Both the position numbers and the translations under genes were made by a program. The notes under the pieces were generated by a model. The model was not told where the DNA came from. It did no database searches and saw nothing but the letters and a program-made list of their open reading frames with translations. Shown one piece after another: positions 1-64,000 of a stretch of 64,000 bases of DNA. Each line of letters opens with the position of its first letter. Position 1 is the first letter of the stretch. This stretch comes from Lama guanicoe (Eukaryota), in assembly GCA_013239625.1 (NCBI GenBank), contig MU053557.1, positions 5,157,842-5,221,841 of the forward strand, written 5' to 3'.

Positions 1-19
1 AGGCAGCCCTGGGGTTTGT

Positions 20-48
<29 letters not shown>
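20..48. repeat. (GT)n microsatellite
   Basis: About 14 perfect TG units. Confidence 0.95.
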
Positions 49-52
<4 letters not shown>

Positions 53-134
53 GTTAAAGCCTGGGGGATAAGGTGAGAGGGAAAGTGAGACTTCCTTGGA
101 TGAGGAGGTGAGATGGTTACCAGGGAATGGGGTT

Positions 135-770
135 TATTCATTTACTGTCCAATTGTTACTTTTATTAAGCACTTACTATGTGCTGAGTTCTAGGGACACA
201 GTGGTGAGCACTAATAAAATGCCCATGCAAGTAAATGTTTAATTACCAACTGTGATAAGCTTTGAAGGCTCAGGACCTGTAGAAGGCTGTGAGGGGGTAC
301 AACAGGGCTCCTCGTGTGGTCTGCATGGGTCAAGGAAAGCTCCCTCGAGGAGGTGAAGAGTAAAGGATATATATAAGATAACCAGGTGGAGCATCTATGT
401 TCAGGATGATGTTCCAGGCAGAGGGAACAGCATGTGCAAAGGTCCTGTGTGGGGAGAGATCCTGGCAAGAGCCAAGGGTGGAGAGACCAGTGAGGTCAAA
501 AGTTGGGTAGGAGGTAGGTTAATACTGTGAAACGATACTGGACAGGTAGGCAGAAGCCAGATCACACAGAACCTTACAGGCCTCGGGAAGGGTTCTGCTC
601 TTTGCCCCACAGGAATCGAGGGCAAGCAGGGTCTTAAACAGGGTCCACTAGGGTCAGATCTGCATCTCAAGAATTTCACTGTGGCTGCTGGGTATCCAGC
701 ATCCTAGAGGGAGTGGAGTAGAAGCAGGACGCCATGGCTGCCAGAAAGATGTGAGTTGCTGGTGGTGTGG
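135..770. mobile_element. L2 LINE fossil (approximate bounds)
   Basis: Typical L2 3' motifs: aagcacttactatgtgct, ttccaggcagagggaacagcatgtgcaaaggtcctg, atcacacagaacctt. Confidence 0.7.
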
Positions 771-1739
771 ACTGGGTCATTCAGAACTTGAAGTGTTAAC
801 GCAGTGATTGGGCATAGAGGAGGATCTGGAAGCCCAGAGGCCTTCATCTCTTCCAGCAAGTGCTTCAGGTCTCCTGTGTAATAATCTCAGGAACAGCCAT
901 TATCTTTTGAGCACTTACTTTGCACCAGACACAATGCAAGCCCTTCTCATTAAATCCTCATAAGAACCCTAAGCCTATGATTATCCCCCATGTTACTGAG
1001 GCTCAGAGAGGTTAACTCACTCAGCCACAGGCACACAGCTCAGCCCCCAACTGTTCAGCTGCTCTAGGTTGACAGTCCCCTAGAAGGGTGTCTTCCAGTC
1101 AAATTTGACCCTTCTCAAGGCTCAGCCTGAGCCCCTGCCTCCTGTGCTGGTTGCTCCAGTGACCCTCAGCGCACGTCCACCCTGACCGTAAGAACTAGTT
1201 CAGAGCTGGGCTGGAAAAGCATTGTCTCATGTGACACAAGGGGACACAGCCCAGTGGCCCTTGCTCCCCCATTCCTCCCAGCCCTCTGGCTTCTGACGTG
1301 AGCTGAAACGGCTGGGTCTCTGGGTTTCACATGTCGCCTGCCTCCTGGGGATTCAGATGATCTCTGCCACTTGTTTTTATTTTGCCTCTTTATTTCCTCC
1401 CTTCTCTTCCTTTCCCTTTGCTCCCACCCTGTCCCCATCTGTTGCTGCCCCATGGGGGTCTTTCCCTCCCCTCCCACATGTGCAGGCAGGACTTGAAATG
1501 GACGCAGAGGCCTTCTGCCTTTGGGCCTTTCAGGAAGGAAAGAAACTAGCAATTTGGGCAGCTGTTACCTGCCAGGCACTCGGCTAGGCCGTTGGCTTGT
1601 GTGGTCTTACGTAACGCTCGCAGCAGTCCCGTGAGGTGTACACATCGTTAGCTCTGCTCTGCAGATGGGGGCTCGAAGGATTTAGGTGCTGGACCCAAGG
1701 TTACATGTTACAAGTGGTCTTCTGGTTTAAAATTTTTTT

Positions 1740-1897
1740 GCTTCCCAAACCTTAATGTGCATATGAATAACCTAGGGATCTTATTAAAATACAGATTCTG
1801 ATTCAGAAGATCTTGGGATTCAGTGTGAGACTGCAGAATTTAACAAGCTCTAAGCCAGGCTCATGCTGCTGGTCTGTGGACCACACCTTGAGTAGCA
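1740..1897. mobile_element. MER5-like hAT-Charlie MITE
   Basis: gcatatgaataacctagggatcttattaaaatacagattctgattcag...ccacaccttgagtagc. Related copies lie near 14970-15080, 33176-33345 and 54620-54770. Confidence 0.7.
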
Positions 1898-4399
1898 GAG
1901 TGAGGGACTAGCACATCTCCCACGGGCCCTCCCATGACGCCATCAAAGACACGCATCACGTGACATATCCCTCAATGCTCGCCACCTCCACCTCCATCTT
2001 TCCCCCTTATTAGGAATTACCAGTAGGGCACTTGAGGCTTTCCTACTATGCCCAGGATGTCACAGCCTGACCCTGCGTGTCCCAAAGCTGCATTTGATTG
2101 ACCATGGACCCCAGACTGGCCAGTTTTGGAATTTAGGGAAACTGAGGCTCAGAGAAGTAGAGGGACTTATCCAAGATCTCATGCCAGTGGTGCCAAGAGT
2201 TCAAGGTTGTGGCTCCTCATCAGTGCTCCTTAGCTTCCTTCAACTAATTAGTGCTCCCTGTTTTCCTTCAACTAAGTCAGAGGTCTTGGGGTTCTAGTCC
2301 TGTTCCTCTCTTTAACTTGCTCTGTGACTTTAGGCAAGTTACTTCCCCTCTCTGAACCTCAGCTTCCCCATTGGAAAAATGGCTTAACCTCTGCCCTCTT
2401 ATGCAGATCAAATGGGAGAATATCTGTTTTACAGAATAAAGGATTTTTATGAGCCCCAAGACCCCCAATCCTAGCAGGGTGGGAGAAACACAGGAGGTTA
2501 GAGATGTGGGTTCAGGTGGCACCGACTCACCACAGGGATGGCGGGAACTTCACTCTGCAAAAGATCTCACTATTCTCTCTTGGAGAGCTCTTCACTTCCT
2601 GCCTGTTTCCTGTCAGGCTTGGGGGATAGTCAAACATTGTCAGATGGCTTCCCTTTTGTAGTTCAGGTGCCAATTATTGCACTGTTAGGGCACTAGCCCA
2701 GGTTGGGCAGCCCTTGGCAATACCACCCCGTGGGACACCTCCTTGTTACTTGAGAAGAAGCAGGTGGAAATGTATGCTTTGTCTGACACAAATTCGCTTT
2801 AAGTGCCTGGTGAGGCAGGCAGCTTCACCTATGGCTGGAAGAAGCCAGTGCCTGGGGCATGGGGGACACGAGTAAAATGGACCCTTGCTGACCACATGAC
2901 CAGGGAGAGCCTGCTGGGGCCGGAGAGAATCTGTTTCCCACCAGCTTTATCTGGGAGCCCATGGGTCTGGATTTCTCATCATCTGACCACTGTGAAATTT
3001 ATTTCCTTAAGGGAATAGACGGATGTGGAAGGACGACCCCCTCACCCCCCCCCCCCAGGAAAGGCGGGTTCATGAGAGTGAGACCTTGCAGGCCTCACAA
3101 CAGTGTGAAGCAGAGATGCCTAAACTGACCTTGGGAAACAAGAGCTCGACTCGCCGCCCCACCTCCACCCATCCCACAAAGTTAGTGAGCGCCTGCTCTG
3201 TGCCAGACGCTGTTCCAGGTGCTGGGATTCAGAAGAGGACAAGCCAGGATCACTGCCTTCGTGCAGCTCGTATTCCAGTGGGACAGGCGGGGAGACAGAC
3301 ACCCCCTGGGTTCCTGGTGTGAATAACACAGGGGAATGTGATCCTTAGTGAGCCGGGGGATGAGTGTTGGGGAAAGCCTCCCTCACTGAGCCCTGGTGCT
3401 GGATAAATGGCCTCGGACATGGTGCGGGGTATCCCAGGTGGAGGGCCCAGGCCAAGAGGGCTTTGTTCCAGGAGAAGCAGACCACTGTGTCTGTGGCACG
3501 GGGAGGTAGGAGAGCCCAGGAAATGCCGGGAGAGGAGGCAGGCCCAGTGAGGACTTGGGGTTTTTGTCGAGGGCTGTGAGACGTCAAGGAAGGCTTTAAG
3601 CAGAAGAGTTACGACCACCGTGAGTCTCGGCTGTGCTCCAGCCCCCGGGGGACGCTGGGCCAGCCCCACCTGTGGCTCTCGTCTCTGTGGTCTACACAGC
3701 AGCCTGTTACCTGGGCTCCCTGGGCCCATAAAGACTCGCAAATGTTCATATTCTGCTCAGGAAAGCATGTTACCTCCCTGAGTTCCAGCTTCTTCAGCTG
3801 TAAAGTGGGGAAATGGGGGACTACCTACTGCTGGACGCTGAGTGGTGGGCACCCCCTACTTGGGAAGTGGCTTCTTAGTCTGAGGAGTCAAATGAACCCC
3901 GTAAAGCCTTTAAATTGCTGATGCAGTAGCGGGTATGAATAATAGGGACGGGGCTGTGGGTGTGGGAATATATAGAGGTCGTGTGCAGAATATGTCACTG
4001 TATTTCTTTTTTAAAATTTAATTTAATTTTATTAAAGAAATTTTTTTTGTCACTGTATTTCTAGGATTGTAAGAAAGAGACAGAAACTTGGCTTTTTCTG
4101 TATTTGGTTTTTGCCAAGCTCATAATGTTGAAGTCATTTAGGTTAAATAGGAGTAAGATGGGTTGCCACTGTATGATTTTTAGTTAATAAAAATAGAAAA
4201 GCTAATTAATTAACTGCCCCGTAATACCTCCCACTTCAAAGCCCAGGGTGCTGGCGGGCTGTGGGGGTGGAGAGCGCGCAGGGAGTTCCCCAGGGAGCCC
4301 AGCGTGGGAACCACAGGACCAGATGGGCTGTGGGGCCCCTCCCGGCTCCCCTCCCACGCTGTGCGGCAGCCCCAGCAGGGGCAGTGGTGGGTTGAGCAG

Positions 4400-4410
4400 T
4401 GCTGAGTCAT
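4400..4410. promoter_or_regulatory. ARE/MARE-AP-1 composite site
   Basis: TGCTGAGTCAT is an exact CNC-sMaf (NRF2/NFE2/BACH) consensus. Confidence 0.5.
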
Positions 4411-6786
4411 CTCTCCCTCGGTGGGTTGTGCGGATTGGCTGGCAAGCCGAGGCTGGTATATTGGTGCCTGAGCCCTGGCTTGGCTTCTTGGGGAGCTGAC
4501 TTCAGCCCTGTCCACTGAGCTGGGGGATCCTCAGCTCCCCTCTGCTCCTCCATCCACCCCGCAGTCCCCTCTCTGCTCACAACCCCCAGGAGCCAGCCAC
4601 CTCAGGGCTGCCCTTCTGGAGCGAGAGTGATGCCCCACGGGCTCCCTGGCATGACGGCACGACTGCAGTCAGGCCCGGGCAGCTTTGTGCTGAAGATGTG
4701 AGCTGGCACCTTGCTGGCCCGAGGAGCGTGACATTTCCTCAGATGCCACGAAGGGGCTGCCTGACCTTCACTCTCCTGCCAGGACCCCCTTTCTGCCTCT
4801 TTCTGGGTTATATATAACAGTGTTAACAGGCAAAAGGGCTTATCAGCCGAGCCCTGGCCCAGCTCCCTCGGTGTCTCCTGCCAGCCACGACAAGAGACGC
4901 ATAAATAGAACCAAAGACCGTGGACACCGTAGGACCCCCGAGAACATCTCCAGACAGAGTGTGCCGGGCATTTTATTTTAGGTCTTTGGGACTTTTTAAA
5001 ATTTATTTTTATTTTATTGTGCTAAAATGTTCATAACCTAACATTGGCCATTTTTCAGTGTGCATTTCTGTGGCATTAAATACATTTACAACATTGTACA
5101 AACATCACCATTATCCATTTGGAGGTACTTCATCTTATACCTGAGGATGACTGTCACAAGTCGGTCCCTCCTCCCCTGCCCTCAGGCGCGTTTGGATTTT
5201 GAGGGAACCCCACAAGTTGTGCCTGCTAGGTTATGATCCCACAGCGTGATTAGGCAGCCAGGGGTCAGGCCTTTCAGCTGTGTGGAATGGGCACTTCCTA
5301 AGGCTAGCTGTAGCCCTCTGCCTGCCTTCCCACTCAGGGTAGGTGTCGGAATAGGAGGGGATGTCCTTCTTGCGGGGAGAACCGTGAATCTGCTCTAATC
5401 GCTCTTCTTAAGCAAAATCTGTTCATTTAACAAGCTTCACTTCTTTGATTATAAATCAGGCAAGCGTGTTGCAGCATACCTCAAAACTGAATGCCGCTCA
5501 CCCCTCTGTTGGACTATTTGGTGCCTTTGTAATGACAGTTCTTCATGTACAGACAGCGCTTTTGAGTTTCCCAAACACTTTCCCAACCCAAATACTCACT
5601 GGACAGGGCTGGGACAGTTCCACAGCAACAGGAGGGTTGTGGGCTCCATTGTAGAGATGTGGAAACTGAGGCCCCAGATTGAAGGGATCTGGGGATGAGA
5701 TCTGGTCTCATTTTAGTCACCTGCACATACGGTAACTCACCATCTCATTCCACTCAGGCAGGAATTAGGGTAAGACAAAGGAGACATTTGGCTTAAGAAT
5801 AGAATTTAAGGAGAGGCCAAGAAACCCAGTAATCAAGATAACTTGTATCTTAATGCAACATTTAAAACTGTAATAATCGATGCCAAAATACACATTTTGA
5901 ACATAATACCAAATCTTTAAATAAAGGCAGGAAGAATGTTGTGCAGAGCCAAGTAGGCACCTGAAGCAAAGGGAAAAATCAGGACCATTGACCCTCTTTT
6001 TATGTAGAATTTGGACATTTTGCTCATCATGGATTTTTTTGGCATTCGTTTTGATCATTTTCATACTGTTGCATTAAATATGACCTGTCTTGATTGTTGA
6101 GGTTTTTGGCGCCCAAGGCGAGTGCCTCATCCCGGCCTTGATTCCACCTTCCAGTGTCTGTGCATGACTGACAGAGGACCCCATCCCGTGTCCCCAGGCT
6201 TCAAGTTGTCGTATGCCAAGGCCTTTCAACCACTGCAAAGGGTGGCATTTGATCCCTGCCGTCTATTTTTGTGCCTGCCCTTCAGCGCCTGATAAAATAC
6301 AGCTCTGGGTAGAGCTGATGTGTTGAAATGGTGAGTGTCAATGTCAGGTGGTTTGTGTGATCGTATATCTTCATTCTTGACCTCTCGAAGGGGCCTGGAA
6401 CCAGGGAAGAAAAGGCGCTCTCGGCACTTTTGCCCGCACAGAGTTGGACAGAAGTTGAAATCGTTATCTGCTAACTGAGGCTTCCAAGCAATTCGGCCTT
6501 GTCTTGGGACTGTACAGAAAAAATGTCCATGTTGCATTCTCTTGCTCTTGTGCACTGCCCTTTACAGTTTACAGGGTGCTTCCACCTTGATCTCATTTTG
6601 TTTCTTGAGCACCTTCTATGTGCTGGGCATTGTGCTAGGGAAACAGCAGGGAACAAGACAGACATTGTCTCTCCTTACTCCTAGTTGGGAGGGGGTGGGG
6701 ACAATATACAAGTAGATAAATGAAAAATGGGGAAGAGTTCTGGAGAAGGATGCTGGTGAGGGTTGCACAACAGTGTGAATATTCTT

Positions 6787-6903
6787 TTTTTTTTAACATT
6801 TTTTATTGATTTATAATCATTTTACAATGTGTCAAATTCCAGTGTAGAGCACAATTTTTCAGTTATACACGAACATATATCTATTCATTGTCACATTTAC
6901 AAC
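6787..6903 (-). mobile_element. 5'-truncated L1 3' tail inserted in an older L1M fragment, with a 12-bp TSD
   Basis: Poly-T followed by aacattttttattgatttataatc..., flanked by GTGAATATTCTT at 6775-6786 and 6904-6915. Host L1M-like sequence spans about 6735-6990. Confidence 0.75.
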
Positions 6904-9900
6904 GTGAATATTCTTAATGCCACAGAAATGCACAGTTAAAAGTGGTTAAAATGGGAGATTTCTTATTATGTGTATTTTACTATAATTTAAAATAATACCA
7001 CAGAAAATGGGGGAGGGGATGTCAGAGAATGAAAAGTGCTCATTGAGGGACTTAGCAGCAAGTGATGGGTAAGAGGGAGAGGGGCAGCCACTTTAGGTTA
7101 CAGGGGTCTGGAAGGCCCTGTGTGAGAGGGACATTTAATCTGGGATGGGCTGATAAGAAAGGACCAGCCATGCGCAGAAGAGAGAGGAGGATTTGCAGGC
7201 CGAGGGAGCTGCCAGCACAGAGGCCCCAGGGTGGAAACTCAAGCCGAACAACGTCTCCCTGAGGGAGGCTGGTCTTTGGAGATGCAAAGAGGCTAGGGGA
7301 GTCCCTGCAGCTCACAAGTGTCAGCTCACAAGGGCCAGCTCTGCCTCAACCAGTCTTAACAACAAGTTCCCGCTTCCTGCGCGCGCTTCGCAGTTTTCAA
7401 AGCATTTTTCCTACCACACTCCTTTGAATTCAAGAGGCCCTTGAATTCAAGTGCTTAAAATTGACTGGAATTACAAGCAAACACAATGTGTGTGTGACGC
7501 TGCCCCTGAAATTCCGTCACTCACTTTCTCACTGGCGTCACAGAATATACTTCAACTTTTTACTGTTTTAAAATAAAAAACGAAACACGCATCACCTCCC
7601 CAGGCCTGGGGCAGCCTGTGCCGGCTGAAAGGTGGCCCCTGACAGGTGCCAGGATCTCTGCAGCCGCAGTGGGGATGGGGTGGGCGTCACTGGTGGCGCC
7701 TTCTGAGACCTCAGGGCCTGGAAAGGGGAGTCTGGGGCTCTGCACAGCCACCTGCCAGGACATCCAGGAGCTGCTCCACCCCAGGTAACCTCTCTTGGGC
7801 ACAATCCCTAAGTTCTTCAGAGATATCTGCTGGATAAGGAACTGCTTGCAAGTAACAGAGAAGAAAGGTGATGACTGAGTAAGATGACACCTGCCGCAGG
7901 AGAGATTTTCTCCCTCAATTTCCTTATCTGCAGAATAAGAGCGTCATCTCAAGAAGTATTTTAACAGGCTCTTACAGTGTCTAACCCCCTGGTTCCGTGT
8001 TCTGGTAGTCCATTGTAAAGATTTATTTCCTGTGCTATGCAGGCTGCAATCCATGTACAGTAGTCACCTTATCTCATGTAGGGTGGGAATTACAGCTGGG
8101 GGTGGAGGGGGTGTGGAGGGCTGGGGAGAGGAGTTCCTAGAGAAAAGTTAGTGAAAGCACTGAATCATAAAACATAACACCTAGCACTGTGTTTTAATGA
8201 AGCCACATGGTATGTACGTTCCTGTTGCCAGTCTTTTGCTGTAAGATGGCTGGTGCTGCCGGCACTGAAACCCCAAGCTCTCTCTCCTGCATGGTCCACA
8301 CCCCCAGTGCCAGGGCTCCTATTTCCAGATGGGGGATTCATTCCATTGGATTAAGAATTTAGACTCTCGTCAAGCAGTCTAAGTGCAGAATCCCTCAGGT
8401 TCTTGCTGACGTCTTCCTTCTCTTTTACCATTAGCTCACCCACATGTAATTTGACAGCAGGGTTTTGGTTTTGTGTGTTTTTTTTTAAGCAACTTGACTT
8501 TTTTTAATCCTTCCACAGCCTTCTGCTTAGTATCCATTGCAGTCTTTTCTTTTGCGCTTCATGTTTTTTGTTTATAAACCATTTCATTAAAGTTTGTGAT
8601 TATAGTAACAGCCGCGGAGGCAGCTGTGTGGATGACCTGGAGGGTCATCTCTGAGGCTCTGGGCGCCTTGGGCCTTAGCGATGGGCATTGTTACAGGAGG
8701 AGATGGAGAGTTTTGGCTGACCCTGCTGGCTGGTTAGAGGAACGTCTGTTGTACCAAAGACCTGAAAGGGCCTGGTTAGGAAGAGGTTTGCTGGCAAGTA
8801 ACAGAAAACCACCTAAAATGACAAAAAATTCAACAAGCTCCAAGTCGAGTCCTCCCTCACATCCTGAGGCAGGTGTCCCAGGGCCGACTGGCACATCACA
8901 GTATCAGGAACCCAACTTCCTCCATCCTCTTGTCCCACCTACTGCACAGAGCTGCCGTCCCATGGTCACTGGCAACTGGTCGTCCTCCCTGGTTGGCTGG
9001 GTGTGGCCTGGCCTTGTAGCCCAGTTCTGAGTGCTGGACCCATTTTGCTCTCTGGGCTGGAGGACCCACTCTCGCCAGACCTGGTGACCTTCTGTCAGAC
9101 GGATCACCTTACACCAGGCGCTGAGCAGGCAGCTGCCTGACTGGGGCTCGGGGCTCCACTGCAAAGGGCCGAGCATCACTGAGTTTGTGCTCAGCGGACC
9201 TGGGGCCAACGCTTCTGTGTGGAAGGCACCTCAGATGACCTTTTGAGGTGCTTAGCCTTGAGTGTTTTGGGGAGAGATCCTTTCAATCGTCAGATTTATC
9301 TCTAAGCTCAGGGTGTTTTGTTCTTTCAGGCTGAGCTCAGAGTCCCTGCATTTTCTACTTATTCTTGCTAGAGCTTAACTTTGTGTCTGTGACTCCTGAT
9401 CTTATTTCAGAGAATGCTGTAGTATTTCTGTGGGGACTAAAATCAATTACTTTTCCTACTATTCTCCTGGAAGCCTCTTTAGGAGTTTTGTACTAATTTG
9501 AAAGACTATGGGAAGGTTAGACTTTTTTTTTTTTAATGTATGGAGATGAATCAGTCATAACTTTTTCATTGGTAGGTGACAAACTCCAACTGGTATGTAA
9601 TCTGGAAAGGGAACTTATTCACTCACATTACTGTGGAGTACAGGGAATAGACTGGCTTCACACAGCTGGATCCAAGTGTTTAACTTATTTTGGGGGACTG
9701 CATCTCTCTGCTTCTTGGCCCTACATTCCCCATGCCTCTTCATTGTCAGGCAGACTTCCCAAGGAGAGGCAGAGATGGCTGTCAGCCTCTCCACAATTAA
9801 TCAACCAGCCGAGCACCCTTGTCCAAATGCACCAGCAAATTCCTGGTGTTCACTCTGATCCACGCCTGAACCAGTTGCTGTGGTCACTAGGATGAGGCCC

Positions 9901-11849
9901 TTTAATTAGCCAGACTGTGCTTACCTGCACTGTCTGGGTGGACGGGAGGGATGGCTTCCCCAAGAAAAATCAGGGGGCTGCCACCATTAAGAAGGGAAGT
10001 GGGTGGGAGGAGAAAATAGAAAACACTTGTATAATGAAATGGCTTTGCGGGGACTTCCTGAGTACTTACTTTACTTCCTTCCTAGAAGGCAAGTGGAGGC
10101 ACAGGGTCACAGGTCTAGACCAGGCTGGATCTCTTGGGTTAGCAGTGGCTGCTAAGGCTCCGTGCTGAGAAGGCTCAGGGCTCAGCAGGAAGCAGAGCCA
10201 TGACCGGTTAGTGGTATCAGCCATGGTTACGGAGGCGGGAAATGTGACCCCAGTGCCAGGTACCTGCCACCCTGGCAGATCTCCTGGCCAGTCTAGGCAT
10301 TCCTGAGAGTAATTTAAAAGGGATAACTTGCCCCAAACCATCAAATACAACTTCTTGTCGGTGGAAGAGGCTCCACACTGGCAGTAGAGAAGGTGTCCAA
10401 GGTAGACAAGATGGTGGTCCAGAAGTTTGGAGGCCTGGGTGGGGGCCCTGTTCCCTGCCCTCCTGGGCCAGCCCGGAGAGAGCCAGCATGGTCTGGCTGT
10501 TAGGGCAAGATCATTCCTCCCAGAGGAACTACGAGCAGTGTTAATGCTGGACCGGGAGCTGGTGGAGGTTAAAGAACACAGGACTGAGGGAGCCAGTAGG
10601 TTTAGGACTGAGGGGATGGGTCAGAAGATGAGTTCATGAAGCACTGACCCTCTGAGGGGCCCCACTTTCCCATTAGTCAGGTGGGGACATTGACCACTGC
10701 CCAATTCCTGCATCTTAGGAGGGTACCAATGAGACCGTAGCTGTGAATGCCACCTATACATGCTGTATTTGTGACCGCCATTCATGGGGTGTCTGACTCG
10801 TGCCAGGCTCCTGTCCTCTGTCATTTTATCTTTGTAAGAACACTGTGAGGTAGGTTTCTTTTTAATCCCCATTTTGTCAATAGAAACTGAGGCAGCAAAA
10901 GTTAGGTCCTGATCCGAAAGGATTGGTATTAGCCAAGCCAGGCCCAGCCCTTTGTCTTCTTGTCCAGGCCTCTTTCCATGCCAAGAAAGACCTTCTCTCT
11001 GCACCTTTGTCTCCCCCTCTGTCAATCCATTCATTTATTCTACCTAAATGTTCCGCCAAAGTTTATGTGGATCTCAGAAACTAAGTACGTACAGAATTAA
11101 TTGTATCAATACTTGAGCAAGAATGTTCCTTTGGGTCTGTCTGTTTGATGTTCTCTTTTCTGGAGGGGTCAGTGAGCACCAGAGAGGGGAGGTGACCCCT
11201 TGAAGGATGCAGAGTGGCTACGTACGGGCTGGCCCAGCACAGGTTCTATTAGTGCCGCCACCCCTCCCCGCGCCTGCTTCCTTCTACTCAGTAACTCTGA
11301 GAATGTGCTCTGGGCCAGACACTGAGCTAGGCGATTTGCTGATTGTAGTCAGGAAAGTGGAACTGCCAATTTTTCCTGAAGTTGCATTCTTTCTTAACAA
11401 GGAATTGATTTCCGACAAGATACACAGTGAAGCCACTTATGTGAATCTGGACGAAGCACCATTAATCCACTGCCAGGAGCCTTTATCTGCCTGACCTGGG
11501 GCAGCCACAGCCCCTTCAGACCAGGGGTGTGGTGTTGCTGGAGGAATGGATACAGAAGGCTCAGCAGCCAGAGTGGGGGACCCCACGACAGGGATGTAGG
11601 CAGACTTGTGGTGGGGGCCACATGGAGCTGGTGCACACACAGCACATGTGGCCCCAGTCCTGTCCCTGCTCAGCCACAAACTTGGGTCTTTCGCAGACCT
11701 TTTCCAAAGCTCTGTCTCCTCATCTGTAAATGGGAATAAATGGGAACGTTCCTTCTCACTTTCAGAAGCAGGATGTCAGACGATTGCACAGGCTTTGTAG
11801 GAGCGAAGAGACTTGGAGTTTGAATCTCAACTTCACCTTTCTGGGATCC

Positions 11850-12190
11850 TGGGTATTAGGGGTTGAATTGTGTCTGAAAAAAAAAGATATTTTGTAGTCC
11901 TAAACCCCAGTACCTCAGAATGCAACCTTATTTGGAGGTAGGGTCTTTGGAGAGGTCATCAAGTTAAAATGAGGTCAATAGGGTGGCCCCTCATCGAAGG
12001 GGAAATTTGGACACAGACAAGCTCGCATGGAGGGGAGATGCTGGCTGGCAACAGGCGCAGGGAGAAGACAGCCATCCGCAAACCAGCCAGAGAGGCCTCA
12101 GAAGGAGCCACCCCTGCCAGCATCTTGATCTCAGACTGTTGTTGTTCTGTGAGCTGTGTCACGGTGGCACCGGCAAACTGATGCAAGCTA
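11850..12190 (+). mobile_element. MLT1-type (ERVL-MaLR) solo LTR
   Basis: gggttgaattgtgtc...aaaagatat...gtcctaaaccccagtacctcagaatgcaaccttatttgga...gagagaggcctcaga...cttgatctcagact. Confidence 0.8.
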
Positions 12191-14555
12191 CTGGAACTCT
12201 GAGTTGCCTGATTAGTAACATGGGGACAGTGACACGTGCCCTGCAGCGTTATTATAAAAATGTGATGAGAGGATGCATATCAGGCACTTAGCGTGGCTCC
12301 TGGCATATAGAAAGTGCCTAGTAATAGCAGTGGCTTAGCCTGGGCTGTGACCTCGCTGCTCCACTGGTGGGGCCTGCGGGAGGTGGCCGGGACAGAGCTA
12401 GAAGGCTTCAAGTCAGACCTTTCTAAGAGAACTGGGTCACCCGAGGCACCCCTTCAAAAGTCTCTGTAGATAAGGAGAAGGACAGCGAAATCACTATTAA
12501 TGCAGTGCTTAATGGGTTTTAGCTTGAGAGTGGCCTCAGCCATAATCGACAAGGCTGCAGGCTGAGGTTTCTTTATTTTTATGTCCTTTATTTTATGTCA
12601 AAGTGGGTACAAAGTGAGAGTGTGGAGCTGCTCTGGGTAATCAGTAGTGCAGTAGTCATGACCACTTGGCTTTATGAGTGTTTTGTGAAGGAGGTGGCCT
12701 GGCTTTGACGGGAAGAACAGTCAGTGGATGACCCTGAGCAAATCCATTATCTTCCTCGGGCCTCAGTTTCCTTATGTGCAAAGTGAAGGAGGTGGACCAA
12801 GCAGGTCGGGAGTTCTTAGCTGTGTCTGTGAAGGCCTAGAGGTTAAGCCTAAATTCCTTGCACACACATGCATTGTGCACACATGTCCATAACTTTTATC
12901 TGGTTCTTGGCGGGGCCTCTGTCTACCAAATGGTCCATAACCACTTGCCTGGACAGCCTCTCAGCGCTGCTGAGTTCTTGGCCAGTCTTGGGTTCTGGAA
13001 CTCCAATTTAAAATTTGTTTCTGAGACTCAAGAAGCAGGTCCTACAGAGGTGGCTGCTCTAAGATACAAGAATGAGCAGGATCCGGAACAAATAGAAAGA
13101 GCTCCCCAGATTGCTTGGAGCTGGGGGCTTTGCTGGTCAGGGGGGCCCCAGCTTCCCGGCATCCTCGTGTCTCTGCTTCTGGCTCTCCCTCCTGCTCCAC
13201 ATGCCTCCAGTGGTGTCCTCCCAGCCCCACTGCCTGCCCCTCTCCTGGATGCTACACTGACTTAACCCATCTGCCTGCTTTGACACTGGCCCTACTCCCA
13301 TCACACTTGGTATAAAACCAAAAATCCCTTCCATCCCTACCTGTTCTGGCCTCTACCTGCCTCTCTCTTCTCCCTTCCACCGCTCGCTCACTGGGCTGCA
13401 GCCTCACTGGCCTTTGGTCAGTGCGCCCTGCTCTAGGCTTGGTCCCCACCTGGATCTTTGCCTTTGCTGGGTCCTCTCTGCCTGGAACCTTCTCCGCATC
13501 TTCCACTGCCTGGCTCCTCCTTCAGGTCTCAGATCAGACGTCAGCTCCTTCAGGAAGCCTTTCATGACCCCCATCTAAGTAGATTCCCCTCCCTCTCTTG
13601 TCCTCCATCAGTGCACCTTTTGTTTGGTTCCTTCATGGTACTAACAGAGTGTGTCATGAAATATTTATGTGTTTTCTTCTCCCACTTAGATGTTAACTCA
13701 TGAAGGAGAGAGCTGAGTCTTACACGTCGCAGCGCCTGGCTCATAGTAACGTTTAATAAATGCCTGCAGGCATCATGGATGGCTCAGATTTAAATGGCTG
13801 ACAGTACCAAGTGCTGGTGTGGGCACAGAGCAGTTGCAACTCCCATACAGCCACTTGGGAGAGCAATTTGGTGGTTTTTATAAAGTCGTGTATACACTTA
13901 GCATGTGACCAGCAATTCTACTCCAAGATATTTACCAAGGAAAAATAAAAACATGTCCACACAAAGACTTGTACACAGATATTACAGCCTTATTCATCAC
14001 AGTCAGAAACTCGAAACAAACCGTCATCTCTCCAGAGCGGGCAAAACCACTGCATTGCACCGTTCCCCTGGGCAGGGGAGGAGGGATGCCCCAGGAGGCG
14101 CTGCGAATCCTCACCCGAGTGACACAGTGCTTAATATTCATGGATGTTGAACACATGTGGGTTGGAGAAAGCGGGCAGCTAGGGGGCAGGTAGGCAGGGT
14201 CGGGGGTGTCCCTAGAGACAGGCTCGCTGGGTACCATGCTGCTGGCCTGAGAGCAGGGACTGGCCACTTGGGAGAACCCAGCCCTGGCGCTGCCCGTGTG
14301 TGCAGGATTTTTGCAAAACGCCAATTAAGACATTTGACCCAAATTCGGATAAAAACCTTTTTCCTGTGTCAAGTTGAGCTAATAATATACATTTATTCAT
14401 AATTTATGAGGCCTAGTAAGTGGGAACAATTAAGGAAAAGGCCTGGGCAAAACCTATTTCTCTTAAGTGTCACACAGACCTGTTTCTGTTCTCTAAGGAG
14501 GTTCCACCCATCTCTGCCTGCCATGAAACTCTGTTGTTTTGATTGTTATTATCAT

Positions 14556-14640
14556 TTTTGCTTGGAGGTACTGGGGATTGAACCCAGGACCTTATGCCTG
14601 CGAAGCATGCGCTCTCCGCAGAGCTGTTTCCCCTGCTCCC
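14556..14640 (-). mobile_element. tRNA-derived SINE (resembles the camelid Vic-1 type)
   Basis: ggaggtactggggattgaacccaggaccttatgc...gcatgcgctct...gagct, the reverse complement of pol III B/A boxes. Confidence 0.7.
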
Positions 14641-15909
14641 CCATTAGTACTTTTTATTTGTCATTACTACTCTCTACCATTTATTGAGCCCTTATCAAGC
14701 CAGGCTAGAGCATTGCCGCATTTAATATGAACTGTATGAAGCAGGTGGTGTTGTCCCATTTTACAGATGAGACAGTTGAGCTTCAGAGAGGTGAAGGGAC
14801 TTGCCCGGTTTCACAGCTGGTGAGTGGGGACCATGACTCAGGTCTGCCGTCCCCCAGTGTCTGTGGTGTTCTGTTTCTATGTCAGCCTCCCAGCCGGGGC
14901 TATTTCTGACTCTGCAAGGTAGCCTTTCTATTGGTAACTGTTGAACTCGGGAGACCAGGGTGAGGAGGGGGTCGCCTTCTGAGTCAGTAAGTCTGGGGTG
15001 AGGCCTGAGAATCTGCATGATTTCTAACAGGTTCCCGGGTGCTGCTGACACTGCCCGTCCTGGGACCACACTTGGAGTAGCTCGGATTCAGTTGGTGCTG
15101 TTAGCAGAGTCCCCCATGACTCCCTCCTGCGCCCCCACCACTGGTTTAGGGCCTCCTAGACCTCTTCCTGTGTGTTTGCACGATATTCTCATCCATACTA
15201 TCGGGAGGAATGTGCAGCTTGAGCCTCATTCTCTTTCACATGTGGGATAATATTTTACCTGCTGACACTCTGCAGTGTAGTGTCACGGAGAACTTACACA
15301 GCTGCCTCGTTCTTTTCAGCAGCGCGTAGTATTCCATGGTACAGGTGATTGGAGTTTTATTTACCTGTTATCTACCAATAGGTGGGCTTCCACACTGTAG
15401 ACATTACAGATATTCCTGGGAACATTGGTGAGTTTTTCTAGAACATAGCAATCACTCAGTGATGTCAGCCCTTGTTATTATTGCTTTTTGCTGTTTCATT
15501 TTTAATATAGAGGGATTGTTGCCTTCCAGAAGTCCCATTTCATGTGGGAGCAGTAATATAAAGGAGTAGATATCCATTTACAGGTTGTAATAAAGTTGTC
15601 AACAAAACGTTTCTGGTAAAAGAAAAGAGGTGCTACGTGGGCAGGGCTTTGAGGGATGTATAGGAGTGCAGGGGAGGAGGGGAGAGAGCAGCAGGCAGGA
15701 GGATTTGTACTGCTAGGACCTGACTTACCACCTGGTAGATTCGACATTTGCAAGTGGGTGAGGCCAATCTTTACATTTCACTTGGCAAAATTGGGCCTTG
15801 GACAAAGGTAGCCAGGTGTCCAGACTGGCAGCATCATGAGTAAAAGAGTCCCTGCTTGGGTCTAGCCAAGCTCAGCTCTGACCCACCTCCTTCCTTCCTG
15901 TCTCCTCAG

Positions 15910-16083
15910 GGTGGGGGGTCCGGGGAGGAGCAACTGTGCGCTGACTTTCCGGAGCTCGACCTCTCCCAGCTGGACGCCAGCGACTTTGACTCTGCTACCT
16001 GCTTTGAGGAGCTGCAGTGGTGCCCGGAGAACTCTGAGATTGAACCCAGCCAGTACAGCCCCGACGACTCGGAGCTCTTCCAG
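15910..16083 (+). CDS. PPARGC1B: PPARGC1B exon 2 (acidic activation domain)
   Basis: Boundaries ctcctcag|GGT...CAG|gtacgt, 174 bp. Encodes [58 protein letters not shown], recognisable as the PGC-1beta N-terminus. Confidence 0.97.
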
Positions 16084-19000
16084 GTACGTCGTCCTGGTCC
16101 TCACCGCCTCCTGCCTCGCCATGCCTCTCTCTGGCCCTGAAAGCCCGACCCTGCCCCGAGCCACCTTCTTCTGCACTTGCTCATGCAAAGAAGTCTCTTC
16201 TGCCAGCAAAGCTCCTGGGACCCTGTCTCTTGCCCTGAGTCTGAACTTGACGTTGGGCGGCTCTCGCCCCCTCACCAGGCTGTGGGTCCAGGGTTTCCCT
16301 TCCCTGTATTATCACTGAATTCTCATCCCCTACCTGTGAAGCAGGTGCGATTATTTCCCCCATTTTATAGATGAGGAAACTGAGGCTTGGAGAAGTTAGG
16401 TCATGTGCCTAGGGTGATTTACCACGTCAGTAGCTGAGCTAGATTCAAGCCCAGTTTGCCGGCCTCCTGAGCCAGAGCTTTATAGCTGACACCATGTTGG
16501 GAGTGACTCATTTGCTGAGCACCCGCTCTGTGGCAGGACTGTCCCTGTTTGTAACTCACTTAATTTTCTTAACAACTCACAGACATAAGTATAGTTACCT
16601 CCATTTTTTAGTAGGAGCTTGGAGGTTCTTTAAAAAGAGGCAGTGCACATCTATGCCTCTCGCCCGGTGTGCCCCCATTCCCAGCCTCGGAGACACATGA
16701 TGGTTGACATTTCCTTGAAGAAGGCCTCTAATATGGGGTAATATGATGTCTGCAATTTGCTGCAGAGTGAAGCAATCTCTGCATGCACTTGCATGTGTGG
16801 CTGTGCGGCGTGGAGAGCCATAGATGAAGTAAGATTGGCCGTGTTGAAGCTGGGTAATGGGTACATTTGGACTTATTATTCTTTCCTTAAAATATGTTTC
16901 CCTGTAAAGATTAGGGGAAGAAGCCACAGTTCCCTGTGCCTGTCTGGCAATATAATCATAATAATAGCAACAACAAAATACCATGTGGCAAATGCTGTGT
17001 CAGTGTGCTGTGAGCAGCACAAATAGTCCTCCTGGTGGACTGTGTCGTTCCTTCTAGAAATGTTTATGGAGTGCCCTCTCTGGGTCAGACACCGTGATCA
17101 TCAGTGGACTCTGTGGTCCAGAGGGGAGACTGACCCTGGATCAGTTAACACAGAAACAGTGGTAACCTGTGACATGGGCACAGTAAGAACAAATCTGAAG
17201 TGAGAAGAGGATCTAAAGACTGGGTGGGCAGGAAAGGCCTTTCTGAAGAGGAGACGCTTCAGGGGAGGACGAGAAGGAGGAGCCACGTGCAGATTGCATA
17301 GCCACACGGGCTGTGTTGGGGAAGGGCTATGTTGGGGAACCGCAGGGCTGGAGGGTAGTGGCTAAGGGGAAAATGGCAGGAAATGCTTGGGGGTGGGGGT
17401 GGGGCAGCTAGGCAGGGGCCCGACCCTGCAGGGTCTTCTGGGCCATTAGTTGGATTTTTGGGTTAAGGAGCTGGATTTTTCCCAAGATTATTCTAACCTA
17501 TAAATAAAAGGCTATTAATAACCCATTTTACAGGTGACAAAAATGATGCTCAGAGAGGTTAAGTAACTTGCCCAAGGCCACACAGTTAGGAAAGGTCAGA
17601 GTGAAGACTCTAACCAAGGAACCCAAGCCCCTCGCTGTCTGTCATATAGCCTCTCTGTCAACCCTGTGAGGATCAACAGGGCTGGGCTCGAGTTCTGGCT
17701 CCTTTCAGGACCTCCATTCTTGATCTCAGCAGTGGAGTTAATTAACTACACTAAGCTACTGTGTCCCCTCAGAGGGGGCAACTTCCAGAAAATGTTTTCA
17801 GGTTATGGAGAGCTGGTGAGCGAGAGGGGTTTAGATGCTGCGTGGAGACCATCCCCACCTAAACTGTACCGGCCCCCTTCACGCAGACAGGCCAGGCACT
17901 CGCAAGCTTCTGCCAAAATCCTACTGTATGCATGAAGTGGACTCAGACACACATCAGCCTGGTGTGGCCCTTGGGCTCTTAGCACCAGGAAGGCAGAAGA
18001 ATCTTCACAGGTGGTTAGGACAGCGGCACAACCCTGCTCACCCAGCCCCTCTCCCCTTCATGGCCTGCACTTCACACCTGCTCTTCCAAGACGAGGCCAG
18101 CTCCACCCACTACACACCTCTGTGTGTGTGATGATGTGATTAGTGCCTGATTCCTCCTCCCCCACCCTCAGCCCTCCATCATAAACCCCCTGGGCGTGGG
18201 GGCCACTACAGTGTTGTACATTGTTTTATTCCCAGGGCTCTGCAGGAGCCTGGCACTTTCTTGGGACTTGACAAATGTTCATCAGATGAATACATCTTTT
18301 GACACTCAGCTCTTGTTAGCTCCTCTAAGGCAGGTGGTCAGTCACTTCCTCTCCTGGGCTCCCAGCCCGTGTGTGCATGTGCATGTGACCTTCAGACTTT
18401 AAGTTCCTTGGGGACAGACAGCATTTTGTTCTCTTGTGGGGCCTTTGCACATTGTAGAGACTCAATCATATGTGTGAAATGGAGAAACTGATTATAATTT
18501 TTCTTTCCAGCCGAGGATCAGGCATGACCCATTCCAAAATCCTTGAGCTGGGATTCAGGAATCAGAGGTTCTAATCCCACCCCCACCCCCCGCCACTAGC
18601 TGGAACAGAGCTGTCATCTGACCAGTGGCAAGTCATAGAGCCATGCTGCCTTGTGTCTGAGCCATGTTCCAACAGTCAGGTGGCACCATTGCCATGGAAA
18701 CAGGGAGAGTGGAGAACAGCTACCATTACAAGGTTTGACAACTGCTCAGGGGCAGGGACAGTGCCTCCCGTTCCTCTGTGTGCCCAGAGTCCCAGGGCCA
18801 GGGCCACAATAGGCTAAATTTAGTATCTTTGGAGGAAGCAGACGTTTGGTTATTCTGTCACCATGTGCTGTATGGCCTTGGGCAAGTAGCTCCCTGTGGC
18901 TGGGCCTCAGTTTCCCCACGTGAGCAATGAGCATGGATTAGATCAGTGGTTCTTAATCTGTTGTGGGGAGAGAGTCACTGGGCTCTTGCAGACTCTGACG

Positions 19001-22000
19001 GCATCTTTGACATTCCCCTTCCCCAGCCCAAAAAGGGGAAGGGAGCCTGATTTCCTGGGTTTCCTGAACCCCAGTTAAACCTCCAAATGACGGAGGATTT
19101 CTGAGTGTTCTTCTGGCCCTGCTAGTGTGACATCTGTGTCTTACAGAATTCGCTCAGAATGAAGGCGCTCAGAATGAAGCATTCTCCCTCTGATTTCTTG
19201 AAGGCTCCTTTGCCTCCAGCCTGAGAAGAAAGGTTGGGGGTGGGGCTGAGTCTATTAATATCTCTTCCTCGGCTGATTAACTCTCCATTAATTTGCACTC
19301 CCATTTCCAAGCAGAGCTGGGAGAACCGGGCTAATGGGCCTGGGAAGAGGAGAGGGGTGGTGGGGCCCCTGTGCTGGATTATCCTAGGGTGCCGATGGGA
19401 CGATGCTGAGGACAGGAAGGGCCTTTCTTCCCAGCTAGGGTCAGGGCCTCCAACCTCGCCTGGCTGTTCCAGAGCCAGAGCAGCCCAGAGAGGGCTGAGG
19501 GGAAGAGCCGGGAGGCCTTCTGCTAGTCATTTTGTTTTTACTTAACCTGTTGGGGGCTCCTTGGGGTTCTCTGCCAACTTGTATTCATTTCAGCACTGCG
19601 CCTGGCACCTGGTAAGGTCTTGACCACCCTCCCCACCCACTCCCGACCTGCTGTGTGACTTTGACAAGTCTCTTCCTAGACCTTCATTCCGCTACCCGCA
19701 AAAGAATGGCAGATAGGCTTCCTCCTGAGCTCCAGCCGAGGGGGATCTGTGGTGCTGCCTGGAGGGCTGTGTCATGAAAGATGCTGGCGTGGAAGGAAGG
19801 AGAGGCCCAACTGGTTATCGACACGGGGGAGCAGCAGCACGCAGGCAGCGAATTTAACATCCCTGGTCACTATGTGATCCCTGGGGGCCCGTCCAGCTCT
19901 GGTATTTGCGATAATTCAGAGTATCTCTGGGCCACACTCCTCTCCCTGTGAAGGAAGGGAACCCTCCCTCATTCCAACCAGTGCTGATGACTTCATTTCT
20001 GAATAACTGCCCTCTGGAATCTGTTCTTTGAGACACTCATCTCCGCCTCTCCCCGTGATCAGAGTTCATTTTTTGGTTCATTCATTCTTCCATTCAACAC
20101 ATCTGCCTTGGGCCTCCCATGCCGTGGGCACTGAGCTAGGCACAGGAACATTTCACAGAGCCCTTGTGACACTGCCTCCAGACCGGCTGTCCTAGTAACC
20201 CTTGGAGGGAAACCAACCAGGGATCACACGCCTTCCTGTTCACTGTAAAGCAGCAAGGCTTGGAGGGAAGACAGAAACTACTTGCCCAAGATCCCCCTTT
20301 CAGTGGCAAAGCCCCACATGGTCAGCCCCAAGAGTGGTCCTTGGGTCTCAGGTCCCAAGATCTTAACTCCCCATCAGGCTGGACAAATTGCGTTGGGATC
20401 ACAGGGTTGGGTGTCTGGCCTGAGGATGGGGGTGGGGAGCCATCAGGTGAGCCCCATTGCTTTCCCGAGCCACAGTCCCTGAGCCTGGATCAGCCCTTGG
20501 ATCCCCAGCCTCAGGGCATGGGTCAGGCCCAACCAAAACCTTCTTTTGACCTTTCTTTTATTCTTAACTCTGTTCCAAAAATTGCAAATGCTTTTGTTCT
20601 CTTCTCCCCATGTGCTCCCCCCCTTTGAATTACTCAGCTGCTACTCCGGCTGCAAGGCCTGGAACAGATTTAGTGCGGCCCAAAGGCCGTCACGAGATGC
20701 GTGTTTCAGATGAGCTTCCTGAAGAAAGGATAAACAGCCTGACTTGCTATGGGAAAGAGTGCTGGGGAAGGCATCACGTGACAGCTAACTCCTGCCAGAA
20801 CAAGCCCAGCAGCCAGGATTTACTAAATGAGGCGCTCGGCGCCTCACCTAGAAGCAGTGTGATCTCCGTGGCCCAGGGCCGGTGGGCTGGTGTCTGTGGG
20901 TGGGCTGGGAGGGTGCACACTGACCCTCGTGTTCTAGATCTGGGACATTAGGGAAGGAGGTACCTCTGCTCATCCCTGTGCTGTGCTCCGTGTAAGTCTC
21001 ACCTCTGCCCCTGATTTGCTGTGTGACGCTGGACATGTTAGTCAACCTCCCTGAGCCTCAGTTTCCTCAAATGCAAAATGGAGATTAAACTAGTACCCCT
21101 CCCCATAGAGGTTATTGTGGGGCTTACCTGAGGCAGTATTTACAAAGCCTTTCTGTTCCTCTCATTGGCCAGATTCTTTGTCCCTGGCCTTGGCGTTAGG
21201 TTTTCCCTCTGCCTGGAATCTTCTTTCCTCAGCTCTTTGCCTGGCTGGTACCATCTCATCTTTCAAGCCTGTATTTCAGTATTAGCTGCTCAGAGCAGCC
21301 TTCTCAGGCCACTGTAAGTAGCCTATGAATCTTCACCATGTTCTTATGCTCCAGCACAGCTTCCTTTTCTTTTTCTCTCAGGCTTTCTCACTCTCTGAAA
21401 CAGTCTGGTTTGTCTCCTTGTTTAACTCTTCTCCACTGGAGAGTAAGCTCCGTGAGGGCTGGGGCTACCAGTCTCGGCACGCTGTGTCACCAGTGCCGAG
21501 ACAGCGCCAGGCACAGAGTGGCCATTCAGTACGTGTGTGTGAGGGAAGAAGAGGGAGAAATTGCCCACCACCACCATCATCTTCATCATATCATCATCAG
21601 CATAACAGGAATTGGAGAAGAAGGAGCAATAACTGCTTATTATGTGCTGGGCACTGTTTTCTAAGCATCTTTCATATGTTAACTCATTCAGTCCTCAGCA
21701 GTAACCTTATGAAGTAGGTTATCTTGTAACAGCTGATAAGTGTGAGATCTGGGACTCAGCCCCAGCTTCAGGGCCCGAGCTCCTAGGCTATCACACTAAC
21801 CACCTCCCCGTGAGTGAGTGAGGCAGCCCTGAGAACCCGCAGAGGAAGGGTAGCTGTTTTCCTATTGCTCTGGTTGTCACTGTCACGGTTGCACCTTGAA
21901 GCTTCCAGTCTTTCCACCACCTGGCCGGGCCAGGGTCAGAGAGGCAGGGGTCTGCAATGGCCTGGGGCTACCAGTGGCATAGTCCAGCCTCAGGGCTGTG

Positions 22001-22346
22001 TCCAGGGGTTGGATGCAGGAGGCTGTGGTGTGAGGCGACTGTCCTTGGAGGAGGGGACAGACATCCCTCATGTGCACAGCCCTAGGAGCAGAGCCCAGGC
22101 TAGGACCCCTAGGGCCAGGCCCTTTCTGATACTGCCTGCTGCCTGCATGGAAACTTCTGTGATTCTTGGAGTCCGTAACACATTTCTTGTGCATCTGCTC
22201 TCCCAGCAAACTGAGAGGATCTGAGGGGGTTGGCGGGAGGGTGATGGCGGTGCAGCTGCAGGTACAGAGCAGATTTCTACACAAAGACACTGAGCCCAAG
22301 GCGTTGACTAACTGTGTCCCCTCTCTCCCTCTCTGCTCACTTCAAG

Positions 22347-22562
22347 ATAATCGACAGTGAGAATGAGGCCCTCCTGGCAGCGCTCACGAAGACCCTGGAT
22401 GACATCCCCGAAGATGACGTGGGTCTGGCCGCCTTCCCAGGCCTGGATGATGGAGACGCACCTTCCTGCACTTCTGCTTCTCCTACCCCTTCACCTGCGC
22501 CCCCCAGCCCCTCCCTGGAGAGGCCCCTCGCCCCAGCCCCTGAGGTGGACGAGCTCTCGCTG
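22347..22562 (+). CDS. PPARGC1B: PPARGC1B exon 3
   Basis: Boundaries ttcaag|ATA...CTG|gtaaga, 216 bp. Encodes [31 protein letters not shown]...PEVDELSL. Confidence 0.94.
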
Positions 22563-25228
22563 GTAAGAACCTGTTTCCAGCTGAAGTGATGGTGGCAGCC
22601 TAGGACGCGGTGTCTGGTGGTAGGGATGGTGGGTGCAGAGAATCTAGCTCAAGCCCCTGCAGGGGCCTCCGGACGTCACCAGCAAGGGTTCACGGCAGAC
22701 AGCCTGGACTGGCCGCGGGAGGCCTCCCTGGGCTTTACCTGCACTCTGTAGGCCCTTTGGGATTTCTTGGATTGACCCTAAGTGTGTTTTAAACCCTTGG
22801 AATTGCATGTAGACATCTTCCTAAAGGTTATACATGCAACACACAGTACAAATTCAAGCAGGAAATATGGAGAGTTAAAGGCAAACCTCTTTACCCACCT
22901 CACACTTGCTTTTTCCGTCCCTAGAAGTAACCATGGTTACTGATCTGTTATGTGATTTTCCTCTTCTACCTTTTTTTTTACTACAAAAGGGAGTCTCCAT
23001 TATACACTGTTCTGCACCTTGCTTTTCTCAGTGAACTATGTGTCTCGGAAACTTCCAGATGAGCAGAGGTGGCTCTGTTTTATCTTCTTTGTTGGCTGCA
23101 TAATGTTCCTTCATAAGGATATACCGTTACTTCTTTAACCAGTCCCCTGGTCGGTGAATGTTTACATGTTTCAACTCCTTTATTGTTCCGTGCTGTAGTC
23201 TGTGTCTGGCACAGGCCTTTGCCATGTGTAAATGGATGAAGTCCTAGAAAAGGGGTTCCTGGGTCTTAGGATATGTGGTTTTTCAGTTTAGACAAATACT
23301 TCTAGCTTGTCCTCTAAAGAGGTTGGACCAGTTCGTACTTCCACCAGCAAAAGTTAAATGCAGAGTGTATGTGGAATGTGGAAATGTGTACACGGAATTG
23401 CAGATTTCTGGGGAGAAGGTCTCAGCTTTTCTCAGGTACCCAAAGGGATCTGGACCTCAGAAGTTGCTGAAAGCTGTTGCCCTTGACTCAGGCTAAGAGT
23501 GCCAGGAGCCCAGATATCCTGGCTTGTGAAATCCAGCTTTGCTCACCTGTCTGGGGCTCCTCACCTCGGTGCTGCAGCTCCTAGGGGCTGGCAAGACTCA
23601 GCCAGAAAATCAGCCTGTTGGAGCTGGTGACCATCAAGTGCATTCTGGGGAAATTGAGGCCTAGAGTGGGGAGGGCCTCTCCCAAGGTCACACAGCAAGT
23701 CAGTGAAGACTAGAACCCAGGTATTCTAACTCCTGGTCCAGGACCCCTTTCCCTCTTTCCCACTGCCTTTAGGTTCCCCAAAGCAGGGTAAAACATTTAG
23801 TAAGGACCTGTGTGTGCTGGACACAAGGGTATGTTCAGTTCCACATCGTGGCTCCTGCTGATGAGGGTCGTGCTTCCTTTCAGACTAGAATCTGACCGCC
23901 TGAGTTTGAATGCCAGCCCCACCAATGAATGCTTGTGTGGCCCTTAGGCACCTAGCCTCTCTCTGACTCAGCTTCCTGGTCTACAAGGTGGGGTTAATAA
24001 TAGTGCTTATCTCAAAGGCGGTTGGGAGGAGTACAACAGATAATACATGAAAAGCACTTAGAACTGTGCTTGGCACAAAGAAGTGGCTCAATAAATGCTA
24101 TCTACTTAACAGTCCGTAGTAGTCGTAGTTTGTAACCAGAGGAATTCTGCGTGGGGCTTTGGAAAGCCACGCCGTGAAGAGGCAGAGAGCGACCCCTGCT
24201 GGTCACTGATTGTTCCCTCACGCCTTAGACTGCACTTCTGTTTCAGGCACTGTGCTAGGCACATAGGAAACAGACTCACCATCTAGACTCCCAGCATCCC
24301 AACAGAGTCCTGGAAAGGCCCTGAGAATTTATACAGACACCTGATGCTTAACCTGGAATCATGGGTCCCAGAGAGTCCACCTCTGGACTGACGGGGACCC
24401 ATGGACCTCTCCATAAATATCTGTGTTTTTTCTGAGGTCAGCAATTTCTGTTATATTCCTAGAAGGACCCCTGAGTCCCCCCCCCCAAAAAAAAGTTTAT
24501 CCACTCATTTAGTTGGCCTGCCCCTGTTTTGTACACACACACATACATATATACCACCTTGGAGAAACCAAGGCCGGGAGAGAGTAAGGACTCACCCACA
24601 GTCTCCCAGTGAGTTGAGGCAGAGCTGGATCAGAACCAGGTCCCTTTTCTCTAGTCCAGGTTTTTCTTTTCCAGTCCACATCAAAGAATCACAGGCATGC
24701 ATGTGTTGGTCTAGGGTCTAGGTAGGGTGGTGTGGGTCCTCCAGCTCCTAGGGGAGTAGGGAGTGGCCTTCTCTCTGGTTCCTGGGTCTTTGGCAATCCT
24801 CGCTGGGTGACCTGGGGAGAGTGTCCCCCGAGGAAACACTCAGTGCTATAGCAAAAGTCCATCACGCTTCCTGACTTGTTCTCAGCCTTGGCTGTGGTAG
24901 GGTGCCTGGTGAAACTCCCAGGCGCACTCAGCGCCCTGCTCTCTCAGCTGGGATATGCTGAGCACCTGCCCTCCAGGTGCAGAAGTGTAAGAGACTCAGC
25001 AACTTTTACAGAAAAAATAGAAAATCTAGACCTGCTCAAGTGTAGTGTGCTTATGCTTGTGTAAAAACAGCTGTCTGAGTTGGAGGTGATGTGTACATAT
25101 ATATTCTTCCATGATCGAATTCCATGTCATGATAGGGCCACGAGAAAGCAGTTAACAGGTGTTGCCTCTGGGACCTTGGACAGGAGGGAGACTTGCTTCT
25201 AATTGTCCACCCATTAGTATTTGGGAGG

Positions 25229-25252
25229 TATATATATATATATATATATATA
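25229..25252. repeat. (TA)n microsatellite
   Basis: About 12 TA units. Confidence 0.9.
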
Positions 25253-25820
25253 TTACCATTTGTAAGTATTACTTATTTAATGTAAGAAATTAATTCTCAA
25301 AACAATGTGAATAAGCAAAAAGAAATCAGCTGAAATCCTACACTAAAGAATCATTGTGGGGCCTAACTGTCCAGATTGTGTGTGCATGCGTGGTGTATGT
25401 GCATGTGTGTGTGTGTGCGCGCGTGTGTGTATTACAAGTATATACAAAGTGTCTGAATCAAGTGTACGCATCATATTTCAACAGAATGGGCAGGCATCAC
25501 CCAAGATCTCTTTGGGTTTCTCAAAATCACAGATATTCATTCCTCTTGGGTTATTATCTCTGAAAAGGATTTATATTTTATTAGGATCCCTGTGTGTGTT
25601 TGGAATTGTTAGACAACTTGCTTTCTGTACTTAATATGTTGGGAACATGTTCTAGGTTACTAACTGTTCCCCCCCCCAGTATTCTTCCACAGTGATGATG
25701 AGAGTCAGGGCATGGTCAGTCCTGAGGGGCTAGCTCTGGGCCGGGCTTCTCCCCGAGATGTGCTTCCTCGGGTCTCTGGCTGCGTCTCAGCCCCAGCTCC
25801 TCTCTCTGCTCCTCCCACAG

Positions 25821-25937
25821 CTGCAGAAACTCCTCCTCGCCACGTCGTACCCAACCTCAGCCTCCGACACCCAGAAGGAAGGGACCATCTGGCGCCAGGC
25901 AAGCCTCAGGTCCAAAAGTCAGCGGCCTTGTGTCAAG
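25821..25937 (+). CDS. PPARGC1B: PPARGC1B exon 4 (LXXLL box LQKLL; frame-preserving 117 bp)
   Basis: Boundaries cccacag|CTG...AAG|gtattt. Encodes [39 protein letters not shown]. Confidence 0.96.
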
Positions 25938-26143
25938 GTATTTCTGCCTATGCCCCCAAGCCCACCCGGCCTCCGGGGGGCGCTGGGCGTGCACCCTTCC
26001 GTTCTCGTTCGAGGGTATCAAGGTCATTTACTTCCACTTTCCCTTCTTGTTCCTCACACAACCCTTGAAACTGATGTTCTGGGCGCTGCTTGAGACCCAG
26101 GCCAGTCTGAGGTTCTAGAAAGAGTCCTGAACTTCTTCCTGCA

Positions 26144-26349
26144 CAGCTGACCCTTGAACACCATGGGTTTGAATTGCACAGGTCCACTTATATGTGGGTT
26201 TTGTTTCAGTAGTAAATGCTAGTTGATGGGCTGAATCCACAGATACAGAGGAACCTCGGATGCTGAGAGCTGGCTAAGTTATGCGCGAATTTTCCACTGT
26301 GCGGCCTGTCTGTCCCCACTAACCCCCCACGTTGTTCAAGAATGAACTG
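26144..26349. mobile_element. Tigger2/MER8-like TcMar MITE
   Basis: Terminal inverted repeats cagctgacccttgaaca ... tgttcaagaatgaactg followed by TA. Confidence 0.75.
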
Positions 26350-27691
26350 TACCTCCGTGTTCCAGGCACTGTGTCAGACGCTGGGTTAGAGCAGGGACAA
26401 GGACGATGTGGCCTGCCCTCAGGAGGCTTATTCTAATGGATTGACAGACCAAAACATAAGATCCTCGCTGGTACTGTGGAGACCACAGTAAAGAGTTTGG
26501 ATTTCTCTTGTGAGAAGCCGTCAGAGAGCTGAAAACTCTGTTGTGAATACTCAGTAGGAAAGCAGGTCCCCTTTCCTCCTCGGGCTCCATCTTCAGACAC
26601 TTCCAAGGAGAGGCTTCGGAGATGTTATCCTGGTGTTCCTATCACCCAGAGCCTGCACTCACCCCTCCCTCTTGTCCCCAGACCCTCCCGCGGGGACTGC
26701 GGCGGACAATCCCACATCCTCGGGGCAGAATCAAGATGGCATCTTTCTCAGACAGTGGCTCAGTGTGGGAGCCTGTCCTCTACCTGGGCTCCCCTGGGTG
26801 GGGACTCTCTCCCTGTGCCCCCTCCCTGCCTGTCCTCACTGGCTTCCCAAGGCAGAGGTCCACCCCTCCTGTTCTGTTTTGTCAAGGGGACAGCAGCTAA
26901 GCGCCTTTGTGAGCCATCCTGCCCTCTGGAAGCCTAGGACACACACCAGGGGAACGAGACACACCTGACAGCCAGTCTGGCTCCAGCAAAGAGACATTTG
27001 CACTGGGAGCAAAGCCTCTGTGTGGACAAGTGGAGACAGATAAGGCTGCAGAGAGCGTTGGCTGGGGCCAGATTGCACTGCACCCCAAATACCTGGCCAA
27101 GAGGCCTCCCCTTCATCCTGTGGGCACTGGGAAGCTACTGAGTTTTCCTTTTTTCTTTTTCTTTTTCCTTTTTAACAGCTTTATGGAGGTGCCACTTACA
27201 TATCATAAAAGGCACCTACTTTAGAAATGATTCAGTAATTTTTAGTAAATTTACAGAGTCGTGCAGCCATGACCACAATCCAGTTTTAGAACATTTCCAT
27301 CATCCCAGGAAGATCCCCAGTGTCCCTGTTTACAGCTAATCCTTGTTCCCACGCCCAGCCCCAGGCAACCACTAATGTACTTCCTGGCGCTCTCACTGAA
27401 GGCTATGTGCAGAGGAGCCGAATAGTCAGCGCAGGGCTTTGGCAGTAAGTCTGGAAAGGGTGAAATCCACTGGGAGGCCTAGTAGGAGGCTGGCTATTCC
27501 TTCATTCCTCATCGCCTGAGCACTGCCAGGTGCCAGGCTCTGTGCTGGAAGCTGGGGATAAAGTGGATGAAACCTGGCAATCCCGGTGATCCAGGTGAGA
27601 CACCCTGGGTCTGGCTGGTGGCTGCAGGGGTGGGCTGTGGGGAGAAGTTTTGTGGGCCTCCCTCCTCACTCTGGCCTCTTTCCCTCTCCAG

Positions 27692-28411
27692 ATGGACAGC
27701 ACCCAAGACAAGAAGACCCCCACGCCACAGTCTCAGAGCCGGAGCTGCTCAGAACTGCATAAGCACCTCACCTCGGTGCCATCCTGTCTCCGGGCTAAAG
27801 CCCGCTCCCCAGATCGAGGTCTGCGGCCATCACTACCCCTGAGTCCTCGGCTTCCTGCCAAAGAGGATGAGGAGGTGGGCGAAGACTGCTTGAGCCCCCA
27901 GCTGGCTCCAGCCTCTCCCAGGGACTCCGCAGCACTAGGCAAGGCAGGCCTCGGCACCCAGGTTTCCCAGGAGGACATGCAGGCCATGGTGCAGCTCATT
28001 CGCTACATGCACACCTACTGCCTCCCCCAGAGGAAGCTGCCCACACAGGCCCCAGAGCCAGCCCCCCAGCCCTGCAGCAGCCCCTCCAAGCAGGTCAGAC
28101 CCCGGCCTCGGCCCCAGTACCCTTCCAAAGCCACCTGGGCTGAGTTCTCTATCCTGAGGGAACTTCTGGCTCAGGATGTCCTCTGTGATGTCAGCAAACC
28201 CTACCGCCTGGCCACACCTGTCTATGCCTCCCTCACCCCCCGGCCACGGCCCAGGCCCAAAGACAGCCAGGCCTCCCCAGGCCACCCGTCCCCTGTGGAG
28301 GAGGTGAGGGTCTCGGCTTCTCCCAAGAGCTCGGGGCCCAGACCCAGCTTGCGCCCGCTGCGGCTGGAAGTAAAAGGGCACGTCGGCCGGTCGGCCAGGC
28401 TGCAGCCAGAG

Positions 28412-28446
<35 letters not shown>

Positions 28447-28817
28447 AGAAAAAGAGGAGGAGGAGGAGTGGGGCCGGAAAAGGCTAGGCCGAGGCCTGCC
28501 GTGGACCAAGCTGGGGAAGAAGCAGGAGAGCTCTGTGTGCCCTGTGCGGCGTTCAAGGAGACTGAACCCTGAGCTGGGACCCTGGCTCACGTTCACCGAT
28601 GAGCCGCTGGTCCCTGAGGAGCCCCGAGGGGCTCTGCCCTCACTGTGTCTGGCTCCCAAGGACGTGGACAGGGAGCTGGGCAGCCCCACGGATGAGGACA
28701 GTGGCCAAGACCAGCAGCTTCTACGGGGACCCCAGATCCCAGCTCTGGAGAGCCCCTGTGAGAGCGGGTGTGGGGACACGGATGAGGACCCCAGCTGCCT
28801 GCGGATCCCTTCCAGAG
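27692..28817 (+). CDS. PPARGC1B: PPARGC1B exon 5 (LRELL box, poly-Glu tract)
   Basis: Boundaries ctctccag|ATG...AGA G|gtagtc, 1126 bp, inside the 446-aa ORF. Contains [39 protein letters not shown], a poly-E run and [10 protein letters not shown]. Confidence 0.96.
28409..28468 (+). repeat. Coding GAG/GAA repeat (poly-Glu)
   Basis: Encodes [20 protein letters not shown] in exon 5. Confidence 0.9.
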
Positions 28818-29663
28818 GTAGTCCGAGTCGGTGGTCCGAGAGGTGGGGGGCAGGGCCGGGGTGTGGCACACCCCACTGCACGGGAACCAGGAGCCCTGTG
28901 TTGGGCAAATCCCTTCCCTCTGGCTCTCAATTTCCCTTCCTGTGCAATGGGCCGTTGGGCAGACCTTCAGGAATCCCCCCACATCTCTGAGTTTTTCATC
29001 ATGTACGGGCCAGGTGCCACTTAATGTACAAGGAGCAGGATGCCTGTCTTCGTGGGGCTTGTTTCAGTGAGGGAGACGGGCAATCAAAAAGTAAGCAAAA
29101 AAGGAAGATGATTACAAATTGTGATAAGTGCTCTAGGGGAGACTTCCTGGGTGACGATGTGGTAACCATAGTGGTTAATGCAATAGTTACCTATTTTATA
29201 CTTATTATCAGTCTGACTTAAGGCAGATTATCCCCGTTGATCCTCACAGGAAGCCCGTGTGGTCGGTACAGTTGTAATTCCCGTATGAAGACACAGAAAC
29301 GAGGCACAGAGATGTAGTGGTCAGTTCAGCCAGTCAGTCCCGCCTCTACATGGGGCAGAGCCCACAGCCCTGGGAACTAGAACGCTTCACCATTGTGCTA
29401 CCCTGACTGGCCAGAAGGGGTCGCCCTGGTACCCACCGACTCTGCACCATCCAGTGGACCCGCCCGCAGATGATGTTGCTGAGTGTGGGAATGAAGGTGG
29501 ATTTGAGCTGTTCCTGCCCTTCTCTAAGGTGTTTGGGTCACATGCCCGAAGGAAGCTGTGCTTGGTACCGATGAAATTCAGGGTCTCTTACAGAGGGAAG
29601 CATCTGCTAGCAATGCTATGTTGGGGAATCTTATCTTTTTTTTCTTTTTTGTCTTCTTTTCAG

Positions 29664-29700
29664 ACTCTCCCCGGTGCCTCATGCTGGCCTTGTCACAAAG
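29664..29700 (+). CDS. PPARGC1B: PPARGC1B exon 6 (37 bp)
   Basis: Long pyrimidine tract, then ttttcag|AC TCT CCC CGG TGC CTC ATG CTG GCC TTG TCA CAA AG|gtagct = DSPRCLMLALSQ. Phases match the neighbouring exons. Confidence 0.94.
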
Positions 29701-30170
29701 GTAGCTTTTTAGAAATTGTCAGTTTACTATTCTGTGAGATCTTGTCTTGTTGATTGTTGGGTGGTTCTGTAGGAGCTGGGCTTCTTAGAAGGGAGTTTGT
29801 TTTTAGAAGTTGGTCTCCACAGGCCCAGGGGAAATATGGGGAGTTTCGTGGGGAAAAGCTGATAATGCTGTGCGGCTTTGGGCAAGTCTCTTCTCCTCTC
29901 TGGGCCTCAGGGCTTCTGTCTGTAAAATAAGGGGGCTGATGATGCTTGTCCTGTCTGCATCTCCAGCAGATCTCTCCCATATTTCCTAAAAGACCTACGT
30001 AGCTTTGAGTTTCTTTAACAGCCAGGATCGAGGGAGGTCCCTGCAAATTGTTCCCAGACCCCGCTTTCTTGGGCAGCAGAACTAGGGTCTGTCACAATGT
30101 CCCCTTGCCTTCCTGCTTGGGAAGGTGGAGCCTGCTGCTGACTGGGCTCTTCCCTTCCTGTCCTCCCTAG

Positions 30171-30244
30171 CCCCACCGGTGACCCCCCTTTTGGCAAGAA
30201 GAGTTTCGAGCAGACCTTGACGGTGGAGCTCTGTGGCACGGCAG
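30171..30244 (+). CDS. PPARGC1B: PPARGC1B exon 7 (74 bp)
   Basis: Boundaries tccctag|C CCC ACC GGT GAC...GCA G|gtgagc = (S)PTGDPPFGKKSFEQTLTVELCGTA. Phase-consistent. Confidence 0.9.
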
Positions 30245-31395
30245 GTGAGCCGGGGGCTCAGCTAGTGGGGTGCCCTTGGGAGAGCAGCCCTTTGGGCAGT
30301 AAGGGGGTGCCCCACAAGCCCTCCTTGCCACCGCTGCACAGGCTACACCTGGTCTTGAGATGCACATTGAGGGCATTATAAGGAGAGTGGGGCTGAGGCT
30401 CAGCTGTTCAGCTGCAAACAATTGGCACGTGACCTGATGTGAATAGAAAGAGACATGTCTTCCTCCGAAGGAGCCCGCAGTCTTATGTGGGAGACAGACT
30501 CACACCAGGACACATACTGTTTGATCTGTGCTAGTTCCAAAGACTGTGCAAGAGCTCTGGGAGCACAGAGGAAGGGCCAGGATGGGGAGGGGCAGGATGT
30601 GGCCTGGGAAGATTCACAGGATACCCAGAGCAGCAGGCATCTGAGCTGGGCTTGCAAGATGAGTAAAAGTTGGAGAGACAAAAAAAGGCAAGGGTATCCC
30701 TGGCAGCAGAATCGACATGAGCAAAGGCGTGAAGGAGCAAAAGTACAGGTGCTTCTGAGAAGACTGGCCACCTGTGCCGTGCTGTGGCGGAACTGGGGGG
30801 TCAGGCAAGAGCATCCACCAAAGGCTGAGTGGAACGCCTGGCTGAAGGGTTTCATCTAGATCCTGTTGGCTTCAGGAGCCCCAGAGAGGAGGAGGCCCCT
30901 GGCATTCTGGCAAGTTCCCTCTGGTGCCTGGGGGAGGATGGAAGCCAAGGTCAGGTGCAGGAGCATTAAGATCACTGTGGTGGTCAAATCCAGGTGGCAG
31001 GTTTTACCCGTGGTACCTGCTCCCTCTACACCCTGGGGGATATCAGAGTTATTTGGGAGGACCAGTTGGAAGGGTTTGTGGAATGAATGATTGTGGAGCA
31101 GGAAAAGGGATCTCAGGTGACCTGGAGGCTTTGGCTACCATTGCCAGGCTACAGAAGGGATGGATTTCACCACGTGCCAGCTCTGAGAAATTGTTGACAG
31201 ACTGTGTGAGAAGGAGTCCCAGGCTACGTCCGGGCTCGGCCAGAAATGCAGTGATCGATTAGTGATGCCTCCCATCCAGTAGGTTTGGGGAGTGGTGACA
31301 CATATACCACTTCTTAGCCATCCCAAGCTAGGATCTCAGTGTCCCTTGGAGAAGTGATCTGTCTCTCCCTCACGTTTTTCTTCCTTCTTGGGTAG

Positions 31396-32197
31396 GACTC
31401 ACGCCACCCACCACGCCTCCATACAAGCCCACAGAGGAGGACCCCTTCAAGCCGGACATCAAGCACAGCCCAGGCAAAGACATAGCTCCCAGCCGCCTCG
31501 CCCCAGAGGGCCTCCAGCTTGGGGCCATCACAGGGGCTGCCCACAAGCTGCCAAAGAAGCATCCAGAGCGGAGCGAGCTCCTGTCCCACCTGCAGCATGC
31601 CACAGCCCAGCCAGCCTCCCAGGCTGGTCAGAAGCGCCCCTTCTCCTGTTCCTTTGGAGACCACGACTACTGCCAGGTGCTCAAGCCAGAAGGCGCCCTG
31701 CAGAGGAAGGTGCTGAGGTCCTGGGAGCCGTCTGGGGTCCACCTTGAGGATTGGCCCCAGCGAGGTGCCCCACGGGCTGAAGCACAGGCCTCTGACAGGG
31801 TGGAAGACAGAAGCTGTGACGTCGGTGCCCCCAGCAGGGACAGTACGCTGCTGAGAGACCACGAGATCCGCGCCAGCCTCACCAAGCACTTTGGGCTCCT
31901 GGAGATAGCCTTGGAGGACGAAGACTTGGCCTCCTGCAAGAGCCCCGAATATGACACTGTCTTTGAGGACAGCAGTAGCAGCAGTGGCGAGAGCAGCTTC
32001 CTCCTGGAGGAAGAGGACGACGAGGAGGAGGATGACGACGAAGAAGAGGACTCAGGGGTCAGTCCCCCTCGCTCTGACCACTGCCCCTACCAGAGCCCAC
32101 CAAGCAAGGCCAGTCAGCAGCTCTGTTCCCGCAGCCGCTCCAGCTCCGGCTCCTCATCCTGCCGCTCCCGGTCACCAGCCACAAGGAGGACCTTCAG
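31396..32197 (+). CDS. PPARGC1B: PPARGC1B exon 8 (GLTPPTTPP motif, DHDY HCF-1-binding motif, acidic and Ser-rich tracts)
   Basis: Boundaries gggtag|GA CTC ACG CCA...TTC AG|gtatag, 802 bp. DHDY codons at 31659-31670. Includes [16 protein letters not shown] and [10 protein letters not shown]. Confidence 0.96.
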
Positions 32198-32548
32198 GTA
32201 TAGATGGGTGGGTGGCCTCAGGAGGGACAGTGGGGCAGCCGAGTATCCCGGTTCCAGGGTGTCAGGGAAGAGAGGAGCCCTGAAACTGGGGCTACATCTC
32301 CCTGTGTGTTCTGGGTCCTGGTCAGAGGCTTTGGAGGTGGACTTTCTTGGGGGAGTTGTGGGCAAGTCCTAGAGGCTAACAGAGCCCTAACTCTGCTGGA
32401 GTGGCCCAAGTCCCCTGGCCTCAGGGGAGGAAGAAAACCCACTGTCCGACTCTTTGTGGCCTTGTATCTGAAGGAACTTGCCCCTTATTCATCTGTTTCT
32501 GCTTTTGCATTTATGAAGGGGATAGGTTTGGGGGTAAATAAGCATATA

Positions 32549-32747
32549 CAGTTGACCCTTGAACGAGGTGAGGGTTCCCTTTGCACAGTGGAATATTTAC
32601 AGTCGGCCCTCCTTGTCCGAGGTTCCTCGCATCCGCAGATTCAACCACTAACGACCAGCCACCTGGTGCTATTATGTTTGCTGTTGAAAAAAATCCCAGT
32701 GTAAGTGGACCCACAGAGTCCAAACCGATGTTGTTCAAGGGTCAACA
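32549..32747. mobile_element. Tigger2/MER8-like TcMar MITE, opposite orientation to the 26144 copy
   Basis: TA-cagttgacccttgaac ... gttcaagggtcaac terminal inverted repeats. Confidence 0.78.
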
Positions 32748-35174
32748 TACCCACGCAGTGTGATACCTATGTAATATTTATGTATAAAAGAAAGATTCAC
32801 ATAATTGTAGCCTGTGTTCTAAAAAATACCTGGATTTAAAGCGGCGATAAGGTTGTTTCCATTTCTTGGTGCTGCTGACTTGCGCAGTCAGCCACCCCCG
32901 TGGGAGCTCTTCGCACAAGGATGATGTGTCATGAGCTTGTTTGCTCACTGAACCGGACTGTAGAAGGGAACAGTCCAGAAGTCAGCGGGGAGCTGGGCAG
33001 AAGGAACTGAGGTTTGGCCTATTTTGGTGGAGACAGGTTGCTTCCCTCCCTGATCACAGCAGGACCTGGCTCTTCCTGGGGGAGACCGATGGAGGGTGGG
33101 TACGGGTCCCTCCAAACCCAAACCCTCTGCGGAGATGCGCCTGAGTGACCACTAGGGGGTGCTCTTGAGTCCAGAGCAGTGCTGCAGAGTCACCCGGAGG
33201 GCTTGTTAGCTTGCAGTCGGCTGGGCCCCGCCTCTGGAGTGTCTGGTTTTGTAGGTCTGGACGGCAAGGGGGTGGATAATTTGCATTTCTAATAAGTTCC
33301 CGGGTAATGATGACATCGCCAGAATGCCATACTCTGAGAAGCAGAATTCAGGTAAAAGAAAGATACTTTTTCTTAGAAAAATCCAGCTTTGTATTTACTT
33401 ATCTTTACCAGTGGCTCTTAGCTGAAAATCTGATTAAAGCAAACCTCTTTTCCTCATTAAGATGTGCATAGATGTCCAAGTGGGCATTCAGTTTTTGGGG
33501 ATTCATGGACTCACCAGACACTAATGTTATGAAGGCCTGAACTCAAGAAGAACTCATTTTGAGCAATTTCTCTAAAGGCCCTTCTATATAATCAGCCAGG
33601 ACAGTCAAGCTGTCTTCTGTCAGGCCTCTTTGAGCCCTCTTTCCAGCTCTGTTCTCTTTTCCCCGGGGGTCGCTGTGAGCTAGCCCTCCTCGTGTTCACA
33701 TTAGGCAGTTTCCTCTGCAGTGTGCCTGCTCAGAAGCTACTGAGGTTCCCCTCCTGGTGAGGTGCACCCCCGAGGCCGGAGCTGGAGCTTCTCAGCCTCC
33801 TTTCCCTCCTGACCTGCTCAGAGCCTGTCCCCATGGGCTTGCCTGCAAAGAGTTGGGAGCCTGTCTCGAAACCCCCACGGATTCTCCTTTTTTTCTTCTT
33901 GCTTTTGGGCCACGTTCAGGGCTGGCTTTTTCTACCACTAGAGAAGGTGGGTTGATTAACTCAGCTCCTGCTCAGCTGCCTGGCAGAGCTTGGTGGCTGG
34001 TAAGCCTGAGAAAGTAGTCATCAGCCTTCACCAGACCAACATGTGCTTCTGCTACCACACAGTGGTCAATGGGGAGCACTTGGAGCTGGTTTAACAATGC
34101 AAACCCCAAGCCCCACAGTGCCTTCCAGTCACTCTCAGCTCTTTAGGTGGGGAAACTGCCAGTTCTGTTGCAGATGGATGGTGATACTGTTATTGTAGAG
34201 CACCTTAGAGTTCGCAAGTCACACCTCCTTCTCTTATCGTACATGAACTTCACAAATGTACTTGGAGGGTGAGTCTGCTTCTTATCCCCATTTTATAGAT
34301 GAGGAAGCTGAGGCTCAAAGAGGTTCAATAGAAAAATATTGCCAGCAATTATTGAGCCCTTGCATGTTCTGATTTGATCCTCCCAAGTGGCCGAGGAGGC
34401 GGATACAATTGATTCTCTCTATTTTACAGATAAACTGGAGCTGAGGGCTTAAGTAGCCAGCCCAAGGTCACCCAGCAGGGAGGTGGGTACAGTCAGGATT
34501 CAGCACAGGCTGCCCGACTGCAGAACCCCTGCTGTCATCCTCTGCTGTATTTCCCAGGACGTGGGCAGCGTGTGGCCGTGCTCCCTCCACTCCAGCTGCC
34601 TGGCCCTCAGGAGGAGAGGGTAGTGTGCAGACAGGAGCCGCCTCAGGCTGTGTATCCAGACTGATCAGCCTGCTAGCTGGCCCGGATGTTGGGGCTGTGA
34701 CAGCAGGGGTTGCTTCCTGGCTGGGCACCACCCACGGGAGGGTGCCTCTCTCCGGCTCTGGCTCCCCCACTTTCTAGCTTTGGGCAAATTTCATGTTGAA
34801 CCTGAGCCTCAGGGTTTTCATCTGGAAAATGGGGAAACATAAGACCTCATAGGATGACTTTCACCAGGTGAAATACCGTAATGAAGTGAAAGGGGCTTTC
34901 TACCCCCAGTGGCATAGAAAGGTTCCCAAGGGTGGTTCTCCGGGATCTCATCCCAGAAGCTGGCAGAAGGCTTGTGTTGGGCACAGTGTTCAGACCCCCA
35001 CACAGCCCTGGGCGGTCACCGCTGCCGGGGGGAAGCTGGGCTTCTGCAGGAGGGCCTGCTCATAGTCCTGCCCTCATGAACGAGTCCTAAAGGAGCTGAA
35101 GAAGCATCCCTTGCCTCCGCCCGCCGTGGTCCCTGCTGAGAGTGAGTGCCTCTGCTTTGCTTGTTCACTGACAG

Positions 35175-35250
35175 ATGTGGGAGCAGAGGGTCGTGTTCAG
35201 ACGGAATGCCAAGCGTCCGGCACGCCAGGAAGCGGCGGGAAAAGGCCATT
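35175..35250 (+). CDS. PPARGC1B: PPARGC1B exon 9
   Basis: Boundaries ctgacag|A TGT...ATT|gtaagt, 76 bp. Encodes (R)[25 protein letters not shown]. Confidence 0.95.
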
Positions 35251-37342
35251 GTAAGTGATTTGGGGCCCCAGAGCCCCGCGTGAACGGGGACCGGCAGGGG
35301 CATCCGGAAGTGCTGGGGCTTCGCAGGCCGGAAGCCCTTTGGGGTCGGTTGTGGCCTGTAGAAGATAATTCTGTTTCTGTCATTTTTAAAAGCAAGGATC
35401 CCCAAGGGCGTCAAAGGTGGCACCGTGCAAAATGCAGCCAAGAAACTGGCTGGGAGGCGTGTAGTTGGTGGTGGTTCAGGGCTAAGAGTCAGAGGCTCGA
35501 CGAGGCCCCCCGGGGGGGCAGGCTGTGATGGGGGAGCAGAGCCAGCCCGACCAGGCCTCCAACCAGCCCTGCCTCCACTTCTGTGTGACCTTGGGCAGCT
35601 CCCCCCGCTTCCCTGAGCCTCAGTTTACTCATCTGCACACAAAGGTGTTGGGCCTTGTACTCCTGAGAGTCCCCTGGCTTGATTAGAGCTAAGAGACCGA
35701 GAGAGCCTGTCCCTTCCTCCCGACCCGCCTCCCTAATCCTCCCTCAGAGTTAGTCCAGAGGCCCAGGCTATGCCCAGTGGACCCACTACAAAGTACCCTG
35801 CAGAGAGGTTTCATCAGGAAGCTGTAGCAGGGACCTGGAGCAGCCCCTCCAAGTCACTAGAAAGGAAGGAAGGAAAAGTAAGACAGAAGCATGAAAAGAC
35901 GCATAGACTCTCACTAGATTCTTTTCACCTGGACTTGGTGCTTTAGGACGGGGCGGGGTGGTAGGGACACACAAGGTATTCCTACCCCAGAGGTACGCGG
36001 TTATCTGCAAGCAGGTACTTAAAAACACATGGAGTGTCTTCTTGGAATCCATGTGTGACCATTCGGCTGTTGCAGCATGCCTGGCACTGCTCTAGACCTT
36101 GAATGACAGCAGTGAATAAGACAAACAAGTTCCCCACTCCCATGCTTGGGCCAGAAGGGAGCGAAAGAACAGGCCCGTGAACAAAGCAGTAAACACTGTG
36201 ATTACACATTGGGAGGTGCACTGTGAAATTAATTACGTCACTACTAAACGTCTGAAAACAGCAGTCATGTTTTGACTAGTGGGGAGGATGTATTTACGTG
36301 GTGGTCTGGGAGGGGCATCTGCATGGAGCTGGGCCCTGGGGGTTGAAAGGAGCCAACCAAGCAAAGATCAGGAGGACAGTGGGGCAGAGGCAAGGGCCTT
36401 GTGAGTTCAAGAGCTGGAGGAGGCTGGGGGAGGGCATTTGTACACTGAGCTGGACTCAGGCTGTCCTGGGGTGGGACGTGCGGTTCCTGGGACTGTGCAG
36501 CAGGGCACGTGCTTTCCTCTCTGCCCTCTGGGGTGCACAAGGGAATGGCTAGAGAGTCACTGGCCTTAACCTGTTCCCGGAGAAAGCCTGTCTAAACCAG
36601 AAGCTGGTGGTTTTGCCCACCAGAGCACAGGTGTCCAGGAACATGGCTGGAGTTCCTCCCGCAAGTCAAAGGGACTCTTCCAATAGCCGTGGCTTTGACT
36701 GGATCCAGTCGCAGATGGTAGAGGAGAGGAGGGGAGGTTCCAGCTGGGCTTCCCCTCCCCTCCTCTACTGGGCAGTTCTAGGGACATGGCACCAAGCTCC
36801 CCTGAAGGTGACCTCTTGGTCTGTGTCTACACAGTACGCTGCCAAAAGCAAAAATAATGATGGCTCCAAGCCTGATGCCCTTGTCCCCTTGCTTTCCTCC
36901 CAGCCTACTCTGAGCCATAGCGACCTGGTCCCAGGGCTCATCCATTACCCTCCTCGGCAGCTTGCCCTTCCACCCCAGTGCCTCCCCGACTGCCAGAAAA
37001 AGTCAAACTCAAAACAAATACAGAAGCTACTGAGCGTGCAGTTACGTTAATGGTGATGACTCCTCCTTTTCCCGCCCCATCTGCTCACTTCCTGCAAGTA
37101 AGCAGTTGCTTCCTTTGGGGCCACGACCTGATCCGCCGCTCCACAGCCCCCTCCGCCCACAGGGCAGGGCGTCTGGGATAGCTACCGTCATTGTCCCCTC
37201 TCTGCCCACAGCCCCAGCTGGTATCGCTGACTCAGCCAGGCCACCTGGACTGGGGACGAGGACCCCAAGGGAGCCCCCCCCACCAGGGGGCTCTGGAAGC
37301 CAGGCAATGATGACCAGTTTCTCTGTGTCCTCCCTCGGGCAG

Positions 37343-37464
37343 GGCGAAGGCCGCGTGGTATACGTTCAAAATCTCTCCAGCGACATGAGCTCCCACGAGC
37401 TGAAGAGACGCTTCGAAGTGTTTGGCGAGATTGTGGAGTGCCAGGTGCTGACGAGAAGCAAGAG
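37343..37464 (+). CDS. PPARGC1B: PPARGC1B exon 10 (RRM N-half, RNP2)
   Basis: Boundaries gggcag|GGC...AAG AG|gtgagt, 122 bp. Encodes [40 protein letters not shown]. Confidence 0.96.
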
Positions 37465-38189
37465 GTGAGTCAGGCTCTCGCTAGGGAGGGGAGTGGGGGC
37501 GCAGAGGTCCCAATTCAGGCCACACAGAAGATGCTCGAGAAGATTTGGTGAAGAAATCTACCACCAGGCACAGGAGAAGGAAGGACCAGTAACAATCGTG
37601 CAGCCCAGTAATAGCAACAAATACAAACTGATAATTTGCTGAAGTGTGAGGCAATTTCCATGCAGTCTGTTACGTAAACTTTCCAACACACCTGTGACAT
37701 GTGCGCTCTTATTCCTTCTATTGCTCTCCTTTCTGGGGAGCTCAGACGCGTTAACTGAGCAGCTACTAGTTAGTGGCAGAGGCAGATCTGCAGCCCATGT
37801 GTCAGCTTCAGGTTTTCCACTCTCAGCCTGGTCGGGGCCCACAAGCCCCTGGTGACTGAAGGCACACTTGCATTGGGATCTCAGTTCACTATAAGCCCCA
37901 TGCTGCTCGTCCCTCCCTTCTCTGCAGCTACCAGTGTCTGGCCTTCCCTTCTGCTGGTCAGCCCTGATTTTTCCTCACTCACCTGGGGAAGCAGTGTTTC
38001 ATCTGTCAGGGGATCTGCAAGAGTAGGTGGTGTATAAATGCACAACTTAAATATCAAAACTGTTGGCTTTGAGATAATTCTGAAGGATCTCCCATCATAC
38101 TTGCAAACTAAGTTACTGAGGTTTTAAAACTCTAATTTAATACTAATGTTTCAAAACTTTAACAAGAAAATCATTTCTGTGTAAGAATC

Positions 38190-38892
38190 ACAACACATCT
38201 CGCATCCCTTAGGGTGGTTACAGAAAGTGACAAGTGTTGGTGAGGATGTGGAGAAATGGGAACCCTTGTGTACTACTGGTGGGAATGTAAATGGTGCAGT
38301 CACTGTGGAAAAGTGTGGAGTTTCCTCAAAAAATTAAACATAGAATTACCATTTGATCCAGCAATTCTTCTTCTGGGTGTGTAATCAAAAGAATTGAAAG
38401 CAAAATCTTGAAGAGATATTTGCACATCCATGTTATTCACAACAGCCAGGCGGCGAAAACAACCTGACTGTCCGTTGATAGGTGAATGGATAAACAAAAT
38501 GTATACGTGTGCAGTTAAATACTATTAGTCAATCTTTAAAAGGAAGGGAATCAGTCCTGTCACATGCTACAACATGGATGAACTTTGAGCACATTATGCT
38601 AAGTGAAAATAAGCCAGTCACAAAAAGACAAATACTGCGTGATTCCACTTACATGGGGTATCTGAAATAATCAAATTCATAGAAACAGAAAGTAGAATGG
38701 TGGTATCCAGGGGCTGGGAAGAGCAGGTATAGGAACTTGTTGTTTGATGGATGCAGAGTTTCAGTTTTGCAAAGTTCTGGAGATCCATCACACAACAATA
38801 TAAATATACTTAACACTTCAAAACTGTATGCTTAAAAGTAATAAAGATGGTAAATTTAATGTTATGTGTTTTGAATCACAATTTTTAAAAAG
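38190..38892 (+). mobile_element. L1M (L1MA/MB-like) 3' fragment
   Basis: aagtgttggtgaggatgtggagaaatgggaacc, tagaattaccatttgatccagcaatt, acaacatggatgaactttgag, with an A-rich end. Confidence 0.85.
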
Positions 38893-40065
38893 AATTACTA
38901 CACAAATAGAACTGTTTTAAGTTCTGTGCCGTCTTCAGGATGTCAAGTGAAGTTAGCATGTAAAAACAAAGCAAGCAAATTAATCTCTAAGGAGAATAGT
39001 CAATCTGTTAAAATTTTTAAAGTATGCATGAGCCTCAGACATATAAAGAGGCAGAAGGGTTCCAACTTTAGTCAGAGAGGTGTCAGCAAAGGTGATTCAT
39101 TTGAATGTTTCTTAGTCCCCCACTGTTGGTAAGCTGGTCCTGAGTGCTGAGAAGTCCACATTGTCTCTGTCCTGGAGGAGTCTCCGTAGCAGACAGAACT
39201 GTTTGTGGAACTGATGAGTCAAGGGTAGAACTGACTTTAGGTCCTCCCCACCTTGGCATCCTTCTCAGGCAGGCTTCCCTCATGAGAGCAAAGTGGCTGC
39301 CTCGAGCTCTAAGCTTACCTTCTACCCGGAGAAGCAGAAGTCTCCCTCACGATTCCAGCAAAGACCTGGGATGAAGTCTTTGGGGTTCTACTTTGGTTCA
39401 CGGGCTCATTCTTGATCAAATCACTGTGGCCAAGAGGGCTCCTGTCGTGTGCCTTACCCTGGTGCCCGGAGCCTGGCTAAGCATGGGGCGCCGTCGTCAG
39501 GGGAGGGGAAGTGGATGCTGAGCAGGCAGACACGACGCGCATCCCCCTTGAAGGATGACTGCACAGCAACACGGGGGAAGGTGAAGGCCACGGTAGCCGC
39601 CAAGGAAGTGGTGGCTGAGGCTGGGTTTGAAGGGTGTGGGCGGGGTAATGGGGGCGTAGGCACGGCGAATCCCAGAGTATGGGCGTCATAAGGGAGACTG
39701 ATTGGAGTTTGAAGAGCATCAGTTTCGAGGCAGGAGGCCCAAGTTTGCATCCCCGCTCTGCCACTCGCCCTTGGGCAAATTCTGAACTCACAGCCATGCC
39801 ACCTCACCCCCAAGAGGGAAGTGACAGCCCCCACTGACAGCGGTCTGAAGAGTGTCACGGGTGGTGGCCAGCAGCTGGCAAACATTCTGTAAATCGCGGG
39901 CTCTTAATATTATTCCATGTCCGAGGCCGTCTCTACGGGGGCCCCGTGACACAACGACGGAACCATCGGAACCATCGTGGCTTCCCGCTCCTCCCCTGTT
40001 AACCGGTGGTCCGACGGCGTCCACCAGGCGGGCCCAGTAACGTGCCCCGTGTCCTCTCCCCGCAG

Positions 40066-40220
40066 AGGCGGCAAGTGCGGCTTCATCACCTACCGGTGTT
40101 CCGAGCACGCCGCCCTCTCCCTGCGGGACGGCGCCGCCCTGCGGACGCGCGGCGAGCCCTCCTTCCAGCTGAGCTGCGGGGCGCTCCCGCACTTCTGCTG
40201 GCCCCGCCCCGCCGACTACG
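40066..40220 (+). CDS. PPARGC1B: PPARGC1B exon 11 (RRM C-half, RNP1)
   Basis: Boundaries cccgcag|A GGC...TAC G|gtgagt, 155 bp. Encodes [52 protein letters not shown]. Confidence 0.95.
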
Positions 40221-41150
40221 GTGAGTACGCGGGCCCCGCCACCGCCCAGTGAGACCCAGAGCCTGGGGGCGGTGACCCCCTCTGGACACAGCTGCCACGT
40301 GCTGATGGGTGTAACCTGGCAGCCACTTGGCCTGGAGGCTGCCACCTTGTCTTTCCTCTGGCCTCTGGTCCTCCTTGTCCTGTGCCAGGACTGGTACCGA
40401 AGACAGGAGGCCTCTCGTGGCCTCTTGGACGGCCCCATCTTGGGTTCACAGCCAGGTGGCAGAACCATGTCTCCTGTCTCTTTGACCTCACAGGGCCGGT
40501 AGCTGCCCTGCCCCCTTGAGGGGCACTCCTTGGTGGCCCGGACAGGCAACAGCCTTGTCCATTAATGGGCCACAGTGAAACAATATTGTCACCATGCCCT
40601 CGCCATCTGGGGACAAGTTGGTGAAGAAGAACAAAGGACAATTTAGGAGAGAATTCTTCGTAGGGAAGAGTCTGATGCAGCCTCCATTGCACAGGGCTGA
40701 TTGTCAGGCGACCCAGGAGGCTTCCAGGCCAGGCTCCACCTGACTGCATGTCTACTGTGGGGACCCGGTTCCACAGCTGTACGTTGAGGGTGTTGTAGTT
40801 CCGTTGGCTGCCTTATGTGAACTCCACAGTGGTTTCCTGATCGGTAGGAAGCTTTGGGGCAGTAGAATTTGAGGGTCTCGGAGCTGGAAAGGAGCTCTGG
40901 GGCTGGGGTGAGAGTCTAGCTCAGGCCTCCCCACCCTACAAGCAGAGCAGCCGAGGCCCTGAGACACTGATTACATGGCAGGGCTGTCCCCACAGGATGG
41001 CCCAGCCAATGCTCACTGTCCAGTGCTCCCTGAGGCCTCGGGCCATATCCACTCTGTGGGGCTGACCCTGATGGCAGATTTTCTGGTCAGCTGGGCTTTC
41101 TCAGGTGCTCACTGCCTTCCCCTCTCACTGACTCCTCCACCCCCGCCCAG

Positions 41151-41251
41151 ATTCTAATTCAGAAGAGGCCCTGCCTGCGTCAGTGAAAACCAAGTATGAA
41201 GCCATGGATTTTGACAGCTTACTGAAGGAGGCCCAGCAGAGCCTGCACTGA
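41151..41251 (+). CDS. PPARGC1B: PPARGC1B exon 12 coding part (C-terminal [10 protein letters not shown] motif), stop TGA
   Basis: Boundary cgcccag|AT TCT...CAC TGA, followed by TAA. Encodes [33 protein letters not shown]. Confidence 0.97.
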
Positions 41252-44200
41252 TAACAGCCTTAACCTTCGAGGAATACCTCAATACCTCAGACAAGGCCCT
41301 TCCAATATGTTTACGTTTTCAAAGAAATTAAGTATATGAGAAGGAGAGAGAGCGCGCGTGAGAGAGAGAAAGAGAGAGACTCGGAACTGCTGTCCTTTTT
41401 AAAAAAAAAAAATCAATGTTTACATTGAACAAAGCTGCTTCTGTCTGTGAGTTTCCATGGTGTTGACGTTCCACTGCCACATTAGTGTCCTCGCTTCCGA
41501 CGGGTTGTCCTGGCTGGGCTCCAGACGCGGGGTCCGTCACCCACCTCCCCTTCCTCCCCGACCGACGTCCCCTCGTAGACGTGCAGCTGTGTTCACCATA
41601 ACATTTCTTGTCTGTAGTGTGTGATGATGAAATTGTTACTCGTGAATAGAATCAGGATTATAAACTCATTTCTAGTTGAAGAAAAAAAAAGTATATCTTT
41701 AAAATAACGTATTTATGGCTCAGATGTACTGTACCTGGGATTATTGTGTCGCTTCCTTGGTTTTTTAACTATGCACTGTCGTGAGGTGTTTGCCACTGAG
41801 CTGCACTGCTCCCTTTGCCAGAGTGCCCCAGAGGTGCTGGGTAGCCGGAAGGCTGGTGGCCGAGGAGGCGCGGCGTGCAGCCACGACCAGGAGCAGTGCA
41901 GAGAGGTTTCCTGCCTCTTCTGCCAAGCCCTGCCTTGTCTGTCCCAGAGCAAGTTTGGGTCCATTTCTAATCAGAGCCCTTATCTGGTGCCCAGCTCAAA
42001 CTTTAGAGTTTATGCCTGGCCGTTCATGTTTAGATGCTCTCGGACCTTGGAAGGAAGGTGTATTATTCCTGTTTTCCAGGCGAGGCAGAGAGTACCCCAA
42101 GAGGCAGTGACTTGCCCAAGGTCCCACGGCCAGTGAGACTACAGAGCAGCAGTCCAGCCCAGGCTTCCTGACTCCTGGTCCCATTCTCCTGCAGTACCTG
42201 GGGTCACGAGGCGAAGTTGTAGGGACCGGTAGTGGTGGGTTCAGCTAAAATGGACAACAGGCTAGACGCGTATGGGCTCATTTGGGGGGTAAGTCAACAG
42301 CTGACTTTACCAGCATTGGGTGAGTTCAGGCTCTGGCACCAGTCTTGACCCAAGGGATCATGTGATTTGCCTACACCTCTGGACACACCATCAGAGCTTC
42401 AGTGACACACCTGGAGTGACATGGAGAGGTGATCTGGGAGCAGTCATCCTTTTTGGGCCAGCCATCAACCCATCCCTACTCCCTCATCTTGACTTCCCTT
42501 TTCCTCACCTATAAAGCTGTTTTGGTGGCATGCGGCAGGGGGGCAGGAAGTGGGTGTGAGAGATGGGGATGGATAAGACAATCTCCAAGCTCCTTTCTGA
42601 CTTAGAAAACATTCTCATTGGGCTTTACTTTAACATTGTGATCTTGACTGATGTCAAAGCCACGTCCAGCTTGGATGTTCTGCGGGTGCCTTGAGGGCCA
42701 TTCATGAGGGAGAGCATGGCCAGGCAGGGTAAGAGCACACTGCTTCTGCTTCAGACAGAGCAGCTCCAACTTGATCTCTTTCACACATCAGGGTTCCTTG
42801 GGAAATTTTTGTATTTAAGAGAAAAGAAAGGGAAAGGAAAGAAAAAAGGTTCTGCTGCTTTAAAAAAAAAGTTTGAACTTGACTCATTAAACAGGCTGAT
42901 TTAATATATTAATGCCAGGCCTACTTCTTTGAGAATTGGTAGTTATGGTTTTTTTGAGGGGTTTCTTTTTCTTTTTTCTTTTTTTTTTTATTTTTTTGTC
43001 TTTTAAAGATTATCAAATACCTCAGCAGGTTAACTGGGCTGATGAACCTCTCCTGAGAGGTAAGCATACTCCAAGCCCATGGAGAAGGCTGGAGGAGACA
43101 GGCATTACAGGCATTAGAAGGAACAGGGAATTTGAGCTCCTATGTTTCAAGTTATTTGCCCTCTCTGGGCCCCAATTTTCTTTTCTGTGAAATGGACTGT
43201 GGGGGAGAATTAGGCGAGCTAATCTCTAAGGTCCCTGCCAGCTCTGATAGTCTTAGCTTCTGCTGAGATGGTATCTAGCTCAAGATGGCAAATACGTGGC
43301 ACATATTCCACTTCTCCCACATCCTTGGCCAGTGGCAGGCATAACCAATCGATCACAGCACTCATGTTCTTTGAGTTTGCTCATGCTATTACAATCCTCA
43401 ACACAGTGCTCTGAGCAGCCATTAGTAATTGATTAGAGTTTGACACCCTGGTCTAATCTTTGAAAGGTTTCTGTCATACAGAACCAAATGGTGTCTGGGT
43501 TTCATTCTGGCCCATCCCCTGTCTATCATGTCCTGATCTATGAGGAAAAAGTTGCCCTAAAGCCATTGCTTGGCACAGGACTCCCAATACTGCTGTGACA
43601 CACAGTCCCACTTGGGGGTGGGGGCCAAGTGGAAGAGTGGACATGAACATGCCTGGCAAAGGCAGGGCTTATAAGGATGGACCAAAAAGGGGACTTTCCA
43701 CAGCGCAGACCTGAACATTCTAAATTCCTTTTATAGCTATTCACTGCCTAGCACATTGTAGGCACACAATAAGTGGTTATGGAATTGAATGGCATGGAAT
43801 AGAATTTAAATCCATCTGATGCCTCCCCTAAGTCCTGATTTGCACCAAGTAAACTGAGAGTTCATCCTGTGGAAACCAATAGGAAAGCACTCTACATTCA
43901 GAATCTGGAGAGCTGGTTGAGTCCTGGCTCCGCCAAGAACTAACTCTGTGACTTTGGTAAGTCACAGAGTCCCTCCCTCTCCCGGAGCCTCGGTGTGCTA
44001 GAAGGCGTTGGACTAGATGGTCTCTAAACCCTCCTATTTGCTTCTTCCTTGATTGCACTAGGGCAGAGATTCACCCAGGGGCAGATGGTACTTTACAGTA
44101 AAGAAATGCAGGCTTTTAGTAAAGATGGGTCTCTCTCTCTTGGGTCAGCTGAAGCTCCCCTTCCAGTTCACATAAGTACAGGGCACATAAAAGTAGTTAG

Positions 44201-46906
44201 ACACTGGCCCTTGAGCAGAGCAGAGATCTGAGCATAGCACTGGGACGTGATGCCTAAGATCAGGGTTGGGGCACACTAATGGAAGAGGATGCCTGCCAAG
44301 GGCGTCAAGCAGTTTCTGCTCACCGTCCCGTATATGAAAGGCTACAAGTTCTGAAATTGACCAACCCTGCAGACAACCTCTATCTGGAAGACTCATTCGG
44401 TGCTGTGTATTATTTATGAAGGAGACTCCAAGGTCTCTCCAGGAAAACTAGTCAACCTTGGTCTCTTTCTCATCAAATTGAGGAGTAACCCAGAGGGAGC
44501 AGCTGCCATTGGCAACCATCTCATTGTAGCTCTGTCCTAGTATTTGCTCTCGGTCATGTTTACATGTGATTGCCATAAAAGCTTACTGTAGACTGTGTTG
44601 GTAGCCACCCACACAAGGCAGGTTGTGCTGTCCATCTCTGTGCTGTGCTGGTGTTTTCCAAATATGTCCGATCCAACCGCTAAGTGGAATTCTTCCATCT
44701 CCTTCCTCAGTCGGTACAAGGCTGAATCAGAACCCTCACTCTTGGGGGCTCTGGTTACCGAAGGAAAATGCATCAAAGACGTAAAGAATATGAGTGGATG
44801 GAGTGCAGCTAAGGCCCCCACCTCCTTACCCCCACGACACCTTGCCCCCTAACCGGAACACCGCTTTGAGACACTACGCACCAGTCAAATGTCTGCATCT
44901 GCTGTGAGCTCTCACGGCCTTGCATGGTGAATGTGCCCAGGAGAGAGGGCTCTGGGGGCTCTTGGGGCAGGAGGAGGAAGGGAGGAATGCTCTGAGCTGC
45001 AAAGACTCGGTATCAGGTCCTGATGTGGGAAGAGATGCAATAAGAAGTCTTTCTTGCGTAAACCTTGTGATCGTGGCTGTTTGCAGAGCGATTTCTTCTA
45101 GGTGTATGCAGTGTGCATGCTGAGGGGCAGGGAAGGCATGGCAGTGCGGTCCTTCCGCATGGGCTGGTTGGAACCCCATCCCAGGCCTCAGACTGAGTTG
45201 AACTCACTGCAGCTTGAGAGATGAGGCATCCCAACTGTGAAGCAGAATCAACCCTAATGGACTTGTTGGTATGACTCACTGATGTCAAAACTTCAGTATT
45301 TTCTTAGCATTTGAGACTTAGCAGTTGTCCTCAGATATGACCAACCAAGGAAATTGGATGTGCAGTAGCAAATAAAGTGAACCTAATGGTTTCAATGGCC
45401 AAAGAAGAGGGATCCTTTCCATTGGGGCAGAAAGAAACCAGTTAGTGCTTACATGCAGTGTGTTTAAGTTGGTCCTCAAGTCCCCGAGACATTTGCACAC
45501 ATAGAGTGGCTTCAGGGCTGTTCGCTGAGCTCACAGTTACAGGTAAATGGAGGGAGAACTCAGGAGCTGAGAGACCCTTGTGCATAGAGATGCCCTTGGC
45601 CCAAAACAGATGTGGGGTGGGGCACCCCTGGGAGCCGGCTGCTGAACGTCCAGGCAGTAGGCAGCGGCAGACTTTGCACTGAACCAATAAAAGCACTTTG
45701 AGAAAACCACAACACTTCAGCCTGGCTCCATGTTTCTATGCTGGCAAATATGGGTCTCCTTGGGCTGTGTAACATGCTGTCCTGGGAATCAGGATGGGAG
45801 TTGGGAAAGGGGCTGGTGGGAGGGAGGAGAGAGCAGCAGGAGAGCCCATCCTAGGGCCAGCCCCTTGCTGGCCTGTTCATTGGAGGCCCTAGAACCAGAA
45901 CGGTGCTTTTAGATCTTGGTACCTATTAAAAAAAAAAGAAAAGAAAACAGCACAGCCAGTTGAAATGGGTTTGCAGAGCAAGTCATTCATCTATAAGCCA
46001 TTTCAAAGTGAGAAACTCAGAGTTTCTTACTTGCGATGTGATCTTGGGCCTCTGTTTCCTCATCTAGCAGATGGGAATATTGGCTGGGATGCAACTAAAG
46101 TACCTTTCACCTCTGATAGGTTCAGATTCTCATCCTGGAGTATCGGGAGTCCATCACTAACCTGTGAGTCCAGTTCCGTTCTCTGGCTGTGCCAGAGCCA
46201 ACTGGCAGCAGATTCACACCCACGTGGTCCTGGCCACGTTACCTTATACGAGGTTAGCTCCCCAGGACTAATCTAAGCCATAGTTTGCGGCGGGGATGGT
46301 GAGCTGTTCAGCCCCAGCTTGGCTGGGGGGCGATGTCAGATCTCACTTTAGCCTTGTGATGGTCCCCACCGAACAGCTTTCAATTCCAATGTTGGGACCA
46401 CTTGGCTGTTTCTCTCTTGCTCTCAGACAATACTAGCAATACACTTGTTTTTTCAAAATAGCTTAACTTAAGCACTTTTCACACGTTTCTTTCAAATGAT
46501 TGTAAAACATATGGGGCAACAGGAGGCGTGGATCACACTGCATATGTTTAGGGCAGCTTTTGTTTTTGTTTAATGGTACAGCAGTGGTGATTGAGGCTTG
46601 GAGATTCGGGGGACGGGGAGGGGGGAGATTTTCAGATACTCTGTTTAATCAGAATGCCTCGCACGTGCTGAAGCAGCTTCAACTGCCCGAGCTGGGGACT
46701 CGGAAAATAGGGTTTTGTAGCTGCTCAGTCCCTGGGCTGTGCAAGCCCTCAGAGGTGTTTATGTAGCCAGAACTGTATGTTTTGTCCAAGGATCCTCCAA
46801 GGAAGCCAATAAAGCCTCCCTTTTCACTTTGCCAGCCTTGCTCATGGGTGACACTTTGAAGGGATTGGTCAGCTTCCACCTCAGCATTTTGCCTTATCAA
46901 TGTCTC

Positions 46907-46924
46907 GTCGCCATCTAGTGGCCA
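46907..46924 (-). promoter_or_regulatory. CTCF-like motif
   Basis: Reverse complement TGGCCACTAGATGGCGAC closely matches the CTCF core consensus. Confidence 0.6.
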
Positions 46925-48019
46925 AAGACTGTATCCACCAGCTACCCAGACGGAAGGCAAATAAATCCTTTCCACCACTTTGCCGTCTAACACCAACTTT
47001 GGGAATGAAATGCAAGGGCATGAGCAAACTGTCTATGTGTTTAGAGCCCCATGGAACACCAGTCAGAGGCCCCAGAAGCAGCCGCTTAGTAGGCCCTCAT
47101 GCAGACTGAGAAGTACACTGGCTCCCCCTGGGCAGCGGAGACAGGAGTGGACCTGTGCCCGGGTGCCCGGGAGGGGTTTACTGTAACTGCAATACTGGCA
47201 GCCCAGCTGCCGACCTTGTTAAGTGAACCTCTGCTAGGAGGCCCCCACTGGACCCTCGGGACAAACAAAGGGGTTGGGTATGAGGGTTCTGTGGTCGGGG
47301 GGCCGGGCCATGGCCTTTGATATGGTCCACCAAATAGCCAAACAGGTTTTTTCTTCGTTTGTTTTTGTATTTTGTATTTAAAAATCTTGTCAAGTGTTTT
47401 TATGTTAGGAATAAAAAGTCATAAACTACTCCCAACTTTGTTTCTTGAGGGGTGTTCTGATTCCCATGGAAACAGGTTGGAAATCTCAAGGGGTGTGGGG
47501 TCAGGGCGGTCAGTGGACCAGGGAAGTGGACCACGTGAATTTCCAGATGGTTTCTCGGGAGGATGACCGTCCGGAAGTCCGGCTCGGTGCAGTCTGCTCC
47601 GGAAATTCACACCCACCCCCTTCACCTCCTGTGCCACGGTATTAGCATTGGCTTGGAGCGCCTGCTTCTTCCTGAGGCAGCTGCTAATGTTGAAACCAAC
47701 GCAAGATTCCTCTCCCCAACCCCAGGTTTCTAAAGAAACAGTGTCTGTAGCTAGCCTTAATTGACTGGGCAAGGTGGTCCCTATGGTCCCTTATAGCATT
47801 TCCAAATCTTGGACTCAAATCCTTTTCTCTTGGTGTGACCGTGCAGCCTAGAGAATCCTGAGCAATAGGAAGCCAGGGCTTTCCCCGGCTCTGTGACAGG
47901 GTCAAACCAGGGAATGGCTAACCTTGTGAGGTTTGGGCATCCCCAGGGGTACTACCGTAGGGGGCATTATTAGGAAGCTCAACAAGGTAACTACAGCCTG
48001 GGGTGCATGAGTGCAAGGC

Positions 48020-48090
48020 TGTGTGTGTGTGTGTATGTGTGTGTGTGTGTGTGTCTGCACGTGTGCACGCCTGTGTTTATGTGTATGTGT
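48020..48090. repeat. Imperfect (GT)n tract in the 3' UTR
   Basis: gtgtgtgtgtgtgtatgtgtgtgtgtgtgtgtgtctgcacgtgtgcacg. Confidence 0.85.
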
Positions 48091-48650
48091 GGATTTACAT
48101 TGATGCATTTCTTGAGAAAGGTGCAAGAATTTCACCTACACAGAGGGACACATCTGCTTTGTTATTTATAATAGAAAGCAAAATTTTAATTTTTTAAAGC
48201 TGCTAATGATGAGAATCGAGTTTTTAGTTTTGCTATTTTTTTTAATTGGTAGAGGATTTTTATATATTTTTTCCATTTTGTTGGGTTGTGTCCTTATTTA
48301 TATAAATACTTTATCTGTGAGAGGCAAGGAAGAAAACTTCTTTGCTTTTAATTATTGTGGTTGTCATTGTCCCCATTTTATTTCTGGTGTGATTTATCTG
48401 TCTTACCTTCTAAATGAGAAAATGTTTTCCTGTATTTGTACATTGTCAGATTCTATAGTTTCATAGATAATTTAACCAAATTGCTCTATGTATTATTATT
48501 CCATGAGTATAAAGTTCTATTTTAACGTCTGTAAATACTTCAGAACTGGCTTCTTTTCTCAGACTCCCACTGTGGAGTTATTGTTTACATCACAAAAACT
48601 GTAGAATCTCTATGCTCATGTACTGTAAATAGTGAAGTGATCTGCTTATA

Positions 48651-48727
48651 AATAAACTTAACAAATACACTATGGAGATTAAAAAGGAAATAACCACACA
48701 CAGCCCTGCCCAGGTGTGTCTTTCTTT
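48651..48727 (+). terminator. Distal polyadenylation signals for PPARGC1B
   Basis: AATAAA at 48651-48656, ATTAAA at 48678-48683, and GTGTGTCTTTCTTT at 48714-48727. Confidence 0.7.
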
Positions 48728-50304
48728 ATTGGTCCTACATGTTCGTTGAGGGACACACCGACCACTAACTGGAAAAAGGATTCTAGTTTCAGTGTCATCT
48801 GTCAGAGAAGACCCTGGCCAAGGTGTGCCCCTCACGCCTCCAAAACTCTCCGAACTCACCTTTGCCTTCTTCACAGCACTTTTCGTGGGTCTAATGAACC
48901 ATTCAGACTTGCCTCCCCTAACACTGTTCCATGACCTGCTTCTTGCCTCGACTTTTATAGTTATTACCACCTTGTGAATGAGGACTCCCTTGTTTTGATG
49001 TATCAGCTTGTTTACATAAGCACACTAAATATATGTGCTTATACGGAAATATAAGAGGGATTTTGACATCGACACGAATTGACAACTGACCAGAGGGTGG
49101 GGAGAACAGACAAATCGTGCGCCATGTTTGGGTGAACTGGAAACATTTTCCGCTGCTCACTTGCTCCCCGTGAGAGCAGTGAAGAAACGACGTCTTCCAA
49201 GACTTTCAGTCTTGGGTGTGTGTGCACTGTTGCCTCAGTTTCAAAGCACTATTGGGGTCAGCCTTTATTTTGCCCCAAAACTGCTTTAATGTTTAAGTGC
49301 AGTTTGAGTGCATGAATCTCATGTGCTCCCAAAGGTTTGAAACACTGGTGAGGAAAATTATACACAAACAAGAGCAAGTGTAATAAGTCACTCCATTTCA
49401 TGTCATGTGTCAGCTATTTTCAAATTGTTTATTACCTCCACAGACGTGCCCTCATGGTTCAGGTGATTTATTTTCTCATTCTGGAAATTGGAATTCTTCA
49501 GCAAAAAGGGAACACATCATGATTTTTCTCTCTAAAATGGGGGTGTTTGCTCTCAGCAGCAGGGATCTGTGGCATGAATTAGAGTCTTTTGAGAGGTTAT
49601 CCGTGCGATTGATGGCTCAGTACCTATCACCCCCTTACTAGAAGGTTAACTCCAAGAGGGGGATTGCTTCTCCATTTGTTACAGGATGCCCATCCCCATT
49701 AATTAGGAATTCCGAATGCTCCCATCCGTTGCCGAATGACTTTGCACAGCTGCGGCGGGAGGGAGCCGAGCCACAACATCTCGCAGATAAAGATGAGGGT
49801 TCCAGATCCCTCTTGACAGCAAGACCTGCATATATGGGCAGGGTTCATGTGTCAGGAGCCCAGACTGATCTGCTGTTGGCGGTCATGGGGCGCGTGCCCT
49901 GTACATTGTGTTCTCTGTGACCTTGAGCATTTGCTTCTGGAGGGAGGGAAGGCAGGGAACTGTGCCAAGAATTTCCTCATCCCCTCTCTGGCCTTCAGTT
50001 TCCTCGCTTATATAAAGAGGGAGGTTGGAGTGGATCAGTGGTTTACAAACAGTTTGGAGAAATTATGCGTTCCCTCTCCTCAAAGCAACTGCATTAATGT
50101 ATAAGCTTCTGCATAACATTCTGTTAGGGAGGAAGAGAAGTTCTAGAGTTTGCACCCACTTAGAGGAGAACCAGGGACAGAGGAATATGTTACACAGCAT
50201 CACATGGAAGCAAATGGATAAATCCAGAATATGGGACAACTAGAAGTCGACTTGTTTGGATCAGATTCAAACAAATCATTGAAGACATTGTTGCAACATC
50301 GGGG

Positions 50305-50710
50305 GAGAGTCAGGACTGGAGCCACAAGTTAGGTTCCCCAGAGAGCAGCTTCTGCAAAGAGTCTGCCAGATGTTTATTAGGGAGTGCCCTCGGGACCAGG
50401 GCCTGGGGAAGGGAAGGGAGGAGGAGTGGGGAGAGGGAGAAACTGAGCTGTGTTGCGAGCCTGGGGACAGACTTGGTGGGCCCCATGAGGAGCCCCGGAG
50501 CTAGAAGGGCCCTGCAGAGTTGTCCTGTGTTGGGCCAAGGTGGCCAAGCATGGATGCATCACTGGGTGCAGGCCACCCTTGGGCAAACTGTCTCTCTGAG
50601 GATGAGGTCATCCTCACGCCGAGGACTGTCTGCCAACAGCACTCACCGCTGCTGGACCACAGTCTTCCGCAGAGGATCTGTACAGCTCATTGCAGCATCT
50701 GCCACAACTG
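50305..50710. mobile_element. Old ERVL-type LTR (LTR33/LTR16-like; family uncertain)
   Basis: tgtttattagggagtgccct...ggagtggggagagggagaaactgagctgtg...ggagctagaagggccctgcagagttgtcc pattern. Confidence 0.5.
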
Positions 50711-50823
50711 GATATCAGAGGTTCATTTGTTGCATGTGATAATGATGTAGTTGTGTTAGACAATGCTCATATATCTTTAAAGATGCGTAACAGAGGAGTG
50801 AAATGATATGTCTGGAATTTGCT

Positions 50824-51043
50824 TTTATTTCAGCTAAGGGAAAAATGGAAGAGAAATATAAAAGGACAGACAAAGCAAATGTGGCAAAATCTTGATATTA
50901 GAACCTGGGTGCTGGGTAGGTGGGGATCGTTGTAGAAGTCTCTATTCTTGAGAATGACTGAAAATTCGCGTACTATAAGATGAAAGTATAAGAAAAATGA
51001 CCCTAGGTAAGCAGGTGGATCTGGCACTAATTCAATGTTTAAT
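50824..51043 (-). terminator. Candidate PDE6A poly(A) signals
   Basis: Minus-strand ATTAAA at 51038-51043 and AATAAA at 50824-50829, downstream of the stop codon. Confidence 0.45.
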
Positions 51044-51260
51044 TGAGGTCTATGAAAGCTAGCATGTTGGTTCAGCTCAGTAAGACGTTCTCAGGGCTGA
51101 AGAGAGGTTTGAAAGCCACTAAGGAAGATGTAAACTAAATCCTTCAGTTTTCAAACCCTATGACTCTGACTCCTCAAGCAGGTGTGTGGTTCTCCACTGG
51201 CTTGGGTTCTCTTCTCCCGTGGAGGGTGGGGCCGTCCTGGCCGGCAGATCCCCGCTGGGG

Positions 51261-51325
51261 CTACTGGATGCAGCAGGACTTGGATGCAGCGCCTGAACCG
51301 GGTTTCCCCCCGGGCTGATTTCCTA
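51261..51325 (-). CDS. PDE6A: PDE6A terminal exon 22 coding part with CAAX box CCIQ
   Basis: Minus strand aacag|TA GGA AAT CAG...TGC TGC ATC CAG TAG = (V)GNQPGGKPGSGAASKSCCIQ*. CCIQ is the farnesylation signal that distinguishes the alpha subunit. Confidence 0.92.
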
Positions 51326-51744
51326 CTGTTGTTGGAATCAGACAGGAAGGAGAACACACCAGGTGAGAGGAGGCTGCAGTGGGTTTGTTTGTTTCCCTCT
51401 GACCTGCTTTGGACCAAGAATTGCAAACCTAAAGGCTTTCAGAGGCCCTGTGTCCTCCACTTTATGATTGGAGTCTGTCCTACCCTGGTTGGGGGCAGCC
51501 GGGGAATCACTGCCGGGAGCCTCAGTCTTGGGAACCAGGCTCGGCCACTACTAACTGTGTGACTTGGCCATGATGCTTCACCTCTGGGAGCCCCAGTGGC
51601 CTCACTTGTAGAACAGGGGCAATACCAGGTCACGGGCAGGCCTGAACGGGCCCACGTGTGGGAGGCTGTGCGGCCCCGCCAGGCACGCGGTGAGCGCTCA
51701 GTATGTGTGGGGTCGGGGCTCCCCGTCTCCACCCTTCCACAAAC

Positions 51745-51892
51745 CTTGTTTGGGTGCCTGGTCTTTCTCCTTCTCCCCCTGCAGCTCCTTGATCTTGGCC
51801 TCGTACTCATCAGCAAGTGCTTTCCATTCCTTGCGGTTGTTGGTGATCCCATCCAGCATGGGAGTGATCTCCTCGTGGAAGCGGGAGAATTC
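51745..51892 (-). CDS. PDE6A: PDE6A exon 21
   Basis: Minus strand ctttcag|GAA...CAA G|gtttgt = [49 protein letters not shown], 148 bp. Confidence 0.95.
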
Positions 51893-53200
51893 CTGAAAGA
51901 GAGAGAGCCGCTGGTGCCCAGCCGAGCCCTGGAGCGCAGCTGGATGTGTCCGGCACTGGAATGAGCTTCCCCCGGGGCCAGCAGCAGTTTCTGTCACCCA
52001 GCGGGGTGTGTGCTGACACTGCAGGGCCTCTGGTCACCTGATCCCGGCCCTCTCCTGCTTAAAACCTTCCTAGGTGCCCCCTGGTTTTCAGGATGAAGCG
52101 CAAACTCCTTGACAAGGCTTTCAAGCCCTTCAGACCTGGTGCCTTTCCCCCTTCACCGTCTTGAACCTTCTGGGCATTCCAAATCTATCAGTCCCTGGGT
52201 GTCCCCTCCTTTCTGTGGGCTTCACACCAGCTCTTCTGTTTGCTGGAACACTAACTTCCCCTCTTGTCCACTTAGACATCACTTCGTCTGGGAAGCCTCT
52301 TCTGACCTCCTCTATTAGAAAGTCGAGTCCTCTATGAGCAGCTCCCAAAGCCTTCTCTTTGCCCATCTCACCTCGCTGTAATCATTCCCTTTGCCAGTCT
52401 GACCCCGGTGCTGTGAACTGCACAGATCAGGGACGTCTCTGCTCATTCATGGGGTGAACTTGGCCTAGCCCAGGGTCTGGGGCACAAAGACACTCAGTCA
52501 GTATTTGCCGAGTGAAATCGGCATATGAAGAGGATTCTTAAGATCTCCTAGCTCTAAGAATAAAAATAATGCTTAGAGTACAGCACATGAGAGTATATGA
52601 AATGCTTTATCTCCTTGGATCCTCAGAAACTCCTGTGAGGTGGGAAAACAAGAGTCATCACTTCTAGATTTTCAGGTGAAGAAATTGAGATGCAGACTGA
52701 TGGAGATTTGCACAAGGTAAGAATGGCAAACCCAGGGCCCACTGCGGAGTTCAGCTGGAGCCAGCTGTGCCCAGAGCTGCCTGGGTTCAGGTCTAGACTC
52801 TGCCACTGGCTGTGTGACCTTGGGCAGGGCACCATGAAATCGGGACGGTACCTCACAGGGTGGTTGTGATAACACCCGGACAGCACCCAGCCCAGTCTCC
52901 ATGGTGTCATATGTCACTGATGATCGTGAAGAGGTCAGCTACCCGGCCCTGCTGCCTGGAGGACCCTGTTAGTCTGCGTTATATCAGAGGTGCATTTGTG
53001 CCTCCTCCCTGCCTGGAAACACGATCTGTCATTTGTCCCACAACTATTTCCTGAGCAACTAGGATGTACAATGCTCCAGGCTCTGGCCTGGGTGTGCAGT
53101 CACACAAGCCCCCACAGGGCTATCCTGGGGACCAGATGCTATTAGAGATGAGAAGCACTTTGTAAAGAATCACTCCCTGGTCACTTGCCAGGGTTCATTA

Positions 53201-53359
<159 letters not shown>

Positions 53360-54299
53360 TCAGTGGGGAGAAAGAGTTAAGTGCGCCAGGCTCCTCCTGG
53401 CCTGATGCAGCAAGGGGACCCACCCTACCTAGGAAGCATTTTTGCAACAAAAGAAAAGAGTATTTTTAGTTGAACCTGAAACTTAACCAAGTTTGCAGAT
53501 CTGACTAGCAATTTGCAGGAAATAGGGGGATAGAGGAACAGATTAAATAACAAAAGAGTGTGAAAAAAAAAAGAGGCAGAAACTACTAGGGATTAAAAGA
53601 GACTTAAGAGACACAACAACCAGAGAGAGTGTGGTCCTTGACTGGATCCTGATTTGAACATTTCAACTTAATTAATTTTCTCAATCTGGGAAAACAGAGT
53701 TTGGGGATTAGATGATATTGAAGAATTATTACTCGATTTTTGAGTGTGAAAATGGTGTATGGGTGTGTGTATATTTGAAGGTCTTATCACTTAAAGACAC
53801 ATGCTGAAGTATATATGGAGGAAATGACAACATCTGGGATTTACATTAAGAAACGTCAGCCAAAAGATAAAACATGCACGTAAAACAAGAATGGCGGACT
53901 GTTGCTAATGATTGAATCTGGTTGAAAGATACATGCAGTTCATTAACTATTCTCGCTACATTTTCAGTTGTTAAGAAGGAAGAAGAAAGACACAAGTCCC
54001 TGGATGTCTGTCTGCTCCTCACAGCCCTCCACCCTCCCTGAGACCCCCGCCGGAGCCTCATGTGGCTGCCCCCTCCGGGACCCCTGCCAGAGCCTCATGT
54101 GGTTGCCACTCCCCCACCCCCATCCCCGCATCCTTAGCGGTCTCACAAGTTTAGCATACAACGGTTCTGTCCCCGGAATGTCTTGCCCTTTTACCCCACC
54201 TTTAATTCCTAGCCCTGCCCTAGCTCTGGAGGGCCTCTGTCAGCCCCCTCTAACTGGTCTCCCTGTCTCTGGTGGGGAGCTGGCTGACCCTCCCAGCCC

Positions 54300-54432
54300 A
54301 TTTATTTTCTTTTTTTGCAGAGGAGGTAGTTAAGTTTATTACTTATTTATTTTTAATGGAGGCACTGGGGACTGAACCCAGGACCTTGTGCATGCTAAGC
54401 ACACGCTCTACCACTGAGCTATACCCTCCACC
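54300..54432 (-). mobile_element. tRNA-derived SINE (resembles the camelid Vic-1 type)
   Basis: ttttaatggaggcactggggactgaacccaggaccttgtgcatgctaagcacacgctctaccactgagctataccc. Confidence 0.8.
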
Positions 54433-54893
54433 CCAGCCTGTGTACTTTCAGTATTGATAGGTTCTCAGCTTGACAAGGTCTTCCCCTTGCATGTTCTGTG
54501 CTGGCAGGAAAGGGTCAAGGGAGGGGGACTCCCGGACTGTTGGAGCTGCAAGGGAAATCCAAGTTTTGGTGTCCACTCATCAGTCTCTACTTAGTGAGCT
54601 CAGGACACATACCTGCAAGCAGGGTTCCCAAACCTTATGGGGGAGCACATTGCTGGGCCCATCCCCAGAGTTTTAGGTCCAGGGTGGGTCTGTGGATCTG
54701 CATCTCTATTATGTTCCCAAGTAATGAGGTTGATGGTGGTCCCCAGGGACCACACTTTGAGAACCACTGTATTAGGGAAAGGTCATCTCTGTGGTAAGGT
54801 CACACGTCTCTTCCTCAGGGGTGAGGGGGCACATCTCTCCATCATGGCAAGGTCACTGCTCTCCACCAGGATGAGATCACACACCCAGTATCA

Positions 54894-55139
<246 letters not shown>

Positions 55140-55231
55140 CTAAGGTGATCTCCATGTCTTGGCAGAGGAGGATGGAGCAAAGATGGGCTGCCTCAGGAGC
55201 CGGAGAATCCAAGCCACATTAGCTGTTGTCA

Positions 55232-55432
<201 letters not shown>

Positions 55433-58400
55433 TCACCATTGTGAGGAGAAGGGGTCACTTTCCCATTGCATCTGGAGGTCAGTCTGCGAAGTCAGAGGTT
55501 TAAATCCTGTCTGTCAATCACCAGGAGTTTGACATCGAGCAATTAAACCAGCCTCCCTAGGCCTCAGTTTCCTTGTCTGTAATAATAATAGTACCTTCCT
55601 CGTGGAATGGGTGCAAGATCGAATGAGACAGTGTGTAAAAATCTTAGCATAGTGCCTGGACATACTTAGTGCATAGTAAACATTGGAGATTATCACAAAT
55701 ACTGCATTTTTATTACATGCCACACACTGTTCTAGGACTTTATAAACATCGATTTCATTTAAATCTCATCATATCCTCAGAGTTCCTTCTCTCTTGTCTA
55801 GTATAGAACAATGTTTCTCAACCTTTTTCTCATCATCCCCCCTCCTCCACTGTCAAAGAGCCTTTTTAGATATGTTTTTCTATAATTGCTCCACCATGAA
55901 ATTTTAGTGACACAGAAAAACTGTGTATCTGTTTGGAGGGCCACAGTCCAGCGAAATATCTGAGATTTTTTGCTCTTCTCCCAAGTACCACTGTTTGCCC
56001 CACTGGGCAATGCCTGATGCAGGGGAGAAGGATAACCCCAGTCGTTCTGAGGAAACTTGCATTACGAAGTAGAGGAAGGGACTGGGGAAAGAAAGGATCA
56101 AAAGAGGAACTCTTATTAAAAGGTTTCACAATAATAGGAAGGTAAGACAGGTATATTATTACACAGGTAAGGACAGTATTAGGCAGAAAGCGAGGGGACG
56201 TGGACAAAGAATGGAGCAAGAGGGGAGAATCTGAGAAGGTGTCTCAGAGACGAGGCATGAACGTTTGCGACGGGAATCCCGGGCCACGCGGTGTGGGCGT
56301 TAAGGCCACGCTGGCGAGTGCAGCTGTGTCCAGTAGACAGCGAAGAGCTACTCGCGGTTTACGGCCGGCGTCGTGACCTCATCAGAGCTGCGCCGCTTGG
56401 CAACACGTGGAGGATGGAGCGGGAAGGAGAGGCAAGGGAGACGCCGCAGCCATCCAGGCCGGACGGCAGGCGGGCCTGACGGGCTGGGAGAGCAGGGGGC
56501 AACCCCACGAGGGACAGCCAACCCCCCTTGGTGAGATGATGGGCTGGGGCTGGGGAGGGAAGGGCTGGAGAAGGTTGGGGCTCTGAACCTAACTCGCCAC
56601 ATGGAGGATTTTACAGCTGACCAGCTGTATCTGGCGTAGGTTACATAAGCTGGTCTGGGAAGCCTTAAGAGGTATGAAATATGAACAGGTTTAATTATCT
56701 TAGATAAAGTAAACTCTCAAAAACTCATAGAATTCTTTCAGTAAATAAGCTTTTGGGAATGCCTACATCTCTTAGAAACACCTTTACACTGTGTAATAAC
56801 TTCAGAACACATGCCTGATGCTTAATGTTAAGTGTTGCAGACGTGGTATGATTACAGTCAAACAGATGAAGCCGATGAATGCTTGGCCGTGCATACAGGA
56901 GTCACTGGCTCCCTGTTACCTGGAGTGTCTGCACTTTAAGTCTGCAGGTGTGGCTTCAGGAGAGCACTGGATGTTTACCTTCCTCGGCTGCAGAGTTCTC
57001 GTGAAAATCACTCCCAGCAGTGAGGGAAACACCTAAGTGTTGTAGAGATTTTGTGTGTGTGTGCCTGGGACGTGGGTCAGGGGAGGATGACCGGGCACCA
57101 GAAAAGCCAATTCAAAGCCTCGTGCCCTAAAGACAAGGCATTGTATCCACTTCAGCACCATCCCATTCAGTGCCCTGAGGCCAAGATGCCATGCTGGGCG
57201 TGAGGTATCCAGAGGGGCCCACAAGGAGCTCATAGTCACTTAAGGAGCAAAAAAACACCTGTCACTGCAGTCGGCTTAGTGGGATGACAGAAAGAAGTAC
57301 AAAGTGCAATGGAAAAAAAAAATCCAAATGGGAGAGGAACTAGCTCAGTGCAGGGGGCTTCCAAGAGGTGACAGTGGGGTAGGGCCCTGGGGTAGGGGGG
57401 GCAGGGAGCTCTCCAGGAGGAGGGAGAAGAACGGGTATCGTGGGCAGAGATGCAGTGGAGAGTTCCTGGGGTTGCCACAGGGCAGAGAGTGGCCGTCCAG
57501 CAGGTGACCACAGGGACCATTCATCTACCCATCCTTGTATACGAATGTGTGCCAGACGCCAGGCAGGGACTGGTTCACAGCGTCCCTGCTCTCAGGGACC
57601 TTGCAGATGTGTTGGAGAGTCACACATCTATCACACAAATAAGTGTAAGTGTGTAAAGAAACAACTGCTCTGAAGGAAAGCAGTTCTATTTTAGGTGATA
57701 AGGTAACAGGAGAAACTGACCTAGGCCTGGGGGGGTCAGGGAAGTGGCCCTGGAGCTGACATCTGTGGGAAGTACAGCAGAGCACTGGTGACAAAGGGCG
57801 TGGCGAGGCACATTCCAGGCAGAGAGAACATGTACTGCAAAGGCCCCGCTGGAAGGAAGCCGGCACAGTCAAAGAGCTGCGAGGTAGGAGGAGGTCAGGG
57901 AGCAGATGAGAAAGGGGGTGAGAGGGGACCTAAGAGATGAGCAGCGCGGGCCCACGGAGCTCAGGCTGGGATGAGGGGCATCTTTACACTAAGAGCGAAA
58001 GGAAAAGCCACTGAAGAGTATGAGCAGGGAGAAGGGGTCACATTTGCATCTTACAAAAATCACTATGGCTTCAGTATGGAGGGGACAGGGAAGCCAGCCA
58101 GGAGCCCAGTGAGGAAGCCACTCAGGATCCATACAAGAGATGGAGGTGGCAGTAAAAAGAAGTGTCCAGATACACAAGGCACTTCTTAATGAAGTGAAAT
58201 TTACTTTTAAGTAGTGAAAGCAGCAGGGCTTGGGGATAGGTGAGACACGCAAAGTGAGGAAGAGAGAAGTGTCAGGATGAAGGAGAGGAAAGGACAACGT
58301 GGCTATTACACAGAAGAGAGCAAAAGTAAGTCATGACAACCTTGTACGCTGAGAAATTTGAACCTCCTCCTCCAGATCGGTGAGAGTCATCAAGAGGACA

Positions 58401-58552
58401 GAGCGGAGTTAAATGGGAGAACAGTGTACGTTTCTCTACAAGGATTTGGAATCAGAGCAATTAGAGCCTCACTCTTCTTACTTGATGTGTCCAGGACAAG
58501 TGACTTCATGTCTTTGAGACTCTCCCTGTTCGTTTGTGAAATGAGATAATCA

Positions 58553-58634
58553 TATTAGGTTGGGTCATATGAAATTCTGATTTTGTGTGTCAAAAACAGT
58601 CGAAAGTCAGCAGTTTCTTACGATTCAGTGTAAT
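58553..58634. mobile_element. MADE2-like mariner MITE
   Basis: About 80 bp imperfect palindrome: tattaggttgggtcatatgaaatt ... gtttcttacgattcagtgtaata. Confidence 0.6.
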
Positions 58635-60439
58635 ATACCTGTCCTAGGAGATTCTGTGGGTGTCCCCATTTTCCTCATCATCACCCATATCACATTAACC
58701 ACCAGGACGAGCTCCTGTTCACCTTGGCCAAAGCAAATGTCTCTTCAGCCCAGCTGGGATGCTTAGTGGGGCTTCTCCCTGAACCTTGGCTGACCCCTGG
58801 CTGACCCCTGAAAGCATCCCATCCACCCTCAACAGACATTCAGACTCTCCCTGGAATTACCCTGGCCTGGAGGATGTAGCCTGCAGGGAAAGTTGACAGG
58901 AACCTGAGCAGGTTATGGGTGTGCGAAAGAGGGGTGGGATGACTTGGGTTCCAGTCCTTGATGCCCCACAAATGCCCGTATGAAACTACATAAGTCACTC
59001 CGTCTCTCTGGGCCTCATTTTCCTCATTTGTAAAACACTAGACCAGGAGCTGGCAAACTTTTTCTGCAAAGGGCCAAATAGTAAGTAGTTTAGGTTTTGC
59101 AGAGCGCACGCAATTACTCAACACCATCAACATGCTGTGAAGCAGCTGTAGATAAGAAAAGGCAGAGTCACTTGGCTCCCGGAGCCGGCCAGCAGAAAGG
59201 CAGGTGAGCTCTGAGCTCGTGGCCTGAGGCTTGAGTGTGGGCTGGACGCTGTTTGCTCTCCAAGCGCATACTTGTGGAGTGCTTTCTGAATGCCAGGATT
59301 TAGAAGTTGCAGCGCTGCCCTGGAGGCATTTACCAACCACATTGTTGGGGGTTTGTGAGTTTTGGTTTGCGTGTTGGTTTTCATACTTCCCTCCAGCCCT
59401 TCCCAAAGCTCCATTCTCTTGAACTTAGTGAGGGCTTAACATCAGGTGGCACCTGAGGTTGGAGCCAACATGAGTTCTTTCGGTTTAAAGTGGCAGTTGA
59501 ACGCAGCTGCAAGAGGAGAGTGAATTAGGATTTTCAGTGTCTTGGCCACTAACTCATTATGTGCAGACATGTATTAGAAGAATGTATTTAGCACAGTAGT
59601 TGCTTTCTGGATTCAGTGGCAAACAATGTTTCTAAATTCTTAACAGTCATTCCTGAATGAATGAATAGATGGAAGGATAGATGGGGGAGGAGAGGATAAG
59701 CTGCTTGATTTAAAAAAAAAAAAAGACAAGGTCACTTATCTCTTAGGCAGTGCCCAGGGTTCGAGCTACTTTAGGGGCCCATGAAAATATTTAAATTTAA
59801 ATTTCTTCTTTAAAAAAACAATAATAATGCCTATATGAATAATGAACCAGTTCAGCCTGGATTCTATTTGTCTTTATACCAACACAGTCATAAAATATGA
59901 TTTTTATTTATGAATTTATTTAAATGGAGGAAGAAGCCCCAAAGGCAAAAGTGCCCATGGCCCACAAAGGTCACAAAGTGGCCCTCTGTCAAAGAATATA
60001 ATTTTGTTTGTGGGTTCTAAACTTTGAATTTTTTATAATTTTTTTTTGTCAGGAAATATTGTTCTTTTGATTTTTTCCCCCAACCATTGAAAATTGTAAT
60101 TGCTGTTCTTAGCTCATGAGCTGTACAAAAGCAGGTAGCAGGCCTCACACTGCAGCACTCGAGGATCTCCATGCCCTTCCAGTGCCTGGTTTGGTCAGGC
60201 TACATCAGGGGTGAAACCCAGAATTAAGGGCAGATATGAAGGGTTTAATGAGGAATGGAAGTCACACCCTGACTCTAGAGGCACTTAAACACCTTGCAGT
60301 GAACACACAAAAGTGGGCTCAAGAGACAGCAATATAGGATACGAGCAAACATCAACTGGCTTAAGATGCGCCAAGGGTTGAGGTGTGGATCTCAAATAAG
60401 GGGGAACTCGCTCACATCAGCCCTCCAAGTTAATCAGAG

Positions 60440-61210
60440 CACAGAGGGTGAGTGTTGGGTTTTTCCCTCACAACAGCCAACTGTGACACCAACTGGGTGT
60501 TCTCTGGTTCAATTCAGTTCATTTCAGTTCTGACACTAGCATCAGACTTCACAGATCTGAGGGCTCAGTCTCACAAGGCTGCCCTCGCCTAGAAGTCAGT
60601 TGCAAGTACTACGTCCCCAGCTTACTCACACTTCTGTCTGACTTGGCTACAAAGTCAGGGGATTCCCGTGGTCTCCAGGTTCAAAAATTTGCTAGGACCA
60701 TCTCATAAAACTGAGGAAAACTCTTCTTATGTTTCCCAATTTATTATACAGGATGCAACTCAGGAATAGCCAATCGCAAAGGATGCATAGGGGAAGGTAT
60801 GGGGTGGGGGTGCCTATGGGGCGTCCGTGGCCTTTTCAACATGTCGCCTCTCAGCACCTCCATGTGTTCATTAACCCAGTAGCTCTCTGAACTCTGTTGC
60901 TTAGAGGTTTGTATGGAGGTTTTACCACATAAGGATAGCTTATTAAATCACTGACCGCTGGTGACTAATTCAATCTGCAGCCCTCTCCTCTCCCCAGAGG
61001 CCGGGGTTGGGACTGAAAGTTCTAAGCTTCTAATCAAGGCTTCATATCTCTGGTGACCAGCCCTTATCCTGAAGCCATCTAAGGTCTCACCAAGAGTTGC
61101 TTCATTAGAACAAAAGACACTTTCTATCAAGCCTGTGACTATCACTATCCAGGGTTGTAGAATCTGGAACTGGGGACAAAAACTAAACACGTGTGTCTTC
61201 TGATACCACA
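60440..61210. mobile_element. MER21-like ERVL LTR
   Basis: tgtgacaccaactgggtgt...ttcaattcagttc...tgacact, gggctcagtctcacaaggctgccc, ending tgataccaca. Confidence 0.7.
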
Positions 61211-61524
61211 GGAAGAATCTAACACCACACCGGCTGTGAACAACGCTGCACCCCGCTCCACGTGTCCCCACTCAGCCCCTGTGACAATCCATGAGGTAAG
61301 TACTACCATTACCCTCTTAGAGCAAATGAGGAAACTGAGGTCCAGAGAGGTGAGGTAACCTGCTCAAGGTCACACCACCAAAAAGTGAGAGAACTGAGAC
61401 TTGAACCCAGACTGTCTGGGGCCGAAGCCCCAAGTATGTAACAGCTACATTCTACCTAGGTATGAGGCGGTTCTAATTATGTCTAATCACCTAAACAATG
61501 GACCAATTCCAAGATTGCTTTATA

Positions 61525-61745
61525 GTAGTAGTTTCCAATTTTCAGCAATTTTTGTTCCCCGAGGATATTTGGCAATGTCTGGAGATACTTTTGATTGTCA
61601 CAGCTGGGGAGGAGAAGCTGCTACTGGCACCTGGGAAGTGGAGACCAAGGATGCTGTCAAACATCCTACGATGCACAGAACAGCCCCCGCAACAGAGTTA
61701 TTGTTTCTAAATGTCAATAGTGTTAAGGTTGAGAAAGTCTGCTTT
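61525..61745. mobile_element. MER20-like hAT MITE
   Basis: ggatatttggcaatgtctggagatacttttgattgtcacagctgg...ccaaggatgctgtcaaacatcctacgatgcacag...aaggttgagaaa. Confidence 0.8.
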
Positions 61746-61964
61746 ATGGGTCTTCCAACACTTTTCATTGGGTGCCTACCTAAAGAATTTTGAAAAATGC
61801 TTACCTTCTTGTACATTTTTAAGTTGACATCTTGACTATTGAAATGGTTACATCATTCTCTAAATATAAAGGAATCTAAATAGCATAACATTTTCATATC
61901 AGCCATCAGTCCATCACCCATTTAAAAACACATGAACAAGCTTTTCTTTAAGAGACTGAAATTT

Positions 61965-63216
61965 TAAAGACGTAAACAAAAGACTGGAAACCATAAAACT
62001 CCTAGAGGAAAACAGACAGGACACCCTTTGACAGAAATTGAAGCAATATATTTTTGATCGGTCTCCTAAAACAAAGGAACTAAAAGCAAACATGAACAAA
62101 TGGGACCTAATTAAACTTAAAAGTTTTTAACAGCAAAGGAAACCAGTCAACAAAGCAAAAAGACAACCTACTGAATGAGAGAAAATATTTGCAAATGATA
62201 TAGCCAATAAGGGGTTAATATCCAACATATATAAACAGCTCAATCAACTCAACATCAAAAAGAGAAACACGCCAATTACAAAATGGGCAGAAGAACTGAA
62301 TTGACATTTTTCCAAAGAGGAAATGCAGATGGCCAACAGGCACGTGAATAGATGCTCAACATTGCTAATCATCAGGGAAATGCAAGTCAAAACCACAGTG
62401 AGATATCAGCTCACATCTATCCAAAAGAACACAAATAACCAACGTTGGTGAGGATACGGAGAAGGGGAACTCTCCTGCCCAGTTGGTGGGAATGTAAATT
62501 GGTGCAGTCACTGTGGAAGACAGGATGGAGGTTCCTCAAAAACCGAAAACAAACAAACAAACAAAAAAGACTACCCTATGACTCAACAATTCCGTTCCTG
62601 GGTATATATCCCAAAAAACCAAAAACACTGATTTGAAAAGATACATGCACCCCTTTGTTCATAGCAGCCTTATTTGTAATTGCCAAGATACGGAAACAAT
62701 CTAAGTGTCCATCAACAGATGAATGGATAAAGAAGGTGTGGTTATACATATACAATGGAATACTATTCAGCCGTAAGAAGAATGAAATATTTCCATTTGC
62801 AACAATGTGGACAGATGTGGAGGGTACTGTGCTAAGTGAAATAAGCCAGACAGAGAAAGACAGATACTGTATGATATCATTTATATATGGAATCTGAAAA
62901 AAAAAACAAAACTGGTGAATATTAAAAAAGAAGCAAGCTCACAGATATGGAGAATAAACTAGAGAGATAGTGATTACCAGTGGGGGGAGGGAAGAGGAAA
63001 GGGACAATATAGGGGTAAGGGATTAAGAGGTACAAACTATTAGGTATAAAATAAGCTACAAAGATATAATCTACAACATAGAGACTATAGCCAGCATTTT
63101 ATAACAATAAATGGAGTATAACCTTTAAAAATTGTGAATCATCATATTGTGCACCTGTAACTTACATAAAATTGTACATAACTATACTTCAATAAAAAGT
63201 AATAAATGGAAAAAAA
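61965..63216 (+). mobile_element. L1 ORF2 3' end plus 3' UTR (decayed), antisense to PDE6A
   Basis: ORF2 C-terminal remnants (WWECKLVQSLWKT, LPYDSTIPFLGIYP, MFIAALFVIAK...KCPSTDEWIKK), then L1 3' UTR with AATAAA and an A-rich tail. Confidence 0.9.
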
Positions 63217-64000
63217 TGTTTAAAAGAGTCTGGAATTTTGCATGCTTCCTTTTCTCCGTAAAATTGTATTTCCGCTCGACTTCCACAACAGATTTTATCC
63301 TGTTTATATATGTGTGTGTGTGTATGTGTGTATGCATATGTATATCTATATATATCAATGAAAGACATTCAAATATATATATATATGAAATGTCTTTCAT
63401 TGATCAGCCCTTCATACTTATTTGTTACCAAATATGCCCATTAATTGAAATTATATAACTAAAGATTTTTGCCTTTGACCACAGGTCTTCAAGTGGTAAA
63501 AACTTTTCTTTTGGATTAAGTTATTATTGTTATATGATTAACCAATACAACAAAATATATGATCTATTTTTATAAGTAATTATCAAACACTCAAATATTT
63601 TTGGAAATGCATCTATTAATGAGATAGAATGGGGCTGTAAAATTAATGAATGAATATTTTTATTGCAAGAATGAGTTAGAATTTAACATCTGTTTCAGGC
63701 CAATTTTTTATTTTTATAGATGCAAGTAATTAGAAACCTTGGGAATGGAAGGAGTTCTGTCAGAATGTCACTCCAGTCTTTCAAGTCTTCCAAATTAACT
63801 GTTAAAAATTATACTGTGGTCATTATTCTGAATAATCTATCAGCTGACGATTAGATTCTCCTTCAATTTTGTTTAAAGCAAACGTTAGACTCATTCACTT
63901 CCTCAGTTTCTGGGAAGACTGCCATAAAAGATTTGACCAAGAGTTTTCATGTGACTATTAATTGCACCCCTGACACTTTCTCTCCGGCACTTTGGTTAAC

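Follow-up and report, generated by a model that had tools for sequence, protein, structure and literature searches.

Gene content and orthology of the locus

The analysed window is a stretch of 64,000 nt of Lama guanicoe DNA (assembly GCA_013239625.1, contig MU053557.1, positions 5,157,842–5,221,841, forward strand). Exons 2–12 of the gene PPARGC1B, encoding PGC-1beta, were found on its plus strand (15910–41251): exons 2–6 are located at 15910–16083, 22347–22562, 25821–25937, 27692–28817 and 29664–29700, and exons 7–12 at 30171–30244, 31396–32197, 35175–35250, 37343–37464, 40066–40220 and 41151–41251. All exons have AG/GT ends and together form an open frame of 999 amino acids followed by a stop codon. 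A search of the genome placed exon 1 about 58 kb upstream of the window and showed that PPARGC1B is present as a single copy, with its paralogues on other contigs. Exon 6 comprises only 37 nt and is preceded by a long T-rich acceptor. The start of exon 7 at 30171 adds three residues, which are also present in several cetartiodactyl entries and absent from many others.

The gene was identified as the PPARGC1B orthologue by the best match over all exons, its single copy and the adjoining PDE6A. In a maximum-likelihood tree obtained by a quick search (41 protein rows, with 18 rows left out), the protein falls inside Cetartiodactyla with support 98 but groups with none of the suines, ruminants, hippo and whales, which points to a camelid. 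Neither the homologue searches nor the cluster members shown (10 + 10 proteins, at most 15 members per cluster) contained a camelid PPARGC1B protein, none of the 10 open reading frames of the window looked up exactly among known proteins was present, and two metagenome scans, with 167 and 46 pattern matches, yielded 0 confirmed loci of orthologous DNA.

Downstream, a coding exon at about 51650–51800 on the minus strand, which we take to belong to PDE6A, is convergent on the 3' end of PPARGC1B. The terminal residues of the rabbit PPARGC1B entry P0107 match the opposite-strand reading of this region, and the C-terminus of that entry is probably a mis-predicted gene end.

Composition of exon 11 and its flanks

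Exon 11 (40066–40220, plus strand; 155 nt with AG/GT ends) encodes strands and helix beta3-alpha2-beta4 with the following tail, i.e., the second half of the RNA-recognition motif (RRM), and its translation is the same as that quoted in the first-pass annotation. The GC content of 0.748 and the 22 CpG measured here bear out the earlier estimates of about 75% and about 22. Nowhere else in the window are there at least 20 CpG per 155 bp, the maximum being 19. Third codon positions are nearly saturated, with G or C in 50 of 51 codons of exon 11 against 696 of 948 in the remaining exons (p = 8e-6). In CpG-prone contexts the corresponding values are 26/26 and 318/508 (p = 9e-6), and in non-CpG contexts 23/24 and 362/424 (p = 0.23). 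This concentration of the GC3 excess means that hypomethylation also fits the composition of the exon.

The CpG-rich patch proposed earlier for 39440–40260 is real and turned out to be narrower. It is represented by a CpG-island-like core of 391 bp (39890–40280; GC 0.70, 46 CpG, CpG o/e 0.99 against 0.30 for the whole window) and a weak single-copy shoulder in intron 10 (39400–39700; 17 CpG, o/e 0.63). The core, in which silent and intronic changes are unpolarised, spans the last approximately 175 bp of intron 10, exon 11 and the first approximately 60 bp of intron 11, and its TpG/CpA content is below the window level. Within 464 kb, its 300-bp peak (39 CpG, o/e 1.04) ranks with the seven densest; it comes close to the promoter island of PPARGC1B, which has 46 CpG, and is shorter than the latter. 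CpG islands are delimited by a length of at least 200–500 bp, a GC content above 0.5–0.55 and a CpG o/e above 0.6–0.65; the 501 bp of 39800–40300 lie above these sequence-based thresholds (GC 0.68, o/e 0.86).

Searched against the whole genome as DNA, three pieces of the flanks and the patch at 56 kb matched nothing but themselves. When the intron flanks 39998–40066 and 40221–40290 are translated by read-through, the products still resemble the mammalian open reading frames P0065 and P0002, which argues that the GC-rich core is a rewritten orthologous intron and no insertion. The donor of exon 11 is GTGAG, and three mammalian read-through frames encode Gly-Lys, i.e., GTAA, a weak comparison drawn from protein. 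The core is a probable footprint of GC-biased gene conversion (gBGC).

Two further CpG-rich segments were observed. A single-copy patch at 56176–56475 (28 CpG per 300 bp, o/e 1.02) has no evident coding frame and probably lies in an intron of the gene that we take to be PDE6A; it may be a small island or a second trace of gBGC. The beginning of the 3' UTR (41301–41600) contains 17 CpG per 300 bp with o/e 0.93, though its GC content is only 0.49.

Flanking repeats

Intron 10 contains a remnant of a high-copy interspersed repeat (39708–39781, plus strand; 87 matches in 464 kb), named here MIR-like from its presumed family. The earlier claim that CpG enrichment extends over this remnant did not hold: the segment 39700–39890, which contains it, has background CpG content (5 CpG, o/e 0.32). 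Nor did the remnant have an excess of A/T to G/C (W→S) changes, with W→S 4/21 and G/C to A/T (S→W) 5/32, and 7 of 20 sister copies were equal or higher. A fragment of a second old repeat family (39250–39455; about 12 copies in 464 kb) lies outside the GC-rich core. It has W→S 16/67 against S→W 12/68, and none of 10 copies was equal or higher, the shift being small. Since neither repeat has a clear W→S bias, the far flank gives no support for gBGC.

Amino acid changes in exon 11 and their direction

Compared with a human PGC-1beta isoform, 11 of 51 residues of exon 11 differ (40/51 identical), in line with the about 11 of 52 estimated in the first-pass annotation; identity to human is 44–48 of 51 in 10 other laurasiatherians and 40/51 in pig. 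One of the 11 differences is an ape-specific change, hence 10 changes remain against the placental consensus. This consensus was built from 55 placental proteins, and polarity rests on proteins. Rabbit, degu, Artibeus and one Manis isoform, all with other C-termini, as well as non-placentals and redundant isoforms, were left out of the 56 rows.

In exon 11, 10 of 51 residues depart from the consensus, with six W→S changes and no S→W change among them, against 50 of 889 in the other exons, with 10 W→S and 30 S→W (p = 8.5e-4 for the difference in rate). At the amino acid level the exon 11/rest change ratio of 3.5 is the highest of 56 placental rows. Under a strict ancestral filter, in which a residue was fixed where sister groups and outgroups agree and the real codons of the window were used, 8 of 49 sites of exon 11 changed; six bases went W→S, two S→S and none S→W, and one codon is ambiguous. 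In the other exons 40 of 848 sites changed, six by W→S and 31 by S→W, exon 11 differing from them both in direction (p = 1.5e-4) and in rate (p = 0.003). The protein-polarised direction of change in exon 11 is thus 6 against 0, while the rest of the gene is S→W-biased.

The W→S excess persists after normalisation for A/T opportunity (p = 2.5e-4). Six W→S changes were seen against 0.5 expected by residue matching and 0.84 by site matching, and per A/T site they are approximately 9-fold denser than in the rest of the gene. The absence of S→W changes in exon 11 is weak evidence, only about 1.5 being expected. Five W→S codons, counted by hand, make no CpG (5/51 against at most 10/889 elsewhere, p = 8e-4), and CpG retention or loss of methylation alone is therefore insufficient. 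Together with the restriction of the polarised changes to W→S or S→S, these codons agree with GC-biased gene conversion as proposed earlier. The cell of exon 11 in the guanaco row has p = 1e-4, but the exon was picked post hoc and the value does not survive correction for the full set of 923 row x block cells.

Exon 10 (37343–37464, plus strand), encoding beta1-alpha1-beta2 and RNP2 of the same RRM, serves as an internal control. It contains two changes, both S→W, and is not accelerated. It had been described as much closer to human than exon 11; the difference is only modest, as its identity to human is 35/41, level with its peers.

The RNA-recognition motif

Loss of three tyrosines in exon 11, one of them at position 3 of RNP1, had been noted earlier and was confirmed; alignment to RRM1 of hnRNP A1 placed the first of the three at that position. 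The further claim, that the RNA-binding domain is eroded, runs against the distribution of the changes. None of the 10 changed residues is at a near-invariant site, as against 22 of 41 unchanged sites (p = 0.003). All 10 changes are at sites variable in other mammals, and six of the new residues are present at the same site in other lineages. Of 33 other placental lineage groups, 10 have likewise exchanged the RNP1-3 tyrosine, for Cys in suines, pangolins and pika and for His in sheep, some bats and rodents; marsupials have Asp and platypus Trp at this position, and the paralogues PPARGC1A and PPRC1 retain Tyr. Among the canonical RRM aromatics, Tyr at RNP2-2 and Phe at RNP1-5 are kept; with Cys at RNP1-3, the set is incomplete.

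An RRM fold was found by Foldseek in the model of the near-consensus desman orthologue P0189 (pLDDT 70), which serves residue placement only; a first structure model with pLDDT 47 was discarded. On the desman model, beta3/RNP1 contains two of the change sites and alpha2 one; the loop behind alpha2 contains two more, the last part of beta4 one, and the tail that follows it four, of which three are in low-confidence segments. The coding part of exon 12 (41151–41251, plus strand), up to the stop codon, encodes a protein segment 100% identical to that of hippo, sheep and whales, and the CBP80-binding helix (PDB 6D0Y; PMC5959238) is intact.

The RRM score on a placental profile is the 8th lowest of 56, and mild damage to the domain is possible on this account. 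Judging from the sequence comparisons, the RRM appears mostly not eroded, and the changes appear tolerated. For PGC-1alpha, the RS domain was reported as required and sufficient for RNA binding, which the RRM together with the CBM was not (PMC10485026), and the RRM of PGC-1beta did not bind a cap analogue (PMC5959238). Natural variants of the RRM from camelids, pangolins and pig could show whether the RRM of PGC-1beta binds RNA at all.

Exon 11 in other placental lineages

In both pangolins (P0216 and P0217), exon 11 has undergone 10 W→S and 0–1 S→W changes, and three of the new residues are those of the window, namely RNP1-3 Tyr to Cys, Lys to Thr and Thr to Ala. The top three of the 923 row x block cells are exon 11 in the two pangolins and in the window. 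The pangolin exon is also gapped by about 7 residues in the loop between alpha2 and beta4. Suines share two exon 11 residues with the window. In pig (P0110), peccary (P0113) and warthog (P0203), PPARGC1B is W→S-biased gene-wide, with 123 W→S against 23 S→W changes outside exon 11, which suggests a high-recombination, perhaps subtelomeric, position of the gene.

The leaning of exon 11 persists when camelid, pangolins and suines are removed: 65 W→S changes were counted where 38.7 were expected, and 34 S→W where the expectation was 59. The block of exons 9–10, containing the other half of the RRM, ranks last among 17 blocks in its W→S share. These cross-placental counts are protein-only and consensus-polarised, and the related groups are non-independent, so that they are a lead and not a result. 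The acceleration had been regarded as lineage-specific. It is so only in degree: the guanaco ratio is the highest, but pangolins have the same burst and other placentals lean towards W→S.

Origin of the GC-rich exon

The composition of the exon, the width of the tract, the direction of the changes and the sparing of conserved sites are probably the result of an exon-local episode of gBGC, filtered by purifying selection. In this scenario a meiotic recombination hotspot would have been located over exon 11 of PPARGC1B in the camelid lineage, and mismatch repair in heteroduplexes would have favoured G/C alleles. Variants changing A/T to G/C would then have been fixed at a raised rate along a tract of approximately 400 bp, saturating the third codon positions and giving rise to the CpG-island-like patch, and non-synonymous W→S changes would have been carried along. 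Purifying selection would have let through only changes of residues that are variable in other mammals, with retention of the RRM core, the splice sites and the CBP80-binding helix, and we infer a protein that still works. Exon 11 fits, as a further case, a common and already described class of gBGC-accelerated exons. A by-product of recombination would thus have rewritten a fifth of the residues of this exon in a metabolic regulator, which calls for caution in scans for selection and convergence, as such a case tempts one to an adaptive story in camelids. The literature found contained no paper on exon 11 or on gBGC in PPARGC1B; supplements of gBGC papers could list the gene.

The gBGC reading has a broader form, put forward tentatively from the comparison of protein sequences. 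Exon 11 might be a long-lived hotspot, reused among placentals, in which independent bursts in camelids and pangolins, the strongest of all, led to the same residues with no adaptation. Such a hotspot would perhaps be PRDM9-independent and located on a small intragenic CpG island fed by gBGC itself. If true, this would provide a testable, stable intragenic hotspot yielding non-adaptive convergence.

Other causes must be weighed against exon-local gBGC. If the patch were an intragenic CpG island kept hypomethylated in the germline, such as an internal promoter or enhancer, the decay of CpG would halt and the GC content would rise by mutation, with no fixation bias. Agreement with it is found in the o/e of 0.99 and low TpG/CpA content of the core, in the island-like values of 39800–40300, and in the occurrence of the GC3 excess mainly in CpG-prone contexts. 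Hypomethylation, however, lowers the S→W rate and does not raise the W→S rate, while W→S changes in exon 11 are about 9-fold denser per A/T site and five codons gained G or C without CpG, so that this cause on its own is unlikely. It can be folded into the gBGC reading, since hypomethylated islands can cause PRDM9-independent hotspots (PMC11161765), and the CpG island and gBGC may be one process or coexist.

Relaxed constraint on a dispensable RRM, with the exon drifting, would account for rapid amino acid change. In an exon this rich in GC and CpG, drift would be expected to run mainly in the S→W direction, and no such change was seen; conserved sites were spared (0/10 against 22/41), exon 10, encoding the other half of the RRM, was not accelerated, and GC3 and the intronic core are left unexplained, which makes this cause quite improbable.

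Positive selection remodelling the camelid RRM of PGC-1beta for metabolic adaptation, convergently with pangolins, agrees with the 3.5-fold amino acid rate of exon 11 relative to the rest of the gene and with the three residues identical to pangolin changes. Selection on the protein does not predict one-way W→S change, saturation of silent sites and spill into the intron, however, and each of the convergent changes took one W→S base step at a variable site. PPARGC1B is named once in six supplement files of a selection scan in camelids, in the orthologue list. Adaptive remodelling is accordingly very improbable.

An assembly or consensus error in the GC-rich stretch has hardly any probability: the base-level accuracy of the exon does rest on the assembly, and no camelid protein was found for comparison, but the frame and splice sites are intact, an error would not spare conserved codons, and 14 of 24 listed runs (four organisms, 7 studies) hold 0.87–0.96 of 211 words sampled from 39200–41100, as do, with 0.87–0.92, the 10 runs left after removal of one organism that is a possible source. 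Six further runs, holding 0.16–0.26 of the sampled words, were not used as evidence. The run words exclude a false 391-bp core, though not errors at single bases of the exon.

Comparison with known systems

The guanaco protein shares with the C-terminal RRM and CBP80-binding motif of PGC-1beta (Cho et al. 2018, PMC5959238; PDB 6D0Y) the frame, the RNP2 aromatic, the RNP1-5 Phe and the helix, and differs from it by Gly for Glu at RNP1-1, Cys for Tyr at RNP1-3 and four changes in the tail.

The accelerated exons of Berglund, Pollard & Webster 2009 (PMC2631073), the main text of which does not mention PPARGC1B, are similar to exon 11 in being single diverged exons, W→S-biased and rich in non-synonymous changes, and in their scale of one exon plus flank; their bias has a short reach into introns, and the guanaco tract, unpolarised in its intronic parts, is similarly narrow. 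In contrast to the guanaco exon, polarised at the protein level only, they were described for human and chimpanzee with polarisation on DNA and recombination maps.

Riffis 2025 (PMC12290510) reported 29,845 gBGC episodes among approximately 70,000 exons, so that the class is common, with non-synonymous W→S changes raised approximately 7-fold in episodes. As in the guanaco, these episodes involve one exon, and GC3 approaches an equilibrium of approximately 94% (98% in the guanaco). They were defined by clustering of synonymous W→S changes per branch, whereas the guanaco exon was polarised on proteins, and the short-lived ‘punctual’ episode described there does not predict a second burst in the distant pangolins.

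Hypomethylated CpG islands were reported as PRDM9-independent hotspots in most placentals examined by Joseph et al. 2024 (PMC11161765), the species being given in a figure; camel, alpaca, Vicugna, pig and pangolin are not named in the main text. The guanaco patch, known from its nucleotide sequence, is like them in that CpG-island-like composition goes together with a gBGC signature, and in its possible reuse in several orders.
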